The position numbers and the translations under genes were made by a program. The notes beneath the pieces were generated by a model. That model did not search any database. It was not told the DNA's origin and saw only the letters and a list, made by a program, of their open reading frames with translations. 64,000 nucleotides of DNA from Spartobacteria bacterium (lineage in GTDB: Bacteria > Verrucomicrobiota > Verrucomicrobiia > Chthoniobacterales > UBA6821): NCBI GenBank assembly GCA_947487385.1, contig CANKWU010000001.1, positions 203,421 through 267,420 of the forward strand, given 5' to 3'. Of this stretch, positions 1 through 64,000 are shown in pieces. Each line of letters opens with the position of its first letter. Positions within the stretch are counted from its first letter, which is position 1.

Positions 1-1
1 A

Positions 2-445
2 TCCACCAACTCCGCCGATCTCACCCAGCGCTTCATCGAACTTGTCATGATGAATGCCCAGCAGGCCGCCCTCTGCCTCGGACAGATGGCCCATCCCTCC
101 ACAGGTAAAGCCGAAGTGAACCTCGAGGCCGCGCGGATGTTCATCGACCACCTTGAGATCATCAAGGAGAAGACCCGTGGCAATCTGAATAACGATGAGG
201 AGAAAATCCTCACGAGCGTGCTCTCCGAGCTTCAGTTGGCCTTCGTGCAGGTTGCCTCTGGTGAAGGTGTTGGAGCCAGTTCTTCCCATGAGCATGTTCA
301 TGATGAGAACTGCAACCACGGCGACCATAGCCATGCTGCATCATCAGTCGAAAAGACTTCCCAACCTGAGTCTCCCAAGCAGGAACAGGCGTCCGCCGAG
401 GATTCCGAGGGAAAGAAGAAGTTCACCAAGAGCTACGGAGCGTGA
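2..445 (+). CDS. DUF1844 family protein, 5'-partial, with His-rich and acidic C-terminal tail
   Basis: Frame is open from position 2 (STNSADLTQRFIELVMMNAQ...). Core AALCLGQMAHP...NLEAARMFIDHLEIIKEKTRGNLNNDEEKIL...LQLAFV matches DUF1844. Confidence 0.8.
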   Translation, partial: STNSADLTQRFIELVMMNAQQAALCLGQMAHPSTGKAEVNLEAARMFIDHLEIIKEKTRGNLNNDEEKILTSVLSELQLAFVQVASGEGVGASSSHEHVHDENCNHGDHSHAASSVEKTSQPESPKQEQASAEDSEGKKKFTKSYGA

Positions 446-521
446 GTTAGCTCTTTGATCGCTTCCCGAAACCTTCTTTTTTCTTCTCTTTTACAACTCA
501 TGGCAGCCTGAGTCCGATTCC

Positions 522-1094
522 ATGAAACAGGCGCTCCACATTGTCATTGCGTTACTCTTGGGCACCCTACCGATTGTATCTCTTAGAGCTCTTGAGATCC
601 AGGGGGTGAGTGTTCCTTCCACGAGTCAGGTTGAGGGAACAACCCTTCAACTCAACGGGGCGGGTCTCCGGACCTTCACCATGCTCATGATTCCGATCAA
701 GATCTATGTCGCCTCGCTCTACACGCCTGCTCCGATCCGTTCCACGGCCGCGATGATGGAGTCTCAGGGGCCGATGCAGTTTAACTTCACCTTCCTTAGA
801 GCGGTTTCGCAGTCCGATGTGGCGAAGGCCTGGGGCTCCCAGTTTGCCCAGAGCGTCAGCTATACCTACCCCGGCTATGAACGCGATCGGGATGCCTTCA
901 TCGCCATTTTCGGCCCGTTGCAAAACAAAGGTGTCGAGCAGGTCGAGTTCATTGGGACGAATACCGTGGTCCTCGACCAGGGAGTCCAGAAGGGGATCAT
1001 CCCCGGTCGCGATTTTCAGAAAGCCTTTCTTAGCCTCTGGTTTGGTTCCAATCCCGTGGCCGCCGATTTGAAAGCTGCCCTTTTAGGGAACTGA
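522..1094 (+). CDS. Chalcone isomerase-like (CHI-fold) exported protein
   Basis: N-terminal signal peptide; LQLNGAGLR...IKIYVASLY, GRDFQKAFLSLWFGSNPV..DLKAALLG are typical of the bacterial chalcone-isomerase-like family. Confidence 0.8.
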   Translation: MKQALHIVIALLLGTLPIVSLRALEIQGVSVPSTSQVEGTTLQLNGAGLRTFTMLMIPIKIYVASLYTPAPIRSTAAMMESQGPMQFNFTFLRAVSQSDVAKAWGSQFAQSVSYTYPGYERDRDAFIAIFGPLQNKGVEQVEFIGTNTVVLDQGVQKGIIPGRDFQKAFLSLWFGSNPVAADLKAALLGN

Positions 1095-1217
1095 TCTTGT
1101 TCATTATGTACCTTCTTGTGCATGAATCTTTTGGCTAAAATCTTCTCTCTCCATGCTTCCTTGTCGTACCGATTCGATTCTGGCGAACCGACCGAGGCTG
1201 TTATAGAATAAAGCTAG

Positions 1218-2354
1218 ATGAACAAGTGCCTGCTCGACCCTGCTCTCTTGCCGATCCTTCAGAAGGTCGAGGCTGGGCAGCGGCTTTCTGGCGAGGAAGG
1301 AGTGGCTCTCTATGCTTCCCGGGATCTTAATGGGCTTGGCTATCTGGCCAACATCGTGCGTGAGAGGAAGAACGGGAATGTGGCGACCTATGTCTTCAAC
1401 CGCTATGTCAACTATTCCAATGTCTGCATCCTGAGCTGTCAGTTTTGCGCCTTCAGCGCCAAGAAGCGGGATGACCATGCCTTCGAGATGGCGATCTCCG
1501 AGGTGGCCGCCAGGACGAAGGAAGCTTGGGAGAACGGAGCCACTGAGATCCATATGGTGGGGGGGCTTCACCCGACACTGCCGGCCTCCTGGTACCTTGA
1601 ACTCCTGGGAGCAATGAAAGAAGCCGCCCCCGGCATTCACCTAAAGGCCTTCACTGCAATCGAGATCCGCCATCTCTCCGACCGCATATTCAAGAAGCCA
1701 CTTCAGGAGACTTTGGAGATCCTTCGTGATGCTGGTCTTAATGCTCTCACCGGTGGTGGGGCAGAGATCTTCGACCAGCAGGTCAGGGATACTATTTGCC
1801 GAGGTAAGGAAACGGGTGAGGAGTGGCTTGAAGTTCACCGCACTTGGCATAAGATGGGTCAGCGAAGCACCGCTACTATGTTGTACGGCCATGTCGAGAC
1901 GGCTGATCATCGGATTGATCATCTTCTCAAGTTGCGCGGACTTCAGGATGAGACGCAGGGTTTCACGGCCTTCATTCCGTTTGCCTTTGTGCCAGAGACC
2001 ACGGAGTTGGCCCATATCCGCCCTGCCTGTTCAATGGATGAACTCAAGAATCTGGCCATCTCGCGCCTCATGCTCGATAACTTTGATCATATCACAGGCT
2101 ACTGGATTAGCCTCGGGCTTCCGCTCGCTTCCATTGCTCTGAATTATGGGGTGGATGATCTGCACGGCACCATTCAGGAGGAGAAGATCTTTCACATGGC
2201 CGGCGCCAAGACCCCGCAGCAGCAGACCATCGCTGCCATGGAGAAGGCAATCCGAGAGGCTGGGAGAGAACCGATGCAGCGTGATACCTTTTATCGCAGG
2301 ATCGAATCGACTTCCTCCAGGAAGGGGGCTGTTTCTGAAGCTCTCCCCGCGTGA
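1218..2354 (+). CDS. mqnE: Aminofutalosine synthase (radical SAM, CofH/MqnE family)
   Basis: CxxxCxxC motif (CILSCQFC), EIHMVGGLHP, HLKAFTAIEI, ARLMLDNFDHI-like C-terminus; overlaps mqnA by 4 nt. Confidence 0.88.
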   Translation: MNKCLLDPALLPILQKVEAGQRLSGEEGVALYASRDLNGLGYLANIVRERKNGNVATYVFNRYVNYSNVCILSCQFCAFSAKKRDDHAFEMAISEVAARTKEAWENGATEIHMVGGLHPTLPASWYLELLGAMKEAAPGIHLKAFTAIEIRHLSDRIFKKPLQETLEILRDAGLNALTGGGAEIFDQQVRDTICRGKETGEEWLEVHRTWHKMGQRSTATMLYGHVETADHRIDHLLKLRGLQDETQGFTAFIPFAFVPETTELAHIRPACSMDELKNLAISRLMLDNFDHITGYWISLGLPLASIALNYGVDDLHGTIQEEKIFHMAGAKTPQQQTIAAMEKAIREAGREPMQRDTFYRRIESTSSRKGAVSEALPA

Positions 2355-3124
2355 ACGATTCTGTTCCGAGGATTGGCTGCGTTCCTTACTTGAATGCCCG
2401 TCCCTTGGTGGAGGGAATTACTTATCCGATCAGAAAGCTTGTTCCTGCAAAGTTAGGTGAGGCCTTTCAGTTGGGTGAGTTAGATATCGCACTGCTTTCC
2501 TCTATTGATGTTATTACCAGTCCTTGTCCTTGTGCGGTGGATGGGGTTTCCATCTCCTCCCATGGGGATGTCTACAGTGTTGTCTTGGCCTACCAGGGGG
2601 AACTTAAGGCGATAGAAAGGGTGGTGCTTGACCCTGCCTCCCACACATCCAATGCCCTGCTTCGGATCGTTCTGGAGGAGTTTCATGGGATCTTACCTGA
2701 ATATGTCCATTCTATAGATAGTGAGTCAAAAAAAACAGCCCGTCTGATGATAGGCGATCCCGCCATTCTCTATAGGAAAGAGGCTTCTGGTATGTCTGAT
2801 TCAGAAATTCGATTCATCGATCTTGGGGGTGAGTGGTTCCGTAATACAGGGCTTTCATTTGTCTTTGCCATGTGGTCACTTAAGTATGATTATACGAATA
2901 AAATGGAGTTATCAGAGATCCTTCGGAGTGCTAAGGAGCTGGGAGTCTCCTCTCGAATCGACATCGCCACATGTGAGCCTGATCCGGATTTCGCCTTGAA
3001 GTATCTGACCGAGTCAATCCGCTATGATCTGGGAGATGAAGAGAAGGCCGGACTTGCACTTTTCAGGGAGTTCTTGGAGAAAAAAGAAATCACTAAATTT
3101 CATAAGGAAATAATCTATTACTAA
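2351..3124 (+). CDS. mqnA: Chorismate dehydratase (futalosine pathway)
   Basis: RIGCVPYLNARPL, DPASHTSNALLRI, LMIGDPAI, DLGGEW...FVFAMW; GTG start coupled to mqnE. Confidence 0.88.
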   Translation: MNDSVPRIGCVPYLNARPLVEGITYPIRKLVPAKLGEAFQLGELDIALLSSIDVITSPCPCAVDGVSISSHGDVYSVVLAYQGELKAIERVVLDPASHTSNALLRIVLEEFHGILPEYVHSIDSESKKTARLMIGDPAILYRKEASGMSDSEIRFIDLGGEWFRNTGLSFVFAMWSLKYDYTNKMELSEILRSAKELGVSSRIDIATCEPDPDFALKYLTESIRYDLGDEEKAGLALFREFLEKKEITKFHKEIIYY

Positions 3125-3142
3125 ATAATAATAGAATTTAAA

Positions 3143-3505
3143 ATGAAACTTTTTCTTCCACGCTTACTTCTGATCTTTCTAATCTCTTTAGCTTGTGAAC
3201 TGCCAGCTCAGACGCAATCCCCAGTGCAGACTCTCGCTGCCATGGATAAGTGCCGTGATCAGGTGATCAGCCAGCTTTCCTTTAGCGATAAAATGAAGAT
3301 GAGATCGGCGGTGGGCGCCATCCAGAGTAATCCTCAATTCATCACAGCCAATAACGCCGTGACCAATGCGCCGACTCCAGAAGCTCAGATTCAGGCAAGG
3401 AAAGCTCTTTCAACGTTGAAACTTAATCTCATTGAGAAACAAGACCCCTCGATAAAACCGGTCATCGAGAAGATCCGGGCGACTCAGGCCTCAGTTCTGA
3501 ATTGA
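3143..3505 (+). CDS. Small exported helical hypothetical protein
   Basis: 120-aa ORF with a signal peptide (MKLFLPRLLLIFLISLACELPA); co-oriented with mqnA. Confidence 0.7.
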   Translation: MKLFLPRLLLIFLISLACELPAQTQSPVQTLAAMDKCRDQVISQLSFSDKMKMRSAVGAIQSNPQFITANNAVTNAPTPEAQIQARKALSTLKLNLIEKQDPSIKPVIEKIRATQASVLN

Positions 3506-3541
3506 TTTCAAGGCCCCTGTGCCGCATCTGTTCCTGTCTAG

Positions 3542-3864
3542 CACGAAGGAAAAATCTCCAGCATGCGCTCGGTGCAGTTGTCGGATGCTTTCAAAGCGGA
3601 AATGCTGAATGCATAAAATCAACACCCGGCGATCATCGAACGGTTTTTGTTAATTCTGCTGATAACGGGAGCGTTTTTTAGCGTCTATGCGATGGCAGAA
3701 AAAAGGGGGATGATTGGTACTCTGTGGCGATCTTCCTAGTTTTGATCGGTTTTACATTGGTGGTCATCTTCTCCTTAGAGATCCCTTACCAGTTAATGAG
3801 TCAAGCGGTCATAAAGAATGAGCTTTCAAAGGTGACAAAGTTAATGGGATCCGCCTCCCTATGA
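3542..3864 (+). pseudogene. Disrupted membrane-protein remnant (DUF4239/bestrophin-like C-terminal half, tentative)
   Basis: Manual translation: ...SDAFKAEMLNA*(TAA 3614-3616)NQHPAIIERFLLILLITGAFFSVYAMAEK, then a frameshift at the A6G5 run (3699-3709), then DDWYSVAIFLVLIGFTLVVIFSLEIPYQ...SL* (TGA 3862-3864). Two hydrophobic helices are split across frames. Confidence 0.5.
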
Positions 3865-3900
3865 GGAACTCCTAACACAAGAACCCACTAGTCAATACAG

Positions 3901-5163
3901 ATGGTCTCTGGTACTTCCTTCTGCGTGAAAATTTCTCTTACCCCCATTGCCTCCTTGTCAGCACTGGTTCTGGCGATTGCCTTTCTCTCTTCCTGCAAAA
4001 AGGAGGCTCCTGAAGCTGGTCCGCGGCCTCCGGTTCCTGTGACGCTTGGCACGGTGATCCAGAAGGACATGCCCAATCACAAGGAATGGATCGGCAACCT
4101 TCAAGGTACGGTCACCTCAATGGTGAAGCCGAATGTCGCCGGCAACATCATCCAGCGTTACTACACCGAGGGAACCACCGTGAAGCAGGGCGAGCCTCTC
4201 TTCCAGATCGATCCGGCACCTTTTCAGGCGGATCTCGATCGGGCCAAGGCCGATCTTGCCACCGCGATCGCGCAGGAGACGAAGGTACAGCAGGACTTTG
4301 TCCGTGCCCAAAACCTCCTCGCCGGAAAGGTGATCAGCGTTCAGGAATTCCAGAACCAGCAGCAGAATTACCAGGCGATGGTCGCCCAGGTCGCCTCGAA
4401 GCAGGCCGCCGTCCAGTCATCGCAGGTCAATCTCGACTTCACCAAGGTGGTTGCCCCAATTGACGGTATGGCGGGACTTGCCAACTACGAGGTCGGAACC
4501 TATGTCAGTTCCTCCTCCCAGCAGCCTTTGACCACGATTGTCGCCATTGATCCGATCAAGGTGGTCTTCCAGGTGGGACAGGACGACTACCTAAGTATGA
4601 TTTCCGAAAGCCTCAAGGATCCTTCCAATGCTGCCCACCAGAGGAAGGAGAACCAAAATGCCGGAATGAGGATGATCCTCTCCGACGGTACCATCTATCC
4701 GCACAATGGCACCTTCCGCGCAGTCAACAACCAGGTCAGCACCCAGACAGGATCGATCACCGTGGAGGGTAATTTTCCGAATCCCGGAACACTGCTCAAG
4801 CCGGGCCTCTTCGCGCGCGTTCAAGCCACTCTTGGTTTTCAGAACAATGCGCTTGTCGTTCCGATTGCTTCGTTGATCACGGTCCAGAACCTTCATCAAC
4901 TCGCCGTGGTCGGCCCTGATAACAAGGTCTCCATCCGCAACGTGAACCTTGGTTTCACGACCCGTGAGGAGGCGGTCATCCTTTCCGGGATCAGCGCCGG
5001 GGAAAAGATCGTCGTCCAGGGAACCCAGAAGGTGACCGACGGATGCACCGTGGCGCCTCTTCCTACGGCCTCCCCGACTCCGGCATCTGCCACCGGCCCT
5101 GCCGAGAACGGGACGACCAAGAAGATTCCTGCTGCTAATCCCGCCCCGGCCGCGAAGTCCTGA
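3901..5163 (+). CDS. RND efflux periplasmic adaptor (membrane fusion protein), lipoprotein
   Basis: Lipobox-like FLSSC; VKQGEPLFQIDP, LDFTKVVAPIDG, TGSITVEGNFPNPGTLLKPG; directly upstream of the RND permease. Confidence 0.92.
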   Translation: MVSGTSFCVKISLTPIASLSALVLAIAFLSSCKKEAPEAGPRPPVPVTLGTVIQKDMPNHKEWIGNLQGTVTSMVKPNVAGNIIQRYYTEGTTVKQGEPLFQIDPAPFQADLDRAKADLATAIAQETKVQQDFVRAQNLLAGKVISVQEFQNQQQNYQAMVAQVASKQAAVQSSQVNLDFTKVVAPIDGMAGLANYEVGTYVSSSSQQPLTTIVAIDPIKVVFQVGQDDYLSMISESLKDPSNAAHQRKENQNAGMRMILSDGTIYPHNGTFRAVNNQVSTQTGSITVEGNFPNPGTLLKPGLFARVQATLGFQNNALVVPIASLITVQNLHQLAVVGPDNKVSIRNVNLGFTTREEAVILSGISAGEKIVVQGTQKVTDGCTVAPLPTASPTPASATGPAENGTTKKIPAANPAPAAKS

Positions 5164-5195
5164 TTACCGCCTTCCGCTCACACTAGGATCGCTTC

Positions 5196-8100
5196 ATGTC
5201 TAAGTTTTTCATCAATAGGCCTATCGTGGCCATGGTCATCGCTATCATTACGGTGATTCTCGGCGTGGTCTGCCTTGTTGGGTTGCCCGTCTCCCAGTTC
5301 CCGAACATCGTCCCGCCGCAGATCCAGGTGGCCGCCACCTATCCCGGCGCCGATGCCACCACCGTGAAGCAGGCCGTTGCCACGCCGATCGAGCAGCAGG
5401 TCAACGGCGTCGACAACATGCAGTACATGTACTCCCTGAACTCCAGTTCCGGGCAGTCCCAGCTCAACGTCATCTTCGCCAACAACACGGTGCCGACCAC
5501 CGACCAGATCCTCACCCAGATCCGGCAGGCCCAGGCCCAGTCCCAGCTTCCCCAGCAGGTAGTCAAGCAGGGAGTCAACGTCATCAAGACCGCTCCCTCG
5601 CCTCTCATCTGCTTTGCCCTCTATACCGACGACGATCGCTATGACGCCGTCTTCCTAGCCAACTACGCCTACGTCAACATCGTCAATCCTCTGACCCGTC
5701 TTACCGGCATTGCCAGTGTTACCGTCTTCGGTGCCGGCCAGTACGCCATGAGGATGTGGCTCGATCCGGCAAAGCTCGCCAACTTCAACATCACCACACA
5801 GGAGGTCTACGACGCGGTCAACCAGCAGAATAACGTTAACCCCGCGGGACAGACCGGTGCCGAGCCGGTGCCACCCGGCCAGCAGATGACCTTCACTGTG
5901 CGTGCGCCGGGACGCCTTGTGACCGAGGATGAGTTCGCCAACATTGTGATCCGTGCAAACCAAGACGGCTCCGTGGTCAAGGTGAAGGATGTCGCCCGCG
6001 TTGAGCTGGGTGCCCAGACTTACAACCTCGCCGGCCGCTTCAACGGACACCCCGCCGCCATCGTCGCCGTCTACCAGCTGCCGGGCAGCAACGCCCTTAC
6101 CGTCGCCGAGGACGCCCGCAAGCTCATGACCTCCTTCGTGCCGAAGTTTCCGGCCGGCCTGAAGTTGCGCACAGCTCTCGACACCACACTGGCCGTCACC
6201 GCCAGCATGCACGACATCGTCAAGACCCTCGTCGAGGCGATGATCCTGGTTCTTATCGTCGTCTTCCTCTTCCTGCAGAACTGGCGTGCCACCCTCATCC
6301 CGGCATTGGCTGTTCCCGTTTCATTGGTCGGCACCTTCGCGTTCTTCCCTCTCTTCGGATTCTCGCTCAATACCCTTTCGCTCTTCGGCCTCGTGCTGGC
6401 GATCGGTCTCGTTGTCGATGACGCCATCGTCGTGGTCGAGGCGATCGAGCATCACATCGAGGAGGGCCTCTCCCCAAAGGATGCGGCCGTCAAGGCCATG
6501 GAGCAGGTGACCGGACCGCTTGTCGCAACGGCCCTGATTCTCTCATCCGTTTTCGTCCCCACAGTCTTCCTTCCCGGCATTACCGGAGGACTCTACCAGC
6601 AGTTTGCGCTTACGATCTCGATTTCGGTCATCATCTCTACCTTCAACGCGATGAGCCTCAGTCCCGCCTTGGGAGTCCTGTTTTTACGTCCACGCAAGGA
6701 GGTTGGGGGACCGCTCGGTGCCTTCTATCGCGGGTTTAACCGCGTGTTCGATGCAGGTCGGGGTGGGTACCTGGGCGTCTGCTCCTTCCTCCTTCGCAAA
6801 AGCTTCATCGCTGCCTTCGTGCTGCTCGGCATGGTGGCGCTCTCCGGCTTCTTCGGTTCCAAATTGCCCGGCTCCTTTGTTCCCGAGGAGGACAACGGAT
6901 ATCTTTACGCTTTCTCCCAGCTTCCCAACGCCTCCTCCCAGCAGAGGACCGACGCAGTCTCCAAACAGGTTTCCGACATCGTCAGCAAGATTCCCGGGGT
7001 CGAACACGTGACGACCATCGTGGGGTTCAACCTGCTGAGCGGCGTCCAGACCACCTACAGCGCCTTCTATTTCATCACGCTCAAGCCCTGGGAGGAGAGA
7101 ACGGCTCCAGGTGAGGATGCCTTCAGCCTCCTCCAAACGATCAACAAGGCAATCGCCTCCGTCCCGGGAGCCATCAACTTTGCCTTTCCCCCTCCCGCCA
7201 TCCCCGGCATCGGCACATCGGGTGGCACCACCTTCATCCTTGAGGATAGGCTCGGCGTTGATCCCACTTTCTTGGAGAAAAACACCGCCATCTTCATGGA
7301 TGCGATCAAGAAGCGTCCCGAGGTCGGTTCGGTCACCACGACCTACCTCCCGTCGGTTCCCCAGATCTCCATGAAGATCGATCCCGTCATGTGCCTCATG
7401 CTCGGTGTTGATCTCAACGAGGCCTACCGCACTCTCCAGTGCTTCCTTGGAGGCATCCCGGTGAACTACTTCAACCGGTTCAACCTCCAGTACTACGCCT
7501 ACCTTCAGGCAGAGGGAGCCAGTCGTACCGATCCTAAGAACGCCTCCCTCTTCTACGTCCGAAACAGCAAGGGAGATGCAGTGCCCCTTTCGAGCCTCTT
7601 GATTGTGAAACCAATGCAGGGACCCGAGTTCGTCATGCGCTTCAATATGTTCGACTGCGCCCAGATCAACATCAACGGCTTGCCAGGCGTCAGCACAGGC
7701 CAGGTGATGAAGGCACTCGAGGAGACCTTTGCTGCCACCATGCCTCCCGGCATGGGGTACGACTATTTCGGCATGTCCTTCCAGGAGAAGCTGGCAGCGG
7801 AGGGGATTCCCCCCAGCGCGATCTTCGCCCTCTCTCTCCTCTTTGTCTTCCTGATCTTGGCGGCCCAGTACGAGAGCTGGTCACTTCCCTTCAGCGTGCT
7901 CATGAGCACCCCTGTTGCCGTCTTCGGTGCCGTGGCGATGCTCTTTGTCCGCAAGATGGACAACGACGTCTACGCCCAGATCGGTCTCATCATGCTGATC
8001 GGTCTAGCGGCCAAGAACGCAATCCTGATTGTGGAGTTCGCCAAGGACGAGGTGGAGAAGGGGAGGCCTGTCATCGATGCTGCGCTCGCTGCGGCCAAAC

Positions 8101-8312
8101 TCCGCTTGCGACCGATCCTCATGACCGCCTTCGCCTTCATTTTGGGCTGCGTGCCGCTTGCAATTGCGACCGGATCGGGAGCCGTCTCCCGCAGGATCCT
8201 TGGTTCGACAGTAGTAGGAGGAATGCTGGCCTCTACACTCATAGCGATCTTTGTCATCCCTGTCTGTTTTTCATGGTTTGAGAAGAAGAAGGTTGAAGAA
8301 TTGAAGGATTGA
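5196..8312 (+). CDS. RND efflux permease, HAE1 (AcrB/MexB-like)
   Basis: [17 protein letters not shown] start; proton-relay motifs [26 protein letters not shown]; 1038 aa. Confidence 0.96.
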
Positions 8313-8390
8313 AGGGCTTCTCTCTTCTAAAATCTCACATCGAATTACTCCTTGCCAGCAGGTGAGGGGAGGCGCATAACAAGAGCTTCT

Positions 8391-8942
8391 ATGGACAACA
8401 CATCACCTATCCCCCAGTTTCCAATTCCTTCAATCTCCCGTGGATGGTCAATTGCCGGAGGCATCGCCATGATCCTGCTAGGTTTCTTCGCGCTGGGTGA
8501 TCAGCTCGTCTCCACGGCAGCAGTTGCCACCTTCATCGGATTTATCCTGATGTTCGGTTGCGCTTTCCACCTAATCAAAGTCTTCACGACTGGGGACTGG
8601 AAGAGTCATCTCTGGTATGCCTTGGTTTCTGTTGCCTACGCAGTCGCCGGATATGTCTTCATTGCCCATCCGTTCAAGGCTGCGATCGCTTTCACCCTCT
8701 TCCTTGGTTGGGCCATCCTGATCGGCGGTATCATGCGCATCTTCTTTGCGTTTAAGATGCGCCATCACCGTGGTGCCACCTGGATTCTCTTCAGCGCCGT
8801 GATTTCTATCATCCTTGGAGGTCTGATCATCTCCCAGTGGCCAGCCACTGGTCTCTACATGCTGGGCCTTTTCCTTGGCATCGAGCTTATCTTTGCCGGC
8901 GTGGGCTGGCTGGGACTTGGCCTTTCCTCGGCCAAGAAGTAA
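8391..8942 (+). CDS. HdeD/DUF308 family membrane protein
   Basis: Six short hydrophobic segments; GLIISQWP...LGLFLGIELIFAG motif. ATG at 8391 preferred over the TTG extension at 8352. Confidence 0.82.
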   Translation: MDNTSPIPQFPIPSISRGWSIAGGIAMILLGFFALGDQLVSTAAVATFIGFILMFGCAFHLIKVFTTGDWKSHLWYALVSVAYAVAGYVFIAHPFKAAIAFTLFLGWAILIGGIMRIFFAFKMRHHRGATWILFSAVISIILGGLIISQWPATGLYMLGLFLGIELIFAGVGWLGLGLSSAKK

Positions 8943-8966
8943 GCAGCTACTCACGATTTAAAGAAG

Positions 8967-8994
8967 AGCCGGGCCTTCATGGTCCGGCTTTTTT
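8967..8994 (+). terminator. Rho-independent terminator, probably bidirectional
   Basis: AGCCGGGCC-TTCAT-GGTCCGGCT hairpin followed by a T-run, between convergent genes; A-rich on the other side. Confidence 0.75.
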
Positions 8995-9014
8995 GTGACT
9001 TCCCGCTATGATGC

Positions 9015-10394
9015 CTACTCCTTCAGCCAGTCTGGAAGGGAAACATTGACCCTGGCGCGGAGACGACCCAGCAGGCTGTAGAGACCGAAGAAGGCACGGT
9101 TCACGTAGATTGTATCGGGCGAGCCCCGTTCTCCCTTCATGGTTTTTAGATTGTCGGCTTTCCGGTTCTCCTCTCCCAGATCATAGATCGACTGAAGGAA
9201 GATGGGATCTCCGAAGTCGAATCTCTCCGAGCGAAACGGGAGTGCCAGTAGATCGAGCCAGGTGCTGCAGAGCATCATGATCTGAGTGATCTCTTTTCCC
9301 GTGTCGCTGGCAATGATGACATCTAGATCACGAAGGGCTTCTTCAAGGAGGGCTGGATTCTGGGGCAAGTTCGGATCCAGGAAGCGGAACTGTTTTCGAT
9401 AAAACTCGTGTGTGATTTGCTTTGTGCAGCCGAAATCGAGCACGCAGAGCTTGTTATCTGAGACCAAGAAATTGCCTGGGTGCGGATCAGCATGGAAAAG
9501 GTTCAGGTCATGGACTTGATGACTGTAGAAATCCCACAGGGCCTGCCCGATAAGATCGCGCTCAGCCTGGGTGGCTTTGCCATCGGCGAAGCGGTCGAGT
9601 GGAATGCCGTCGATCCACTCCATGGTCAGGATGTGGCGTGAGGAGAGTTCCGGATGGTACGTTGGGAAGCGCAGGTTCGGAAGATGAGCCGAGGCTTTGG
9701 TAAGATGTAACGAGCGTTCCAACTCCAGTTCATAATTGGTCTCTTCCAAGAGCCGTGTCTCGACCTCCCGGAAATACTTCTCTACGTCACGCTGCCTGAG
9801 TCCCAGGATTCTGAGGGCGATCGGTTTCACAACCCGGAGATCGCTCTTCAGGCTCTCGGCAACGCCCGGATATTGGACTTTGACGGCGTAATCCACCCCA
9901 TTCCGTGAAGCTTTATGGACTTGCCCGATCGAAGCGCCGTGAGCCGCCTCACGTCCGAAACTTTGAAAAATATCCAGGGGCTCTTTGCCGAATTCTCGCC
10001 GGAATGTCCTTACTACAAGTGGGTAGGAGAGGGGGGGAACAGAATACTGCGCCTGTACGAACTGATTCGCATAAGCCGGAGGGAGGAGGTTTTTGTCGAT
10101 GCTGAGCATCTGGGCGAGCTTGAGCGGGCCACCCTTCAGCTTACTGAAGGTGTCATAGATCGTAGAGGCATTCTCCTCATCCAACTCCCGGGAATGCGTT
10201 TCTAGCGAGGAATCACTTCCTCCCGCCAGTGCCCTCTTTCCATAATACTTAAGGTAATTGATCCCGACCTTTGCACCCGTGCCTCCCAGCGCCGCCATGC
10301 GGCTGATCGGTGTGCTGCGGATCGATTCCTGCTCTGCCGTTTTTGTCGTCTTCCCAGTGACTTTGTTCTCCCGGGGTATGGCTATTTTTTTCAA
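9015..10394 (-). CDS. ABC1/AarF/UbiB-family atypical kinase
   Basis: LKGGPLKLAQMLS, ASIGQVHKA, AVKVQYPG, FHADPHPGNF, LDFGC; TTG start overlaps the upstream stop codon. Confidence 0.9.
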   Translation of the reverse strand: MKKIAIPRENKVTGKTTKTAEQESIRSTPISRMAALGGTGAKVGINYLKYYGKRALAGGSDSSLETHSRELDEENASTIYDTFSKLKGGPLKLAQMLSIDKNLLPPAYANQFVQAQYSVPPLSYPLVVRTFRREFGKEPLDIFQSFGREAAHGASIGQVHKASRNGVDYAVKVQYPGVAESLKSDLRVVKPIALRILGLRQRDVEKYFREVETRLLEETNYELELERSLHLTKASAHLPNLRFPTYHPELSSRHILTMEWIDGIPLDRFADGKATQAERDLIGQALWDFYSHQVHDLNLFHADPHPGNFLVSDNKLCVLDFGCTKQITHEFYRKQFRFLDPNLPQNPALLEEALRDLDVIIASDTGKEITQIMMLCSTWLDLLALPFRSERFDFGDPIFLQSIYDLGEENRKADNLKTMKGERGSPDTIYVNRAFFGLYSLLGRLRARVNVSLPDWLKE

Positions 10395-11125
10395 CTCTTT
10401 CCCCCGAAGTGGGCTATCTGAGGAAGAAGGAAGCGGGCAAGATCGGCTGCCGAATCGATGGCCTGGGTGCGAAGCAGATCGAAGGCAAACTCGACGGTCT
10501 TCTCGATGAAAGCATCCGTCCGATCGAACCCCTGGCTATCGTCCTTTAGGAAATACTCGAGAACGCTGCGCCAGTGAATGTAGAGCACCTCGGGGTAGAG
10601 ATTTCCCAACGCACCCCGGCGGGCGATTTCTCCGTGATCCATGCCCTGCTGGATGAGATCGCCGGCAAAATCTTTGAAGCTGTTTTTCAGCCCATCAAGT
10701 GATGAAGGACGGCAGAGGAGGGTGAGTTTTCCAAAGCGCTGCTCCAGAAGGGAGCGGTGCTCCAAAGCCTCTGCGGTGAAGGCAAAGAGGAATGCAAGGT
10801 AGCGTTCCTTCGCCGAGAAGGAACTCCACTCCTTGCCAGCGGATACAGCATGGATGATTGATTCGATCCATGATTTCCAAAAGTGCATTTCAACAGCATC
10901 CAAATTTGGAAAAGCCATGTAGAAATCCTTTTCTCCAATCCCGAGATCCTGACAAAAACGGTGAACCGAGACCGGGGCGTTACCCTCTCTTTGAAGGGTG
11001 GCCATGTAGGCCTCCAAAATCATGGTACGATGATCATTTTTCTGACTGACCTTTGGTGCCTTTGGTGCCTTTGGTGCCTTTGGTGCCTTTGGTGCCGTGG
11101 GTGTTTTTGAGGATTTCGTGGCCAT
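10391..11125 (-). CDS. TetR-like regulator (TetR C-terminal domain family)
   Basis: Degenerate HTH (SVHRFCQDLGIGEKDFYMAFPNL); YFLKDDSQGFDRTDAFIEKTV C-terminus; coupled to the ABC1 kinase. Confidence 0.75.
   Translation of the reverse strand: MATKSSKTPTAPKAPKAPKAPKAPKVSQKNDHRTMILEAYMATLQREGNAPVSVHRFCQDLGIGEKDFYMAFPNLDAVEMHFWKSWIESIIHAVSAGKEWSSFSAKERYLAFLFAFTAEALEHRSLLEQRFGKLTLLCRPSSLDGLKNSFKDFAGDLIQQGMDHGEIARRGALGNLYPEVLYIHWRSVLEYFLKDDSQGFDRTDAFIEKTVEFAFDLLRTQAIDSAADLARFLLPQIAHFGGKS
11051..11095 (-). repeat. 9-bp perfect tandem repeat x5 encoding (APK)5
   Basis: CTTTGGTGC x5 on the + strand, read as GCACCAAAG (Ala-Pro-Lys) in the N-terminus of the TetR-like gene. Confidence 0.95.
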
Positions 11126-11282
11126 ATTCTTACTGATAGGGTAGCAGATGATTCTTCATTTGGAAGGGACTGTTTTTTTCTATCATGGCTTGCGCTCACC
11201 CAATGGGGAGGATAGAAATTTCTACTTGATGAGTTTTCCCCCTCTCACTGTCGAAATCCTTTCCCCCTCTTCTTTCAGAGGG

Positions 11283-14249
11283 ATGAAGCTTTTTTTCCTG
11301 ACTCTTCTCTGCATTATTGTCTCTGGCGCGGCCTGTAGAGCCTATTCACAGACCGAGGCCACACCCGAGGAAATCTTCAAGGCTGGTGCGGCTGCATTCC
11401 AGTCAGGCAACTTCGATGAGGCCGCCAAGAAGTTTGAGGCTGTTCTTGCTGCGGGTCCCAGTGATGAGGCTTTGGATACGATCCTTTTCACGCTTGCTTC
11501 GACGTATTTCAATCAGAAGAAATTTCCTAAAGCCGAGGAGTATTACAATAGGTCTATTAAGGAGTTCCCTAATGGTAAAAACAAGACCAAGGCCCTGATT
11601 GCGATTTCACAGATTCAAATGCAGACAGGGCGCAAGGCCGAGGCCGAGCAGTCCCTTAAAAAAGCTTCCGAAGGAACCGGTGACCTTGCGGCCCGGGCCC
11701 GAATGGCCCAAGCCTCCATGCTTGCAGAAAGTGGAAAGCCCGTTGAGGCTGTTGCTGCACTTCGCCCGATGATTGCTGGTGGGATCAAGGATGATCTTTC
11801 GGCGCAGGCCGCTATGGCTATCGTCGAGATCGAGTCAAAGCAGGGTAATCTGAACGAGGCGGTGAAGTTGTTGGACCAGCTTCAGGGTGCGGGCAACCTC
11901 ATTGATAACCCCCTGCAGCTCGACATTCTTTCGGTTCGGATCGGTGATGCTCTGCTTGCCAAGGGTGAGCGACATAAGGCACTCCGGATGTATGCGATCG
12001 TGCGGCCCAAGCAGGTTGTTTCGGATCTCCAGAAAAAGCGTATTGAGAAGATCGATAAGACGATCAATGACAACACTGCTACCCTTCAGAAAAATCCTAA
12101 GGCCTTTATGGAGGTCAATGCCACCAATGCCCGTCTAAAGGAGGATCAGAAACAGCTCCAGTCGGTTCTTGAGCAGTTCGAGAAGCTTCCTGACACCGAG
12201 CTGCCCGTTCGCCTCCGCCAGGCCAAGGCCTACGACGAACTCGATCAGAAATGGGAGACCATCCTGATCTGGGAGGGTCTTCTGGAGTCTTCCAAGGATC
12301 CGAAGGTCCGGGAGGATGCGCTCTTCAGCATCGCCGCCGCCTACTGCGCCCTGGGAAGGGGAGAGGACGCCGTTCCAGCGCTGGACCGCTACCTTGCTGA
12401 GTATCCCTCAGGAAAATACGCCTCCCAGACAGATTACCTCAAGGGGGCATTGGCCCTCGAAGCCGGCGATTTCAAAGGGGCCGAAACCATCTTCGGTACC
12501 CGTAACGAGAAGGTGACTTCTCCCGAGTTGGCGGCCGACATGCAGTTCCTGCTCGCGAATGCAAAATTTGCACAGGCGATCGATCCCAAGACTCCGAATC
12601 CGGATAAATATAAGGAGGCGATCAAGGATTATCAAAAATACATCACCAAGTATCCCACCGGGAAATTTACAGAGGAAAGCGCTTACCGCATACCGCTCTG
12701 CTCGTTTCAGTTGGGTGACTACGGTAAGGCACTGGAGGGATTCCAGAACTACGTGAAGAAATTCCCCAAGGGGACGTTTACCGGTGATTCCGACTATCGC
12801 ATCGCGCTCTGTTATCAGGCAGCAAACAAACACGATGACGTTATCAGATTGTGTGATGAGTGGGTAAAGCATCACGAGGGTGAGGTGATGCAGGCGGAGA
12901 TCCTCTCGCTCAAGGGAGATGCCTATGACAAGAAGGGGATGCCGGCTGAGTCGGCTGCTGCTTACCGCGCCTCGGTGAACTTTGCTGATAACGACGACCT
13001 CCTCAAGTACTCACTCTTCCAAGCCAACACCCAATATCAGTTACTAAACCGCTGGGATGACATTGCGGAGATGTTCAACCGCTTTATCGAACGTCATCCG
13101 AAGCATCCGGCTGTGGTGGCCGCAGTTTTTTGGGTCTCCAAGGCCAAGATTAAGCAGGGGAAGCCCGAAGAGGCGAAGAAGTATCTTGCTGATAACATTC
13201 TGAAGAACATTGACGATCGTCAGCAGGATGCCGTCGAGCAACTCCTGACCCAGCTTGCCCAGACCTGCGCCAAAAGACCGCGCCCCTCGTTGATTGCCAT
13301 TCAGAATGCTTCCCCTCAACAGGAATCCACTGCCAATGCTCCCGCTGATGCGCAGGCCTCGCCGACGCCGCGCCCATCCCCGACTCCCCCTCCTCCCTAC
13401 GATGCCGACGCGGACTTTGCCAAGTACCTGAGCGAGTCGAACACGGGGAATTCACTACTTGCCAAAGCCCGCATGCGCTTTGCCCTCGCCCAACTTGCCG
13501 GATACACGAAGAAACCGGACCGTCAGAAGGAGCTGATGGCCTCAATCTATAAAGACTTCCCCGCTGACAAACTCAGCGCCATGCTTCTCTCCGAATGCGG
13601 CCAGATTGCTCTTGATCGGGGCGATGTGGACAAGGCTGAGACCTTCTTCAAGGAGTTCATGACTTCGTTCCCTAAGAGTGACCTGCTCGAGTATGCTTAC
13701 TGCGGCATGGGACAGGTGTCGCTTGCGAGGAACCAACCCGACGAGGCCATTAAGTGGTTTGACGATTGCGTGAACAAGGCCTCTGCAGAAGCTACGCTTG
13801 CTCAGGTGACGTATGGGAAAGGAAAGGCTCTTCTTGCCAAAGGAAAGTTTGACGAGGCCAAGAAGGTCTTTGAGCAGGTCGCCTCCACAAAGGATTGGCG
13901 TGGTGAGATCACCGCCAAGGCGCTGATGTCTCTGGGGGACCTGGAGGAAAAACGAGGCAAGCCCGATGCAGCCATCCAGTACTACCAGCGCGTTTACGTG
14001 GCCTACCAGCGCTATCCATCTGTGGTGATTCCTGCCTACCTTAAGGCGGCTGATGCCTTCATCAAACTCAACAAACCCGAGGATGCCGCCAAGGATCTCA
14101 AGGATATGCTCTCGAAACCACGCCTAGCGGCTTCCCCTCTCGCGGAGGAAGCACGGAAAAAACTGGATGCTCTTCCAGCGCCGCCTGTTCAGTCCGGTCA
14201 GCCTAGTTCATCCTCCCAGCCATCTATCCCATCACCTTCCAAATCATGA
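11283..14249 (+). CDS. Large periplasmic tetratricopeptide-repeat protein
   Basis: Signal peptide from ATG 11283 (MKLFFLTLLCII...); many TPR units ending in YP/FP-x-G/S motifs (EFPNG, EYPSG, KYPTG, KFPKG, SFPKS). The ORF-track start at 11148 is probably an over-extension. Confidence 0.85.
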   Translation: MKLFFLTLLCIIVSGAACRAYSQTEATPEEIFKAGAAAFQSGNFDEAAKKFEAVLAAGPSDEALDTILFTLASTYFNQKKFPKAEEYYNRSIKEFPNGKNKTKALIAISQIQMQTGRKAEAEQSLKKASEGTGDLAARARMAQASMLAESGKPVEAVAALRPMIAGGIKDDLSAQAAMAIVEIESKQGNLNEAVKLLDQLQGAGNLIDNPLQLDILSVRIGDALLAKGERHKALRMYAIVRPKQVVSDLQKKRIEKIDKTINDNTATLQKNPKAFMEVNATNARLKEDQKQLQSVLEQFEKLPDTELPVRLRQAKAYDELDQKWETILIWEGLLESSKDPKVREDALFSIAAAYCALGRGEDAVPALDRYLAEYPSGKYASQTDYLKGALALEAGDFKGAETIFGTRNEKVTSPELAADMQFLLANAKFAQAIDPKTPNPDKYKEAIKDYQKYITKYPTGKFTEESAYRIPLCSFQLGDYGKALEGFQNYVKKFPKGTFTGDSDYRIALCYQAANKHDDVIRLCDEWVKHHEGEVMQAEILSLKGDAYDKKGMPAESAAAYRASVNFADNDDLLKYSLFQANTQYQLLNRWDDIAEMFNRFIERHPKHPAVVAAVFWVSKAKIKQGKPEEAKKYLADNILKNIDDRQQDAVEQLLTQLAQTCAKRPRPSLIAIQNASPQQESTANAPADAQASPTPRPSPTPPPPYDADADFAKYLSESNTGNSLLAKARMRFALAQLAGYTKKPDRQKELMASIYKDFPADKLSAMLLSECGQIALDRGDVDKAETFFKEFMTSFPKSDLLEYAYCGMGQVSLARNQPDEAIKWFDDCVNKASAEATLAQVTYGKGKALLAKGKFDEAKKVFEQVASTKDWRGEITAKALMSLGDLEEKRGKPDAAIQYYQRVYVAYQRYPSVVIPAYLKAADAFIKLNKPEDAAKDLKDMLSKPRLAASPLAEEARKKLDALPAPPVQSGQPSSSSQPSIPSPSKS

Positions 14250-15082
14250 GTGCACGTTCCTTGACTCACTCGATCCTCTTCTGTGGGGTGGCTCTCTTAT
14301 CGGGAATCCTCCGGGCCGAGGATATCACGACAACGGACGGTCAGACCTACACCAACTCGAGCATCAGGCGTTCGGGGGAGTTACTCATGATCAAGGTGAC
14401 CATGGAGGGGAGCACTAGTTCCATTGAAATGGGGTTGCCTCTGGCACGGATCATCAAAGTCAGCTTTGCCGAACCTCCCGAGCTTGCCAAGGCCTTGTCC
14501 GCCGCCAGCATGGGGAACGCCGCAGAGGTACTGTTGCTCACCGGAAACTATGTCTCCCAGCAAGGAGATATGAAGGATGTGCCTGGATCGTGGTGGCCTG
14601 AGATGGCGAGAGTCCGTCTTCTGGCGCTAGCCGCATCGGGCAAGGATGCAGACTGTGCCGATCTTGCTCGCCAGATCGGGGCACTCAAGTCGCCTGAAGC
14701 TGATTCCTTATCCCGTGCAGGGACGCTCTTCGCCCCACTGGCTACCGGTGATCTTCAGGCTGTTATCGTGGGGGGCAAGGCCTTGCCTCGTGTCAATGGT
14801 GATCAAGGTTCTGCCCTTGCTCAACTCGCCTTGGGACGGGCCTTGCTACAGAAACAGGACTACGTTGGCGCTCTTCTCCGTGCTTTTCTTACCATCAAGG
14901 TTTTTTATCCCTCGGTGGCACTACTGCAGCCGCCGGCTCTTGCCGGTGCTGCGGAGTCTTATATCGGTCTCAAGGATGTCAAGCGCGCCACGCAGTGCTA
15001 CGCTCAGATTGTGAAGGAGTGGCCCGACTCACCACAGGCTGCCGAGGCCAAAAAAAAGTCGGCATCCCTTTCTCAGCCTTGA
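14246..15082 (+). CDS. Exported protein with N-terminal beta-rich module and C-terminal CpoB/YbgF-like TPR
   Basis: Signal peptide; DITTTDGQTY beta module; AQLALGRALL...AFLTIKVFYP...IVKEWPDSPQAAEA TPR; ATGA overlap with the upstream gene. Confidence 0.75.
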   Translation: MSARSLTHSILFCGVALLSGILRAEDITTTDGQTYTNSSIRRSGELLMIKVTMEGSTSSIEMGLPLARIIKVSFAEPPELAKALSAASMGNAAEVLLLTGNYVSQQGDMKDVPGSWWPEMARVRLLALAASGKDADCADLARQIGALKSPEADSLSRAGTLFAPLATGDLQAVIVGGKALPRVNGDQGSALAQLALGRALLQKQDYVGALLRAFLTIKVFYPSVALLQPPALAGAAESYIGLKDVKRATQCYAQIVKEWPDSPQAAEAKKKSASLSQP

Positions 15083-15131
15083 TTTCAAGATTACCATCAC
15101 TAACTTAACAAACCATCCAGCATCCTAACCC

Positions 15132-15989
15132 ATGAACATCCGTCGTCCTCACCTCCTGTTGCTCCTGACTGCTTTCCTCTGCCTTGGCACAGCCATTGCA
15201 TCCGCTGAGGAATCTTCCAAAAAAGATACAAAAGCTGCCCACAGCAAATCGTTGCTTGAGACTCTTGTTGAGGGTGGTTGGGTGATGTTCCCGATTGGAA
15301 TCATGTCCGTGCTGACCGTCTATCTTTCCACTGACGGCATCAAGAACACCTCGATCAAGAAGACATCGCCCCCCGCCTACGAGGCCGAAGTGAAACGTCT
15401 TTTCCAGCAAGGGGATTATGTGGGTGCCTATACCTTCTGTCGCGATAACAAATCTCCACTGACCAATGTCCTTCGTGTCGGCATTTCCCTGCTCGGTGAT
15501 GGCAAGACGATGATGGAAGAGGGAATGATCTCCGAGATGCACAAGGAGAGCGCCGCCATGGGAACCCAGATCAACTACCTCTCCGTCATCGGTGTCGTGA
15601 CGCCGATGATCGGTCTTCTCGGCACTGTGACCGGAATGATCAAGGCCTTCAGCACGCTCGGCTCCTCCGGTATTGGTGATCCGGCGAGTCTCTCCGGGGC
15701 CATCGGTGAGGTGCTTGTCGCCACGGCGAGCGGTCTGGTGATCGCGATTCCCGCCTTCGGTATGTTTTATTTCTTACGGAGTCGCTCCACCACGGCGATG
15801 CATCACATTCAGGACATCCTCAACGTGCTCTTCCGCAAGATGCCTTATGAGTATTTGGAGGGTGTCCACATCAGCGGTGAGGAAATCTACGCAAATACGC
15901 CGAACTGGCTGGTTGTCGCTACGGAGGAAGTAACGACTAATGAGGGGGATCCCGTCGTCGAAGAGTATAAAACCAGCGTCGGGCAGTAA
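15132..15989 (+). CDS. MotA/TolQ/ExbB proton-channel family protein
   Basis: TPMIGLLGTVTGMIKAF and EVLVATASGLVIAIPA motifs; N-terminal signal peptide. Confidence 0.93.
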   Translation: MNIRRPHLLLLLTAFLCLGTAIASAEESSKKDTKAAHSKSLLETLVEGGWVMFPIGIMSVLTVYLSTDGIKNTSIKKTSPPAYEAEVKRLFQQGDYVGAYTFCRDNKSPLTNVLRVGISLLGDGKTMMEEGMISEMHKESAAMGTQINYLSVIGVVTPMIGLLGTVTGMIKAFSTLGSSGIGDPASLSGAIGEVLVATASGLVIAIPAFGMFYFLRSRSTTAMHHIQDILNVLFRKMPYEYLEGVHISGEEIYANTPNWLVVATEEVTTNEGDPVVEEYKTSVGQ

Positions 15990-16020
15990 CTTCCTCTCAT
16001 CCCCCAACCGATAACGAACC

Positions 16021-16488
16021 ATGGCAGGAGGAGGAGGAGGACTAGAGAAGGGCGAGCCTGATTTTCAGATCGCCCCGATGGTGGATGTCCTGCTGGTCAT
16101 CCTGATTTTCTTCATGGTGATCACCTCGGCCCAAGTCTTGAACGTCGATAAGTCGATTAAGCTACCAATTGCGGCGGAGGCCGCCAAGAAGGATGACTCC
16201 CGCTCAGAGGCGATCGTCAATGTTCGTTGGGACCCGGAAGCGAACCGGAGTGTTTTTAATTTTAAGGATCGCATTTACACCAAGGGGTCTGAGCTTGTGG
16301 AGCCTTTCAAGGAGGCCAAGGCGTACGGAGATAAAATGGCTGCTTCCAAGCCGGGCCAGAACCCCGAGTTTCGTATTGTGATCCGAGGCGACCGTGAAGT
16401 GCCGGCACTCTTTGTCTCCCAAGCGATGAATGCCGCGGCGGAGGCCGGTATTTCGGACATCTCCTTCTCCGCAATGAACCACGACTGA
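16021..16488 (+). CDS. ExbD/TolR family protein (copy 1)
   Basis: FQIAPMVDVLLVILIFFMV with the conserved TM Asp; VIRGDREVP...AGISDISF. Confidence 0.92.
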   Translation: MAGGGGGLEKGEPDFQIAPMVDVLLVILIFFMVITSAQVLNVDKSIKLPIAAEAAKKDDSRSEAIVNVRWDPEANRSVFNFKDRIYTKGSELVEPFKEAKAYGDKMAASKPGQNPEFRIVIRGDREVPALFVSQAMNAAAEAGISDISFSAMNHD

Positions 16489-16498
16489 GTTCCGACAC

Positions 16499-16939
16499 AT
16501 GAAATCATTTGTCAACGAAGATGACGGAACAATGGGCTTCCAGATAGCCCCGATGGTCGACGTGGTTTTCGTGATCATGCTCTTCTTCATGGTCATGGCT
16601 GGGGCAGTCAAGGTGGAGAACGAACTCTCCACCAAGCTCCCTGGGTCTGCGGAATCCTCTTCGGCAACCGAGTTTAACGACGAGACCATTATCTCAATTT
16701 CCGACGAGGGGGAGGTATCGCTGAACGACGAACCTTTCGACTCCATCACGAGCGCCGATCTTCCCCAACTCCGAGCCACCCTGATGCGGCTGAAAGAGAA
16801 CGCGGATAACGCTCACCAACCCGCCATTGTCACTATTGTCAGCGATGCCCATGCGAAGTACAGCCGTACGATTGATGTCCTTAATGCACTGGCGGCAGCC
16901 AAGATCAGCAATGTGACCTTCAACGTGGACGATGAGTAA
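16499..16939 (+). CDS. ExbD/TolR family protein (copy 2)
   Basis: FQIAPMVDVVFVIMLFFMV with the conserved TM Asp; IVSDAHAKYSRTIDVLNAL...ISNVTF. Confidence 0.92.
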   Translation: MKSFVNEDDGTMGFQIAPMVDVVFVIMLFFMVMAGAVKVENELSTKLPGSAESSSATEFNDETIISISDEGEVSLNDEPFDSITSADLPQLRATLMRLKENADNAHQPAIVTIVSDAHAKYSRTIDVLNALAAAKISNVTFNVDDE

Positions 16940-18479
16940 TCCTAAATCACCCAACGAGGCCCCTCCCTCCGGGCCCCAAGACAACCATGACCTTAATGAG
17001 CATCAAGGGTTGCCTGAGATTCATGCTGATCATGCGCCTCACACCGCCCCGGCGGAGCCTCATCCGATCAAGAAGAATGTCTGGCAGCGGTGGATGGCAT
17101 GGAGTGGCAGTTTCTTCGTTCTTAGCCTCCTACTGCACATTATCCTGATCGGCGGTGCCACACTGCTGGTGGTGGAGGTGGTTCAGTCTCGCAAGGAGAA
17201 GATGAAGTTCACGGCACCACCGCCAAGCCCAGCGGCTGCCGCCGAGCACAAAGTGAAACCCTCGAAGAAAGCGGCCGCGGCACCCGCGCTTTCCAAGCGG
17301 ATCACCTCAACCTCTGCCAACGTCTCGATCGCCCTCCCTGCCATGGAGATGAACTCGACAGGAACCGACGTCATGGCCTCTGTCATGAGTGGACTCGGCG
17401 CCTCTGGGCTTGGGAATGGAGTTGGTGGAGGAGGCTCTGGCATGGCCTCCATGCCGCTAGCCGGCCTCACAGCGTTTGGGTTTAAGGGTGGTGGAGCAGG
17501 AGGCTTGGTTGGACATATTTTCGACCTAAAGCAGACAAAGGATCACCAACCCACCGAGATCAAGGATGATGGTCTTTTCAAGGACCCTCATTTTGCTGAC
17601 GATAAAGACCACCCGGATAAGTGGTTTTCCTTATTTAGAGAATGCCAAAATGATCCTTCTAAGAACAAGAATCTCGCAGATGGAGTCTTGGGTGAGGCCA
17701 AGGTGATCAATGATTTTCTCTCCAAGGGTTGGGATAGAAGTATCCTCGAGAAATTTTATGAATCTCCTGATCCGGTAACGACCTATGAATTCTGTATTTT
17801 AAATGCCGGACAAAAAGCTGCCTTAAAGGCATTCGGAGTCGATAATCAGATGAAGATGAATCATCTTTTGATCCACTACAGGGGGAAGGTTACTGGACCT
17901 CGGGATGGCACTTTCCGATTTATAGTGTATATGGGGAATGGGTCTTTGGGTATTCGATTTGGTGAGGAGGTTGTCTTTGGTTCATTTAAGGGGCTCATTA
18001 GCCGTAGTTCTTTTAAGCAAGGGCCCCCGGATAAAACCCGTATCTACCCAGGGTGGGGCGCAAGTGTCGGTCCCTGGTTCACTGTGCAAGCGGGCAAGAA
18101 GTATCCCATGGATGTCCTCATGGTAGTGGGGGGAGAAAGACCTGGCGATGGAGGGTTTGATTGCATCGTGCTGATGGAGGAAAAAAACCCTCCCACGCCT
18201 TATCTTCCCTCAGAGTGGCAGTGGTTTACCAAGCAGGGTCTTCAATATCAGACTCCGACGTCTTTGTGGCATGATAAGATCTGGTATCGCTACCCTCTCT
18301 TTGTGATGAAGCAAGGATTACCTAAACCACCCGCATTTATAATGCCTAACGACTCAATGCCCAATTATCCGTCGACACCGTGGGGTGCGGAGTTGCTGCG
18401 TAGATGGAAAGAAAATGGTCCGTCCCCGAAAGTTCCTGATTTTGCTCCAGAGCCTCTGGTCTTCCCCGGAGCAAAATAG
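16932..18479 (+). CDS. Single-TM TonB/TolA-like protein with a putative PA14-like periplasmic head
   Basis: TM segment VLSLLLHIIL carries SxxxH; Pro/Ala/Lys linker, then a Gly-rich linker; HYRGKVTGPRDGTFRF...GPWFTVQAGKKYPMDV resembles PA14-type beta-sandwich segments. Confidence 0.6.
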   Translation: MSNPKSPNEAPPSGPQDNHDLNEHQGLPEIHADHAPHTAPAEPHPIKKNVWQRWMAWSGSFFVLSLLLHIILIGGATLLVVEVVQSRKEKMKFTAPPPSPAAAAEHKVKPSKKAAAAPALSKRITSTSANVSIALPAMEMNSTGTDVMASVMSGLGASGLGNGVGGGGSGMASMPLAGLTAFGFKGGGAGGLVGHIFDLKQTKDHQPTEIKDDGLFKDPHFADDKDHPDKWFSLFRECQNDPSKNKNLADGVLGEAKVINDFLSKGWDRSILEKFYESPDPVTTYEFCILNAGQKAALKAFGVDNQMKMNHLLIHYRGKVTGPRDGTFRFIVYMGNGSLGIRFGEEVVFGSFKGLISRSSFKQGPPDKTRIYPGWGASVGPWFTVQAGKKYPMDVLMVVGGERPGDGGFDCIVLMEEKNPPTPYLPSEWQWFTKQGLQYQTPTSLWHDKIWYRYPLFVMKQGLPKPPAFIMPNDSMPNYPSTPWGAELLRRWKENGPSPKVPDFAPEPLVFPGAK

Positions 18480-18534
18480 CGGTAATAAACCCAAGGTCGA
18501 ACTTCACCCTGTTTCCTTATCTCAAAGCTGCTTC

Positions 18535-18564
18535 TTGACGCTTGAGGCACTCCTTCTCTAGCGT
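18535..18564 (+). promoter_or_regulatory. Possible sigma70-type promoter for bamD
   Basis: TTGACG (18535-18540), 18-nt spacer, TAGCGT (18559-18564) just upstream of the ATG; pattern match only. Confidence 0.3.
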
Positions 18565-18575
18565 TTCCCCTTCGG

Positions 18576-19805
18576 ATGAGAAAATCAGCTACCATGTCTG
18601 TCCCTTTTAGGATGCTTTTCACTTGGGTGTCGGCTTTCTTGCTAACACTTATTCCCACTAGTCTTCATGCAGAGTCCGAGGGACTCGTAAAGTCGGAGGC
18701 TATCACGAATACGCTGATTTCATTTGGAACGGCCGCTGACCATCTTGCTGCGGCTGATGAGCTTGTCTCCTCGGGTGACTCTGGGAAGGCGATCACGACC
18801 TACCGATTCATTGCCAAAACCTATCCCAAGAGCAAGGAGGCTCCAGAGGCCCAGTTCAAGCTGGCCAAGCAGCTCAACAAGAAGGGAAACTTCGAAGCTG
18901 CTTTCAAGGAATACCAGACCCTCCTCCAAAAATATCCGCAGACTCCGAACTTCGAAGAATCGGTTGCTGACGAGATCTCTATCGCCAATGAATTCCTGAA
19001 GGGGATGAAGGTGAAGTTCCTCGGAATCCCGATGGTTCCCTCGATGGAGAAAGCCGAGGAAATGTACCTTGCGATCCTCAAGGTGTCGCCCTACAGCAAG
19101 CATGCTGCAATCACTCAGTTCAATCTCGGCCTAGCCCTCCAGAAACAAGGGAAGGCTCAGGAGGCGATTGCTGCTTACCAGAAGGTCCTCGATAAATACC
19201 CCAACAGCGCAGCCTGTGATTCCGCCGCCTACCAGGTCGGCTATGTCTACCAGCAACTCGGGATGACGGGAAAGTCGCAGGATCTTTCCGCGCTCAAAGA
19301 GGCTCAGAACAATTACCAAGATTTTCTTCTTCAATATCCCAATAGTGAGAAGGTTCAGCAGGCCGGTCAAAATATGAAGAAAATGCTCTCCAAGGAGTCC
19401 GTTGACACCCTGCGAGTGGCCCGGTTCTACGACTTCAACAAGGATTTCAAGGCATCCGCGATCTATTACAATGATGTTATCCGCCGCTTTCCCCAGAGCG
19501 AGGAGGCAACTGAGGCGAAGAGTCGTCTGGATGAACTCAAGGCCCTTTATGGTGAGGATTCCCTTCGCGTGGGACAGGAGCGTCCGGAGAATGGAGAGCG
19601 TCTTGCCGAGCGCCGACGTCTTCAGGCTCAGGTCGAGTCGATGGCCCTTGCGAATTATAATGGACCGCCGAAAAAGGATTTTGTCCCCGAGGAAGCGCAG
19701 CTGCCCCGTCCTCAGATGAAGGGTGATTTGAGGGATACAAAACCTATTCCACTGCAAGAACCCCCGGTTCAGACACCGCAGCAAAAGACTCCTCTTGCCC
19801 CATGA
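18576..19805 (+). CDS. bamD: Outer-membrane assembly factor BamD-like TPR protein
   Basis: TPRs with YPKS/YPQT/YPNS ends; C-terminal VARFYD...ASAIYYNDVIRRFPQS; adjacent to lptE. The true start may be a downstream ATG. Confidence 0.72.
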   Translation: MRKSATMSVPFRMLFTWVSAFLLTLIPTSLHAESEGLVKSEAITNTLISFGTAADHLAAADELVSSGDSGKAITTYRFIAKTYPKSKEAPEAQFKLAKQLNKKGNFEAAFKEYQTLLQKYPQTPNFEESVADEISIANEFLKGMKVKFLGIPMVPSMEKAEEMYLAILKVSPYSKHAAITQFNLGLALQKQGKAQEAIAAYQKVLDKYPNSAACDSAAYQVGYVYQQLGMTGKSQDLSALKEAQNNYQDFLLQYPNSEKVQQAGQNMKKMLSKESVDTLRVARFYDFNKDFKASAIYYNDVIRRFPQSEEATEAKSRLDELKALYGEDSLRVGQERPENGERLAERRRLQAQVESMALANYNGPPKKDFVPEEAQLPRPQMKGDLRDTKPIPLQEPPVQTPQQKTPLAP

Positions 19806-20329
19806 TGACAAACCTTCGGATTCTTCTCCTCTTGCCTCTGTTCTTAGCGCTAGGAGGATGCGGATACCATCTTGGGGAGATCAAGCCGACACCGATGAGG
19901 CGCGTTTCGACACTCGCGGTGAATACCTTCAAGAACTCAACGCTCATTCCCAGACTCGAGGCCCAGACGGCGGATGCTGTCGTGAAGCAGTTCCAGAAAG
20001 ATGGCACCTATCAGATCGAATCCGCAGACAGGGCCGACGCCATCGTTGAGGGTGTTATTCTGAGTGTGCTGAAGCAACCGATGCGCGTCTTCTCAAGCAA
20101 TGTGCTGCAGACCTCGGAGTTCGAACTCACGGTGACGGTCAGCTATCGCGTCATCGACCGCGTGTCGGGTGTCGAGTTGGTGAAAGGGAAGGCCATTGGT
20201 GTGACTCCCTTCTTCACCGAATCTGATCTCGTCAACTCCGACTTGGTTACTACTCAGAACATGAATTATCCGATTGCTGCCCAGCGCATGGCTGTCAGTC
20301 TGGTAAGCCAAGTTTCCGAGGGATGGTAA
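19802..20329 (+). CDS. lptE: LPS assembly lipoprotein LptE family
   Basis: Lipobox LGGC-GYHLG; TLAVNTFKNST..PRLE...DAVVKQF, ADAIVEGVI. Confidence 0.8.
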   Translation: MMTNLRILLLLPLFLALGGCGYHLGEIKPTPMRRVSTLAVNTFKNSTLIPRLEAQTADAVVKQFQKDGTYQIESADRADAIVEGVILSVLKQPMRVFSSNVLQTSEFELTVTVSYRVIDRVSGVELVKGKAIGVTPFFTESDLVNSDLVTTQNMNYPIAAQRMAVSLVSQVSEGW

Positions 20330-20339
20330 CGTAAAAAAA

Positions 20340-20375
20340 GCTGAAAAGCTGAAACTTGAAACCTGAAAACTCAGA
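20340..20375 (+). repeat. 7-nt-period tandem array (consensus NCTGAAA)
   Basis: gctgaaa-a-gctgaaa-cttgaaa-cctgaaa-actcaga at the lptE/rsmI junction, overlapping the predicted rsmI TTG start. Confidence 0.75.
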
Positions 20376-21144
20376 GTCCGGGGATGAATCGGGGTTGCCA
20401 CCCCTGACGCTTGTTGCCACGCCGATCGGCAATCTCGGCGACCTCACGTTGAGGGCAATCGAATCATTGCGCTGCTGTGATGGAGTGATTGCTGAGGATA
20501 CCCGTCGCAGTTCCCAACTTCTGGCTCATCTGGAGATTCGAAAGCCCCTGATTAGTTTCCATGAACATAATGAGGAGAGACGTCTTCCTGAATTGATCTC
20601 CCGCCTCAGGGGGGGTGAGAAGTTCTGCCTGGTCACCGATGCAGGCACCCCTTCGGTGAGTGATCCGGGATTTCGCCTTGTCAGGGAATGCATTAAGGAA
20701 CAGGTGGAATACACCGTTCTTCCTGGTCCCAGTGCTGTCACGACGGCTCTGGTAGCCAGTGGTCTCCCCCCTGTGCCTTTTCATTTCGGCGGCTTTCTTC
20801 CCTCGTCTGGATCAGGAAGACGATCGGAACTCCGCAGGGCCCTAGGCCTAGGTATGACGGGAATCTATTTTGAATCCCCTCATCGCTTGGGGGCCTGTCT
20901 TGCCGATCTCTCGCTCTTGTCTCCAGAAAGTCGTCTCTGTGTTGCTCGGGAACTCTCCAAGATCCATGAGGAATACCGTCATGGACGACCTGCTGAACTT
21001 GCCGCCTACTATGCTGAAAACCCGCCTCGGGGCGAGATCACTCTGGTCATCCATCCTTCCGAAGAAAGCGCAGATGTGCCTAGGGTAGAGAAGCGTAAAA
21101 AGAGCTATTCCGAAAAGACGCCCATTCCTCGGAACTTTTCGTAG
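20356..21144 (+). CDS. rsmI: 16S rRNA (cytidine1402-2'-O)-methyltransferase
   Basis: LVATPIGNLGDLTLRA, IAEDTR, VTDAGTPSVSDPG, FESPHR, VARELSKIHEE. Start position uncertain. Confidence 0.93.
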   Translation: MKPENSESGDESGLPPLTLVATPIGNLGDLTLRAIESLRCCDGVIAEDTRRSSQLLAHLEIRKPLISFHEHNEERRLPELISRLRGGEKFCLVTDAGTPSVSDPGFRLVRECIKEQVEYTVLPGPSAVTTALVASGLPPVPFHFGGFLPSSGSGRRSELRRALGLGMTGIYFESPHRLGACLADLSLLSPESRLCVARELSKIHEEYRHGRPAELAAYYAENPPRGEITLVIHPSEESADVPRVEKRKKSYSEKTPIPRNFS

Positions 21145-22049
21145 CGTTCTTCCAGAAGCTTTTTCATCGGGATCTCTTTTAAAGCCGTAATGGCTGCTGC
21201 AATCGTCTCGGTAACTGTCGCATAGATGAGCGAAGGGTCACGATGTGCTCCTCCCAAAGGTTCGGGCAGAACACCATCGACCAAACCGAACTCCTGAAGA
21301 TCATCGGCGGTAAGTTTCAGAGCCGCCGCTGCCTCAGGAGCGTGCTTTCGATGCTTCCATAGGATGGCGGCGCATCCTTCCGGTGAGATGACAGAGTAGT
21401 AGGAGTTCTCCAGCATGAGGACCCTGTCCGCCACACCGATGCCAAGAGCCCCGCCGCTGCCGCCCTCGCCGATCACAAGGGAGATGATCTGTGTCTTCAG
21501 GGACATCATTTCTCTGAGATTGACGGCGATTGCCTCGGCAATGTGCCGCTCCTCAGCACCGATTCCAGGATAAGCACCAGGCGTATCAATGAAACAAACG
21601 ACAGGCAGTGAGAATTTTTCCGCCATTCTCATGAGGCGAAGGGCCTTGCGGTATCCCTCCGGGTGAGGACTTCCAAAATTTCGAAGGACATTCTCCTTCA
21701 CGTCGCGTCCCTTCTGCTGACCGATGATCACACAACGGTGGCCTCCGATGCGTCCGATACCTGCCGGCATAGCCTTGTCATCACCGAAGAATCGGTCACC
21801 GTGGAGTTCCACAAAGTCGCTCACGCAGGCGGAGACATAATCCAGGAAATAAGGACGAGTCGGGTGTCGTGCGATTTGCACACGTTGCCAGGGAGTAAGG
21901 TTACCGTAGAGGGCCTTACGCTGTTTCTCCAGGTCCTCACGAGCAGCCACAAGCAGGGGGTCCTCGGAGCGGCGCGTCTCTGCGAGATCCGCAACACGGC
22001 GTTCTAGATCGGCAATGGGGAGCTCAAAGTCAAGAGGTTGGACATTCAT
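21105..22049 (-). CDS. accA: Acetyl-CoA carboxylase carboxyltransferase alpha subunit
   Basis: LTPWQRVQIARHPTRP, RNFGSPHPEGYRKALR, IDTPGAYPG, GEGGSGGALG. Confidence 0.97.
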   Translation of the reverse strand: MNVQPLDFELPIADLERRVADLAETRRSEDPLLVAAREDLEKQRKALYGNLTPWQRVQIARHPTRPYFLDYVSACVSDFVELHGDRFFGDDKAMPAGIGRIGGHRCVIIGQQKGRDVKENVLRNFGSPHPEGYRKALRLMRMAEKFSLPVVCFIDTPGAYPGIGAEERHIAEAIAVNLREMMSLKTQIISLVIGEGGSGGALGIGVADRVLMLENSYYSVISPEGCAAILWKHRKHAPEAAAALKLTADDLQEFGLVDGVLPEPLGGAHRDPSLIYATVTETIAAAITALKEIPMKKLLEERYEKFRGMGVFSE

Positions 22050-22082
22050 GGAATCAAGGAGTTGGCTTCAGTGAAAAAAGGG

Positions 22083-23003
22083 TCAGTGGATAATGACCGG
22101 AGTATTTCGAGAGACGAGAGGAAAGATTTCCAGGAGATCCTCCTTGGAAAGTATATATCCCGGTGGGAGGGGGAGAGGGGAGGTTGTCGGCGAGGGGGAG
22201 CTATTCGGGCTCTGAGATGTCTGGGCAGGCGGTGGCGTTACCTGCGTCGGCGCCGGAACTGGCACTGAAATCTCAACCCCGACGATGGAGAAATTTCCGG
22301 CAAGAAGGATGATCCGTTCGCTTTGGGCATAAGCCTTGTCTCCGAAAGCAACCCTTTTGTTTCCTGCGTTGGCAAGTTTGTCGAGGATCTTGGTGGTCAA
22401 TGCGGGGACGGCCTTCATGGGGGCTGAAGGCGAGGAGAGGAGAGGGTATTCCTTCACCACGATTCCATTATCGAGAAGTGTCAGGCTCTTGGCCTTGCGG
22501 TCGAGTTCCAACGATGTGTTCAGCGAAGGGATGACAAGTTGCTGGCCGATCTGGAGGTTGATACTGGACAGGTTATTGGCTTTTTGGATCAATTCGGCAT
22601 TCGATTTTTGTTTGGAGGCGATCTTGGCAAGCGAATCCCCTTTGACAACGGTGTAGGTGATCACCTCGGGATTTCCAGATGACTGGAAAAGTAGGATCAA
22701 GTTTGCCCTACCTAGCTCCATCCGTGCTTCCTTCATAAGTGGGGACTGGGGATGGGAGTCGATCCAAGTCTTCAATCCGTCACGCGCACCGACGTTATCA
22801 CCGCTTGCCCGGAGTGATTTCAGGCGCTGGAGTTCATGGGCTCCAGGATCAGGAGTGGGGGTAGGGGTTGCCGCGATGGCTGCGGCCTTCTCTTTCTTCT
22901 CCAAGCGACTCGGCTTGATAAAGAGTTGGTAGCCGAAATAGCCGGCTGAGCCGAAAATCAGTAAGCCGAGAAGAAGAAGGGTAATGGTTTTGAATGTTCG
23001 CAT
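22083..23003 (-). CDS. Membrane-anchored LysM protein with a degenerate YkuD (L,D-transpeptidase-like) domain
   Basis: N-terminal TM; LysM YTVVKGDSLAKIA...LQIGQQLVIP; YkuD-like LELDRKAKSLTLL and C-terminal GYILSKEDLLEIFPLVSRNTPVIIH; no Cys anywhere in the protein. Confidence 0.72.
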   Translation of the reverse strand: MRTFKTITLLLLGLLIFGSAGYFGYQLFIKPSRLEKKEKAAAIAATPTPTPDPGAHELQRLKSLRASGDNVGARDGLKTWIDSHPQSPLMKEARMELGRANLILLFQSSGNPEVITYTVVKGDSLAKIASKQKSNAELIQKANNLSSINLQIGQQLVIPSLNTSLELDRKAKSLTLLDNGIVVKEYPLLSSPSAPMKAVPALTTKILDKLANAGNKRVAFGDKAYAQSERIILLAGNFSIVGVEISVPVPAPTQVTPPPAQTSQSPNSSPSPTTSPLPLPPGYILSKEDLLEIFPLVSRNTPVIIH

Positions 23004-23030
23004 GTGATAATGGCTTGTTTCTGAAGTTCC

Positions 23031-23552
23031 TCAGAGAAGACCGCGCCGTTTCCATTCCGCAAGGTTATTGCCGGCGGAACGTTGGATGAGGTCCATGGTA
23101 AATTTCATCAGGCAGACCTCCCATCCCTCGTCAACTCCCTCGATCAGGGTATCCATGGGATCGTCATCGCGCCTCAGTTGCTGCATCAGTCGTTCAAGCA
23201 GGTTATCCTTGGATTCCCTGAGGATACTCTCCGAAAAGTCGGTCTTTCGGAGGGAGAATCCGTAACGGAGAAAATGGAGATCTTTTTGCTCTTCCATCCA
23301 CCCTGCGAAGTCGCGTGCCTTCTCCCCGAAACCCTCGAGAAGCAACTTGCTGACGTAGTGGGGCGCGAGAATCCTGGGTCGTTCAGCATGGATCATTCCC
23401 TGACGGAGACGAACCGTTCCGACTTCGTCCATCGGTTCGGTGACGAGTCGAAACCGAAAACTGGTCTGTCCATAGGTTTCGATCGCCGTACTGGGAGCCA
23501 CCAACACACGGGTGTTTTCCATCGCATAATTAAAATCATCTGTCTTGATCAT
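23031..23552 (-). CDS. Conserved hypothetical protein (PVC-type)
   Basis: Globular-looking 173-aa ORF from ATG 23552, co-oriented with its neighbours; no family recognised with certainty. Confidence 0.65.
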   Translation of the reverse strand: MIKTDDFNYAMENTRVLVAPSTAIETYGQTSFRFRLVTEPMDEVGTVRLRQGMIHAERPRILAPHYVSKLLLEGFGEKARDFAGWMEEQKDLHFLRYGFSLRKTDFSESILRESKDNLLERLMQQLRRDDDPMDTLIEGVDEGWEVCLMKFTMDLIQRSAGNNLAEWKRRGLL

Positions 23553-23681
23553 CAATCTGTCGATTATTGTAGGGCTTGATGGATAAAAGGTCAAAAGAAC
23601 GATGCCCCGAAAGCGGGGATTTACTCTGTTTCAATCAGCGCATCATTTGACACCTTCCGCTTTTCGGGTTTCCATAAGGGG

Positions 23682-24323
23682 ATGAAACGTCATCTTCTTA
23701 CTTTAATACTTCCGTTCGTTTTCCTAGGAGGTTGCGCCCAAATGAATCTGCGGACTGTCTATGATCAACCCGCCTACAAGCCCAAGGATCCCTCCAAGGT
23801 CGTGGTCAAGGTCTCCCTCTCCAAGCAGATGGTCTACGTCATGGAAGGAAACCGTCCTCTCCTTGTAACGGCTTGCTGCGTTGGCATGCCATCCAAACCC
23901 ACCCCTAAAGGAAACCTCTGCGTCACCCGGAAGGAGCGAAATAAGCGTTCAGGAAGTTATGGATTTGCCGTGATGAGGGATGCCATCATTCCTTGTGAAG
24001 CATGCAGTGCCAAGGGCCGGTATGTCGGTTATCCAATGCCCTATTGGGTTGAATTCGCCCCGGGCTATGGTTTTCACCAAGGATGGGTTTGGCCTACGCC
24101 CAAGACGCACGGTTGCATCCGCCTCCATGCCAATGATGCTGGAGATTTCTGGGAGCTGACCCGAGTTGGTACACCTGTGCGGATCGCCAACAGTCAGCCT
24201 GAGGATGCAACTTTGGGCGCCAAGACTACTCGCCCGCAGGATTATAACGACCCAGACCTCCCGAATGCAGAGATGACTTCGCCAAGTTATTTCCAAAAAA
24301 TCAAGGCTGCGGTCTTGCAATAG
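23682..24323 (+). CDS. L,D-transpeptidase (YkuD family) lipoprotein
   Basis: Lipobox LGGC; VSLSKQMVYV, MPYWVEF..GYGFHQG..WPTPKTHGCIRL (catalytic His/Cys present). Confidence 0.9.
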   Translation: MKRHLLTLILPFVFLGGCAQMNLRTVYDQPAYKPKDPSKVVVKVSLSKQMVYVMEGNRPLLVTACCVGMPSKPTPKGNLCVTRKERNKRSGSYGFAVMRDAIIPCEACSAKGRYVGYPMPYWVEFAPGYGFHQGWVWPTPKTHGCIRLHANDAGDFWELTRVGTPVRIANSQPEDATLGAKTTRPQDYNDPDLPNAEMTSPSYFQKIKAAVLQ

Positions 24324-24332
24324 GTATAACGT

Positions 24333-25544
24333 TTGAGCATTCCTCCTGCAACCTCTGCGAAAGTGAATCTCCGGACACCGGAGGTGATGGCGAAGGTTCA
24401 GGAGCAAGTGGAGCATCATTATTACAGCAGTCTTGTTGAGAGGGTTCGCGCGGATGGTTCCGTCCTGATCGCCGGGAAAACGATCCTCCGGTTGGCGAAG
24501 CAGTTCGGATTCTGTTATGGAGTTGAGAGGGCCATTGATCTGGCCTACGCCGCCCGGAAGGTCTTTCCCGATGCCCGCCTCTTCCTGATTGGCGAGATTA
24601 TTCACAATCCCGAAGTGAATGCCCAGATCGCTGCGCTGGGCATCAGAAATCTTCTCGATGAGTCGGGACGCCCTCATGTCGAGGATCTTGGACCGGATGA
24701 TGTCGTTATTGTGCCTGCTTTCGGAACGACCGTTTCTCTTGTTGAGGAAATCAAGCGCCATGGATGTCGGATCGTCGATACCACCTGCGGAGATGTCATG
24801 AGTGTCTGGAAGAGGGTCAGGCAGAACGCCACCGAGGAGGTCACCTCCATTATTCATGGCAAGGCCTCGCACGAGGAGACGCGCGCGACAGCCTCGCGTG
24901 CCCTCGGCAACGGCAATGGACATTATCTGATCGTCCTGAATCTTGAAGAGACCGTCCGTGTCTGCGACTCTATTTTAGGTAAAGTCAGCAAGGAGAAGTT
25001 TCTGCATGAATTCGAGGGAAGGTTCTCTAAGGGATTCGACCCAGACCTGCATCTCCAACGCATCGGTGTCGCCAACCAAACTACCATGCTTCGCGAAGAG
25101 ACTGAAGCGGTGCAGAGAAAGCTCAAGGAGGCCATCACTCTGCGTGATGGTAGTGATGCGAACTTCCGACTCTTCGATACGATCTGCGGTGCCACTCAGG
25201 AGCGACAGGATGCCCTGAAGGAACTATTGCTCCAGCCTCTCGATCTGCTGCTCGTCGTTGGTGGGTATAACAGCTCCAATACAACCCATCTCGCCGAGAT
25301 GGGTGAGCAGCTCGTGTCAACCTATTTCATCCGGAATCAAGAGTGTCTTGAGAAGACAAACTTAATCCGTCACTTCGATCTGCATCAGAAGAGAGAGATC
25401 TCTTCTGAAGTCTCCTGGCTTCCCGAAGTGGGTCTCCCTGCTCGGATAGCAATCACGGCGGGCGCTTCCTGTCCGAATAACCTGATCGAGGAGGTGATGC
25501 TCCGGGTGCTGAGCCTTCGCGGAGAAACGCTTCCTAGTGCCTGA
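24333..25544 (+). CDS. ispH: 4-hydroxy-3-methylbut-2-enyl diphosphate reductase
   Basis: FGFCYGVERA, IIHNPEVN, VDTTCGDV, HGKASHEET, NQTTM, DTICGATQERQ, VGGYNSSNTTHL, TAGASCP. Confidence 0.95.
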   Translation: MSIPPATSAKVNLRTPEVMAKVQEQVEHHYYSSLVERVRADGSVLIAGKTILRLAKQFGFCYGVERAIDLAYAARKVFPDARLFLIGEIIHNPEVNAQIAALGIRNLLDESGRPHVEDLGPDDVVIVPAFGTTVSLVEEIKRHGCRIVDTTCGDVMSVWKRVRQNATEEVTSIIHGKASHEETRATASRALGNGNGHYLIVLNLEETVRVCDSILGKVSKEKFLHEFEGRFSKGFDPDLHLQRIGVANQTTMLREETEAVQRKLKEAITLRDGSDANFRLFDTICGATQERQDALKELLLQPLDLLLVVGGYNSSNTTHLAEMGEQLVSTYFIRNQECLEKTNLIRHFDLHQKREISSEVSWLPEVGLPARIAITAGASCPNNLIEEVMLRVLSLRGETLPSA

Positions 25545-25556
25545 AATTAAGAAAGT

Positions 25557-25661
25557 CTCGCGCTAAGGTACAGTGGCGCAGAGACTGAAAAAATTGGTGA
25601 GATGATCGATATGAAAGATTTAGCTCAGTTTCTCTCTGACAGCTCTTCGCCTCTGCGCGAG
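25557..25661. repeat. Inverted-arm cassette with 8-nt period (CTCTGCGC family), MITE/REP-like
   Basis: Left arm CTCGCGCtaaggtacagtGGCGCAGAGA; right arm TCTCTGacagctcttcgCCTCTGCGCGAG. Single right arms recur at about 27179-27201 and 27785-27811. Confidence 0.6.
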
Positions 25662-25678
25662 TAATTTTTTCTGTTCCC

Positions 25679-27160
25679 GTGATCGTGACAGCCCAACAGA
25701 TGAAAGCAGCTGAGGAGCTGGCTTTTCAGAGCGGAGCGACTCCCGAGGGACTGATGGAGATCGCAGGTGAGGGGATTGCGAGATGTATAGGACAGTTCTT
25801 TCCTTATCCCGCTACCGCCGTGCTCTATTGCGGGAAGGGACATAACGGGGGGGATGGGCTTATTGTGGCCCATCTTTTGAAGAAGATCGGATGGAATATC
25901 ATTCTTCGGGTCGCTTCCTCAGCTTCAGAATTGGCTCCGCTGACCCGTCATCAGCTGGATCGCCTGAATCAGCTCGAGGGAGTACTTGTCGCGGATACTT
26001 TCCCGAAGATCAGTGGTCCGCTTTTACTGCTGGATGGATTGCTGGGCATTGGTTTTTCCGGAGCTCCGCACGGCTCAATCCAGGAACTGATCATTGAGAT
26101 GAACGCTCTGCGCAGAAATTCGGGAGGCTATACCGTCGCTATGGATCTTCCTTCCGGTCTGGATGCCACAACCGGAGAGATGCCCGGAGAGTGTGTGCAT
26201 GCCGATCTGACAGTCACACTCGGCGCCGTGAAAACAGGACTTGTCACTGATGCTGCCACGGCTGTTGTGGGTCGTCTCGCGGTGGTTGAGTTGCCCGGAG
26301 TTCTGATAGAGAGCGTTGATTCTGCCAGTATTTCTACAGCACTTTCGCTCAGGGGGCTTCTCCCAATTCGTGACTATGACTCATACAAGGGGACCTACGG
26401 ACATATCGGTATTCTGGCCGGATCGAGCGGTTTCTTGGGTGCCGCACGGCTTTGCTCCGCTGCTGCAGTCCATGCCGGTGGCGGACTGGTGACTCTTTAT
26501 GCTCTGCCGGACTTTCACGATCTGCTTGCTTCTACCTGCATCCCGGAGGTGATGGTCCAGCGGATAGCCTCCTACAGCGACATCCCAATCAATCAACTGG
26601 ATGTTCTGGCCCTTGGGCCCGGCCTCGGACCAGAGCATCACGAGGAGCTGCGTGGTCTTGTCCGTGACTGCCAGATTCCCTGCGTGGTCGATGCCGAAGC
26701 GCTCAATGCTGTTGCTAACGATCCTTCGCTGCTCTCTCAGTGCGTCGCTCCCCGCCTACTAACGCCCCACCCGGGTGAGATGGAGCGTCTTTTTCCCTGC
26801 GATGGGAGAACACGCAGGCATTGGGCAACGGATTTTACACAAAAATATCCGGTAACGCTCCTGCTCAAGGGGGCCAGAACGATTATTGCGGAGAGAGGAG
26901 CTCCAGTCATCTTCAACAGCACGGGCAACCCGGGCATGGGAAGCGGAGGGATGGGAGATGTCCTGACGGGTGTCTGTGCAGCCCTCATCGGCTCGGGGCA
27001 TTCCTGCCGGGAGGCCGCCGCACTCGGAGCTTGGCTATGCGGGCGTGCCGCTGAGATCTCCATCTTCCATGGAACGGAATCCCAGGAATCACTCTCGGCA
27101 AGCTCGGTGATCACTCATCTGGGCGCAGCCTTCATCTCACTCCGGAAGGGAGACTGCTAA
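25679..27160 (+). CDS. nnr: Bifunctional NAD(P)H-hydrate epimerase/dehydratase
   Basis: CGKGHNGGDG, DGLLGIG, AMDLPSG, KGTYGH..ILAGS, VVDAEAL, LTPHPGEM, GSGGMGDVLTG. Confidence 0.93.
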   Translation: MIVTAQQMKAAEELAFQSGATPEGLMEIAGEGIARCIGQFFPYPATAVLYCGKGHNGGDGLIVAHLLKKIGWNIILRVASSASELAPLTRHQLDRLNQLEGVLVADTFPKISGPLLLLDGLLGIGFSGAPHGSIQELIIEMNALRRNSGGYTVAMDLPSGLDATTGEMPGECVHADLTVTLGAVKTGLVTDAATAVVGRLAVVELPGVLIESVDSASISTALSLRGLLPIRDYDSYKGTYGHIGILAGSSGFLGAARLCSAAAVHAGGGLVTLYALPDFHDLLASTCIPEVMVQRIASYSDIPINQLDVLALGPGLGPEHHEELRGLVRDCQIPCVVDAEALNAVANDPSLLSQCVAPRLLTPHPGEMERLFPCDGRTRRHWATDFTQKYPVTLLLKGARTIIAERGAPVIFNSTGNPGMGSGGMGDVLTGVCAALIGSGHSCREAAALGAWLCGRAAEISIFHGTESQESLSASSVITHLGAAFISLRKGDC

Positions 27161-27208
27161 AAAAGGGTGGATGAGAATCTCCCGCTGCGCCTCAGCGTGA
27201 GAAAATCT

Positions 27209-27709
27209 TTAATCCTTTAGATTCCTTAGCTCTTTCAGTGCTTTCATCACAAGACCGGCGTGCTCGGCCGGTTTCACCTTGGGGAAGATGGCGCTGATCT
27301 TACCATTCGTGTCGATGACAAAGGTGGTGCGCTCGGTTCCCATGTACTTCTTTCCGTACATCGACTTCTCCACCCAGACACCATAGGCCTCAACGATTGA
27401 TTTATCCGTGTCGCTTAGCAGGGGAAAGGGGAGATCGAACTTGGTGATGAACTTCTCATGAGACTTCACAGCATCGATACTGATACCAAAAAGAGCTGCC
27501 CCAGTGGACTCGATGGCTTTCCATTCATCACGGATTCCGCATGCCTGAGTGGTGCAGCCAGGTGTGTCATCCTTAGGGTAGAAATAGAGGACTACGACCT
27601 TCCCCTTGAGATCGGAGAGTTTTAGAGGAGTTCCTGTTCCGTATTGATTGCCGACTGCGTTCGTGGTGAAGGAAGGGGCCTTGTCGCCGACTTGGAGTGA
27701 TAAGCTCAT
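27209..27709 (-). CDS. bcp: Thioredoxin-dependent peroxiredoxin Bcp
   Basis: VVLYFYPKDDTPGCTTQAC, EKSMYGKKYMGTERTTFVID. Confidence 0.95.
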   Translation of the reverse strand: MSLSLQVGDKAPSFTTNAVGNQYGTGTPLKLSDLKGKVVVLYFYPKDDTPGCTTQACGIRDEWKAIESTGAALFGISIDAVKSHEKFITKFDLPFPLLSDTDKSIVEAYGVWVEKSMYGKKYMGTERTTFVIDTNGKISAIFPKVKPAEHAGLVMKALKELRNLKD

Positions 27710-27743
27710 GAATTGGATGGTTGGTGGTGTTTTAGAGATAACT

Positions 27744-27811
27744 CACAGGAATTAAGGGGATGAAAGGGATTATCTATTATCATTTCTCTGCGCCTCTATG
27801 TCTCTGCACGA
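27744..27811. repeat. Composite junction cassette (purine arm CACAGG..AAGGGGATGAAAGGGAT plus CTCTGCGC-type pyrimidine arm)
   Basis: Lies between the kinase and bcp; a related arm CACAGGcttAAAGGGGATTAAAAGG with a TTAATCC counter-arm lies at about 38305-38375. Confidence 0.5.
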
Positions 27812-27819
27812 TAGAATCT

Positions 27820-29004
27820 TCAATTCTTTGATTCCTCCGAGATAGGGGGGAGGAAGCGGACGCGTCGATCGTCTCTGGGAAGACGGATTGTGAAGAGCAT
27901 TCCCTGACCCATTACGCTCTGAATCATGATTTCGCCACCATGAGCCCTGACGATGCGTTGGACAATATGCAACCCCAGGCCCGATCCATTCTCCTTGGTG
28001 GTGTAGTAGGGTTGGAAGATCGCGCTAACACTGCCGGGATCGATTCCCCCGCCGGTGTCACCGATGCTGACCCAGACATGGGAGTCGTCCCAGGCCGTGC
28101 CGATGCGAAGATGCCCTTTGCTTCCCATGGCCTGGAAGCTGTTCCGGATGACGTTGTAGAGGGCCTGTCGGAATTGATCAGGATCGAGCGAGACAGGGGG
28201 GAGATGTTTGCCGGGAAAGAGATCCACCTTGATGCCCCGATCCTCCACTTCATTGCGAAGGAACTCGACGGCTTCCAGAATCAGGGCATTGAAATCTGTT
28301 GTCTTGTACTCCAGGGGAGCCGGCCGAACGGCCTTGAGGAACTGGTTGATAATCTGGTCCAGACGCTTCACTTCCCCGCGGGCCAGTGAGAGTGAGTCAG
28401 CCAGCTGCTGCTGATCACTCTTCGAGAGAGAGGGCTTTTTTAGGCGACGTTCCAGAAGTTGGAGTTGGATATCGAGCGAGTTGAGGGGATTTCCTATCTC
28501 GTGAGCCACACCCGCTGCAAGCAGGGTCATAGCCGAGAGGCGCTCGCTCTCGATGGTCTCCTGAGTTTCAAGACGCTCCTTGGTGATATCGCGGAGAATG
28601 ATGGCGCGTCCCACCAACGCACGCCGGGATATCTCTTTCTCATCGCTCATCAGCGGACTCACGTAGAAGTTCAGAAAACGGTGTTCCGGATAGAAGACTT
28701 CCAGGTCACGACTCAGGACATCTCCGAGACGTACCACCGACTTAAGTTCCAAGCCAGGAATGGCCTCCGCCAAGCTTCTTCCAATATGTTCAGCTCCGTT
28801 CATCCCGAAGAACGTACAGGCTGCCTTGTTCATGTAGATGATGTGATCCTGAGGGTCGGTAACGATGACACCTTCAAGAATGGAGTTGAAGATGGTCTCC
28901 AGGAATCCTTTCTCCTTGGAGAGAATCTGGAGGTAATGGCCGATATCGGCCGGTTCAACAAACCTGATTCGCTCGACAAGCCTGTCGATGAATCCCGCGT
29001 TCAT
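27820..29004 (-). CDS. Cytoplasmic PAS-domain sensor histidine kinase
   Basis: PAS-like ILEGVIVTD...YMNKAA; H-box AGVAHEIGNPL; N-box QALYNVIRNS; DTGGGI, FQPYYTTK..GSGLGL. Confidence 0.93.
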   Translation of the reverse strand: MNAGFIDRLVERIRFVEPADIGHYLQILSKEKGFLETIFNSILEGVIVTDPQDHIIYMNKAACTFFGMNGAEHIGRSLAEAIPGLELKSVVRLGDVLSRDLEVFYPEHRFLNFYVSPLMSDEKEISRRALVGRAIILRDITKERLETQETIESERLSAMTLLAAGVAHEIGNPLNSLDIQLQLLERRLKKPSLSKSDQQQLADSLSLARGEVKRLDQIINQFLKAVRPAPLEYKTTDFNALILEAVEFLRNEVEDRGIKVDLFPGKHLPPVSLDPDQFRQALYNVIRNSFQAMGSKGHLRIGTAWDDSHVWVSIGDTGGGIDPGSVSAIFQPYYTTKENGSGLGLHIVQRIVRAHGGEIMIQSVMGQGMLFTIRLPRDDRRVRFLPPISEESKN

Positions 29005-30881
29005 CAGTTGGTATTGCCGGGAACTGCTAGAAGCTCCTCGAGTTCCGCAACCCTGCGTTCGAAGAGGGCCAGTGCCGTACTAACTGGTTCGGGTGAGCGC
29101 ATGTCGACGCCAGCCTCTGCCAGGGTCTCAATCGGGAACTTGCTGCCGCCACTCTTCAGGAATCCGAAGTAGCGGTCTGTATTCCCCGTTTTGAGAACCT
29201 GATCAGCCAGAGTGATAGCGGCCGAGATTCCGGTGGCGTACTTGTAAACATAGAACGCACTATAGAAATGCGGGATGCGGAGGCACTCCAGTTCTAGCTC
29301 CTCGTCGATCACGACACCGGTTCCGAAGTAATTGTCCAGGAGCGAACGGTACATTTTGCGGAAGCTCTCGAGTGTCAGGGCTGCTCCCGATTCTTCGGCG
29401 GCGTGTGTGATTTTTTCGAATTCCGCAAACATTGTCTGCCGGAAAAGCGTGCCACGGAGGTCATCGATCTGACGATTGATCAGGTAGGCCCTCATGGGGC
29501 GCTCCTTGGTCTGGGAGAGCAGATGCTCGGTGAGCAGGATCTCGTTAAAGGTCGAGGCCACCTCGGCCAGGAAGATCGGATAGTGGTAATTCTGAAAACT
29601 CTGGTTTCTTCTTGAGTACCAAGTGTGCATCGAATGACCCGCCTCATGGGCCAGCGTGTAGATATCGGAGAAGACATCCTGCTTGTAGTTCATAAGGATG
29701 TAGGGAGGGGCCTGATAGGTTCCGTAGGAAAAGGCCCCGCTGCGCTTCCCCTTATTCTCATAGCGGTCACACCATCGCTCCTGGCTGAGACCTCGGGAAA
29801 GTGTCTGTGTGTATTCCGATCCAAGCGGGTGAAGCGACTTCACCACCATGTCGATTGCCTGATCGAACGGGACATCACTCTGTACTGCCGAGACTAGTGG
29901 GGCATAGGTGTCGTAGACATGCAGATCCGAGAGATTGAAAAGTCGCTGACGCAGCCCATAATACTTGTGAAGAGCAGGAAGACGTGAGCGGACAGCCTCA
30001 ATCAGGCTGTCATAGACGGAGGCCGGGACATTATCGGCGAAGAGTGAGGCCTCCCGCGCCGAGGAATAATGGCGGGCCTTGGCAAGGAAGACATCACCCT
30101 TGATCGAGCTGGCAAGTGAACTGGCCAGCGTGAAGCGGTGGGCAGTGAACTCCTTATAGAATTTCTGGAAGGCCTCCTTGCGGACAATGCGGTCGGGGCG
30201 CTGGAGTAGGGAGGAAAAGCTGCTCTGGGTCAGCTCGATCTCCTGTCCCCGGTCGTCGAGTACAGTGCCGAAATTCATGTCGACATTCGTGAGTTGGGAG
30301 AAGGTCTCGTGATGCCCTCCGAGAGCCGGCATCGAGAGGGAGATCAGACGCTCCTCCTTATTACTCAGAATATGAGGCTTGAGACGACGGAGGTTCTGCA
30401 GAGTGATCTGCCAGTCAGCAAGCAACGGATTGGCTAGGAATTCCACGAACATCGCGTCGGGAATTTCTTGGATCTCCGGGGCGATCCAGGAACTGGTCTC
30501 GCTGATCTTGGCACAGAGTGAGGCAAGGCGTCCGTCACGGTCGAGGGCATCATCATTTGAACTGTCCTCGGAAAGACGCAGCCCAGCGTATTGGTTCAGA
30601 CGCTCACTGGAGCGATCCAGAGACGATTCAAACGCAAGTGCCGTGGCGAGATCCTCCGCGCTTTTCGCTAGGGTTCCCTTGAAGGCATTGATCTCTTCGT
30701 AGCGTGAGGCAAGATCCGAGAACTCGGCCTCCCAGGCCAGATCATCCCGAAAAATGTGTGTGAGATCCCATGTCTCAGCGGCAGGGACTTCACTACGATT
30801 TTTGAGGGTGGAGACAGGCAAATCCACCGACAGATCAGCAATCCATGCAACCCGATGACTCCGACCGTGGATGAGAGACAT
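29004..30881 (-). CDS. pepF: Oligoendopeptidase F (M3B)
   Basis: TWDLTHIF, GKRSGAFS, PYILMNY, TLAHEAGHSMH (HExxH), AEVASTFNE, IPHFY..FYVYKYA. Confidence 0.95.
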   Translation of the reverse strand: MSLIHGRSHRVAWIADLSVDLPVSTLKNRSEVPAAETWDLTHIFRDDLAWEAEFSDLASRYEEINAFKGTLAKSAEDLATALAFESSLDRSSERLNQYAGLRLSEDSSNDDALDRDGRLASLCAKISETSSWIAPEIQEIPDAMFVEFLANPLLADWQITLQNLRRLKPHILSNKEERLISLSMPALGGHHETFSQLTNVDMNFGTVLDDRGQEIELTQSSFSSLLQRPDRIVRKEAFQKFYKEFTAHRFTLASSLASSIKGDVFLAKARHYSSAREASLFADNVPASVYDSLIEAVRSRLPALHKYYGLRQRLFNLSDLHVYDTYAPLVSAVQSDVPFDQAIDMVVKSLHPLGSEYTQTLSRGLSQERWCDRYENKGKRSGAFSYGTYQAPPYILMNYKQDVFSDIYTLAHEAGHSMHTWYSRRNQSFQNYHYPIFLAEVASTFNEILLTEHLLSQTKERPMRAYLINRQIDDLRGTLFRQTMFAEFEKITHAAEESGAALTLESFRKMYRSLLDNYFGTGVVIDEELELECLRIPHFYSAFYVYKYATGISAAITLADQVLKTGNTDRYFGFLKSGGSKFPIETLAEAGVDMRSPEPVSTALALFERRVAELEELLAVPGNTN

Positions 30882-30887
30882 CAGATG

Positions 30888-31637
30888 TTACTTCTGAGCC
30901 TTACCCTGCGAGGCAACGGCCGCTGCCGCAGCGGCAATAGCCTCTTGGTCGCCGAGATAGTAATGGCGGATCGGCTTCAGATTATCATCCAGCTCGTAAA
31001 CAAGTGGAATGCCGGTTGGGATGTTCAGCGCCAGCACCTCTTCCTCGCTGAGATCATCGAAGTACTTCACGAGGGCACGGAGGGTATTCCCATGGGCGGT
31101 CACCAGGACCTTCTCGCCGCGCTTAACCGCAGGAGCAATCTCGTTGTGCCAGTAGGGTAGAACGCGATTCACGGTATCCTTGAGGCATTCGGTGAAGGGG
31201 AGTTCCGCCTCGGGCACATCCTTGTAGCGGGGATCATACCCTGGGAAACGTTCGTCGCTTTTTTCAAGGGCTGGAGGCGGCACATCGTAGCTGCGGCGCC
31301 AGATATGAACCTGGTCGTCACCGAACTTCGCAGCGGTTTCCGCTTTATTGAGCCCCTGTAGGGATCCGTAGTGACGCTCATTCAGGCGCCAGGAAAGCTG
31401 AACTGGAATCCATAGCTCATCCAATTCATCCAAAATCATCCAATTGGTGCGTAGGGCACGCTTGAGAACGGAAACAAACGAACGGTCGAATTTGTAACCC
31501 TCCCTCTTGAGAAGCTGACCGGCTGCCTTGGCTTCATTCAGGCCCTTGGCATTCAGATCAACATCGGTCCAACCGGTGAAACGGTTTTCTTGGTTCCAAG
31601 TGCTTTCGCCGTGGCGGATGAGAACGAGTTTATGCAT
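30888..31637 (-). CDS. gpmA: 2,3-bisphosphoglycerate-dependent phosphoglycerate mutase
   Basis: [48 protein letters not shown]. Confidence 0.97.
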
Positions 31638-31842
31638 TTGATTTGATATTACGCAGAAAGATCACTTTTTGAGAAGAAGTGGCTTGGGCTTTATACCCTG
31701 TACGATCTGGTGTTGTTCTATTGCCTCTTTTTTTGCCCTCTTGCTCCAGCGAGTAGCCCCATGGGAAAATGGCAAGCGGTAAGAGAGCAATGGCAGAACG
31801 CAGCGCGCCAGAAATCCCAAGTTTCCAGCTCAGATCTCTAGC

Positions 31843-33102
31843 TTAGGCTTTAACCCGTTCGATGTGAGCGCCGAGGCCATTCAACTTTTCGTCGATAGCC
31901 TCGTAGCCGCGGTCGATGTGATAAACCCGGTTGATCTCGGTCACCCCATCTGCGGGTAGGGCGGCAAGGACAAGGGCGGCCGAGGCACGCAGATCGCTGG
32001 CCATGACGGGGGCACCACTGAGGCGCTCGACTCCGTGAATAGTGGCGCGGTGATCGGCAAGATCGATGTTTGCTCCCATGCGTTTCAACTCTGCAACATG
32101 CATAAAGCGCTGGGGGAAGACGGTCTCGGTGACGACGCTGGTGCCTTTCATTGTAGAAAGCATGGCACAGAACTGGGCCTGCATGTCGGTCGGGAAACCG
32201 GGGTAGGGGATCGTTTCAAGATGGAGCGGTTTGCGCGCGCCGTTTGGCGAGATCGAGACAGTGTCGCTCGTCAGAGCAAGGTCGAATCCGGCATCCTTAA
32301 GGGCATGAATTACTGCTCTGAGATGGTTCGGTTCGGTCCTGGTGATGGTGACTCTCTTCCCTGCGATTGCACCGGCTACAAGAAATGTGCCAGCCTCAAT
32401 GCGGTCCGGGATGACCGTGTGATTGGCCCCGTGTAGTTCAGCGACTCCCTCTATCTCGATATGATGGGAACCGGCCCCAGAAATCCTGGCTCCCATGGCA
32501 GTGAGGAAGTGGGCCAGGTCAACAACTTCGGGTTCCTCGGCTGCTCCCTCGATGATGGTTGTCCCCTCGGCCAGAACTGCAGCCATCATGATGTTCCCGG
32601 TGCCTAGGACGGTAGGGCCCTGACGACCGCGCAGGTTAATGCGGGTTCCCTTGAGTTTCTCTGCATGAAGCAAGATGTCGCCACCCTTAACGGTCACTTT
32701 TGCACCGAGGGCTTCGAACCCTTTCAGGTGAAGATCGATCGGACGGTCTCCGATAACGCAACCGCCGGGTAGAGAGACTTTGGCGGATTTTTCACGGCCA
32801 AGCAGCGGGCCGAGGACGCAGACTGAGGCGCGCATCTTTCGGACGATTTCGTAGGGGGCCTCCGTGATAATTTTCTCGGCACGGATCTGGACCACGCCGC
32901 TGGCTCGTTCCACTTCGGCACCCAGGCTGCTGAGGATGGTAAGCATGTAGTGGATGTCGCTCAGGTCGGGAACGCGGTCGATGACACACTTTTCCTTTGT
33001 CAGCAGAGCTGCGGCCAGGATCGGAAGTGCGGAGTTCTTGGAACCTCCGATACGGACTTCACCCTCTAGGGTTCTGCCACCGTGAACGAGAATCTTATCC
33101 AT
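31843..33102 (-). CDS. murA: UDP-N-acetylglucosamine 1-carboxyvinyltransferase
   Basis: GSKNSALP, KMRASV, LPGGCVIGDRPIDLH, PYPGFPTDMQ, DLRASAAL, IDRGY. Confidence 0.97.
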   Translation of the reverse strand: MDKILVHGGRTLEGEVRIGGSKNSALPILAAALLTKEKCVIDRVPDLSDIHYMLTILSSLGAEVERASGVVQIRAEKIITEAPYEIVRKMRASVCVLGPLLGREKSAKVSLPGGCVIGDRPIDLHLKGFEALGAKVTVKGGDILLHAEKLKGTRINLRGRQGPTVLGTGNIMMAAVLAEGTTIIEGAAEEPEVVDLAHFLTAMGARISGAGSHHIEIEGVAELHGANHTVIPDRIEAGTFLVAGAIAGKRVTITRTEPNHLRAVIHALKDAGFDLALTSDTVSISPNGARKPLHLETIPYPGFPTDMQAQFCAMLSTMKGTSVVTETVFPQRFMHVAELKRMGANIDLADHRATIHGVERLSGAPVMASDLRASAALVLAALPADGVTEINRVYHIDRGYEAIDEKLNGLGAHIERVKA

Positions 33103-33123
33103 AATGCGTTTCTTTCTTCCTGA

Positions 33124-33987
33124 TCAATTGCCCTTCATCGCTTCGATGAAACGCAGAACCCCTTGGTAATCGGAGAGGGGTGTAATGTCGCGATAATTAT
33201 GCTCGGCCAGACAGGTCTTGACCTCTTCCGACTGGCCGATTCCGATTTCAAGAAGTAGATGTCCGCCTGCGTTAAGGCGATCGTAGGCCAGAGGTGCCAG
33301 TCGGCGAACAAGATCAAGACCGTCAGCACCACCATCGAGAGCCAACAGGGGGTCATGTTGCACTTCACGGCTGAGTGTCGGGATCTCTGCCGAGGGAATA
33401 TAGGGGAGATTGGCAGTGATCAGATCGAAGGATTCCTTTTCCAAGGATGCAGGGATGAGGTCGGCTTCATGAAAGATGATGCGATCAACTCCGAGGAGCG
33501 AGGCATTCTCTCGGGCTAGCGAAAGAGCTTCGGAGGAGATATCAGTGGCAACGATCATGGCACTAGGATACTCCAGGGCCAGAGTGAGGGAAATGATGCC
33601 ACTGCCCGTGGCGACATCCAGGATAGAAGAGCTCTTGCAGCCTAGGTTGGTATAGGTCAGGGCACGCTCGACTAACTGTTCGGTCTCGGGGCGGGGGATT
33701 AGGGCCCTGTTATCACTGTTGAAGGTGCGTCCGCAGAACTCGACGGTGCCGAGTAGATGCTGAAGAGGAATGCCGGTACCGCGCCTGCGGATGAGATCTC
33801 GTAATGGAGCTCGCTCAATCTCACCGAGAGGTCTGTCAAACTGCAGGTAGAGATCCATCCTCTTGAGACTAAGGACATGGGCGAGCAGGTGCTCGGCATT
33901 GAGTCGCGCAGATTCCACTCCCTGCTTGCCTAAGAACTCGGAGGCTCCCTTGAGTACATCCAGCAAGGACATCATGGCAGTTGCCAT
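33124..33987 (-). CDS. prmC: Release factor glutamine methyltransferase
   Basis: ALIPRPETE, LDVATGSG, ITANLPYI (NPPY-like), LDGGADGL; downstream of prfA. Confidence 0.93.
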   Translation of the reverse strand: MATAMMSLLDVLKGASEFLGKQGVESARLNAEHLLAHVLSLKRMDLYLQFDRPLGEIERAPLRDLIRRRGTGIPLQHLLGTVEFCGRTFNSDNRALIPRPETEQLVERALTYTNLGCKSSSILDVATGSGIISLTLALEYPSAMIVATDISSEALSLARENASLLGVDRIIFHEADLIPASLEKESFDLITANLPYIPSAEIPTLSREVQHDPLLALDGGADGLDLVRRLAPLAYDRLNAGGHLLLEIGIGQSEEVKTCLAEHNYRDITPLSDYQGVLRFIEAMKGN

Positions 33988-33989
33988 GC

Positions 33990-35072
33990 CTATTGGGAGA
34001 CCGATGCCTCGAGACGTTGTTGGGTGTCTGCGGCCCCGATGGCAGCAATCAGGTCGGCAATCTCTCCCTCCATGAAGCGGTCAAGATTGTAGAGGGTCAC
34101 TCCGATACGGTGCTCGGTGAGACGGTTCTGCGGGAAGTTGTAGGTGCGGATTTTCTCCTCCCGCCCTCCGGAGCCAATCTGGCTCTTTCGGTGGGCGGCG
34201 TATTTCTGAGCTTCCTCGTCGCGCTTCTCTTCAAGGAGTCTCGAACGCAGGATGGTGATGGCTTTTTCCTTATTCTTCTGTTGGCTGCGGCCATCCTGAC
34301 ATCGCACAATCTTGCCCGTAGGGATATGCATGACTTGGACGGCAGAGTCTGTGGTATTCACCCCCTGACCTCCGGGACCACCAGCGCGGCAGACCTCGAT
34401 GCGGAGATCCTGAGGACGAAGTTCGAAGTCGACCTCCTCGGCCTCAGGAAGGACGGCCACGGTAGCCGTGGAAGTGTGGATGCGTCCCTGAGCCTCGGTT
34501 GCGGGAACACGCTGGACGCGGTGGACGCCGCTCTCGTAACGGAGCCTGCGGAAGACATCGGTGCCGAAAATCTGGAAAATCACTTCCTTGAATCCGCCGG
34601 CATCATTCGGACTTGCCTCGATCAGCTCGTAGCGCAGTCCTGCAGCCTCGGCATAGCGAGTGTACATCCGGTAGAGATCTCCGGCAAAGATCGCGGCTTC
34701 GGAACCACCGGCCCCGGCACGGATTTCGACGATGGCATCGCGATCATCATCGGGCTGGGGAGGGAGGAGTGACACAAGAACGGTCTGCTCAAGCTTTGGT
34801 ATCCTGGCATTGATCTCCTCAATCTCGGCCTTGGCCAGGTCAGCCATCTCTGCGTCATTCCCGGAGGCCAGCTCCTCATTCTCAACAAGCTGGGCAAGGC
34901 AGCTCTCCATCTCGTCCCAAGTAGAGATGAGTTCTTTCATCCGGGCATGCTCCTTGAGCACCTCGCGGGCCTTCTTGGAATCGTCGAAGAGGGAGGGGTC
35001 AGTAATCTCCTTTTCGAGCTCCTCAAAGCGCTGACGCCTTTTGGCGATCAGTGGTTTAAAATCCAGATTCAT
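33990..35072 (-). CDS. prfA: Peptide chain release factor 1
   Basis: EIRAGAGGSEA, ESGVHRVQRVPAT (PxT), GPGGQGVN (GGQ), IRTYNFPQ. ATG 35072 chosen; a GTG alternative lies at 35087. Confidence 0.97.
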   Translation of the reverse strand: MNLDFKPLIAKRRQRFEELEKEITDPSLFDDSKKAREVLKEHARMKELISTWDEMESCLAQLVENEELASGNDAEMADLAKAEIEEINARIPKLEQTVLVSLLPPQPDDDRDAIVEIRAGAGGSEAAIFAGDLYRMYTRYAEAAGLRYELIEASPNDAGGFKEVIFQIFGTDVFRRLRYESGVHRVQRVPATEAQGRIHTSTATVAVLPEAEEVDFELRPQDLRIEVCRAGGPGGQGVNTTDSAVQVMHIPTGKIVRCQDGRSQQKNKEKAITILRSRLLEEKRDEEAQKYAAHRKSQIGSGGREEKIRTYNFPQNRLTEHRIGVTLYNLDRFMEGEIADLIAAIGAADTQQRLEASVSQ

Positions 35073-35108
35073 GTCCGTGGCTCTCACTGTTACGTTCGGG
35101 AGCCGCCC

Positions 35109-35157
35109 GGCACCGGCCTATTCCGGTGCCAATCGTCCTCCCGACTCGCGGTCGGGA
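35109..35157. other. Two adjacent GC-rich hairpins in the rpmE-prfA spacer
   Basis: GGCACCGG-N6-CCGGTGCC (35109-35130) and TCCCGAC-N5-GTCGGGA (35139-35157), both perfect stems. Confidence 0.7.
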
Positions 35158-35166
35158 AGTAGGAAG

Positions 35167-35409
35167 CTAGGCCTTGGAAGAGAGCTTCGGCTTGGTCGCG
35201 CGAGTTGCGCGGACATTGCCGTAGCGGCGCGTGAACTTCTCGATGCGGCCAGCCGTGTCGATGAACTTTTGCTCACCAGTAAAGTAAGGGTGGCATGCAG
35301 AGCAGATGCCGATCTTGATATTATCACGGGTCGAGCGGGTCTGGTAAGCGGTGCCGCAGGCGCAGATGATCGTCGTCGGGTTGTAGTTAGGATGAAGACC
35401 GGCTTTCAT
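35167..35409 (-). CDS. rpmE: 50S ribosomal protein L31 (Zn-binding type)
   Basis: MKAGLHPNY..ICACG...ICSACHPYFTGEQKFIDTAGRIEKF. Confidence 0.97.
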   Translation of the reverse strand: MKAGLHPNYNPTTIICACGTAYQTRSTRDNIKIGICSACHPYFTGEQKFIDTAGRIEKFTRRYGNVRATRATKPKLSSKA

Positions 35410-35440
35410 AGGAGTTGTTTAGAATGTAGAAAAGAGTGAC

Positions 35441-35510
35441 GAAAGGCAAAAGGAAAAATGAAGAATGAAAAAAAGGAATGACTTTTCCATTCCGCATCAT
35501 TCCTCATTCA
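35441..35510. repeat. 7-nt-period inverted arms (RGAATGA / TCATTCY)
   Basis: aaaatga-agaatga..ggaatga opposite tcattcc-tcattca; the latter forms the last codons and stop of the Ahb-like gene. Confidence 0.65.
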
Positions 35511-36597
35511 TACTTTTCAGCCATTCTTTGTAGATAAGCGGTGAGATCTCGGAGGGCTTGATCTCGCTACGTCCACCCCAGAAGACATTCGTATAGAGGA
35601 GTGGGATTCCGGCTTCCTGAAGGTGGCGATCCATGGCCGCCTTGTGCTCAAGGACACGTTCCTTGTCAGTGCCGTGCGCCACGCCCATAATATTCACATT
35701 ATTGAACTCCGGGCCGCCTTCGCGCCAGTAACAGTGGGTCATGATGTCATGTCGACCGATCTCGGCACCGGCTTCGGCTTCTCGACCGGGAGGAACCGCC
35801 CAGTGAAAGAGGGCGTTGAATCGTGTGACGCGCACTCCGGTGGCAGAAGGCTTCACATGTTCTAGGAAGGTGGAGAAGCGTCCCAGCAACTTGCGATCCA
35901 GGAAGGAAAGAGCGACATCATAGAATTCAGCAGCCGTGACGCCTGCTGCCTCGGCTCTCCTCAGCCAAGGGAAACTGGTTATTTCATCGGGTGTGAACTC
36001 GCGCTTCAACTCCAAGAGGATACGCCATTCCAGATCCGTGAGATAAACAACCGCAGGGCTCATCATAGTGGCGGGTTCCTCGGAGCGCTCTCCCGGAAGG
36101 GAGCTCTTGCGGCGGACATGTCCGACCCCCAGCGTGAATATTCCCTTCGCCTGCATGATGCGGTAGGCGTCAGCGCCGATTTTTTTCGCGAGCAGTTCAC
36201 AATGCTCTGTCAGTGAGAATCCAGCCGGAACCTTGAGTGTCGTCCAGAGACGGAACGCACCTCCCTCGATCCGGGCATCCGTGGAACGCACCACGACATG
36301 GCCTGAGAAGGGGTCCTCCTTGAAGAGGAATTCAAAAGCCGCTTCAAGACTGTCTTCGGGGACACGCCACGCAATGAGGGCACCCTCGGCAAGATTGTTC
36401 GCAATCAAGGTCTGACGGACGCGTCGGATGGTTCCTGCCTCTAGCATGGCGCGGATGCGTGTCAGGACTGTCTCCAAGGGTTGGCCTGACTGCTCGGCCA
36501 CCACGGCAAAAGGATCCTCATGGAATCCGGCGATCTTGTCCTCGGAGATTGCAAGGATGGAAGCATTGATGGGGTCGTTGTGCTCGATAGGAATCAT
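35497..36597 (-). CDS. Fused AhbA/AhbB (NirDL)-like protein, Lrp/AsnC fold; putative siroheme decarboxylase
   Basis: Two HTH plus RAM modules (PFAVVAEQSG...GTIRR; PWLRRAEAAG...KLLGRF); HCYWR motif in the C-terminal half. Confidence 0.6.
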   Translation of the reverse strand: MIPIEHNDPINASILAISEDKIAGFHEDPFAVVAEQSGQPLETVLTRIRAMLEAGTIRRVRQTLIANNLAEGALIAWRVPEDSLEAAFEFLFKEDPFSGHVVVRSTDARIEGGAFRLWTTLKVPAGFSLTEHCELLAKKIGADAYRIMQAKGIFTLGVGHVRRKSSLPGERSEEPATMMSPAVVYLTDLEWRILLELKREFTPDEITSFPWLRRAEAAGVTAAEFYDVALSFLDRKLLGRFSTFLEHVKPSATGVRVTRFNALFHWAVPPGREAEAGAEIGRHDIMTHCYWREGGPEFNNVNIMGVAHGTDKERVLEHKAAMDRHLQEAGIPLLYTNVFWGGRSEIKPSEISPLIYKEWLKSMNEE

Positions 36598-36659
36598 ATC
36601 AATAGGCTGTTAGCGGTTTAGGCTGAAAGTTGTTAGGTCCAAGAAGAAAAGGATGGATG

Positions 36660-36704
36660 TTGAAATTCAGAGAGCCATGAAATGGGGCTGCACTGAAATT
36701 TCAA
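36660..36704. other. Intergenic stem-loop
   Basis: TTGAAATTCAG...AGCCAT-GAA-ATGGGGCT...CTGAAATTTCAA nested inverted repeat between the aminotransferase and the Ahb-like gene. Confidence 0.5.
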
Positions 36705-36724
36705 GGCATGTATTTCCAGATTTG

Positions 36725-37891
36725 TCACTTGATGGATTCCGAGAGAACGTCAAGGACGCGGTCGATCTCTTGCTCCGTATTGTAAAAATGAGGGCTGAAG
36801 CGAAGCCAGAACCCATGGTCACGGGTCTTCCGATAAGAGGCTGAGATACTGGCGTGCTCTAATGTCGCGATCAGTTCGGCAGGATCCTTTGAAGGATGAC
36901 GCGTGGTGAGGATGCCGGAGCGGAGAGGTTCGTGGCTCCGTGGTGAGAGAAACTCGAAGCCCAGTCCTGCAAAGCCCGCTTCCAGGCGATCTCGACGCTC
37001 CAGGATAAGCGAAGAGATTGTGGGGATTCCCTGCTCGCGGATCAGATTGATCGAGGCTCTCATCCCGTAGATGCCAGCGACATTCAGGACACCCGGTTCG
37101 TAGCGACGGCCCCCCTCCTCGAACTCAATCGTCCGCTGAGCCAAGAAGTCGGGCGATTTGATATTCCAGGAGCCTAGCAGGGTGGGGCGGCAGGTCTCGA
37201 AGTGTTCCTGAGCCACATAGACGATTCCCGCTGCCAGTGGTCCGAGCATCCATTTGTGGGCATCGGCAGAGAGGAAATCGACCTCATTTGCCGGGGTGGG
37301 GAAGGCGCCCAGGGTTTGGATTGCATCAAGCGAAAAAAGGATCCCTCGCTTGCGTAGGAGGGCACTGATGGCGGGAATATCAATCCTCCAGCCCGTTTGG
37401 AAATGGCAGGAGGCCAGTGCGACCAGTCGTGTGTTGGAAGTCAAGGATGCCTCGACGCTCTCTGGGGTGATTCTGCCGAGGGATTCGGTCTCTAGCCATT
37501 TAATGATGACTCCACGGCTCTGGAGATTGAGCCAAGGATAGACATTGGCTGGATAGTCGTCGCCATAGACAACGACCTCGTCACCGTTCCTCCAGTCGAT
37601 GCCATTGGCAAAGAGGCTCAGGCCGAGTGATGTCGGACCAAGTAAAGCGATCTCTTCTGCGGAAACTCCCAGAAGGTCTGCTGAGTCCGACCGTGTCCGG
37701 GCCACCTCCTTAAGCACACCTCCGAACTCCTGCTGATCTTCGCTGCTGGAGTCGATGTAGTTCTTCATTGCCTGAGCCGCGCAGGCTGGCAGTGCTGTCA
37801 CTCCGGCATGGCCGAGAAAGATACGCTTCCTTGTAACGGGAAAGGATTCCAAGCGCGCTGCTTCGCTCGCGTCACTGGACAATAGACTCAT
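36725..37891 (-). CDS. Class V PLP-dependent aminotransferase-family enzyme
   Basis: FLGHAGVT, SLDAIQTLG, SADAHKWMLGP (PLP Lys), LRFSPHFYNT. Confidence 0.88.
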   Translation of the reverse strand: MSLLSSDASEAARLESFPVTRKRIFLGHAGVTALPACAAQAMKNYIDSSSEDQQEFGGVLKEVARTRSDSADLLGVSAEEIALLGPTSLGLSLFANGIDWRNGDEVVVYGDDYPANVYPWLNLQSRGVIIKWLETESLGRITPESVEASLTSNTRLVALASCHFQTGWRIDIPAISALLRKRGILFSLDAIQTLGAFPTPANEVDFLSADAHKWMLGPLAAGIVYVAQEHFETCRPTLLGSWNIKSPDFLAQRTIEFEEGGRRYEPGVLNVAGIYGMRASINLIREQGIPTISSLILERRDRLEAGFAGLGFEFLSPRSHEPLRSGILTTRHPSKDPAELIATLEHASISASYRKTRDHGFWLRFSPHFYNTEQEIDRVLDVLSESIK

Positions 37892-38271
37892 CTAGCCTTG
37901 TCCATGGTTTCGGTCGATGTCTCGTGGATCATCTTCCAAAACTGATCGGTCGTTTCCGCCTGATCTCCATTATCGTCAACGTCGTTCATCGGGAGCTTCG
38001 ATCGGAACAGGAAATCACGGATGGTGTTCTTGTGAAGGACACGGTGAATCAAGATCCCCTCAGTATGGCGCTCGAAGTAGATCCGGTGATCCCGGCAACG
38101 GAAGCGGTGGAGTGTGCGCCCGTCACGCTGGATCGTATTAAAACTGGCTCCATCCAGAGAGTTTAGGTCTTCGGGCAGAATCTGAAATTCAGCAAGCAGG
38201 TCGAGCTGAAGGTCCTTGGGTAGGACGCTCATCTCGGAGGCGCTTACGGGGTTGAAGATGACTTGAAACAC
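37888..38271 (-). CDS. RelE/ParE-fold protein without an adjacent antitoxin
   Basis: MFQVIF...LHRFRCRDHRIYFE..EGILIHRVLHK resembles the RelE beta-sheet signature; GTG start; ATGA overlap with the aminotransferase. Confidence 0.55.
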   Translation of the reverse strand: MFQVIFNPVSASEMSVLPKDLQLDLLAEFQILPEDLNSLDGASFNTIQRDGRTLHRFRCRDHRIYFERHTEGILIHRVLHKNTIRDFLFRSKLPMNDVDDNGDQAETTDQFWKMIHETSTETMDKAR

Positions 38272-38386
38272 AGTTTGTATATGGTAGTGGAATCAGGAAA
38301 AAAGCACAGGCTTAAAGGGGATTAAAAGGCTGGCATGGGTCCCCCCCCTTTTTTTAACGCGTTAATCCAGGTGAAAGCACCTCTCC

Positions 38387-39013
38387 TTAGTGCCTTGTTG
38401 AGTGAGGCTGTGAATCGCGTCGGGGGTCATTTCGGAAGGATTCGGCATTGAGTGAAACCAAGACGGTTGACTCGTGCTCATAACCCAGGATGTTGATCAT
38501 GCCGGTCTGGAGAACAAAATGACGGCCCTCGATGGGTGGTAGTTCCAGCCATCGTGCGATCAGGACACGCAGGACATGACCATGGGCGAAGAGGACGACA
38601 TCATCTCCGATTGCCTTGGCACGGGTGATGACCCGATCGCAGCGCTCGGCAACCTGTGCGGCGGTGTCGCCGTTAGGGGTCGGGTGGGTGAAGACGGTCC
38701 AGTTCGGATCCTTGACCCGGATTTCCTTGGTAGTGATCCCCTCGTAGTCCCCGTAATGCCATTCGGTAAGGTCATCGGTGATTTCTGCCTTGTCGAGCAG
38801 GCCAGACAGTTCGCAGGTTCGCCGCGCCCTCTTGTATGGACTGCAGAGAACCAGCTTGAAGTCCCAGTTGGAAAGCTTCTGTTTGAGCGCAGCAGCTTGG
38901 CGTTCACCTTCCAATGTCAGAGGAATTTCGCTGTAAGAGGTGTGTCTACCGTTTTTGCTCCATTCGGTTTCACCATGGCGGACAAGAACGATCTGGGGGC
39001 CTGAAGAGCGCAT
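38387..39013 (-). CDS. Histidine phosphatase family protein
   Basis: LVRHGETEWS, EWHYGDYEG, FAHGHVLR. Confidence 0.92.
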   Translation of the reverse strand: MRSSGPQIVLVRHGETEWSKNGRHTSYSEIPLTLEGERQAAALKQKLSNWDFKLVLCSPYKRARRTCELSGLLDKAEITDDLTEWHYGDYEGITTKEIRVKDPNWTVFTHPTPNGDTAAQVAERCDRVITRAKAIGDDVVLFAHGHVLRVLIARWLELPPIEGRHFVLQTGMINILGYEHESTVLVSLNAESFRNDPRRDSQPHSTRH

Positions 39014-39057
39014 GATGAGGAAGTGGTGATGGTTGAGTTACGAATGATGAATCTGGA

Positions 39058-39088
39058 AGATGGGATTTAATCATTAAAAATCCCATCT
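39058..39088. other. 11-bp perfect inverted repeat in the bioD-phosphatase spacer
   Basis: AGATGGGATTT-N9-AAATCCCATCT. Confidence 0.7.
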
Positions 39089-39162
39089 CGGAAGTGTGAG
39101 AGTGATCGCAAAGCGTATTCAAAAATAACTGAACTTCATCCTTCGTCATGAAGCCTTGTACC

Positions 39163-39789
39163 CTAAGCCACAGCGATTTTGAGATCGCTCTGGCCAGGGG
39201 AGATCTCGAAGAGGATGGGAATATTTGTAAGCTTTGATAAGAGTCGTCTGTTTCCATCTGCGGCCAGATCTCCGACATCTTCGGGGTGATTGTTCAGCAC
39301 AATTCCCTCGCAAGTCAGTCCATGTGCAGCGATCGACTCAAGGGTGAGTAGGGTATGATTCAGGGCACCAAGTCGGTTGCGAACCACAAGTAGCACGGGG
39401 AAACCGATGGCTTTGGCGAGATCTGCCGTCGAGTAATCCTGCGCCAGGGGAACCAGCCAGCCTCCCACACCCTCCACAAGGAGAGAGCGGTGGGTGCGAT
39501 GCAATCGCTCGATAATGGGCAGGACTTCCGAGGAATCAAATGAGCGTCCTTCCAGTCGTGCAGCCTCGATAGGGGCAAGTGGGGCAGCGTAGGCCACGGG
39601 AGTGACCTCGTCCATGGAGAGCTCGTTGTCGGCGGCTGCCCGGAGCCTCCTGCTATCCTCGGGTTCACCACAGGAGATCGGCTTCATGGCTACGGTATCG
39701 AATCCAGCCTTGCGGAGGCTTCGCGTCAGGAGCTCGGTTACAAACGTCTTACCGGCATTGGTGTCAATGCCGGTAATAAATAAGTTCAT
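39163..39789 (-). CDS. bioD: Dethiobiotin synthase
   Basis: FITGIDTNAGKT, MKPISCG, LVEGVGGW, LGALNHTLLT. Confidence 0.95.
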   Translation of the reverse strand: MNLFITGIDTNAGKTFVTELLTRSLRKAGFDTVAMKPISCGEPEDSRRLRAAADNELSMDEVTPVAYAAPLAPIEAARLEGRSFDSSEVLPIIERLHRTHRSLLVEGVGGWLVPLAQDYSTADLAKAIGFPVLLVVRNRLGALNHTLLTLESIAAHGLTCEGIVLNNHPEDVGDLAADGNRRLLSKLTNIPILFEISPGQSDLKIAVA

Positions 39790-39798
39790 TGGGGTAAT

Positions 39799-39834
39799 GG
39801 CTGAAGGCTGAAGACTCTTAGGCTGAAGGCCTAG
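39799..39834. repeat. 7-nt-period tandem array (GGCTGAA / TTCAGCC)
   Basis: ggctgaa-ggctgaa-gactctt-a-ggctgaa-ggcctag directly upstream of bioD. Confidence 0.8.
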
Positions 39835-39865
39835 GATAAGAACCCCATGAAAGGATTGAAGTTTG

Positions 39866-39979
39866 GCTACAAGATGAACAACAAGAAGAGGTCATAAAAA
39901 AGTATTAGAAGTGATTCTTTGCGGTAAATAGATGTTCGATTGCAATCTCCGATTTCGTGTTTTTTGTGCCTTCTATGGC
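39866..39979. repeat. Inverted-arm cassette with about 9-nt period (GCCAYA..GCACA family), MITE-like
   Basis: Left arm GCTACAAGATGAACAACAAGAAG; the right arm reverse-complements to GCCATAGAAGGCACAAAAAACACGAAA. Confidence 0.55.
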
Positions 39980-40015
39980 ATCCCAGTTAAAGAAATTGTT
40001 CTAGTCCAAAAGCCT

Positions 40016-40897
40016 TTAGTCTAAACCGCCTGGCACCTTCGTCTCCTCCGTCGCTTTTAGAAAAACGGTCTCAAGATCCATTTGTGGCTGGCGATAGGAG
40101 ATGAGTCGGGCTCCCTTGGAGGCCGCAAGTCGGGCGATCTCCTCCTGAAGTTCCGGTGAGGAGTTTTCAATCACATATTCCGTCTGCCCACTGACACCTG
40201 TGAGGATATCGAGCGATCCCTCTCGGACGAGGCGCCCCTTGGCCAGGATGCCGACGCGGTCGCATACCTCCTGCACTTGCTCCAGCAGATGGGAGGTTAG
40301 CAGGATCGTCTTGCCGCGTGCTTTAAGCTGAAGGATCAAATCCCGGATTTGGCGTGATCCAGCCGGATCAACCCCTGCGGTGGGTTCGTCCAGGATGAGA
40401 AGGCGAGGATCATGAACCATGGCCTGAGCGAGGCCGATACGTTGGAGCATTCCCTTCGAATAGCTCCCGACGCGTCTGTCTCCCGCCTCGGTTAGTCCGA
40501 CGAGGTCGAGGAGTTCTGTGACGCGAGCCTTGAGTGTTTTCCCGAAGAGTCCGCAGAGTTTTCCGTAAAAGGCGATGGTTTCAGCGCCGGTGAGAAATTT
40601 GTAAAAGTAGGGATTTTCAGGCAGAAACCCGACATCCACCCGACTGATAACACGCGAACTCGGCACACCGAAGATTTCAGACGCGCCCGAAGTGGCTGTG
40701 ACCAGACCGAGCAAGATCTTCAGCGTGGTGCTTTTGCCCGATCCGTTTGGACCGAGAAGTCCATAGACACTGGCTGCGGAAATCTCAAGGGAAAGACCTC
40801 TCAGAGCAACCACCTGCCGACGACGCAGGGGAACAGGAAAGACTTTTTCGAGTTCACGGATCCTGACTGCTGGAATCTGTTCGGGAGTCGTTTCCAT
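40016..40897 (-). CDS. ABC transporter ATP-binding protein (ABC-2/DrrA-like)
   Basis: Walker A GPNGSGKST, signature YSKGM, Walker B LLILDEP, H-loop TSH. ATG 40897 preferred. Confidence 0.92.
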   Translation of the reverse strand: METTPEQIPAVRIRELEKVFPVPLRRRQVVALRGLSLEISAASVYGLLGPNGSGKSTTLKILLGLVTATSGASEIFGVPSSRVISRVDVGFLPENPYFYKFLTGAETIAFYGKLCGLFGKTLKARVTELLDLVGLTEAGDRRVGSYSKGMLQRIGLAQAMVHDPRLLILDEPTAGVDPAGSRQIRDLILQLKARGKTILLTSHLLEQVQEVCDRVGILAKGRLVREGSLDILTGVSGQTEYVIENSSPELQEEIARLAASKGARLISYRQPQMDLETVFLKATEETKVPGGLD

Positions 40898-40907
40898 AGT
40901 ATTTTTG

Positions 40908-41180
40908 TTAAGGAATGATACGGAATCCTTTGAGTTCCGCACTCAGTTTGACGGGGAGGACGGATTCAGTCTCGATATGACCAGCTAAATGGCTCTCGCG
41001 AATTCCCTGAAGGAATTCCTCCACCTCGGTTTTCTCCCCGGTAGCCAGAAGTTCGACGCGACCTTCGGGAAGGTTCTTAACCCATCCAGTCACCTCATAT
41101 CCCTTGGCGAGTGAGAGAACAGAAGCGCGGAAACCCACTCCCTGGACCTTTCCCTCATAGCAGACGCTAACAGTAATCAT
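40908..41180 (-). CDS. acyP: Acylphosphatase
   Basis: GKVQGVGFR, TGWVKNLPEGRVE. Confidence 0.95.
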   Translation of the reverse strand: MITVSVCYEGKVQGVGFRASVLSLAKGYEVTGWVKNLPEGRVELLATGEKTEVEEFLQGIRESHLAGHIETESVLPVKLSAELKGFRIIP

Positions 41181-41190
41181 TGAGTGAAGA

Positions 41191-42477
41191 TCAGCGAACC
41201 TGTCCCGAACCTAGGATGAGATACTTGTAACTGGTGAGCTCTTCCAGGCCCATTGGGCCGCGAGCATGAAGCTTGTCGGTACTTATTCCGATCTCGCAAC
41301 CGAATCCGAACTCCCCGCCGTCGGTAAAGCGGGTGGAGGCATTCCAGTAGACCGTGGCGCTATCGACACCCTTCAGGAATTTCTCTGCCGTCTCGGCATC
41401 AGCCGTAATGATGGCATCGCTGTGGTGAGATCCGTGAGACTCGATATGGGCTATCGCTTCCTCCACGGAATCGATGACCTTCACCGCAAGGATCAGTGCA
41501 AGGAACTCGGTGCGGTAGTCGAGCTCGGTAGCTTCTTTTAGAAGATTGGGGTGAGCAACTTTTAAAGACTCGGGTATCAAGGTGAAGGAGACTTCATCGC
41601 AGCGTAGTTCCACTCCCCGCTCAAGGAGTGATTTGCCAGCCTCGGAGAGGAAAGTGGTGGCGATGTCCCGGTGCAGGAGGAGGGTTTCGGCGGCATTGCA
41701 AACGCCGGGACGCTGGCACTTGGCGTTTACGATGATTTCGCGAGCCATAAGCAGATCGGCGGCCTTGTCGACATAGACTGCGCAGATGCCGTCATAGTGC
41801 TTGATCACGGGCATGCGGGCATGCCGGGAGACGGTCTCGATCAATCCCTTGCCACCCCTCGGGATCATGCAGTCGAGGTGCTGGTCCATCTGGCAGAGGA
41901 TGCGGACAGCCTCGCGGTCAGTGACCTGCACAAGCTGAATGGAAGCATCGGGGAGTCCGGCCTGAGACGCACCCGCCTGAAGTGCCAAGGCGATTGCCTT
42001 GTTCGAGTGGATTGCTTCGCTACCTCCGCGCAAGATGACGGCATTGCCAGCCTTCAGGCAGAGCACGGCAGCATCACTCGTCACATTGGGACGGGACTCA
42101 TAGATGATCCCGATGACGCCGATGGGGACACTGATCTTCTGAAAAGTCAGTCCGTTCTCCTTGGTCCATTGTTTTAAGACTCGACCGACAGAATCTGGCA
42201 GAGAGGCGGCAGTCCTGATTCCGGAGGCCATGGCCTCCAGGCGATTTTCATCCAGGCGAAGCCTGTCGAGCTGCGCGTCTGATAGGTCGTTCTTTTTCCC
42301 AGCCTCTAAATCGTGAGCATTGGCTTTCAGAATCGAACTCTGCTGCTTCAGAAGGCTTTTGGCCATGGCAAGGAGTCCCGCATTTTTAGCTTCTGTTGAG
42401 GTGACTGCCAGGATGCGGGCGGCAGAGCGCGCTGCGGTTCCGATCGCGTGGAGTTGTTCTGTCAGGTTATCAGCCAT
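41191..42477 (-). CDS. proA: Gamma-glutamyl phosphate reductase
   Basis: VPIGVIGIIYESRPNVT, LRGGSEA, CNAAETLL, HGSHHSDAIIT, NASTRFTDG, KLHARGPMGL. ATG 42477 preferred. Confidence 0.97.
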   Translation of the reverse strand: MADNLTEQLHAIGTAARSAARILAVTSTEAKNAGLLAMAKSLLKQQSSILKANAHDLEAGKKNDLSDAQLDRLRLDENRLEAMASGIRTAASLPDSVGRVLKQWTKENGLTFQKISVPIGVIGIIYESRPNVTSDAAVLCLKAGNAVILRGGSEAIHSNKAIALALQAGASQAGLPDASIQLVQVTDREAVRILCQMDQHLDCMIPRGGKGLIETVSRHARMPVIKHYDGICAVYVDKAADLLMAREIIVNAKCQRPGVCNAAETLLLHRDIATTFLSEAGKSLLERGVELRCDEVSFTLIPESLKVAHPNLLKEATELDYRTEFLALILAVKVIDSVEEAIAHIESHGSHHSDAIITADAETAEKFLKGVDSATVYWNASTRFTDGGEFGFGCEIGISTDKLHARGPMGLEELTSYKYLILGSGQVR

Positions 42478-42591
42478 GAGTCCTACTTTTCTAATCGAGC
42501 CTGAGGAAAACGGCAATCGCTGTGATAAAAGCCATGGATAATCAACCAATGGTTGTTTCTAGAAAGCTTTAAAAGAGTTAACTCCTTAGCC

Positions 42592-44271
42592 ATGACTATC
42601 AAAAAATCCCCTTCAAATTCTTATGATCTTTACGACCCTTACGCCTCTCAACTCCGCATTCTGGGTGAACGCTACATCAAGAGGACCTGTTCCGACTTTC
42701 CTCAGTGGGGGAGCGGTCTGGGATTTTCAAAGTATGAGTCTCAGCTTGCCGGTAGTGATTTGAAGACTCGATTGGCCAGAATCAGCTTCCTAGAAAATCT
42801 CCTTTCCGAAACGGAGAAGCTTCCCGCAGGTGGGCTAGCCAAGGATGACTGGCTCGACCGGCGCTGCTTCCTCTCGCTCTTGCGGACCGAATTGCTGCAG
42901 ACCAAGGATCTCGAACGCTATCGGACGAATCCCCAAGAGTGCTGCGATAGCGCCGTCGGGGCGGTCCTCGAGCTCATCATCAGGCATTCGGAGAACCTCA
43001 TGAAGGCGCGTCCTGCGATCGAGTCAAGGCTTGCAACCATCCCGGCTTTTCTCAAAGCCGGGGCTGCTGCCATTAGAAATCCCGTTCCGCTCTGGACCAA
43101 GCTTGCCGTTCAGTCGTGCAAGGGGGCCGAGGAGTTCGTGACCTCCATTGGAAAGACGCTTGCGGAACACTCACCTGATCCCACGGCAACTCTGCGAACT
43201 TCCAGTGTCGCTGCCAAGGCCTTTGCCAAGTATGCGAAGGCGATCGTCGCCAAGAAGCCGGGTAAGCCGGGAGACTTTGCCATCGGACGCGAACGATTCG
43301 AGTATCTCGTTCGCGAGAAGACAGGGCTCGACTGGAGCCTTGGGGAAATCGAGGCCGAAGGTCATCGCCAGATTCAGGAACTCTCTGGGGAGTTGGAGAA
43401 TGAAGCTCTAAATCTAGCCAAGCAATCTGGAGACAAGGGGAAGAAAACCGCCAAGCAGATTCTGGAAGCCGCCCGGGATTCCTGGATCCCCGGAGCCCCG
43501 CTTTTGGAACTTTATACAAGTTCCTCCAAGGAGTGGCGCCAAAGGGTTGTGAAGAGTGGTCTCTATACGGTACCTCTCGACGAGACGCTGACGGTAAACC
43601 CTGTTCCTGACTTCATGAGAGAACATTTCCCGACGGCCGCCTACGGCGCACCAGGTCCTTTCGAGAAACAACAGCGCGGTATTTTCTGGGTGAATGACCT
43701 TGGGATGAAAAAAAAGAATCCCAACGAGAAACTTCGTGAGGAGCGACAACACTTTGGCCTTGAGATGACAAGTGCCCACGAGGGGTATCCGGGCCATCAT
43801 CTGCAGTTTGCTATCCAGAACCGTCATCCGAGCTCTATCCGCAGAATCTGCTCCCATGCGATCTTCTATGAAGGATGGACAATGTGGTGTGAAATGCTGG
43901 CAGTTGAGAAACGATGGGTGAGGGGTCCTTATGCTCATCTTGCAAGACTCCAGCAGCTTCATGACGCCCTCTGGCGAGCCTACCGCATCGTCATCGACTG
44001 TGGCCTCCAGTCAGGAAAGCTGACGCATGAGGCGGCCGCCCAGATCTTGGTCAAGGGAGTTGGATTCACGCCCGCACGAGCCCGCGCCGATGTAAATTGG
44101 TACACCGCTCAACCAACTGTTCCGATGAGCTATCTTCTGGGACGACTCGAACTCGAGCGGATCAAGAAAGCCCGGGTTGGGGAGAAAGGATGGTCGCTGC
44201 GGAAGTTCCATGACTGGGCACTCTCCCACGGAGCGATTCCCTGGAGCTGGATCGAAAGGGCCGAGCGATAG
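42592..44271 (+). CDS. DUF885 family protein (putative metallopeptidase fold)
   Basis: AHEGYPGHHLQ, FYEGW, LWRAYRIVID.GL, YTAQPTVPMSYLLG; no signal peptide visible. Confidence 0.85.
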   Translation: MTIKKSPSNSYDLYDPYASQLRILGERYIKRTCSDFPQWGSGLGFSKYESQLAGSDLKTRLARISFLENLLSETEKLPAGGLAKDDWLDRRCFLSLLRTELLQTKDLERYRTNPQECCDSAVGAVLELIIRHSENLMKARPAIESRLATIPAFLKAGAAAIRNPVPLWTKLAVQSCKGAEEFVTSIGKTLAEHSPDPTATLRTSSVAAKAFAKYAKAIVAKKPGKPGDFAIGRERFEYLVREKTGLDWSLGEIEAEGHRQIQELSGELENEALNLAKQSGDKGKKTAKQILEAARDSWIPGAPLLELYTSSSKEWRQRVVKSGLYTVPLDETLTVNPVPDFMREHFPTAAYGAPGPFEKQQRGIFWVNDLGMKKKNPNEKLREERQHFGLEMTSAHEGYPGHHLQFAIQNRHPSSIRRICSHAIFYEGWTMWCEMLAVEKRWVRGPYAHLARLQQLHDALWRAYRIVIDCGLQSGKLTHEAAAQILVKGVGFTPARARADVNWYTAQPTVPMSYLLGRLELERIKKARVGEKGWSLRKFHDWALSHGAIPWSWIERAER

Positions 44272-44531
44272 AATTGCTTGCCAAATGACTGCTATGAACG
44301 ACACCGTCAAGAAGTCGAAATGATGTGGTGAGTCTCTTTATCCGTGAATGGCCTGATATATGCCGTCTCTTGGAGTCGTCTGATTTAGTCGAGGTTTTCC
44401 TTGATCGTATCGAGGGCATTACTTTCTCATGGTAGTTCGAGCGACTCGTGGTCAGTCAACACATGGGGAGCCGTCAGGCTGCTGGAGTCGAACGGCGATG
44501 TTTTGGATAAAATATAAAAAAAACCTAAAAC

Positions 44532-45851
44532 ATGAAGTGGATTACAAGTCAAATTGGAGCGAGGGAGCATTTTGCCATACCGAGAGTCTTGTATGCGTCG
44601 GGTAAGCTGGAGCGGCTTTACACCGACTTCTGGGCAACGGCACCTTGGAGGCTGATCGGAAAGCTGAGTGGAAATAGCGGTTTGGCGACAAGATGCCACG
44701 CTGATCTCGTAGGGGCCTCGGTCACGGGATTCAATTTCCATGCCTTGAAGTCCTTCCGCCAGCGGTTCGCTAATCCATATGATGGCTTCCTTCAAGTCGG
44801 CGAGGCCTTTGGTCGGGATGTCGTTAAAGACCTTGAGGCTGGGTCTTTCTTTCATTCCTCAGCCTTCAGCCTTCAGCCTTCAGTCTCTAGCCATTCTTGC
44901 CCCCCCTCCATCACCCATCACCTATCACCCATGACCAAAATCTTTTTTGGCTACGACACGGGTTTCCTTGAGCCCGCCCGATGGGTTAAGGCACAGGGAG
45001 GGAAGACGATCGTCTGCCAGATGGATCCGGCCCGCTATGAGGTTGATCTGGTGAAGGAGGAGGAGAAGCGCTGGCCTGGCTGGGCTAAGCGATCAGTCGA
45101 GGTTCCTGAGGCCTACTTCCAGCGTCGTGAAGCTGAGTGGACTGTTGCCGATCTCGTGATGGTAAATTCGGATTGGAGCAAGCAGGGGCTGATCCGCCAA
45201 GGGGTGAAAGAGGAAAAGATCGTTGTGGTGCCGTTGGCTTATGAAGTCACCCAGGACGAGGGAGGGGGGACGAGAGACGAGGGCTATGGGAATGCAGAAA
45301 AAAGCTCTCGACGCTCGACGTTTGACTCCCGACGCCCTTTACGAATTTTGTTTTTGGGGCAGGTCATCCTCCGCAAAGGAATCCAATATTTGATTGAAGC
45401 GGCAAGGATGCTTGAGGAGGAGTCGGTTCATTTCGATGTGGTAGGACCGATCGGGATTGCTGATGAGGGGGTGAAGTCTTCCCCTAAGAATATGACTTTT
45501 CATGGACCGGTTAGCCGTGATCGGACGGAGGAGTTTTACCGCACGGCTGATCTCTTCGTCCTACCGACTGTTTCTGATGGATTTGCACTCACTCAACTTG
45601 AAGCAATGGCTCATCGGTTGCCCGTGATCGCCACGCCAAATTGCGGTGAAGTTGTGACAGATGGAGTGGATGGATTGATCGTTCCGGCCTGTGACCCCAT
45701 GGCGCTTGCTGAGGCATTCCAGTTGCTGATTCAGGATCCTGAGAAACTCCGTGCCATGAATGAAGCAACTAAAGCAAAGGTTCAGAAATTCAGCCTGGCA
45801 AGGCTAGGTGAGAATCTCACTGCTTTGGAGCAGTATTTTCTTTCAATCTAG
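44532..45851 (+). CDS. Glycosyltransferase family 4 with two repeat-derived in-frame insertions
   Basis: LRILFLGQVILRKG, ADLFVLPTVSDGFALTQLEAMA..LPVIAT. Confidence 0.9.
   Translation: MKWITSQIGAREHFAIPRVLYASGKLERLYTDFWATAPWRLIGKLSGNSGLATRCHADLVGASVTGFNFHALKSFRQRFANPYDGFLQVGEAFGRDVVKDLEAGSFFHSSAFSLQPSVSSHSCPPSITHHLSPMTKIFFGYDTGFLEPARWVKAQGGKTIVCQMDPARYEVDLVKEEEKRWPGWAKRSVEVPEAYFQRREAEWTVADLVMVNSDWSKQGLIRQGVKEEKIVVVPLAYEVTQDEGGGTRDEGYGNAEKSSRRSTFDSRRPLRILFLGQVILRKGIQYLIEAARMLEEESVHFDVVGPIGIADEGVKSSPKNMTFHGPVSRDRTEEFYRTADLFVLPTVSDGFALTQLEAMAHRLPVIATPNCGEVVTDGVDGLIVPACDPMALAEAFQLLIQDPEKLRAMNEATKAKVQKFSLARLGENLTALEQYFLSI
44852..44935 (+). repeat. Twelve in-register heptamer units (84 nt) inside the GT4 CDS
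   Basis: tcattcc-(tcagcct)x3-tcagtct-ctagcca-ttcttgc-cccccct-ccatcac-ccatcac-ctatcac-ccatgac. Confidence 0.8.
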
Positions 45852-45878
45852 AGCCCTCGACTCTCGACTATCCCTATC

Positions 45879-45995
45879 ATGACTAGAATCGGCATCCCAT
45901 TCGATAGCTTCGGGACCTATCATTTCGAGCGTCTAAATGTGTCCTTTCGAGTTAGCGATTTTGCAGAATCGTTTTATTATCTTAATGGAGGTTAA
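45879..45995 (+). pseudogene. 5' stub of a GT4 glycosyltransferase gene
   Basis: 38-codon ORF MTRIGIPFDSFGTYHFERLN... aligns by eye with the N-terminus of the downstream GT4 (ITTAIVFWRLGPYHHARMN), then diverges and stops (TAA 45993-45995). Confidence 0.55.
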
Positions 45996-46000
45996 ACGAT

Positions 46001-47329
46001 ATGAATCTGCAAAAATATTTTAATAAAACTCGGCAAGAATACCAAGAAGCCTATGACATGCTTGCATTCTACCTTGCAGATGAAGGACAAGACTCGGCAG
46101 AATACCAACTGCAGTCATTTGCTGAAATTTGGGAGGATGCGGTTACTGACATTCCTTACTACAAGAAGCTTGTCTCAACTAGGAAAGCCCCTAGAAAAAT
46201 TAAATCCTGGGATGATTTCAAAGAAATTCCTGAACTCACAAGAGATATTGTTCATAATAACAGGGCTGAATTGATTCGGTATAAATCCAAGCCCCCTTTG
46301 CTCCGAATGACTGGTGGGTCCACTGGCAATCCTATGCAATTCGGTGTTTCCAGAGAGGAGGGTAGGCGGATTCGATTGTTAAAACTGATTCTCTGGATTC
46401 GGGCCGGATATAAGATAGATTCCAATATTTTTCTTCTATGGGGACATACTCATCTGCTTGGCAATGGAATCCGCAAATATAGGAATATGTTAGTTCGAGG
46501 CGTTAAGGATATCCTTCTAGGATATACTCGTGTTGATGCCCATCATCTTGGCATTGAAACCTGCAGGAAATATGCGCAAAAACTACTATCATCCAAGGCC
46601 AATGCAGTAATCGGATATACAGCTGCGATTGACCAGTTCACTAGATCAATTCCTGAATTTCGTGAGCGTATTCGAGAATTGAACTTAACGTTTGTTATGA
46701 CCTGTTCAGAGATGGCTCCAAGGGAAGATACTTACTCCATCTTAAGCGATTATTTTGGATGTCCGATAATCCAAGAGTATGGTGGAGTGGATCTTGGTCA
46801 AATCGCTATGAAATATCACGATGAACCTTTCAAGGTCTTCCATCGGGAAAATATCGTGGAGTCTCTGGATGCAGAGGCGGAAAAAGAAAGCTCACCTGTC
46901 CTTGTAACAACAACATACAAAAGATACTTTCCCCTGATCAGATATCGTGCAGGAGATCTTTTGCAGGGATGCAAACTCAACACCCAGGGTAATGTCATTT
47001 CGTTTAAGAGTCTTAGTGGGAGAGAAAATGATGTTGTGACACTTCCGAACGGAGAAATTCTACATAGCCTTAGTTTTCTTCATTGTATCAGGGAGGAAAA
47101 AGAGGTGCATCAAGTGCAACTTATTCTCGAAGATCATGGAATGGAAATATTGCTGGTCGTTTCAATGTCCTATTCAGAAGAGGTGGAAAAGCGGATTCGA
47201 GTCCGCCTTTTAAAGCTTTCAAGCAGTCTCACTAATTTCAGTATTCGGACGACAAACGATCTCTCTACTACTATAGCAGGAAAGAGATCGTGGGTGATTG
47301 ACCGGAGGAAGAGGAATGCTGGTGCGTGA
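46001..47329 (+). CDS. Phenylacetate-CoA-ligase-like adenylate-forming enzyme (CapK-like)
   Basis: IPYYK, MTGGSTGNP (P-loop), QEYGGVDLG, FPLIRYRAGD, GRENDVV; AT-rich (24/60 GC at 46021-46080). Confidence 0.85.
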   Translation: MNLQKYFNKTRQEYQEAYDMLAFYLADEGQDSAEYQLQSFAEIWEDAVTDIPYYKKLVSTRKAPRKIKSWDDFKEIPELTRDIVHNNRAELIRYKSKPPLLRMTGGSTGNPMQFGVSREEGRRIRLLKLILWIRAGYKIDSNIFLLWGHTHLLGNGIRKYRNMLVRGVKDILLGYTRVDAHHLGIETCRKYAQKLLSSKANAVIGYTAAIDQFTRSIPEFRERIRELNLTFVMTCSEMAPREDTYSILSDYFGCPIIQEYGGVDLGQIAMKYHDEPFKVFHRENIVESLDAEAEKESSPVLVTTTYKRYFPLIRYRAGDLLQGCKLNTQGNVISFKSLSGRENDVVTLPNGEILHSLSFLHCIREEKEVHQVQLILEDHGMEILLVVSMSYSEEVEKRIRVRLLKLSSSLTNFSIRTTNDLSTTIAGKRSWVIDRRKRNAGA

Positions 47330-48615
47330 CCATGCAGGAGATTACAACTGCTATCGTATTTTGGAGGCTTGGTCCTTACCACCATGCCCGAATGAATGCA
47401 GCGGGAAAGCTTAACAAAACCATCGGACTAGAGGCCTGTGGGATTGAGGATACCTATGCATGGGACACTGTGTCCGGATCTCAAGAATTCGACCGGATCA
47501 CCTTGACGAGAAAATATTCTCCCACAAGAGCCTGGAGAAGAGAACTGCAGCAGCAGATGTTTCAAGAACTAGACCGTATTAGTCCTGATGTCCTAGTTAT
47601 CCCCGGATGGGTGATGCCCGATGCCATTAGTGGATTGTATTGGGCTATAAAAAAGAACATTCCTGTTGTCTGCATGTCTGAGTCCACGCGGTGGGATGCA
47701 GAACGCAGTCCGATCAAAGAATGGGTTAAGAGGAGGATTATCTCCCTCTTCTCGGCGGCGCTGGTAGGTGGAACTCCCCATCGGGACTACATGTTAAATC
47801 TGGGGATGCCTGCCGATCGGATCTTCCTGGGCTATGATGCGGTAGATAACGGATTTTTCTCAGAGGGAGTGAGAAAAATCGTCGAGGGTCGAGAATCGAG
47901 AGTCAAGAGAACTGCAGTACAAGACGAAGCAAGGGAGATAGGATCTAGGAGATTGGAGGTGGGGGAAAGGAAGAAGCCTTACTTCCTTGCATTGGCCCGC
48001 TTCATCGAGAAAAAGAATTTGCCCCGATTACTCCGTGCGTATGCTCACTATCGGGGAAAGAGTTTGCCCTCGACCCTCGACGTTCGACCCTCGACTGCTC
48101 AGTCCACTTGGGATCTGGTCATTATCGGTGATGGGGAACTGCGTTCTGATCTGGAAAAATTGAGCTCGGAACTTGGTCTTGAGGACTGCGTTCAGATGCC
48201 TGGATTCAAACAGTATGAGCAGCTTCCTTCGTACTACGCAAATGCTGGAGCCTTTATTCACGCCAGCACGACGGAGCCGTGGGGACTGGTGATCAACGAA
48301 GCGATGGCATCGGGACTCCCTGTTCTGGTGAGCAACCGCTGTGGATGCGCTACTGATCTGGTACAGGAGGGAGAGAACGGATGGACTTTCGATCCCTTCA
48401 ATGAGGAGCAGATGGCGGATCTGATGCTCAGAATCTCAAGTGATGAAGATGGAAGATTGAAGATGGGAGTCAGAAGTCGTGATATTATCGCTATTTGGGG
48501 TCTGGATCGTTTTGCGTCTGGTCTCACTGGGGCCGTTCAGGCCGCGCTCTCAGAACCTAGGAAGGGCGCCGGATTTCTCAATCGACTTCTTTTATCTGTA
48601 TTGATTCGCAGATAG
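47326..48615 (+). CDS. Glycosyltransferase family 4 with repeat-derived insertions
   Basis: YFLALARFIEKKNLPRLL, IIGDGELR, EPWGLVINEAMASGLPV. Confidence 0.9.
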   Translation: MTMQEITTAIVFWRLGPYHHARMNAAGKLNKTIGLEACGIEDTYAWDTVSGSQEFDRITLTRKYSPTRAWRRELQQQMFQELDRISPDVLVIPGWVMPDAISGLYWAIKKNIPVVCMSESTRWDAERSPIKEWVKRRIISLFSAALVGGTPHRDYMLNLGMPADRIFLGYDAVDNGFFSEGVRKIVEGRESRVKRTAVQDEAREIGSRRLEVGERKKPYFLALARFIEKKNLPRLLRAYAHYRGKSLPSTLDVRPSTAQSTWDLVIIGDGELRSDLEKLSSELGLEDCVQMPGFKQYEQLPSYYANAGAFIHASTTEPWGLVINEAMASGLPVLVSNRCGCATDLVQEGENGWTFDPFNEEQMADLMLRISSDEDGRLKMGVRSRDIIAIWGLDRFASGLTGAVQAALSEPRKGAGFLNRLLLSVLIRR

Positions 48616-48708
48616 GGTAAGGTAAGAATTCATAGGATCTCACGACCGAGCGCTTGGTCCTCGTAGGGGTCCCTAGTGAGGGGAACGAGATTTATCGGGC
48701 GCCGATAA

Positions 48709-49353
48709 TCAGCCTTCCATGGTAAGAATGGTGACAAGTTGCTTAGGATTTGTATCGAGTAAATTCACGTGCGCCGTGATCGGACTTCCTTTTATTTCGA
48801 GTTCGAGGTGACTTCTGTCACGGTATTCCACGTGGTTTCCCTCATGGAACAAGGACAGATAAGAGGCGATGCATTTCCCTTGTTTCAATTTAGGTGCCGG
48901 AAGGTCGAAATAATTCGGGTACTCTTGACTCTTATCAAGATCGAAGAGTTGCTGAGTTTTTTCATTGAGATAGAGGATATTCCCCTCAATATCTGAAATA
49001 AAGACAGGAAGAGGCATACCAAGGATAATATGGTTCAATGTATTCCGATTTTTCCTTACTCTTGTTAGGAGATATGAAAAAATGCAGGCAAAGGCTGCGG
49101 AGCATATATAGCTCAATAAACTGAATTTGTGGGAGTGTAATTCTAAGGGAGAGCATCCTCCGCTTAATAGGGAGTATATTTTAGGATTTAATAGTATTTG
49201 AATCCCCACCAGAGAGTAAATCGTTCCCCAAAAGAAAACCCATGCTGGCTTCATCAAAATTGATGCAAGAAGAAGCCCCATCGATAGCAGGGCCGGGGAG
49301 ATAGTTTGATAATTAGATTCCCAGTCGTAGAGAAGGACAAACCCAAGATACAA
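48709..49353 (-). CDS. Membrane protein with a C-terminal PAS-like domain, no output domain
   Basis: Three hydrophobic segments, then GMPLPVFISDIEGNILYLNEKTQQLF (PAS start); AT-rich; TTG start uncertain. Confidence 0.6.
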   Translation of the reverse strand: MYLGFVLLYDWESNYQTISPALLSMGLLLASILMKPAWVFFWGTIYSLVGIQILLNPKIYSLLSGGCSPLELHSHKFSLLSYICSAAFACIFSYLLTRVRKNRNTLNHIILGMPLPVFISDIEGNILYLNEKTQQLFDLDKSQEYPNYFDLPAPKLKQGKCIASYLSLFHEGNHVEYRDRSHLELEIKGSPITAHVNLLDTNPKQLVTILTMEG

Positions 49354-49518
49354 TGCCGGAATAAGCTGACACAGTGCTTTCCTGAGAATGGGGTGAGGTC
49401 ATTCATTTTCGGAAAATGTGGCTATTTCCCTTCAATAAAACTATACTCTTATTATGTTTGCAAGAAGTGACAATTTGCTTCGCAGATCACGCTAGAGCAG
49501 TGGCCTCCACCTTTTTTT

Positions 49519-50730
49519 ATGATTCGCTGCAACAATCTTACAGGGCCAGTTTCCCGTTCTGCGGGGGGACTCTATGAGAGCGTTCGAAGGCTTGCTCAAG
49601 AACTGCGGATTACTGGGATTGAGGTGGCTGTGCTCGGGAGCTTAGACGAGTTTACCAAGACGGATATTGCAGCATGGGATCCTGTGACGATAAGGGCTTT
49701 TAGGACGTTCGGGCCGAGGCAGTTTGGCTATTCCCATGAGTATTTGGAGTTCCTAAAGGCTTATCGCCCCCACCTCATTCATACTCATGGAATCTGGATC
49801 TATTCGAGCATGGCAACCTTAATACATGCAAAGAGGTGTGGGATTCCTTATATGATTTCTCCTCACGGGATGCTCGACCCCTGGGCTCTCAGGAATTCCC
49901 GGTGGAAAAAAATCCCGGCATATTGGCTCTATGAAAGGGCTCATCTGAATAAGGCTTCTGTCATGCGCGCTCTGTGTGAATCGGAGGCAGAGTCGTTCAG
50001 GAAGTTCGGATTAAAAAATCCGATTGCGATCATTCCGAATGGGATTGATTTGCCTGAGGAATCGTCGAGGAAAGCTGCAAATCATGAGGGTAAGAAAACG
50101 CTGCTTTTTCTTGGAAGAATTCATCCGAAGAAGGGACTGTCTAATCTGATTCGTGCTTTTGCCAGAAGTCGGGGATCAAGGGGCGAGAATCACGAGCAAT
50201 GGCATCTGCTTATGGTAGGATGGGATCAGGGAGGACATGAAGATGAGCTTATGCAACTCTGCGGGGAACTTGAGCTGAGTATTAGCCACAAGATACACAA
50301 AAATCACACGGGAAATGATAGAGACGATGCAGATGTCATCTTTTACGGGCCGGCTTTCAAGGAGGAGAAAGAGCTTCTTTTGAACTCGGCCGATGCCTTT
50401 GTCCTTCCTTCCTTCAGCGAAGGACTTCCGATGTCGGTTCTTGAGGCATGGGCGCATGGTCTGCCTGTCGTGATGACCCCTGAGTGTAATCTTCCGGAGG
50501 GGTTTGCCGCCGATGCCGCGATCCGTACCGAGACGGATGTGGAGAGTATCGCTCAGGGGCTCGAGGCTCTCTTCTCCATGAATGATGCCGACTTGAAAGA
50601 GATGGGAGCTAGGGGGAGAGCGCTGGTCCGTCAGAAATTCACTTGGCAGAATGTCGCCGGGCAGATGAAGGATGTCTACGACTGGATGCTGGGTGGAGGA
50701 ATGCCTCCAAGTTGCGTTGAGATAAGCTGA
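49519..50730 (+). CDS. Glycosyltransferase family 4
   Basis: ISPHGMLDPW, LLFLGRIHPKKG, FVLPSFSEGLPMSVLEAWA. Confidence 0.93.
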   Translation: MIRCNNLTGPVSRSAGGLYESVRRLAQELRITGIEVAVLGSLDEFTKTDIAAWDPVTIRAFRTFGPRQFGYSHEYLEFLKAYRPHLIHTHGIWIYSSMATLIHAKRCGIPYMISPHGMLDPWALRNSRWKKIPAYWLYERAHLNKASVMRALCESEAESFRKFGLKNPIAIIPNGIDLPEESSRKAANHEGKKTLLFLGRIHPKKGLSNLIRAFARSRGSRGENHEQWHLLMVGWDQGGHEDELMQLCGELELSISHKIHKNHTGNDRDDADVIFYGPAFKEEKELLLNSADAFVLPSFSEGLPMSVLEAWAHGLPVVMTPECNLPEGFAADAAIRTETDVESIAQGLEALFSMNDADLKEMGARGRALVRQKFTWQNVAGQMKDVYDWMLGGGMPPSCVEIS

Positions 50731-50829
50731 TGATAAGTTTCTTAGATTCTCTTTTTTAGCCCTCAACCTTTTGTCACTCGTCATCTCGACTTCAGTCACT
50801 TCTTCCAGTTAAGCATTTAATTTTTCCTT

Positions 50830-52230
50830 ATGGATCCTTTGGTTTCCGTATCCTTCCCCTTACCATTTTATCTCTGTATTATTGCAGTCCTGTCGCTTGC
50901 TCGGACCGCATGGCAAAGGCGTTATGAAGGTTGGGGGATCCCGATGCTGGCGGTCGTGGCGACTGCGGCTGTGTGGTATATTGGTGACGTTCTTTATAAT
51001 GATTATGGAGCTTACGCGAAGCAGTTTGGCGATGGTCCCTTAATCTCCGCGTGGTGGGAAATTCTGTTGTTCTTCATCACCCTTGGAATCCTGACGCCCA
51101 TCATCAATCGCAAGATCAACGGGAATCTGCTCAATGAGGGAAGTCAGATCCTCCAGATGATGCAGAATGGTGCCGTCGATCAGGTGCAATTTCAGGATCA
51201 GATCAGCGCCATCGGACGATTGCTGCTTTGGCCATGGGTCGTACTGATGGCGACGGGATTGGTCAAAACCCATTTTGATGTTATCGGGATGTTTTTCCCA
51301 TACCTAGGTGAAAAAGCTGATCCATGGTCTAGGAATCGTATTGGCGGAGGAATCGATGCCCTCTATGCTTTGGCCGGCTATTTTCAATTAATGCTCACCG
51401 CTCTCTGGGGAGTTGTATTTGCTCTGAGTAAAAGGTCTTCCACATTCGTGATGGCTGGCATCATCTATTTTCTCTCAGCTCCCTTCTATGTATTTGATAG
51501 GACACGCAGTTATATGCTGGCGATCTTGTTGCCAGGATTTATGGCTTTGGTATCGCTGCGAGTCAAAAAGGGAATCTGGGTAAGATTAATCTTATGCGGG
51601 GCCAGTTTTTTGGTGCTCGAGCAGTGGATGAAGTTTGTGATTGATAACCGAGACAAGGGTAGTATTGCCGCATCCTTCAAAACCGGTGGCACACAAGATC
51701 TGCAAGTAAAAGCCAGAAAACATGGTGGATTTAACATGTATCAGGAGCTTTGTTATATTAATTACTATATCGCTCAGGGCAGCTATAAGGTGAACTGGGG
51801 AAGCCGCTATTTCGCGGAAATTGTGAATCCGATTCCGAGAGTGCTCTGGCCGGGCAAGCCAATGATCGGGATTGACTATGCGATCGCGCGAGGCATGGCC
51901 TACGGGACTCTAAATGCCAAGTCGGGAGGCATTGCCTCCTCGATATCCACTGGGATGATTGGCCAGGGGGTGGTGAACTTCGGAGGCTTCCTCGGGCCGA
52001 TTGTCGCAGCATTCCTGATGGCAGTTTGGATCGCCGTGCTGGCTAGGCAGGATCTGATGGGAAACGATCTTGGCCACCTCCTGCTCTATGCTATCGGGCT
52101 GGTACTCACTTATAACATGGGCCGCGATATTACGCTCTTGATTCTCTACCCATTTGTCTTTGGCCTGATCCTACTGAACTTTGTCAATAAACGAAAAGAT
52201 AACCAACTCCCCCTAACCGATGAGACTTGA
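50830..52230 (+). CDS. Polytopic membrane protein, probable Wzy-like polysaccharide polymerase
   Basis: About 10 hydrophobic segments; DRTRS motif; NPIPRVLWPGKP periplasmic loop; EPS context. Confidence 0.65.
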   Translation: MDPLVSVSFPLPFYLCIIAVLSLARTAWQRRYEGWGIPMLAVVATAAVWYIGDVLYNDYGAYAKQFGDGPLISAWWEILLFFITLGILTPIINRKINGNLLNEGSQILQMMQNGAVDQVQFQDQISAIGRLLLWPWVVLMATGLVKTHFDVIGMFFPYLGEKADPWSRNRIGGGIDALYALAGYFQLMLTALWGVVFALSKRSSTFVMAGIIYFLSAPFYVFDRTRSYMLAILLPGFMALVSLRVKKGIWVRLILCGASFLVLEQWMKFVIDNRDKGSIAASFKTGGTQDLQVKARKHGGFNMYQELCYINYYIAQGSYKVNWGSRYFAEIVNPIPRVLWPGKPMIGIDYAIARGMAYGTLNAKSGGIASSISTGMIGQGVVNFGGFLGPIVAAFLMAVWIAVLARQDLMGNDLGHLLLYAIGLVLTYNMGRDITLLILYPFVFGLILLNFVNKRKDNQLPLTDET

Positions 52231-52705
52231 CCACTACGATAACTCAGACTTCAGTCGCGGGGCCTCTCCCATGAAGGAGGCTCTCTGGTGGCTGGTGAGA
52301 TCGCTCCTCTTCGCCCCTTGGTTTCCGATCCCCTCGGGTGTCAAGGTTGCGGCTCTTCGTAGCTTTGGTGCCAAGATTGGGCAGGGTGTGGTGATCCGTT
52401 CACGGGTGAACATCACTTTTCCTTGGAAACTGACGGTTGGGGATCATGTCTGGATCGGGGAGGAGGTGCTGATCCTGAGCCTGGCTCCGGTATCCATAGA
52501 CTCCCATGTTTGCATCTCACAACGTGCTTTCCTTTGCACGGGATCGCACAAGTTCCGGAGCGAGAACTTCGGTCTTATAACGCAACCGATCTCAATCGGT
52601 AAGGGGTGCTGGATTGCCGCAAATGTCTTCATTGGCCCAGGTGTCACGCTCGCACCTGGAATTCTCTGTTCGGCGGGATCCGTTGTTCTCAAGGATATTG
52701 GCTGA
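52220..52705 (+). CDS. wcaF: WcaF-like hexapeptide-repeat O-acetyltransferase (short C-terminus)
   Basis: LRSFGAKIGQGVVIRSRVNITFPWKLTVGDHVWIGE, CISQRAFLCTGSH; ends at KDIG. Confidence 0.8.
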   Translation: MRLDHYDNSDFSRGASPMKEALWWLVRSLLFAPWFPIPSGVKVAALRSFGAKIGQGVVIRSRVNITFPWKLTVGDHVWIGEEVLILSLAPVSIDSHVCISQRAFLCTGSHKFRSENFGLITQPISIGKGCWIAANVFIGPGVTLAPGILCSAGSVVLKDIG

Positions 52706-52789
52706 GAAGTGGGGTGTTCTAAGATTCCGGTATTCAGCTGAGGATGATTCGGGTGTTTCCTCGGGCTCTCCAACTTCTATGATAAGTCG

Positions 52790-53392
52790 GTGAAGCGACT
52801 TCTGCCAATTCTGGCGCTGCTCCTCGGAGTCTGTGCTTTTTTTATTCTTCCGGGGGAGGGGTTCACCCGTTTCTGGAAAGAGTGGCTTGTCGTTTCCTTG
52901 TCGATGAATCATGCCGATGCGCTGATCGTTCCTGGAGGAGAGCCCCTGGCACGCCCTCAAGAGGCAGCTCGACTCTACAAGTTGGGAGTGGCTCCAAAGA
53001 TATTTGTGACAGGTACAGGCGATGCCTTCTCGATCCGTAAGGTACTGATCGGGGAGGGGGTTCCCGTCTCGGCTATCAGTGTGGAATCTAAGGCGAGGAC
53101 AACCCATGCTAATGCAGTTCTGCTGAAGCCGATGCTTGAGAAGGCTAAGGTGCATTCTGCGCTGATCGTGACATCCCCGTTTCATACGAGGCGTGCTTTA
53201 GCGACGTTCCGAAAGGTGATGCCGGAGATCACCTTTGGAGTGACGGATGCCTCGATCGGATGGTGGGGAAGAGAGGAAGGAAGGCGGGACATCAATCGCT
53301 TTGCTGTGATCGAGTTTCTCAAAACCGCAGAGTACTTGCTGTTGTATGGGGTGAGCCCGATATTAAAACCTGATTCAACGGATACGAAGTAA
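52790..53392 (+). CDS. YdcF/DUF218 family protein
   Basis: ADALIVPGG, ESKARTTHANA, LIVTSPFHTRRA. Confidence 0.88.
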   Translation: MKRLLPILALLLGVCAFFILPGEGFTRFWKEWLVVSLSMNHADALIVPGGEPLARPQEAARLYKLGVAPKIFVTGTGDAFSIRKVLIGEGVPVSAISVESKARTTHANAVLLKPMLEKAKVHSALIVTSPFHTRRALATFRKVMPEITFGVTDASIGWWGREEGRRDINRFAVIEFLKTAEYLLLYGVSPILKPDSTDTK

Positions 53393-53442
53393 CGGCCGAG
53401 CAAGCAAATCTGAAGACTGAGACAGCATAAGGTGAATATTTT

Positions 53443-53579
53443 GCCATAAGATGCATAGGTTCACAAAGGGATGATGGGAAGCCTTTGGTCATGAAATTGA
53501 GAATGAACGCCAGTAAGTCTTTCTGATAGAACTGCAGCATCGTCTTCTTCATTTCTGTGCTTCGTGTGCATTTTATGGC
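53443..53579. repeat. Inverted-arm cassette (GCCATAA.ATGCA family), MITE-like
   Basis: Left arm GCCATAAGATGCATAGGTTCACAAAG; the right arm reverse-complements to GCCATAAAATGCACACGAAGCACAGAA. Same family as 39866-39979. Confidence 0.65.
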
Positions 53580-53620
53580 TAATTAATTCTTGGCATTGAG
53601 CCCTTCTATTTCCCCCCTCC

Positions 53621-54826
53621 ATGCCCTCCATCCTTTTCATTAATCGGGTATACCCGCTGGATGCTGGAGCAACGGGGCGTGTGCTGGAGCATGCTGCCCG
53701 CGGTTTGTTCAACGCAGGTTGGGATGTCACCGTGCTCGCCACGGCGGGATGTAGGGAAACTCTTGGAGAGGAGTGGCGTGACGGAATCCGGGTTATTCGT
53801 GTCGGGAGTCTCTTTTCCAATAAAAATCTGATCACTCGGACGCTAGGATTTGCCATGATGATTCCTAGGCTGCTTCTGAAAGCGCTCCTTCTGTCTCGCC
53901 ATGATTTGCTGGTCACAATGACCGATCCCCCGATGCTGGCAGTTATTGGGCCTTTGATTCAATGGGCGAAGGGATCGCGCCTGATCCATTGGTCTCAGGA
54001 TCTTTATCCAGAAGTGGCTGAAGAGTGCGGGGTGCTTCGTAAAGGCGGTGCCTTTGCGAATATTCTGAGAAATCTATCGACATGGTCCCTTAGATCTCAT
54101 GATCTGACGCTGGCGGTGGGACGATGCATGTCTGATCGTCTGCTGGCGCGGGGGATTGACGCGGCATCAATCCGGGTGATGCCCAATGCCGGAATCGAAG
54201 TCGGCATCCTGCCCGTTCCGCGTGGGAAGAGTGCATGCCGTGTGGCCCACGGAATCAGCAATGAATTCGTCATCATGTATTCAGGCAACATGGGGAGAGC
54301 TCATGAGTTTGACACCGTCATCGGTGCGGCACGGCTTCTTAAGGAGAGAGGAGAGCACCACGTCCTCTTCCTCTTTGTCGGCGAAGGACCTGAGGAGATC
54401 CCTTTGCGCGATGCAGTTACCCGGCTTGACTTGAGAAACATCAGATTTATCCCTTCGCAGCCTGCGGCAAATCTCTCCGACAGTCTCGGCATGGGAGACC
54501 TGCATCTGGTTACCATGAAGAAAGGGATGAGTGGGTTGGTTGTACCCAGCAAGTTCTACGGGGTTATGGCTGCCGCTCGCCCGATACTTTTTGTCGGATC
54601 ATCGGAATCTGAGGTGGCCCGAGTAATCCTAGAGAAGAGGATGGGAGAAGTGATTGCTCCCGGAGATTCCGAGAAGCTTGTCGCGGTGATCTTGAGTTAC
54701 CAGGATCATCCTATCCAAATTGATGAGGAGGGGCTCCGCGCACAAGCATTCGTTCAAAATGAGGATTTTCTTCCAATCATGGTCCAGGAAGCTCACCGAA
54801 TCTCTTTACGTCACAAAATGCTATAA
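53621..54826 (+). CDS. Glycosyltransferase family 4 (WbuB/WcaI-like)
   Basis: FINRVYP, TDPPML, HWSQDLYPEVA, MYSGNMGRAH, LVVPSKFYGVMAAARP. Confidence 0.92.
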   Translation: MPSILFINRVYPLDAGATGRVLEHAARGLFNAGWDVTVLATAGCRETLGEEWRDGIRVIRVGSLFSNKNLITRTLGFAMMIPRLLLKALLLSRHDLLVTMTDPPMLAVIGPLIQWAKGSRLIHWSQDLYPEVAEECGVLRKGGAFANILRNLSTWSLRSHDLTLAVGRCMSDRLLARGIDAASIRVMPNAGIEVGILPVPRGKSACRVAHGISNEFVIMYSGNMGRAHEFDTVIGAARLLKERGEHHVLFLFVGEGPEEIPLRDAVTRLDLRNIRFIPSQPAANLSDSLGMGDLHLVTMKKGMSGLVVPSKFYGVMAAARPILFVGSSESEVARVILEKRMGEVIAPGDSEKLVAVILSYQDHPIQIDEEGLRAQAFVQNEDFLPIMVQEAHRISLRHKML

Positions 54827-54994
54827 GAACTGGGGGCTTGGCTTAAGAGGTTTTTCCTAGTCCACTATATAAGAATAATTTGTAGCATGGTTTTATTACC
54901 CCCCATAATAGACCTGATGATGCAAACCTCCGGAGATTCGATAGACTCCTCTCATTCTGAGAGTGAGTCCTCTTATTTCTTCAAATAGCCCAAA

Positions 54995-56407
54995 ATGCAA
55001 CCTTGGGAGAAAAAGAAAGCTCATCAGTTCAAAAGAAAGGCTTTTTTTGCGCCCTTGTTCCTACTGGGCGATTTTCTTCAATGGGTTCTTATCTATTTAT
55101 CACTCTCCGTTGTGACAGGTGGGTATAATGTGATTACCCCAATTGCCATTGTCCTTCCGTGCACGATCTTGATGATCTCTCTCTCCTTAATTGGAGCCTA
55201 TCGCTTCCGAACCGACTTCGTTTCGTTACGCTTTGCCAGTGAATACCTTATTGTTTGCGGCTTTGCCTATGGCATCGCCGCTTTAGCACTCTATTTTGTG
55301 GCCTCGTTTGGTCCCAATCCCACCTCGAGCAGGGGTATTTTTACGGCCTCCTTCGTAATCGTTGCTATTACCTCCCTCCTTGCGAGACGGCTGTTCTGGT
55401 TCTGGACTACGAAATCCCGCAGTGCTGGAAAATTTCTCGTGATTACGGATGAGCGTTTTGGATCGGTTTTTCATCGCGATTACGTGGCCAGTAAAAAACA
55501 GCACGAAGTGCGTTATATCGCAGCTCTCAAAGGGCTTCGTGGGAAAGCAATCGCTGGGGAAGGGACCCCATCCCCTTTAGTGGAGTTGGCCCATCTCCTG
55601 CCCCATATTGATCGGGAGAGTGCTAGCGGCTATGAAGCCATCGTTGTGGCAGCAGATCTCAATGCATTGGATCCCGAGATTGCAAGTCGGCTTGCGGTCA
55701 TTCATTTCGATGAGCTACCCGTTTATACTATGGAATCTTTTTACGAGAAATACTGGTCAAGGATTCCCCTCGAAATTCTGGGGCCAGCGTGGCCCTTAGA
55801 GACAGAGTTTCTTCTCGTGCAGCACTCGTTTTACTCCTCCCTGAAGAGACTTCTTGATTTTGTGATGGCACTCATACTGCTCCTTGTAGCAGCCCCGGTC
55901 ATACTAATTGTGGTTATGTTGATCATGATCCTCGATGGATTTCCCATTATCTATTCCCAACCTAGGGTCGGAATGCAGGGGCAACCTTTCATGCTCTATA
56001 AGTTTCGCACCATGAAAGAAGGCAGCGATCAAGGGGAAAGCTATACCAGAGAAAATGATGCCCGTGTCACATTCCTAGGTTCCTTCCTCAGAAGGACGCG
56101 TCTCGACGAACTTCCTCAACTCTGGAATGTTTTTCGCGGCGAGATGAGCATGATAGGGCCGCGCGCAGAGTGGACACGACTCGTTGAGAATTATAAGCGG
56201 GAAATTCCCCATTACCATTTCCGGCATCTGGTACGTCCCGGCATCACCGGTTGGGCCCAGGTGAACTATCCCTATGGTGCTTCGCTAGAGGATACCCTCA
56301 TGAAGTTTTCCTTCGATCTCTACTACATTCGCAATTTTTCGATTAAACTTGATGCCGAGGTATTGTTAAAAACTATCTATGTGGTTCTTTTTGGTCGAGG
56401 GAGATAG
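54995..56407 (+). CDS. Priming glycosyl-1-phosphate transferase (WcaJ/WbaP-like sugar transferase)
   Basis: Four N-terminal TMs; LKRLLDF, YKFRTM, FLRRTRLDELPQLWNV..GEMSMIGPRAE, VRPGITGWAQVN. Confidence 0.93.
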   Translation: MQPWEKKKAHQFKRKAFFAPLFLLGDFLQWVLIYLSLSVVTGGYNVITPIAIVLPCTILMISLSLIGAYRFRTDFVSLRFASEYLIVCGFAYGIAALALYFVASFGPNPTSSRGIFTASFVIVAITSLLARRLFWFWTTKSRSAGKFLVITDERFGSVFHRDYVASKKQHEVRYIAALKGLRGKAIAGEGTPSPLVELAHLLPHIDRESASGYEAIVVAADLNALDPEIASRLAVIHFDELPVYTMESFYEKYWSRIPLEILGPAWPLETEFLLVQHSFYSSLKRLLDFVMALILLLVAAPVILIVVMLIMILDGFPIIYSQPRVGMQGQPFMLYKFRTMKEGSDQGESYTRENDARVTFLGSFLRRTRLDELPQLWNVFRGEMSMIGPRAEWTRLVENYKREIPHYHFRHLVRPGITGWAQVNYPYGASLEDTLMKFSFDLYYIRNFSIKLDAEVLLKTIYVVLFGRGR

Positions 56408-56460
56408 GCAGCAGGCGGGGAGGACCTTGATTCACCTTGTACTTCGGAAGATGATGTATC

Positions 56461-58074
56461 ATGGGCGATTCCTTTAAAATCCAGAACCTAACTGCTGCCC
56501 ATATGGTTCGTATACTTTCACTCCTTATCACGGGGACTGTTTGGTTCGTGGTGATTCGGATGATTCAAAACGACTGGAGAATTGATCCCCAGTACAGTTA
56601 CGGATTGCTGGTGCCGTTTCTAGTGATCGGATTGCTGATAAAGCGACGAGAGGATTGTCCGGCTCCGGAGCCCCTGGGAGTAGGTGCGTCCGTTGGTGCG
56701 GGGATTGTCATGGTTACAGCCTCTCTTCTGCTGGCAGGGGTGATTCCATTAGCCGAAGCAAATCCCGACTGGCGCCCTCTGGGTGTAGTTGCCGCATTGG
56801 CGGCGGTAACGATCACTCTCTGTCTGATCATCTTCCGAGGAGGGAAAGCGTGGCTGAAACATTATGCTTTTGCCGTGGGGTTTTTCCTGATTGCTGTTCC
56901 TTGGCCTCGCAATCTCGAGCAGTCAGTGATGTCCCATCTGATGTCGTGGAACACTGCAACGACCATTGAGATTCTCCATTGGTGCGGCTACGAGGCCGTA
57001 AGACAGTGCAATTTAATCGTCATTCCTGCGGGTATTCTGGGTATTGAAGAAGCATGCAGTGGACTCCGCTCACTTCAGAGTGGACTGATGGTGGCACTTT
57101 TCTTTGGTGAGGTCTTTCGGTTAACAGTTTCAAGGCGGCTCGCTCTTCTTCTCTTGGCCTTGATGGCTGCCTTGACGGGCAATATCTTACGCAGTTCGTT
57201 TCTTTGTATTCTGGCTTACAGGCAGGGAATGGCCTCGATCCCTTCCTGGCATGATCCTGCGGGCTTTATTGTTCTCCTCCTGAGTATTCTGATTGTTTTT
57301 GGTGTCTCTTTCATGTGGCGTTCCCGATCCAAGGAGGCCGATCGTTCCAAGAATAGGAATGGAGGATTTCTTGCCATGTCTCCAGGAGCTCCATCTAGAG
57401 CTTTGCTTTCATTAGTTCTCTTCATACTGTTAGTGCCGATGATCCTGACGGAGGTCTGGTTTCGAATCCATGATCTTCCATTTGATAGCAACTGGGGATG
57501 GCAGATTGAACCAAGACAGGGAGCGCCAGGGGTTTCGCGAGTGACGGTGGCTCCGGCTACACGTCGCATGCTTTTTTACCCACAGGGCTTCTCGGAGAAA
57601 TGGTCCGGTTCTGGAGGAGAAATTGGGCAGGTTTTTGTTTTCCAGTGGCCGACTGGCCGGACTGCTCTCCAGTCAGTCCAGATGCATAGTCCGGAAGTCT
57701 GTCTTGCCAGCATGGGGATGCATTTAGAGAAAAAGCTTTTCGATTTTAACATCAACTTCGGTGCGGGTGGGGAGTTACTGTTCCATTCATGGCTCTTCAC
57801 CCAGCAGGGGCGTCCTGTCTATGTGTTTCATTCCATTCTCGAGCAGGGTGAAGGGCCGTTAGGATCCAGCATCACCACGGATCAGACCTCAAAGGGAAGG
57901 CTTGAGAATCTCAAGATTGGCAAACGCAACAGGGGTCAGCGAATGATTGAGGTCGCTTTTTGGAATCTGCATGACGAGTCCCAAGCAAGAGGCGCTCTAG
58001 CTCGGTATCTCGGGGAGAGTTTGAGGATGACCCCAACGCAGTTCCCAGAACTTCCCCAAAAATCCCATGAGTGA
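56461..58074 (+). CDS. Exosortase fused to an EpsI-like C-terminal domain
   Basis: YSYGLLVP, IEEACSGLRSL (catalytic Cys), GNILR (Arg), WHDPAG (His); C-terminal HSPEVC (EpsI-type motif). Confidence 0.85.
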   Translation: MGDSFKIQNLTAAHMVRILSLLITGTVWFVVIRMIQNDWRIDPQYSYGLLVPFLVIGLLIKRREDCPAPEPLGVGASVGAGIVMVTASLLLAGVIPLAEANPDWRPLGVVAALAAVTITLCLIIFRGGKAWLKHYAFAVGFFLIAVPWPRNLEQSVMSHLMSWNTATTIEILHWCGYEAVRQCNLIVIPAGILGIEEACSGLRSLQSGLMVALFFGEVFRLTVSRRLALLLLALMAALTGNILRSSFLCILAYRQGMASIPSWHDPAGFIVLLLSILIVFGVSFMWRSRSKEADRSKNRNGGFLAMSPGAPSRALLSLVLFILLVPMILTEVWFRIHDLPFDSNWGWQIEPRQGAPGVSRVTVAPATRRMLFYPQGFSEKWSGSGGEIGQVFVFQWPTGRTALQSVQMHSPEVCLASMGMHLEKKLFDFNINFGAGGELLFHSWLFTQQGRPVYVFHSILEQGEGPLGSSITTDQTSKGRLENLKIGKRNRGQRMIEVAFWNLHDESQARGALARYLGESLRMTPTQFPELPQKSHE

Positions 58075-59917
58075 GATGAATCGTCCAGATCACGCGCCTG
58101 AACGAGGTTCATATCCTTCAGAATTGCCCGACTATGCCGAAGAAGTGCATCCGCAGGTTACGGAATCCGATGGTATTCACACTCAACATTCTCAACGCCT
58201 GAGCCGATGGATAGGGATGGGGGCTGTTCTTCTCCTCCTCTTGGTCCTGACTCCCTCCCTCTACCGCATGGCTAAGGAATGGCGATCCGGTGAGCTTCTC
58301 CGGAAATCCGAGAGTGCCTTCGCTATCGGGGATTCAGCTCTTGCACTCAACCTGCTTAAACAATCCCTTGCCCTATCTCCCGGAAGTCCCCGTGCCCAGC
58401 ATGCCGTTGAGCTCTACAATGCAAGGTCAGGCGATCATCCCTCGTTGAATAAACTTCTTGATCGCATGCGTTCGGGAACCTCTAGCCCTGATGAACTCCT
58501 TGGCATTGTCGAACTAGAGATAGCTTCCGGGCACCCGGAACTTGTGCAAGAAGCCCTGGGTATGCTCCCCCCTAAGTTGAGTGATGAACAGTCCCTTCGA
58601 CGCGCTCTTGCCTTGGCGTCGCTGATGGCTCAGAGCGGAGACTTTGCCAAGGCTGCCGAGAGCTGTCTTGCCAAAGCGCCCTCCTTTTCACCTGAGAGTG
58701 CTTCACACCTCAGGGTGCAGGCCGCGCTCTATCTTCTTGCAACAAAGAGTCCGGAGAGTGCGAAAAATGCCGTGGAGTTGCTGCAAAATGCTGTAAAAGG
58801 TGGGAGTAGAATCTCTCTCTCAGCTTGGCGTTTTCTTGCGAAGATCGTCTTGTCGCGACCTCAAGGTTATTCGGAGCTTCTCACTCCGGTTGAGATCACC
58901 TCGTTGATTAAATCTCTTGATTCGTTGCCCGGTCACACGGTGATCGACTCCCTCACCGCAGCGGACTTGGAGATCCTTAAGGATCCCAAGGATAGCCAGA
59001 GGATTGTGAATCATCTCAAGTCATCTTCACATAATACATCCCGGACCGAGTCGCTTGAATTTGCTCGGTGGCTCAATGCGAGGGGCTTTCATGAGGAAGT
59101 CATTGAGATTGCCGGTTCCGAGCGTCCGCTCAGGGACACGGATTGGCTTCTTGTCACTCTGGATGCGGAGACTTCCCTTGGGAATTGGAAAGAGGTTTCG
59201 AGGATGCTTGATTCACCCGCAGGGGCTGGTATTCCCGATGCAGTCAGGCATCTCTTCTTAGCTCGTGTGGCTCTGATGAACGGTAATCAGAGTGGAGCCG
59301 AGGAGGAGTGGAGGAATGTTGGGGGAGCCCTTCACTTGGAAAAGCCGGCGACTCTGGCTTATATCGCGGGCTACGAGGAACAAATCGGAGCCGTCGACCG
59401 GGCGGCGAGAACCTACCGCGAGATGGCTCAACGCGAGGGGGCAACCAGGATTCTCGGACTAATAGGCTTGATCCGGTGCCAACCGCACAACACCCCGGCT
59501 GTCCAACTCATCCCGATATACGAAGAACTCGTCTCGGCGGCTCCGGCCATGACCGATGCCCGAGGTGACCTCTGCTACCTGAAATTGCTGATCCCTGATG
59601 ATGTGGAAGAGTCTTTGAAGACGTCGGAAAAGCTCTTGGAAACGCAACCCAATAATCTTGTGCGAATCAGTGCCGTCGCACTGGGAAAGCTCAGGACTGG
59701 AGATTCCAAGGGGGCCCTTGATCTCTACAAGGGCAAGCTGATCGACTGGTCCGCAGCCCCAGAACCATGGAAAGGGGTGCGAGTGGCGGTGTTGAGAGCT
59801 AATAATGATCCCGATGGAGCGGCAAAGATTCTTGCCATGATTGATCGGAAAAACCTGAGGCCCGAGGAAGTGGCGCTAATTGCTCTCCCGGCCCAGAAAA
59901 AGAATCTTAAACCGTAA
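58067..59917 (+). CDS. Membrane-anchored alpha-helical (TPR-like) hypothetical protein
   Basis: Single TM near the N-terminus (WIGMGAVLLLLLVLTP), then Ala/Leu-rich helical repeats; overlaps the exosortase stop. Confidence 0.7.
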   Translation: MSEMNRPDHAPERGSYPSELPDYAEEVHPQVTESDGIHTQHSQRLSRWIGMGAVLLLLLVLTPSLYRMAKEWRSGELLRKSESAFAIGDSALALNLLKQSLALSPGSPRAQHAVELYNARSGDHPSLNKLLDRMRSGTSSPDELLGIVELEIASGHPELVQEALGMLPPKLSDEQSLRRALALASLMAQSGDFAKAAESCLAKAPSFSPESASHLRVQAALYLLATKSPESAKNAVELLQNAVKGGSRISLSAWRFLAKIVLSRPQGYSELLTPVEITSLIKSLDSLPGHTVIDSLTAADLEILKDPKDSQRIVNHLKSSSHNTSRTESLEFARWLNARGFHEEVIEIAGSERPLRDTDWLLVTLDAETSLGNWKEVSRMLDSPAGAGIPDAVRHLFLARVALMNGNQSGAEEEWRNVGGALHLEKPATLAYIAGYEEQIGAVDRAARTYREMAQREGATRILGLIGLIRCQPHNTPAVQLIPIYEELVSAAPAMTDARGDLCYLKLLIPDDVEESLKTSEKLLETQPNNLVRISAVALGKLRTGDSKGALDLYKGKLIDWSAAPEPWKGVRVAVLRANNDPDGAAKILAMIDRKNLRPEEVALIALPAQKKNLKP

Positions 59918-59946
59918 TCATTAGCCCTAAGATGAGACTGCGGTGG

Positions 59947-60642
59947 TTACTCTAATATGCGGGTGAAGTTCTTTGCAGGCTCGCGTTCCGTGCAGAGAGT
60001 ATTTTCGATTTTTTCCGAATCACTATAACCCAGTGCCATGCCGCAGACGAGCATCTGTCGTTCGGGAATCTCCAGATGCTGCGCTATGATGCGGTGGTAT
60101 TTGCAGAAAGCTGCCTGAGGGCAGGTATCGAGTCCGCGGGCCCGAGCCGCAAGCATGACGTTCTGCAGAAACATGCCGTAGTCGAGCCAGCTACCCTGTC
60201 CCATGATCCGGTCAATAGTGAAAAAGAGACCGACTGGAGCATCGAAGAAGGCGTAGTTGCGGGCAAACTGTTGCTCCATGCGCTTGCTCTCCCCCTTGGC
60301 AATGCCGAGTAGTCCGTAGAGGTCGTAGCCGACTTTGCGCCTACGATCGATATAGGGAGCTAACCACTTTTCCGGATAGTAGGAGTATTCCTGTTTATGT
60401 TCAGCATCACGGATCGGATCGAGGGCTGTCTCGATGAGTTCCCGGGAAAGAGACTCCTTCTTCTCCCCGCTCACCACGATCACTTGCCAAGGCTGCGTAT
60501 TCGTCCCGGAAGGGGCGCGGGATGCGATATCCAGAATCTCCAGAGTAGTTTCCTTAGGCACGGGGGTTGGCAGAAATCCCCGCACCGAGCGTCTTCCACG
60601 GATCACCTCATCAACGATCCTGGTGATTTCCGCCTGCTTCAT
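59947..60642 (-). CDS. Nitroreductase family protein
   Basis: RRSVRGF, RAPSGTNTQPW, FFDAPVGL, LAARARGLDTCPQ. Confidence 0.93.
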   Translation of the reverse strand: MKQAEITRIVDEVIRGRRSVRGFLPTPVPKETTLEILDIASRAPSGTNTQPWQVIVVSGEKKESLSRELIETALDPIRDAEHKQEYSYYPEKWLAPYIDRRRKVGYDLYGLLGIAKGESKRMEQQFARNYAFFDAPVGLFFTIDRIMGQGSWLDYGMFLQNVMLAARARGLDTCPQAAFCKYHRIIAQHLEIPERQMLVCGMALGYSDSEKIENTLCTEREPAKNFTRILE

Positions 60643-60665
60643 GTCCTGCTTTCGGTGTGGTGCCG

Positions 60666-60693
60666 TTTAGCCTTTAGCCTTTAGCCTTCATCC
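60666..60693. repeat. 7-nt-period tandem array (TTTAGCC)x3 plus TTCATCC
   Basis: Perfect heptamer copies at the boundary of the GC-richer GH1 segment. Confidence 0.85.
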
Positions 60694-60708
60694 TTTCATC
60701 TCTCCTCT

Positions 60709-62052
60709 TCACGGCTCCGGATATGCCTCGATGAACTTGGCGTACCACAAGGCGGAGGGGGTGGGGATGCGGTTGTGGGTCTTCTTGTCGTAGGAGAAGA
60801 GGCCGAACTGTGCGTGGTTCCAACCTTCGGTCCACTCGTAGTTGTCGACGAGGGTCCATGGGAAATAACCCCTGACATCCACTCCCTCGTTGATCGCGCG
60901 GCGCATCTGCGCGATGTGTTCTCGGAAGTAACGGATCGATTTCTGGCCGCTCTGGGTGCCGATGCCATTCTCGGAGATGACGATCGGCTTGTGGTAGCGC
61001 CCGTCGATATCCTTGAGGATGTGATAGAGACCCGTGGGGACGATCTCCCATCCGAGCTGGGTATATCCGGAGTTATGCTCCCCGCTGGGTCGGAAGATGA
61101 AGCGAATCGCGCTGGCCTGCTGTGAGTAGTAGTAGTTCACCCCGATCAGGTCGCAGGTGTCGGCCACCATGTCGAGTTGGTCGAAGTTCTGGTGCTGCAT
61201 CAGGTTGTAGACGGAGCGCGTGGGGTCGAGGAAGCGGGCCTTATTCCAGTGGGGCAGGGAATAGATGCCCATGATCAGTGCGTCAGGTCGCTCTTCCCTG
61301 GCGATCCCAGCGGCGTCGCGGAACATGTCGGCGGAGACGCGCATCGCCTTTTTGTAGGAGCCGGGACGCATCAGGAGTCCGGGGGGCCAGTGAGCGGCCA
61401 GCCATCCAAGTTGGAGGGCCCCATTAGGCTCGTTCTGCGGGATATAGATCCGGACATCCCCCTTGGTGGCCTTTACGACGCGCCGGACGTGGGCCTGCCA
61501 GGCGGTGCGGACGTCGGGGTTGAGGAAGTTGGCCTTGGTCTTGTCCTTGGGATAGAGCCAGTCTGGGAAAGTGAAGTGCCAGAGGGTAATGAGCGGCTCG
61601 ATCCCGGCCTCACGGCACTTGCGCGCCATCCCGGCATACTGGCGGAGGGCCGCCTCGTTGATGACGCCCATACGCGGCTCGATCCGTGCCCATTCGACGC
61701 CGAAGCGGAAATGATTCACTCCCAGTTTTTGGAGGGCGGCCAGATCCTTGTCGAATTCGCTCCAGGAAAAGACTCCCTCGTCACCGCGGGGAGGAGCCCC
61801 TCCCTCATCGGCAAAGCAGTCCCAATCCGTCCTGTAATACCACTTGGAACCGAGGGGGCATCCCCGGTCCTCATTCTGGAACGATGCGGTGGAGGTGCCC
61901 CACCAGAATGGCTCTTTTGGCAGTTTTTTTAGAACGATCGCCTTGGCCGGAGGCCGGTAGTGAGGAACGGGCGAGATGCATCCGCTGAAGGCAAGGGTGA
62001 GCAGAAGTAGCAGGAAAAACGTTATCTTTATCCGTAAGGTTGCTTGATGCAT
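60709..62052 (-). CDS. Glycoside hydrolase family 1, lipoprotein
   Basis: Lipobox FSGC; FWWGTSTASFQ, RFGVEWARIEP, acid/base NEP, nucleophile ISENG, DNYEW. ATG 62052 preferred over 62184. Confidence 0.9.
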   Translation of the reverse strand: MHQATLRIKITFFLLLLLTLAFSGCISPVPHYRPPAKAIVLKKLPKEPFWWGTSTASFQNEDRGCPLGSKWYYRTDWDCFADEGGAPPRGDEGVFSWSEFDKDLAALQKLGVNHFRFGVEWARIEPRMGVINEAALRQYAGMARKCREAGIEPLITLWHFTFPDWLYPKDKTKANFLNPDVRTAWQAHVRRVVKATKGDVRIYIPQNEPNGALQLGWLAAHWPPGLLMRPGSYKKAMRVSADMFRDAAGIAREERPDALIMGIYSLPHWNKARFLDPTRSVYNLMQHQNFDQLDMVADTCDLIGVNYYYSQQASAIRFIFRPSGEHNSGYTQLGWEIVPTGLYHILKDIDGRYHKPIVISENGIGTQSGQKSIRYFREHIAQMRRAINEGVDVRGYFPWTLVDNYEWTEGWNHAQFGLFSYDKKTHNRIPTPSALWYAKFIEAYPEP

Positions 62053-62087
62053 GGGACAAGCCCTAGTAGCAAGGGATCGAACGATCA

Positions 62088-63038
62088 ATGATGAAGCGCA
62101 TTTTTTCCCTCTCTGCCACGGCATTGCTGCTGACGATGGTGCAGCCGCTAAGGGCCATCGATCTGCCCGACGGCCGTCTGGCACCCGACACCCTCATGCT
62201 GAACGACGGCAGCGAGCTCCACGGCCTCATCCTCAAGAACGACGCTAAGGGGGTGATTCTCCAACAGCGCATGGGCGAGGTGACGATCCCCAAGTCAAGG
62301 ATCCGCCGGATCATGGACGAGGGAGATGCCTTGGTCTACTTCGCTGAGATCGCCGATCCGGGCAAGCTTCCCCCATGGCGGATGATCGTTCAGGACCTTC
62401 GCACCGATGACAATATCCGATCCTTCAGGCAGGTGCCCGCCACGACGATCGACAATGGTCGTCTGCGCAACATTCCCTACCTCTCCTTCAGGGTGAACAA
62501 GCGCACCGAGCTGAATGTGTACGGCAATCCCGAGGATCCGGTATGCGTGGAGTTCGGTGTCTACGGCAAGGGGCTCGCGCTGAAGCGCTTCAAGAATGTC
62601 GCTAGGGACTATCTGGCCGGTATCCTGACATCCCGGGACGAGATTTCCGCACTGTATGGGATCAGTGACCGCGGCGGTGTCAGGAAAGTCGGAAAGTTCA
62701 CCTTCGAGGTGGCCCCTCAGGATGCACCCGATTCCTACGGGGGATGGTGGATCTCGATCTATGATGCAAAACGCCTCGACCTTGCCCGTGTCTCCGATGA
62801 CGAGTATCGCAGGAACACGCTCCCCTTCCATGTGGTCAATGACTCCCGAGGCGAGCTGAGGATGGATCGCCAAAAGAACTTCGAAAAATTCCTCTCCGGC
62901 ACCACTCAGTCGTGGTCGGAAATGGTTCCTGATCTGAGGGGATTTTACCGCGACTCGATGGGTGACCTGAAGTTGCTCACCGCGAAGGCGACGGACAAGC
63001 TCAAGCAGTCCACCTCCGCCACCACGCCACGCCCATGA
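62088..63038 (+). CDS. Exported hypothetical protein
   Basis: Signal peptide; N-terminal DTLMLNDGSELHGLI...VTIPKSRIRRI beta module; ATGA-coupled to the next GH1. Confidence 0.75.
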   Translation: MMKRIFSLSATALLLTMVQPLRAIDLPDGRLAPDTLMLNDGSELHGLILKNDAKGVILQQRMGEVTIPKSRIRRIMDEGDALVYFAEIADPGKLPPWRMIVQDLRTDDNIRSFRQVPATTIDNGRLRNIPYLSFRVNKRTELNVYGNPEDPVCVEFGVYGKGLALKRFKNVARDYLAGILTSRDEISALYGISDRGGVRKVGKFTFEVAPQDAPDSYGGWWISIYDAKRLDLARVSDDEYRRNTLPFHVVNDSRGELRMDRQKNFEKFLSGTTQSWSEMVPDLRGFYRDSMGDLKLLTAKATDKLKQSTSATTPRP

Positions 63039-64000
63039 CCAAGTCCAAGACCAAGACCAAGACCAAGACCAAGTTCATCCTTCCCGCGGCCGTCGCGGCC
63101 ATCCTGACAATCCTTCCCGGTTGCGTCCTCCATCCGCTCGGCCCGCTCGACAAGGCCCCGGAGAACCGCGCGGAAAAGCTCAAGGGTTACGCCCCCTTCG
63201 CCTGGGGCATCTCCACCAGCAGTCTCCAGTACGAGAACAAGGCGGAAAAGCCCGGTGAGAAGAACTACTATGTGCGCGACTGGGACCTACTCGTTCAGCA
63301 GAAGAAAGCCCCCGTTGTGGGGGATGCCCTCTACACTTGGAGTGACTTTGACAAGGATCTCGCCGCCCTGAAGAAGATCGGCGTCACTCATTACCGCTTC
63401 AGCATCGAGTGGGCCCGTGTCGAACCGCATCCCGGCCACTACAACGAGGAGGCTGTGCAGGGGTATGTTCGTATGTGCCGGAAGCTGAAGGAGGCTGGAA
63501 TCGAGCCGGTTGTGACCCTCTGGCACTTCACCTTCCCTGCTTGGCTCACCGACCCTAAAGATAACTCCAAGACCAATTGGCTTCATCCGTTGGCCCGGGA
63601 ACGCTGGAACCTCTACGTGAAAATGATGGTTGTGGCGACGGCCCCTTACGCCACCTACTATGCACCGGAGAACGAGCCGAACGGGCAGGTTCTTACCGCC
63701 TACATCATAGGTCTCTGGCCTCCCTGCCACACTTTTGATTTTAAGGGCTACAAAGCCGCGACGATCGCCAGCGCAGACATGTTCCGTGATGCCGCGGCAC
63801 GGATTAAGAAAGTGAAGCCCTCGGCCAAGGTTCTGAGCGTTGAGGCGCTCCCTTGGTGGACACCCGCCCCACTCGATCCTGGCGGTCTGCTCTACAATAC
63901 GGTCATGCATTCCAATTTTGACCACCTCGACCGGATCTACGATGTCTGTGATATTATTGGATTTAACTATTACTACAGTCAGATGGCCGGTCCTCTGAGT
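63035..64000 (+). CDS. Glycoside hydrolase family 1, lipoprotein, 3'-partial (absent from the ORF track)
   Basis: Manual translation: MTKSKTKTKTKTKFILPAAVAAILTILPGC...FAWGISTSSLQYE...RFSIEWARVEP...TLWHFTFP...ENEPNG...GFNYYYSQ; open to the window end. Confidence 0.9.
   Translation, partial: MTKSKTKTKTKTKFILPAAVAAILTILPGCVLHPLGPLDKAPENRAEKLKGYAPFAWGISTSSLQYENKAEKPGEKNYYVRDWDLLVQQKKAPVVGDALYTWSDFDKDLAALKKIGVTHYRFSIEWARVEPHPGHYNEEAVQGYVRMCRKLKEAGIEPVVTLWHFTFPAWLTDPKDNSKTNWLHPLARERWNLYVKMMVVATAPYATYYAPENEPNGQVLTAYIIGLWPPCHTFDFKGYKAATIASADMFRDAAARIKKVKPSAKVLSVEALPWWTPAPLDPGGLLYNTVMHSNFDHLDRIYDVCDIIGFNYYYSQMAGPLS
63038..63073 (+). repeat. Hexamer tandem repeat (ACCAAG)n encoding TK repeats
   Basis: accaag-tccaag-(accaag)x4 in the signal-peptide n-region of the GH1. 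Confidence 0.9.

Follow-up and report, generated by a model that had tools for sequence, protein, structure and literature searches.

Two heptamer arrays that are near reverse complements of each other lie within a single glycosyltransferase gene of a freshwater member of the Chthoniobacterales, raising the question of whether they act together, as a stem, a switch or a pair of recombination endpoints, or whether each has been inherited on its own. The gene is located at positions 47326-48615 on the forward strand of the 64,000-nt stretch of DNA that was analyzed (hereafter, the window). Its left arm (47881-47908; gtcgagg-gtcgaga-atcgaga-gtcaaga) is purine-rich on the sense strand and encodes VEGRESRVKR (aa 186-195); the right arm (48067-48094; ccctcga-ccctcga-cgttcga-ccctcga) is pyrimidine-rich on the same strand and encodes PSTLDVRPST (aa 248-257). 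TRF called (GTCGAGA)x4.1 at 47881-47909 (site A) and (CCCTCGA)x4.1 at 48067-48095 (site B), both on the forward strand, each with a period of 7 and 81% matches, and the two arms thus qualify as tandem repeats, with head-to-tail 7-nt units in at least three copies. A repeat search recovered them as inverted repeats of 27 nt, 81% complementary and 161 nt apart, with a perfect 14-nt core (47880-47893/48069-48082). The original prediction of near-reverse-complementary arms about 160 nt apart is therefore borne out by the sequence, TRF and the inverted-repeat search alike. As had also been proposed, the arms bracket a conserved segment: both fall within the same open reading frame, on either side of PYFLALARFIEKKNLPRLL, and flank the PYFLASARFIEKKNL core of the enzyme, which is invariant among homologues.

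This arrangement exceeds what chance would produce. A 14-mer pattern allowing up to 2 mismatches matched six times in the window, against 1.03 matches expected, and none of 100 shuffles reached six; the complementarity of the arms is likewise greater than that of shuffled controls. Inverted repeats with perfect arms of 14 nt or more and a gap of 20-300 nt occur at ~17 distinct loci in the 2.05-Mb genome, compared with 2-5 loci in genomes simulated under a Markov-2 model. The right arm is the only array in the genome with four TCGA words spaced by 7 nt.

The host gene has a GTG start and encodes a predicted GT4 glycosyltransferase (GT-B fold) of 429 aa. The prediction draws on Pfam matches to Glycos_transf_1 (PF00534; E=7e-36, 123.8 bits vs a cutoff of 26.4) and Glyco_trans_1_4 (E=3e-25), distant matches to GT4 structures in the PDB, WaaG among them, and an AF2 model (mean pLDDT 88.4) with two Rossmann-like halves in which strands and helices alternate. 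Judging from conservation and the model, the core between the arms (47977-48066, forward strand; PYFLALARFIEKKNLPRLLRAYAHYRGK) corresponds to the strand and helix with which the C-terminal domain opens; the model gives strand 219-223 and helix 232-246 a pLDDT of 93-98, and nine columns (A224, R225, F226, K229, K230, N231, L232, L235 and A238) are invariant in 72 homologues. The right arm lies in the loop (247-262) that joins helix 232-246 to strand 263-267, and appears as a low-confidence surface loop (pLDDT ~64). This agrees fully, in alignment and model, with the loop insertion originally proposed, but the left arm does not follow the same description: it sits at the end of helix 175-199, where pLDDT drops from 87 to 61, and would extend this helix into a linker modelled as disordered (residues 199-213, pLDDT <50). 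As both segments are hypervariable, rich in indels and modelled with low confidence beside an invariant core, the predicted neutrality at the protein level is plausible, at least approximately, for the enzyme.

Further heptamer arrays are found in the same gene and its surroundings. A degenerate purine-rich array (GGGAGAT-like) that would complete site A is suggested, by reading the sequence, at 47933-47974 on the forward strand; this segment encodes EIGSRRLEVGERK, modelled as disordered, and received no call from TRF or the lag-7 scan, but the homologous module of L098, EEARKIGVRRWEMGGEKQ, is a clear GGAGATG array. Site D carries (GAAGATG)x3.1 (48445-48466, forward strand; TRF), encoding EDGRLKMG, and is occupied in orthologues by other heptamer arrays encoding, for example, ISDFRYPISDF, STLNSQLST or WEMEDGRWKMG. 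A neighbouring GT4 gene, GT4 no. 1 (44532-45851), carries the same unit family as the arms at the equivalent interdomain linker. There, a GACGAGG-like purine-rich run detected by the lag-7 scan (45253-45283, forward strand) is followed by (CTCGACG)x4.1 (45307-45335, forward strand; TRF, lag-7 scan and pattern match), which encodes RRSTFDSRRP, and the same gene contains two in-frame arrays called by TRF, (TCAGCCT)x3.6 and (CCATCAC)x4.1 (44859-44936, forward strand). Just past its stop codon, sequence and pattern match confirm the predicted intergenic copy of the unit, CCCTCGA-CTCTCGA, at 45854-45867 on the forward strand. The 442-aa neighbouring gene at 46001-47329 gave no Pfam match.

Could the two arms be a selected structure? 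Pairing in the mRNA or as a cruciform, as originally envisaged, is thermodynamically possible: the RNA duplex between the arms has an energy of -39.0 kcal/mol, vs -15.1 +/- 3.5 kcal/mol for shuffled arms, the value stays at -34 to -41 kcal/mol in two close alleles, and the minimum-free-energy fold of 47870-48110 (241 nt) pairs the arms. A long-range mRNA stem or DNA cruciform around the 160-nt core, controlling translation, mRNA decay or DNA topology, would also fit the observation that, both in GT4 no. 1 (45253/45307) and inside site B of other alleles, a purine-rich array is again followed by a pyrimidine-rich one. However, the stability of this 241-nt fold does not exceed that of shuffled sequences (z = -1.31; 19 of 200 shuffles are equally stable), and the purine/pyrimidine polarity is encountered elsewhere in families that are not complementary (AAAGTAA with CCCTCGA; GTCGAGC with CTTCAGC), which makes polarity independent of pairing. 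The dyad of GT4 no. 1 (45245-45345) also folds with z = -1.31, and the folds of the single arms and of the intergenic copy are not significant. A 160-nt spacer renders cruciform extrusion very unfavourable, and stems inside genes are unwound by translating ribosomes.

Comparison of alleles weighs further against a co-selected pair. From the genus to distant Verrucomicrobiota, orthologues differ in the heptamer arrays that occupy the four sites, and these permissive sites contain other heptamer arrays, none at all, or the TCGAGGG family in opposite orientation; the left array of orthologue L080 is a perfect (GTCGAGA)x4.1 (100%). Conservation of the two segments without heptamer periodicity was not seen among the orthologues. 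We scored 110 distinct combinations of alleles at sites A and B. Both arms, that is, a purine-type array at site A and a pyrimidine-type array at site B, are present in only 8, and the searched-for alleles missing one or both arms are common: 64 combinations have neither array, 15 have the pyrimidine-type and 19 the purine-type array at site B with none at site A, and 4 have purine-type arrays at both sites. The pyrimidine-type form was never observed at site A (0/110). The sense strand is purine-rich in 36 of 38 orthologues at site A and in 28 of 38 at site B, and the gene tree requires at least 28 state changes at site B and at least 7 at site A, with the orientation of site B varying between sister alleles. 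The arms thus assort independently and are not inherited as a pair. Considering, in addition, that substitutions in close alleles are not compensatory and that site B often holds the same-strand form, a conserved cis-acting RNA structure is unsupported, and we regard a selected stem or cruciform as very unlikely.

Independent assortment is not the whole picture. The left-arm family is restricted to alleles that carry this family at site B as well (12/12 vs 34/98; Fisher p = 1.1e-5, uncorrected for phylogeny), which is not what a purely independent origin predicts and hints that arrays were copied locally from one site to the other, possibly as reverse complements.

Polysaccharide loci are typical targets of phase variation, and the arms could alternatively be the inverted repeats of an invertible segment, in which a flip of the core turns the enzyme on or off and thereby varies the surface polysaccharide. 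The geometry fits, with inverted repeats (14-nt perfect core) flanking a segment of a polysaccharide-locus gene. However, the arms are imperfect (81%), one of them is missing from most alleles, no recombinase or invertase is encoded within ~6 kb in the syntenic strain L090, and the forward orientation is found in 123 of 123 assembled homologues, although a minority form would not show in assemblies. Several stop codons interrupt the inverted form, which could provide an OFF state only; as all inverted versions of the interval contain stop codons, a recoding inverton is rejected. Taken together, we consider an invertible segment extremely improbable.

Phase variation by repeat slippage fares no better among the assembled alleles. 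Contingency loci include simple sequence repeats in glycosyltransferase genes for surface polysaccharides, for example the tetranucleotide repeats in the LOS genes of Haemophilus influenzae. The arms resemble them in being built of a unit that is not a multiple of three within a glycosyltransferase gene of a polysaccharide locus. In contrast to contingency repeats, which are long, perfect and variable in copy number among close strains, the arms have four imperfect units and fixed length: neither provides a long, near-perfect slippable tract (4.1 units and 81% matches each), and L093 (99.9% DNA identity), L090 (97-98%) and L092 (89%) all keep the frame open and have exactly four units per arm, with neither copy-number differences nor frameshifted OFF alleles. 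Across this range of identity (89-99.9%), the arms differ by point substitutions only, which accumulate at about the rate of the flanks, and neither compensatory nor length changes were detected; phase variation is therefore rejected for these alleles. Neither a hairpin nor a switch inside the host GT4 gene is supported.

What the arms do belong to is a class of heptamer microsatellites found across the genome and across Verrucomicrobia. Among arrays of at least 4 copies in the genome, period 7 dominates (32 arrays, compared with 14 of period 6 and 13 of period 8), and the excess is more pronounced in 837 kb of relatives' loci, where arrays of at least 3 copies number 252, 7 and 37 for periods 7, 6 and 8, respectively. 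The genome uses ~30 canonical heptamer units, including GTCGAGA/CCCTCGA, AAGGCTG, AAAAGTG and CCATCTT. TCGAGGG/CCCTCGA is part of the small repeat vocabulary of the genus: arrays of at least 4 units of the TCGA heptamer family are present in 20 of 23 genomes, the longest, of 17-18 units, in G012 and G004. An ncRNA search of other TCGA-array loci, including the segment between TCGA arrays on contig C15, gave no Rfam match. With genes called crudely as stop-to-stop ORFs, 46 of 59 arrays are located either 5' of a gene or in its first 70 codons, and ~9-10 lie deep within ORFs. The latter occupy linkers and tails, namely, in the two GT4s, at the corresponding interdomain site of a third GT-like ORF, in the linker of MutL and at the C-terminus of an exonuclease; six of them, out of the whole genome, belong to the host GT4 and GT4 no. 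1.

Whether direct or inverted, a common unit family is about twice as frequent in neighbouring arrays as in arrays paired at random: among 320 near pairs, 42 are direct and 19 inverted repeats of the same family, compared with 6.6% and 3.0% of random pairs. A general rule by which heptamer arrays form complementary pairs is therefore rejected, as direct pairs outnumber inverted ones; such a rule also fails within site B, where successive purine- and pyrimidine-rich arrays belong to non-complementary families.

The original prediction also cast the arms as recombination or deletion endpoints. As deletion endpoints they cannot serve, being inverted and enclosing the invariant residues A224, R225, F226, K229, K230 and N231. 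As for recombination, exchange between alleles does shuffle the loops, and some joints coincide with array edges, but this is a weaker claim than the original one, and a different one. Sister alleles with 96-100% identity across most of their flanks carry a wholly different, sharp-edged patch of 120 nt at site B, and identical site-B modules are found on different backgrounds. Allele P0057 is a chimera of VIRQVERRSSSVEG, as in P0014 (left half), and LNSVFTSSDTSAFSLQSSV, as in P0020 (right half), the two halves meeting where a shared TCGA array ends. Relative to the 98% identical strain L090, the one recent recombination event seen spans a differing segment of 1.8 kb with breakpoints at 45830 and 47660, away from the arms; the intergenic two-unit heptamer lies inside this segment, 24 nt from its left edge. 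All these cases are compatible with arrays that provide short crossover homology and act as joints for module exchange, sites A and B being the cassette sites of a mosaic gene. However, the right breakpoint of the L090 event falls in ordinary conserved coding sequence, and a change-point scan of all pairs with the loops masked yielded 22 strong single breakpoints, of which 12 are near aa 100-129 and 3 near site B, so that enrichment at arrays is not clear; counts of segment discordance were unable to localise breakpoints. Moreover, ordinary homologous recombination in conserved flanks would mimic cassette sites without any role of the repeats. We thus view the arrays as joints for exchange as an unlikely main explanation.

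Among the closest known counterparts of the arms is the STRR class of heptanucleotide repeats of heterocystous cyanobacteria (Calothrix, Anabaena/Nostoc), reportedly described by Mazel and colleagues in 1990. In both cases, tandem 7-nt units of several families per genome are dispersed over many loci, mostly non-coding, and the period-7 excess with several dispersed families observed here conforms to this description. The units of STRR1-3 are CCCCAGT, TTGGTCA and CAACAGT. None of these is among the units found here (GTCGAGA/CCCTCGA, AAGGCTG, AAAAGTG, CCATCTT and others), which are thus of the same kind but of a different sequence family, in a different phylum; also unlike STRR, the arrays are short (~4 units), are in many cases translated in frame at set permissive sites of enzymes, and are replaced allele by allele.

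Collectively, these results make it probable that the arms are two independently inherited, STRR-like heptamer microsatellites of the TCGAGGG/CCCTCGA family that persist in frame where the fold tolerates them, their potential to pair being a by-product rather than a structure selected in RNA or DNA. Within this lineage, ~30-nt arrays of period 7 would arise and turn over far more often than those of other periods, possibly through slippage of the polymerase, as proposed for heptameric repeats, which are over-represented in many bacteria (polymerase-footprint slippage; PMC4692102), in what we infer to be 7-nt steps. Most arrays would come to lie just upstream of genes, and intragenic ones would survive only in frame and where a low-complexity peptide is tolerated, which in a GT-B enzyme may be the interdomain helix and linker (site A) and the loop that follows the opening helix of the C-terminal domain (site B). 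The encoded peptide would determine the tolerated strand: site A would accept almost only purine-rich arrays, which specify a helix-compatible peptide rich in E, R, K, G, S and V, and site B either strand. If a single unit family then fills A in its purine-rich and B in its pyrimidine-rich form, the inverted arrangement follows. On short timescales, arm length would be stable and only point mutations would accumulate; over longer periods, whole loops would be replaced, chiefly through recombination among alleles in the population, joined at conserved flanks or at shared arrays.

Array lengths cluster near 4-5 units (~30 nt) in coding and non-coding DNA alike, which is not obviously predicted by simple slippage and counts against this explanation. 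So do the restriction of the left-arm family to alleles with the site B family and the proportion of inverted same-family pairs among nearby arrays of this genome (3/11 vs ~5% expected, small numbers). A more elaborate proposal is that an active process in Verrucomicrobiota, going beyond passive slippage, draws on a small genome-specific vocabulary to build ~30-nt arrays, 7 nt at a time, at fixed permissive sites and copies them to neighbouring sites, sometimes on the opposite strand, as template switching in the course of repair could do. The left arm would then be a reverse-complement copy of a long-resident site-B array, and the arrays would subsequently serve as joints for the exchange of modules between alleles; we consider this scenario decidedly unlikely.

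Besides mentioning the heptanucleotide repeats of Calothrix, the same study describes heptameric repeats of Xanthomonas, some in inverted arrangements regarded as potential stem-loops or cruciforms (PMC4692102). The Xanthomonas GGGAATC and Nostoc PCC 7120 GGGGA(T/C)T repeats (Rehm et al. 2015, PMC4692102) share with those analyzed here a lineage-specific period-7 excess, extensive variation in length and sequence at corresponding sites of related strains, and an occasional inverted arrangement. However, they are intergenic, form G-quadruplexes and are dominated by a single unit, whereas the arrays considered here comprise many unit families, are translated and are not of the G4 type (TCGAGGG provides runs of three G only). 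In marine Beggiatoaceae, TAACTGA direct repeats are abundant, dispersed and intergenic, upstream of genes, and a regulatory role has been proposed for them (PMC4679880); they differ from the present arrays in consisting of a single conserved, intergenic unit that the authors tie to particular proteins, of which no counterpart was identified here. We found no literature on heptanucleotide repeats in Verrucomicrobia specifically.

The over-representation of heptamers in bacteria has long been known. The present locus shows, within one enzyme family, that heptamer repeats can be translated, that the same few permissive sites are refilled with different units from the genus to distant Verrucomicrobiota, that strand tolerance depends on the site, and that short-term stability is combined with long-term replacement of whole modules. 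Orthologous GT4 genes thus lend themselves, as a natural system, to measurements of how heptamer repeats are born, copied and turned over. The locus also calls for caution in annotation and structure prediction, because repeat DNA, and not an evolved linker, often underlies a low-complexity insert in a verrucomicrobial protein.

The genome carrying the arms (a 2.05 Mb assembly in 48 contigs, 54.8% G+C, with the window at positions 203421-267420 of its contig C1) has freshwater 'Spartobacteria'/Chthoniobacterales metagenome-assembled genomes as its closest relatives. The studied gene (47326-48615, + strand) encodes a GT4 glycosyltransferase of 429 aa (Pfam Glycos_transf_1, E = 7e-36), and other GT4 genes of the same polysaccharide locus lie at 44532-45851 (GT4 no. 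1) and 49519-50730. Direct reading of the window returned the arm sequences exactly at the noted coordinates; TRF describes both at 81% matches, the left as (GTCGAGA)x4.1 at 47881-47909, the right as (CCCTCGA)x4.1 at 48067-48095. A repeat search likewise recovered the inverted arms (27 nt, 81% complementary, gap of 161 nt, 14-nt perfect core), and the intergenic copy of the heptamer is present as two units at 45854-45867. The complementarity of the arms is well above chance: their duplex reaches -39 kcal/mol, compared with -15 +/- 3.5 for shuffled arms, and the genome has ~17 distinct loci where perfect arms of 14 nt or more stand inverted 20-300 nt apart, versus 2-5 in simulated genomes. The right arm is the sole array of this genome in which four TCGA words follow one another every 7 nt. 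The inverted arrangement of the two arms is most likely incidental.

When 37 locus orthologues are aligned together with ~120 protein-collection homologues, two hypervariable, indel-rich stretches, site A at query aa ~183-217 and site B at ~244-261, flank the near-invariant PYFLASARFIEKKNL...AYA.YR core. Other lineages carry different heptamer arrays at these positions: EVRSQKSEVRS from (GAAGTCA)n, EIRNSKFEIR from (CGAAATT)n and IRNPKSEIRNP from (AAATCCG)n at site A, and the array peptides KSEIGNRKSEI and KAESGKQKAE at site B. Two more positions, sites C and D, behave like A and B. Site C (aa ~271-285; window ~48136-48180) is the structural helix after GDG, LRSDLEKLSSELGL in the studied gene; in many Verrucomicrobiota orthologues it is a perfect (AACTCTC)x4.3-4.9 reading LNSQLSTLNL or, alternatively, (TCTGATC)n reading SDLCRLISDL. 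Such array-encoded helices occur at loci L010, L015, L018, L022, L039, L044, L046, L052 and others, so overwriting by heptamer arrays is not confined to loops and can extend to a folded amphipathic helix. Within the genus, the TCGAGGG/CCCTCGA (TCGA) family of both arms is found at site B in either orientation, as CCCTCGA-type in the studied gene and orthologues L004 and L014, and as GTCGAGG-type in L001, L005, L080 and L085. Alongside the GT4 orthologue of L094-L099, loci from other lake metagenomes, lie small toxin-antitoxin/defence-like cassettes that differ by strain (PhdYeFM/PIN, NTP_transf_2/HEPN, MazE/PemK, AbiEi_4, RHH/PIN); none is present in the window or in L090, the locus of a ~98% identical strain.

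The arm pair is not a unit. Among 110 distinct site A/site B peptide combinations scored for the TCGAGGG family, the arrangement of the studied gene, purine-type (GTCGAGG-like) at A and pyrimidine-type (CCCTCGA-like) at B, occurs in 8; both sites are purine-type in 4, B is pyrimidine-type with none at A in 15, B is purine-type with none at A in 19, and neither site holds the family in 64. On a gene tree built from the protein minus the sites, state changed at least 28 times at site B and at least 7 times at site A, and site-B orientation differs between sister alleles. Alleles P0036 and P0057 share 96-100% identity along most of the gene (76-93% in a few short stretches), and at site B they carry a wholly different 120-nt patch: an AAAGTAA array plus (CCCTCGA)x4 versus (GTCGAGC)x4 plus (CTTCAGC)x4. 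Both patches run from a purine-rich to a pyrimidine-rich array with non-complementary families, so the purine/pyrimidine polarity does not come from pairing. Nearby array pairs across the loci (n = 320) include more same-family direct pairs (42) than inverted ones (19), each only ~2x the random rate.

Of the roles originally proposed for the pair, a stem in the mRNA fares poorly: the minimum-free-energy fold of 47870-48110 does pair the arms, but the region folds no more stably than shuffles (z = -1.31). A switch by inversion of the interval is very unlikely, as every inverted version contains stop codons; no recombinase was found among the neighbouring genes of the syntenic strain L090. Nor can the arms be deletion endpoints: repeats in inverted orientation cannot bring about a deletion, and invariant residues lie within the interval. 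The idea of recombination survives in altered form. Alleles clearly recombine with one another and so shuffle the loops, with some joints at array ends: P0057, for example, combines the left half of P0014 with the right half of P0020, one of the chimeras whose halves meet where a shared TCGA array ends, and the ~400-nt tract differing between P0010 and P0055 has its right edge directly after site B. A change-point scan, however, detected no excess of breakpoints at arrays.

The close alleles L093 (99.9%), L090 (97-98%) and L092 (89% DNA identity) all retain four units in each arm; the arms differ by single substitutions (CCCTTGA and TCCTCGA in L090; GTCGAGA, GCCGAGA and CTCTCGA in L092) at about the flank rate, and no compensatory substitutions between arms were seen among them. 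Fixed unit number and flank-rate substitution thus point to neither hypermutability nor phase variation in these three alleles. Only one recent structural difference separates this locus from L090, and its breakpoints lie away from the arms. There, 1830 nt (45830-47659) replace 518 nt. The segment takes in the final 22 nt of GT4 no. 1, runs across the intergenic heptamer and a gene of 442 aa without a Pfam match, and ends 334 nt into the studied GT4, whose N-terminal ~110 residues are as a result only 28% identical to L090, against 93-99% for the rest. An orphan start at 45880 (MTRIGIPFDSFGTYHFERLN) resembles the other GT4 N-terminus type. At residue 223 (codon at window 47993) the studied protein has Leu (FLALARF); Ser occupies this position in 90% or more of 72 homologues, among them allele P0122 (FLASARF), which is 99% identical.

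Period-7 arrays are a property of the genome and the lineage. Whole-genome TRF (at least 4 copies) yielded 32 arrays of period 7, versus 14 of period 6 and 13 of period 8, and 837 kb of orthologue-flanking loci from other Verrucomicrobiota (at least 3 copies) contained 252, 7 and 37, respectively. The genome has ~30 canonical units, including AAGGCTG, ACCCTCG/ACTCTCG, AAAAGTG and AAGATGG/AGATAGG. By crude gene calls, 46 of 59 arrays lie just 5' of genes and only 9-10 deep within ORFs; six of the latter are in the window's two adjacent GT4 genes, the others in a third GT-like ORF (same interdomain position), a MutL interdomain linker and an exonuclease C-terminus. TCGA-family arrays of at least four units occur in 20 of 23 genomes of the genus. 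Near-perfect to perfect arrays of 16-18 units in sister genomes G012 (C2:92787-92902) and G004 (C16:236972-237094, C7:23407-23515) indicate that the family is able to expand greatly; the four-unit pattern has 132 matches in G012 versus 1 here. In genome G000, a 600-nt gene-free stretch (C15:4120-4740; locus L100 320-940) holds three TCGAGGG arrays, all on one strand, plus a GGGAGAT/GGAAGAT array; it neither matches Rfam nor contains a convincing ORF. Other repeats include tandem arrays in the window, (CCTTTGGTG)x5.2 at 11050-11103 (100%) and (CCAAGA)x6.8 at 63033-63073 (91%). Outside it, a palindromic core, CCCCCGCGCGGGGG, recurs every ~66 nt at C4:15-230 and C19:36182-36720, which look like two CRISPR arrays. 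An inverted-repeat end, AATATGGAACTCAG, is common to five loci (C6:27711, C9:63038, C29:109, C33:4621, C37:3789), where the arms are separated by 90-230 nt; these loci may form a small MITE-like family.

The left-arm family is found only where site B also holds the TCGAGGG family (12/12 alleles versus 34/98 others; Fisher p = 1.1e-5, kinship ignored), four of the ~8 TCGA-family arrays in the genome fall within 3 kb at this locus, and 3 of 11 nearby array pairs in this genome are inverted same-family. Together these patterns point to local copying, in either orientation, of the unit family between adjacent sites. Simple slippage accounts neither for this nor for the clustering of array lengths near 30 nt.

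An AF2 model from a 72-sequence alignment (mean pLDDT 88.4, pTM 0.87) bears out in part the view that both arms are loop insertions. The right arm (aa 248-257) lies within loop 247-262 (pLDDT ~64), which links helix 232-246 to strand 263-267, but the left arm (aa 186-195) sits in the latter half of helix 175-199, over which pLDDT drops from 87 to 61, followed by a disordered stretch (199-213, pLDDT <50); the core between the arms is modelled at 93-98. The sense strand is purine-rich in 36, 28 and 17 of 38 orthologues at sites A, B and C, respectively, and no pyrimidine-type TCGA array was seen at site A in the 110 combinations. This site-wise bias fits a filter on the encoded peptide: purine-rich arrays yield E/R/K/G/S/V peptides suited to helix extension, and pyrimidine-rich arrays P/S/T/L peptides suited either to a loop or, at site C, to the Leu-rich amphipathic helix. 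Because three heptamers make 21 nt, or 7 residues, one array encodes a heptad-periodic peptide. TAACTGA repeats are known from Beggiatoaceae (PMC4679880), and we found no description of such heptamer repeats in the literature on Verrucomicrobia. The arms are two members of a class of heptamer repeats that is known in kind and poorly understood, and that at this locus is translated and site-restricted.

Follow-up and report, generated by a model that had tools for sequence, protein, structure and literature searches.

The genes GH1a and GH1b, two GH1 paralogues, and the gene between them for a secreted protein of 316 aa (MID) form an ancient unit that the order Chthoniobacterales has inherited vertically. 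We give a probability of about 55% to the reading that this module encodes two envelope-anchored, exported exo-beta-glycosidases together with a secreted partner dedicated to them. Few glycosidase families have been studied as much as GH1, whose bacterial members are regarded as cytoplasmic, solitary enzymes. Here a whole bacterial order strictly keeps two paralogues, predicted to be exported and lipid-anchored (unusually for the GH1 family), with a secreted protein that has neither a family nor a recognisable fold. The hosts are abundant, uncultured, small-genome freshwater Verrucomicrobia, and the module may be a clue to the beta-glycosides that they draw from the organic matter of lakes, or to the construction of their envelope. 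If MID were a functional subunit, it would be a new accessory domain for glycoside processing and would give a handle on the function of a family with more than 400 sequence clusters. Besides, GH1a and GH1b are a source of GH1 sequences distant from any characterised one.

The features are listed in Table 1, where the window is the whole stretch of 64,000 nucleotides that was analysed. GH1a and MID diverge head-to-head, and MID and GH1b are co-directional. The first-pass annotation had described two GH1s flanking a secreted protein; the flanking and the paralogy (46% identity) stand, but the trio is not co-directional, GH1a being on the opposite strand. The MID stop codon (TGA, 63036-63038) overlaps the ATG of GH1b (63035-63037), confirming the ATGA coupling of the exported protein to the second GH1. 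The part of GH1b inside the window is 63035..64000 and its 3' end lies 477 bases beyond the window end. The divergent promoters of GH1a and MID must extend into the coding ends; the spacer between the two genes showed no sigma-70-type consensus, and promoter, terminator and Rfam scans across the locus gave nothing. The distance from residue 48 of GH1a to residue 34 of MID was 239-350 nt in 107 of 110 loci, a set that includes some contigs fetched twice.

Table 1. Coordinates of the GH1-MID locus and of the elements discussed in the text (window positions).
Feature	Position	Strand	Description
Spacer from the GH1a stop to the start of the downstream nitroreductase gene	60643-60708		66 nt; holds (TTTAGCC)3 at 60667-60687
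GH1a	60709-62052	minus	447-aa predicted GH1 lipoprotein, begins MHQATLRIKITFFLLLLLTLAFSGC
GH1a nucleophile Glu361	60970-60972	minus	catalytic Glu
GH1a acid/base Glu208	61429-61431	minus	catalytic Glu
GH1a signal peptide and lipobox (predicted)	61978-62052	minus	residues 1-25; Cys25 at 61978-61980
GH1a-MID spacer	62053-62087		35 nt between start codons
MID	62088-63038	plus	316-aa secreted protein, uncharacterised family
MID Sec/SPI-type signal	62088-62156	plus	residues 1-23
MID Sm/SH3-like beta-barrel	62187-62315	plus	residues 34-76
MID alpha/beta core	62370-62867	plus	residues ~95-260
MID conserved C-terminal beta-hairpin	62934-62981	plus	residues 283-298, LRGFYRDxxGxLKLL
GH1b	63035 to window-equivalent 64477	plus	480-aa predicted GH1 lipoprotein, begins MTKSKTKTKTKTKFILPAAVAAILTILPGC
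(ACCAAG)6 hexamer run	63038-63073	plus	one mismatch, in-frame; encodes TKSKTKTKTKTK, the n-region of the predicted GH1b signal peptide
GH1b lipobox Cys30 (predicted)	63122-63124	plus	
GH1b acid/base Glu214	63674-63676	plus	catalytic Glu
GH1b nucleophile Glu365	64127-64129	plus	outside the window

Both enzymes belong to GH1 and have intact active sites. The PF00232 profile (gathering cut-off 22.6 bits) matched GH1a with 199.9 bits (7e-59) and the in-window portion of GH1b with 90.2 bits (1.3e-25). The acid/base Glu of the NEP motif and the nucleophile Glu of the (I/T/S)ENG motif are intact in the two proteins (E208/E361 in GH1a, E214/E365 in GH1b), which also have in common the WHFTFP, NEPNG and NYYYSQ motifs, as the first-pass annotation had read them. 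Nine positions, Q59, H159, N207, E208, Y307, E361, W399, E406 and W407 (GH1a numbering), are invariant in 128 of 128 unique members of the clade. They are the catalytic residues plus those of the -1 (glycone) subsite (Q59, H159, N207, Y307, W399, E406 and W407), and the -1 residues of GH1a align to the same residues of 6z1h. The best matches in a PDB sequence search were 6z1h and 1vff for GH1a and 1vff for GH1b, and from homology to solved GH1s both proteins would fold as a (beta/alpha)8 barrel. Neither reached the cut-off of the TIGR03356 'GH1 family beta-glucosidase' equivalog (200.8 bits for GH1a and 208.2 for GH1b, versus 478.5). Both therefore fall outside the canonical BGL equivalog, and the label beta-glucosidase is not established for them. 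In 6-phospho-beta-glycosidases the Glu of the DN(F/Y)EW motif, which binds O6 of the glycone, is replaced by phosphate-binding residues. We rejected this identity for GH1a and GH1b because the Glu of DNYEW is kept in 128/128 clade members and the NCBIfam profiles of BglA/LacG type scored far below their cut-offs of 561-686 bits (72-143 for GH1a, 59-130 for GH1b).

The N-termini of GH1a (..LAFSGC) and GH1b (..ILPGC) have the positively charged n-region, the hydrophobic h-region and the small -1 residue plus Cys of Sec/SPII signals. The Cys of the predicted lipobox is kept in all 126 unique orthologue N-termini. A screen by hydropathy plus a [GASN]-Cys filter found a hydrophobic stretch followed by [GAS]-Cys, 22-30 residues ahead of the catalytic domain, in 125 of them, and the one exception also has Gly-Cys. 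The +2 residue after the Cys is V, I, A or T, and -2 is less constrained (S, P, G, A, T or Q). The Pro at -2 in GH1b falls outside what we take to be the strict PROSITE-type pattern. Lgt (PF01790, 208.5 bits) and LspA (PF01252, 135.9 bits) are encoded in the same genome, and with the conserved Cys they bear out the lipoprotein signals that had been predicted for the two GH1s. No signal peptide was found in 25 of 25 other GH1s sampled in the phylum, nor in the third GH1 of this genome. Judged by these N-termini, an extracytoplasmic, envelope-anchored localisation is probable for both enzymes. Each would be exported through its signal-peptidase-II signal, with the linker of ~22-30 residues attaching it to an envelope membrane, and would act outside the cytoplasm, in the periplasm or at the cell surface.

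The same 45 of 61 related genomes contain both MID and this GH1 clade, and the other 16 contain neither. The arrangement is more than a chance one: the GH1a-type gene is head-to-head with MID in 72 of 80 public loci, and the three-gene order came back at all informative loci of two genera. Where the adjacency is broken, in two genomes, GH1s of a-type and b-type are still present at other places. The tree of MID mirrors that of the GH1s, and some genomes carry a second, older GH1-MID pair that is basal in both. In the GH1 tree the clade of GH1a and GH1b sits on a long branch with 100/100 support, separate from the 25 signal-less GH1s of the phylum, where the next-best match is 34% identical. 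Eleven near-invariant residues are specific to it, including W158 and F162 of WHFTFP, and the split between a-type and b-type paralogues is older than the separation of the families. The module occurs in every sampled genome of the source's family, apart from one of 73% completeness, and also in six further families, with gene trees that cluster by genus and family. Co-occurrence, adjacency and mirrored trees together therefore identify an old, vertically inherited unit and not an acquired island. The distinct GH1 subfamily and the novel accessory protein of the first-pass annotation are both upheld by these data. Absence of a lipoprotein signal, nesting among cytoplasmic GH1s and lack of co-occurrence would each have spoken against that annotation, and none of the three was found.

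It had also been suggested that the segment was possibly acquired, and one could go further and suppose that there is no functional unit here, only ordinary beta-glucosidase genes beside an unrelated hypothetical gene, or a recent GC-rich island bounded by the heptamer repeat. In favour are the cluster's GC of 57.9%, where the genome averages 54.8% (sd 2.2), the tandem repeat at its left edge and flanks that vary between genera. However, the GC excess, although real, is marginal (95th percentile of 4.2-kb windows) and the local contrast is due largely to the GC-poor EPS region upstream. The (TTTAGCC)3 array is real as well, but it is one of 18 perfect heptamer arrays of at least three copies in the genome, and relatives have different short repeats in the same spacer, each its own; this spacer is a hypervariable microsatellite spot outside the module and not the mark of an edge. 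Recent horizontal acquisition was rejected on the GC figure, on the presence in the family and six others and on trees that follow genus and family. The exact match of presence and absence and the co-divergence of the GH1-MID pair likewise speak against unrelated neighbours, and with the distribution, the adjacency and the trees already contradicting it we consider the whole alternative very improbable.

MID orthologues also have a signal peptide. Residues P130, Y131, S133, G146, P151 and W220 are invariant in the family, and the near-invariant ones include E141, N143, Y145, E155, E207, D215, W221 and Y225; the alpha/beta core has aromatic and acidic residues that do not vary, and neither His nor Cys is conserved in it. 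We found 264 homologues of MID, and the family comprises 436 clusters at 50% identity. Pfam gave nothing for MID and nothing consistent among 79 MID relatives, nor anything informative for fused or long relatives. NCBIfam gave only sub-threshold N-terminal matches of ~20 bits (cut-offs 43-200), and a PDB sequence search with MID gave no match. Two AF2 models had a mean pLDDT of 71 and 82 (90-98 in the core of the latter). With these models Foldseek found no match in the PDB at E<=0.001; the N-domain of 45 residues resembles Sm/Hfq with E ~5e-3, weaker than that threshold. Against BFVD it returned a single weak match (TM 0.21).

The most likely role of MID would be non-catalytic, either binding and presenting the glycoside or holding GH1a at its site of action. 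As a dedicated secreted partner it would have a very short bidirectional control region in common with GH1a and, in the source's family, would be translationally coupled to GH1b as well. A regulatory or protective MID (a proteinaceous inhibitor, a folding or export chaperone, or a sorting factor placing GH1a in or on the outer membrane) would explain the strict pairwise co-occurrence and co-divergence, specifically with the a-type GH1. It would also suit divergent transcription from a common spacer of <=100 nt, typical of stoichiometrically balanced partners, and the C-terminal beta-hairpin 283-298 could dock by strand addition. We consider it unlikely, since members of the MID superfamily are common in genomes that lack this GH1 clade, the invariant aromatic and acidic residues belong to the core domain, a pattern seen in sugar-binding sites, and MID has no likeness to any known inhibitor or chaperone fold. 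Relatives of MID occur in Planctomycetota without the GH1a/GH1b clade, which indicates that the MID fold is not intrinsically a GH1 subunit. Rather tentatively, the MID core might be an undescribed fold and domain family, common throughout the PVC superphylum (Planctomycetota, Verrucomicrobiota and allies), that in Chthoniobacterales has become an obligate second subunit to an exported GH1; this would be the first GH1 system with two components. In that case MID might recognise an amphiphilic substrate (a membrane or algal glycolipid, or an alkyl- or steryl-type glycoside) and pass it to the lipid-anchored enzyme, the module scavenging such glycosides or remodelling the cell's own envelope.

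Returning to the two anchored exo-beta-glycosidases with MID as partner, GH1a and GH1b would be ancient paralogous retaining enzymes of GH1 that cleave a terminal, non-phosphorylated, beta-linked sugar of gluco- or galacto-type. Their likeliest purpose would be sugar harvest from external beta-glycosides, that is, small oligosaccharides or amphiphilic alkyl- or lipid-type glycosides, the released hexose being then imported by an MFS sugar porter. One family has the b-type GH1 head-to-head with a PF00083 sugar porter, and a porter 60% identical to it is encoded in this genome. Nutrient-acquisition loci usually cluster with transporters, regulators and other glycosidases; against the nutritional purpose, this module does not, and adjacency to the sugar porter is limited to that single lineage. 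In the flanks of 74 loci we found no third conserved partner (the next commonest family, radical-SAM-like, was at 14 loci) and no conserved SusC/SusD-type transporter, regulator or further CAZyme.

Alternatively, the GH1s and MID could do housekeeping work, trimming or remodelling an envelope glycoconjugate of the cell itself (a membrane glycolipid, a periplasmic beta-glucan or an exopolysaccharide intermediate), maybe as transglycosidases. The pattern is that of core genes, with one MID and two GH1s in almost every positive genome, including those of 1.4-2.8 Mb, and such a near-universal set in streamlined ~2 Mb genomes suits an envelope role no less than a nutritional one. This reading also agrees with the lack of a consistently linked transporter, regulator or other CAZyme, with the 58-61% identity of GH1a between families of the order, and with 1vff, the best (GH1b) or second-best (GH1a) solved relative, being described as membrane-bound. 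In one lineage a PMT_2-type glycosyltransferase adjoins the b-type gene. A precedent is plant SFR2, a membrane-anchored GH1 able to remodel galactolipids. On the other hand, no gene of glycolipid or glucan synthesis is conserved beside the module. The whole set is missing from the 16 negative relatives, large free-living genomes included, so the presumed envelope component would have to be lineage-specific, and sequence cannot separate hydrolysis from transglycosylation. The EPS/exosortase neighbourhood of the window is conserved only in part of one genus, and the tie to the EPS locus that had been proposed has to be dropped; a functional link to the exosortase/EPS locus or to the nitroreductase gene was rejected because conservation of these neighbours stops at the genus or at a part of it. 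On balance we regard the housekeeping role as possible, though not probable.

Comparison with known systems places GH1a and GH1b among 'short' GH1s. BGPh of Pyrococcus horikoshii (1VFF, a PDB entry deposited as beta-glucosidase) was the best solved relative of GH1b (E 1.3e-47) and the second-best of GH1a (E 1.6e-50), and the only top match that aligned with GH1a unbroken (GH1a 47-440 with 1VFF 7-402). Like GH1a and GH1b it has ~400-420 residues, but it is archaeal, hyperthermophilic and remote in sequence (166-176 bits), a distance at which specificity is not transferable. BGPh prefers long-chain alkyl glycosides, and we know of no cleaved lipoprotein signal or MID-like partner for it. It is called a membrane-bound beta-glycosidase in the title of Akiba et al. 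2004 (cited in PMC12369401). Unbroken alignment was also found between GH1b (55-442) and SGR_2426 of Streptomyces griseus (8KAP, 19-394), a short GH1 of 414 residues. This enzyme is specific for beta-1,2-glucooligosaccharides and was structurally grouped with 1VFF, 4R27 and 6IER (PMC12369401), all three of which are among our PDB matches. SGR_2426 has no signal peptide and lies within an ABC-transporter/GH193 cluster (PMC12369401), in contrast to GH1a and GH1b, with their predicted lipoprotein signal and MID partner and without such a cluster. Canonical cytoplasmic GH1 beta-glucosidases (TIGR03356; 1BGA, 1OD0) share PF00232, both catalytic glutamates (of NEP and ENG) and the full set of -1 residues, but GH1a and GH1b differ from them by the predicted lipoprotein signal plus linker and by their separate long-branched clade. 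In its way of working only, the module would resemble the polysaccharide utilisation loci of Bacteroidota, where a lipid-anchored extracytoplasmic glycosidase is likewise adjacent to a dedicated secreted or anchored non-catalytic partner, a surface glycan-binding protein. It differs in phylum and in lacking a conserved SusC/SusD-type transporter, regulator or further CAZyme, and MID has no similarity to known families of glycan-binding proteins.

Our literature search found no paper on this GH1-MID module. A Muricauda match was rejected as it concerns GH17 and not GH1, and a 2013 metagenome-assembly paper on aquatic Spartobacteria, the older class name that labels several of these MAGs, merely counts GH1 genes. 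The hexamer run at the start of GH1b is strain-specific, and in relatives the protein begins MTKF..., MTRF... or MTMTKF....

The final 3.3 kb of the window are occupied by three genes, of which two code for paralogous GH1 enzymes with lipoprotein signals (GH1a and GH1b) and the one between them for a secreted protein (MID). The genome containing them is 2.05 Mb long and 94% complete. GH1a and MID are divergent, with 35 nt separating their start codons, and the MID stop overlaps the GH1b start in an ATGA. Both GH1a and GH1b match Pfam PF00232, and at 46% identity to each other they have in common the motifs WHFTFP, NEPNG and NYYYSQ and the two catalytic glutamates. Thus, the GH1 pair, its motifs, the ATGA coupling and the neighboring heptamer repeat that had been read from the sequence in the first-pass annotation all held when Pfam matches, motifs and coordinates were checked.

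Features at the end of the window and in the region upstream of it (window coordinates)
Feature	Position	Strand	Description
EPS/PEP-CTERM-type region	54995-59917		GC-poorer; Bac_transf sugar transferase, exosortase EpsH homologue, 616-aa TPR protein
Spacer	60643-60708		Between GH1a and nitroreductase gene; microsatellite hot spot
(TTTAGCC)3	60667-60687		In the spacer between GH1a and nitroreductase gene
GH1a	60709-62052	minus	447 aa, taking the Met of MHQATLRIK... as residue 1
MID	62088-63038	plus	316-aa ORF
GH1b	63035 to 64477 (window-equivalent end)	plus	480 aa in the whole genome; extends past the window
(ACCAAG)6	63038-63073		In-frame run with one mismatch; strain-specific

We have found that MID and this GH1 clade follow each other closely. 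Both were present in the same 45 of 61 related genomes and both were missing from the other 16 (counts that are not phylogenetically independent), so that the co-occurrence proposed in the first-pass annotation was confirmed by an identical pattern of presence and absence. Nearly all the MID-positive genomes had two GH1 paralogues. The maximum-likelihood tree placed all 70 Chthoniobacterales lipoprotein GH1s in one long-branched clade with 100/100 support. Within it, an a-type clade of GH1a orthologues (99/100) holds all the MID-adjacent GH1 genes, while the b-type genes, orthologues of GH1b, are adjacent in the source family and unlinked elsewhere. Since a-type and b-type each span several families, the duplication must be old. 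Some genomes carry a second, more divergent GH1-MID pair whose GH1s are basal in the a-type clade and whose MIDs fall outside the core MID clade (100/99). As both partners branch basally, these genes diverged as a pair. MID co-occurs with the a-type enzyme, adjoins it head-to-head over a very short spacer and co-diverges with it. The second, older pair, also head-to-head, was seen at five Chthoniobacterales loci (L043, L044, L045, L128 and L134), with GH1s about 51-57% and MIDs about 33-43% identical to those described here; at L045 the MID-like part sits inside an 849-aa open frame.

The named relatives of these proteins and loci come from metagenome-assembled genomes of freshwater origin that carry the labels Chthoniobacterales, 'Spartobacteria' or Terrimicrobiaceae. 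Two genera of the source family contributed 30 loci; wherever the flanks were long enough, GH1a was followed by MID in the opposite direction and then by GH1b. Other families of the order retain the divergent GH1a-MID pair without GH1b after MID. In the public genome collection the a-type GH1 was directly head-to-head with MID in 72 of 80 loci. Two of the eight exceptions had no upstream flank, three were remote relatives (two labelled Planctomycetota and one Bifidobacterium), one had no GH1 inside its flank, and in the remaining two the pair was unlinked, with a-type (61-62% identity) and b-type GH1s encoded elsewhere in the genome. The search for a third conserved neighbor found none: of the remaining flanking gene families, the most frequent reached 14 of 74 loci. 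Conservation limited to the genus or part of it was seen for the left-hand neighbors (nitroreductase, exosortase and TPR genes) as well as for those to the right, a D-lactate-dehydrogenase-like and an OppA-like gene. In 14 of the 74 loci GH1a converges with a radical-SAM-like gene (for example L094 1713-2969; weak PF04055 match of 22.6 bits, below the cut-off of 29.5), an adjacency that is lineage-specific synteny.

It had been suggested that the segment was possibly acquired, on account of its GC content and of the heptamer array at its left edge, and that it might act on the neighboring EPS. None of this was sustained. The cluster has a GC content of 57.9%, only at the 95th percentile of a genome that averages 54.8 ± 2.2%, and the GC step largely reflects the GC-poor EPS region upstream. 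Heptamers are the commonest microsatellite period of the genome, with 18 perfect arrays, and the spacer contains different short repeats in each relative, sister species having (TTTAGCC)2 or unrelated 7-14-nt repeats. The array is accordingly not an edge marker. With marginal GC, a variable repeat spacer and vertical inheritance, a recent acquisition can be discarded. Regarding the EPS locus, its linkage to the module is limited to part of the genus.

The evidence for export of the two enzymes is consistent across the order. In 125 of 126 unique orthologue N-termini, the catalytic domain is preceded, at a distance of 22-30 residues, by a hydrophobic segment that leads into a small residue and Cys; the one exception has Gly-Cys too. 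The most frequent lipoboxes are LSGC, LPGC, FSGC, LGGC and LAGC, and the Cys is followed by V, I, A or T. LspA and Lgt are encoded in the genome. These data support the lipoprotein signals proposed before for both GH1s, which would be acylated and would function extracytoplasmically, tethered to the membrane. By comparison, when other families of the phylum were searched, the 25 best-matching GH1s were found to start 5-20 residues before the catalytic domain and to have no signal, the best of them being 34% identical. Together with the well-supported long-branched clade of 70, this bears out the distinct GH1 subfamily that had been postulated. MID and its orthologues have an ordinary signal peptide, ending in MID at LRA|ID. 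The genome has a third GH1 (contig C37, about 4046-5593 (-), about 32% identity) of cytoplasmic type, with NEP and ENG motifs and without signal peptide. In GH1b, the hexamer run extends the positively charged n-region of the signal peptide to MTKSKTKTKTKTK; GH1b of the closest relatives starts with MTKF..., MTRF... or MTMTKF....

By all the criteria tested, GH1a and GH1b belong to GH1. Nine residues of the catalytic center and -1 subsite (Q59, H159, N207, E208, Y307, E361, W399, E406 and W407 in GH1a) are invariant across 128 unique clade members and align with their counterparts in a solved GH1. What we have is a distinct GH1 clade spanning the order, in which the active sites are intact and the lipoprotein signals conserved. 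An established GH1 rule links the Glu of the DNYEW motif to a non-phosphorylated glycone. This Glu is kept and all 6-phospho-glycosidase models give scores far under cut-off, which rules out a phospho-glycosidase; a gluco-, galacto- or fuco-type sugar without phosphate would therefore be expected. The score against the canonical beta-glucosidase equivalog, about 200 bits for a cut-off of 478.5, excludes membership, and the label 'beta-glucosidase' is thus a guess. The closest solved structures belong to the short GH1 group (including 1VFF, 4R27, 6IER and 8KAP), for which diverse specificities have been published (PMC12369401). 1VFF is a membrane-bound enzyme of Pyrococcus horikoshii, and 8KAP is specific for beta-1,2-glucooligosaccharides (PMC12369401). 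At these distances specificity is not transferable from this group.

MID matched no Pfam family and no relative in a PDB sequence search, and its NCBIfam matches, all sub-threshold, were with hypothetical proteins of Leptospira, in their N-terminal domains. There are 264 close homologues, all unnamed, and a profile search gave 436 clusters at 50% identity, mostly proteins of ~300 aa matching profile positions 30-250. P130, Y131, S133, G146, P151 and W220 are invariant across this wider family, E141, N143, Y145, E155, E207, D215, W221, Y225 and R234 are among the near-invariant residues, and there is no conserved His or Cys. Many distant members end, behind a low-complexity linker, with a basic motif (GRVYVRGYxRKDGTYV) that aligns to the MID hairpin LRGFYRDxxGxLKLL. 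At three distant members examined, two of them labelled Planctomycetota, there was no GH1 neighbor, nor was a GH1 of this clade found in the two Planctomycetota genomes searched. The AlphaFold2 model of MID, made with a broader alignment, had a mean pLDDT of 82, with residues 100-260 at 90-98. Foldseek detected only an Sm/Hfq-like similarity of the 45-residue N-terminal barrel; the core had no match in the PDB at E<=0.001, and viral models gave a single weak match. A wider secreted family of ~300 aa from Planctomycetota and other bacteria (L130, L133 and L135; proteins P0264-P0385) shares the core with MID and has the basic C-terminal motif in a longer form, GRVYVRGYxRKDGTYVxxHTR, with no Pfam family and no GH1 among the neighbors viewed at those three loci.

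Relative to the GH1s compared, the distinguishing elements are the clade-wide conserved lipoprotein export, two paralogues of an ancient duplication retained together, and an obligate partner whose family is undescribed; our literature search found no paper on this GH1-MID module. MID would be a dedicated partner of both GH1s. Because its invariant residues are aromatic and acidic, without His or Cys, we favor a binding or presenting role over metal- or thiol-dependent catalysis. The module would gain in interest if MID turned out to be a working subunit of novel fold. As for the module, the harvest of sugars from external beta-glycosides is slightly ahead, since GH1 enzymes are exo-acting, one b-type enzyme is paired with a sugar porter, and the source genome encodes a porter 60% identical to the paired one. 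A serious rival is that the module remodels a glycoconjugate of the cell's own envelope, as suggested by its core-gene-like behavior in streamlined genomes and by the lack of transporters or regulators at the module, unlike typical utilisation loci. We still rank sugar harvest just above this remodelling. The porter pairing was seen in one family of the order, at L141 (genes at 4505-5908 (-), 5899-7392 (+) and 7402-8886 (-)), where an unlinked b-type GH1 lipoprotein is head-to-head with a PF00083 sugar porter and convergent with a PMT_2-type glycosyltransferase.
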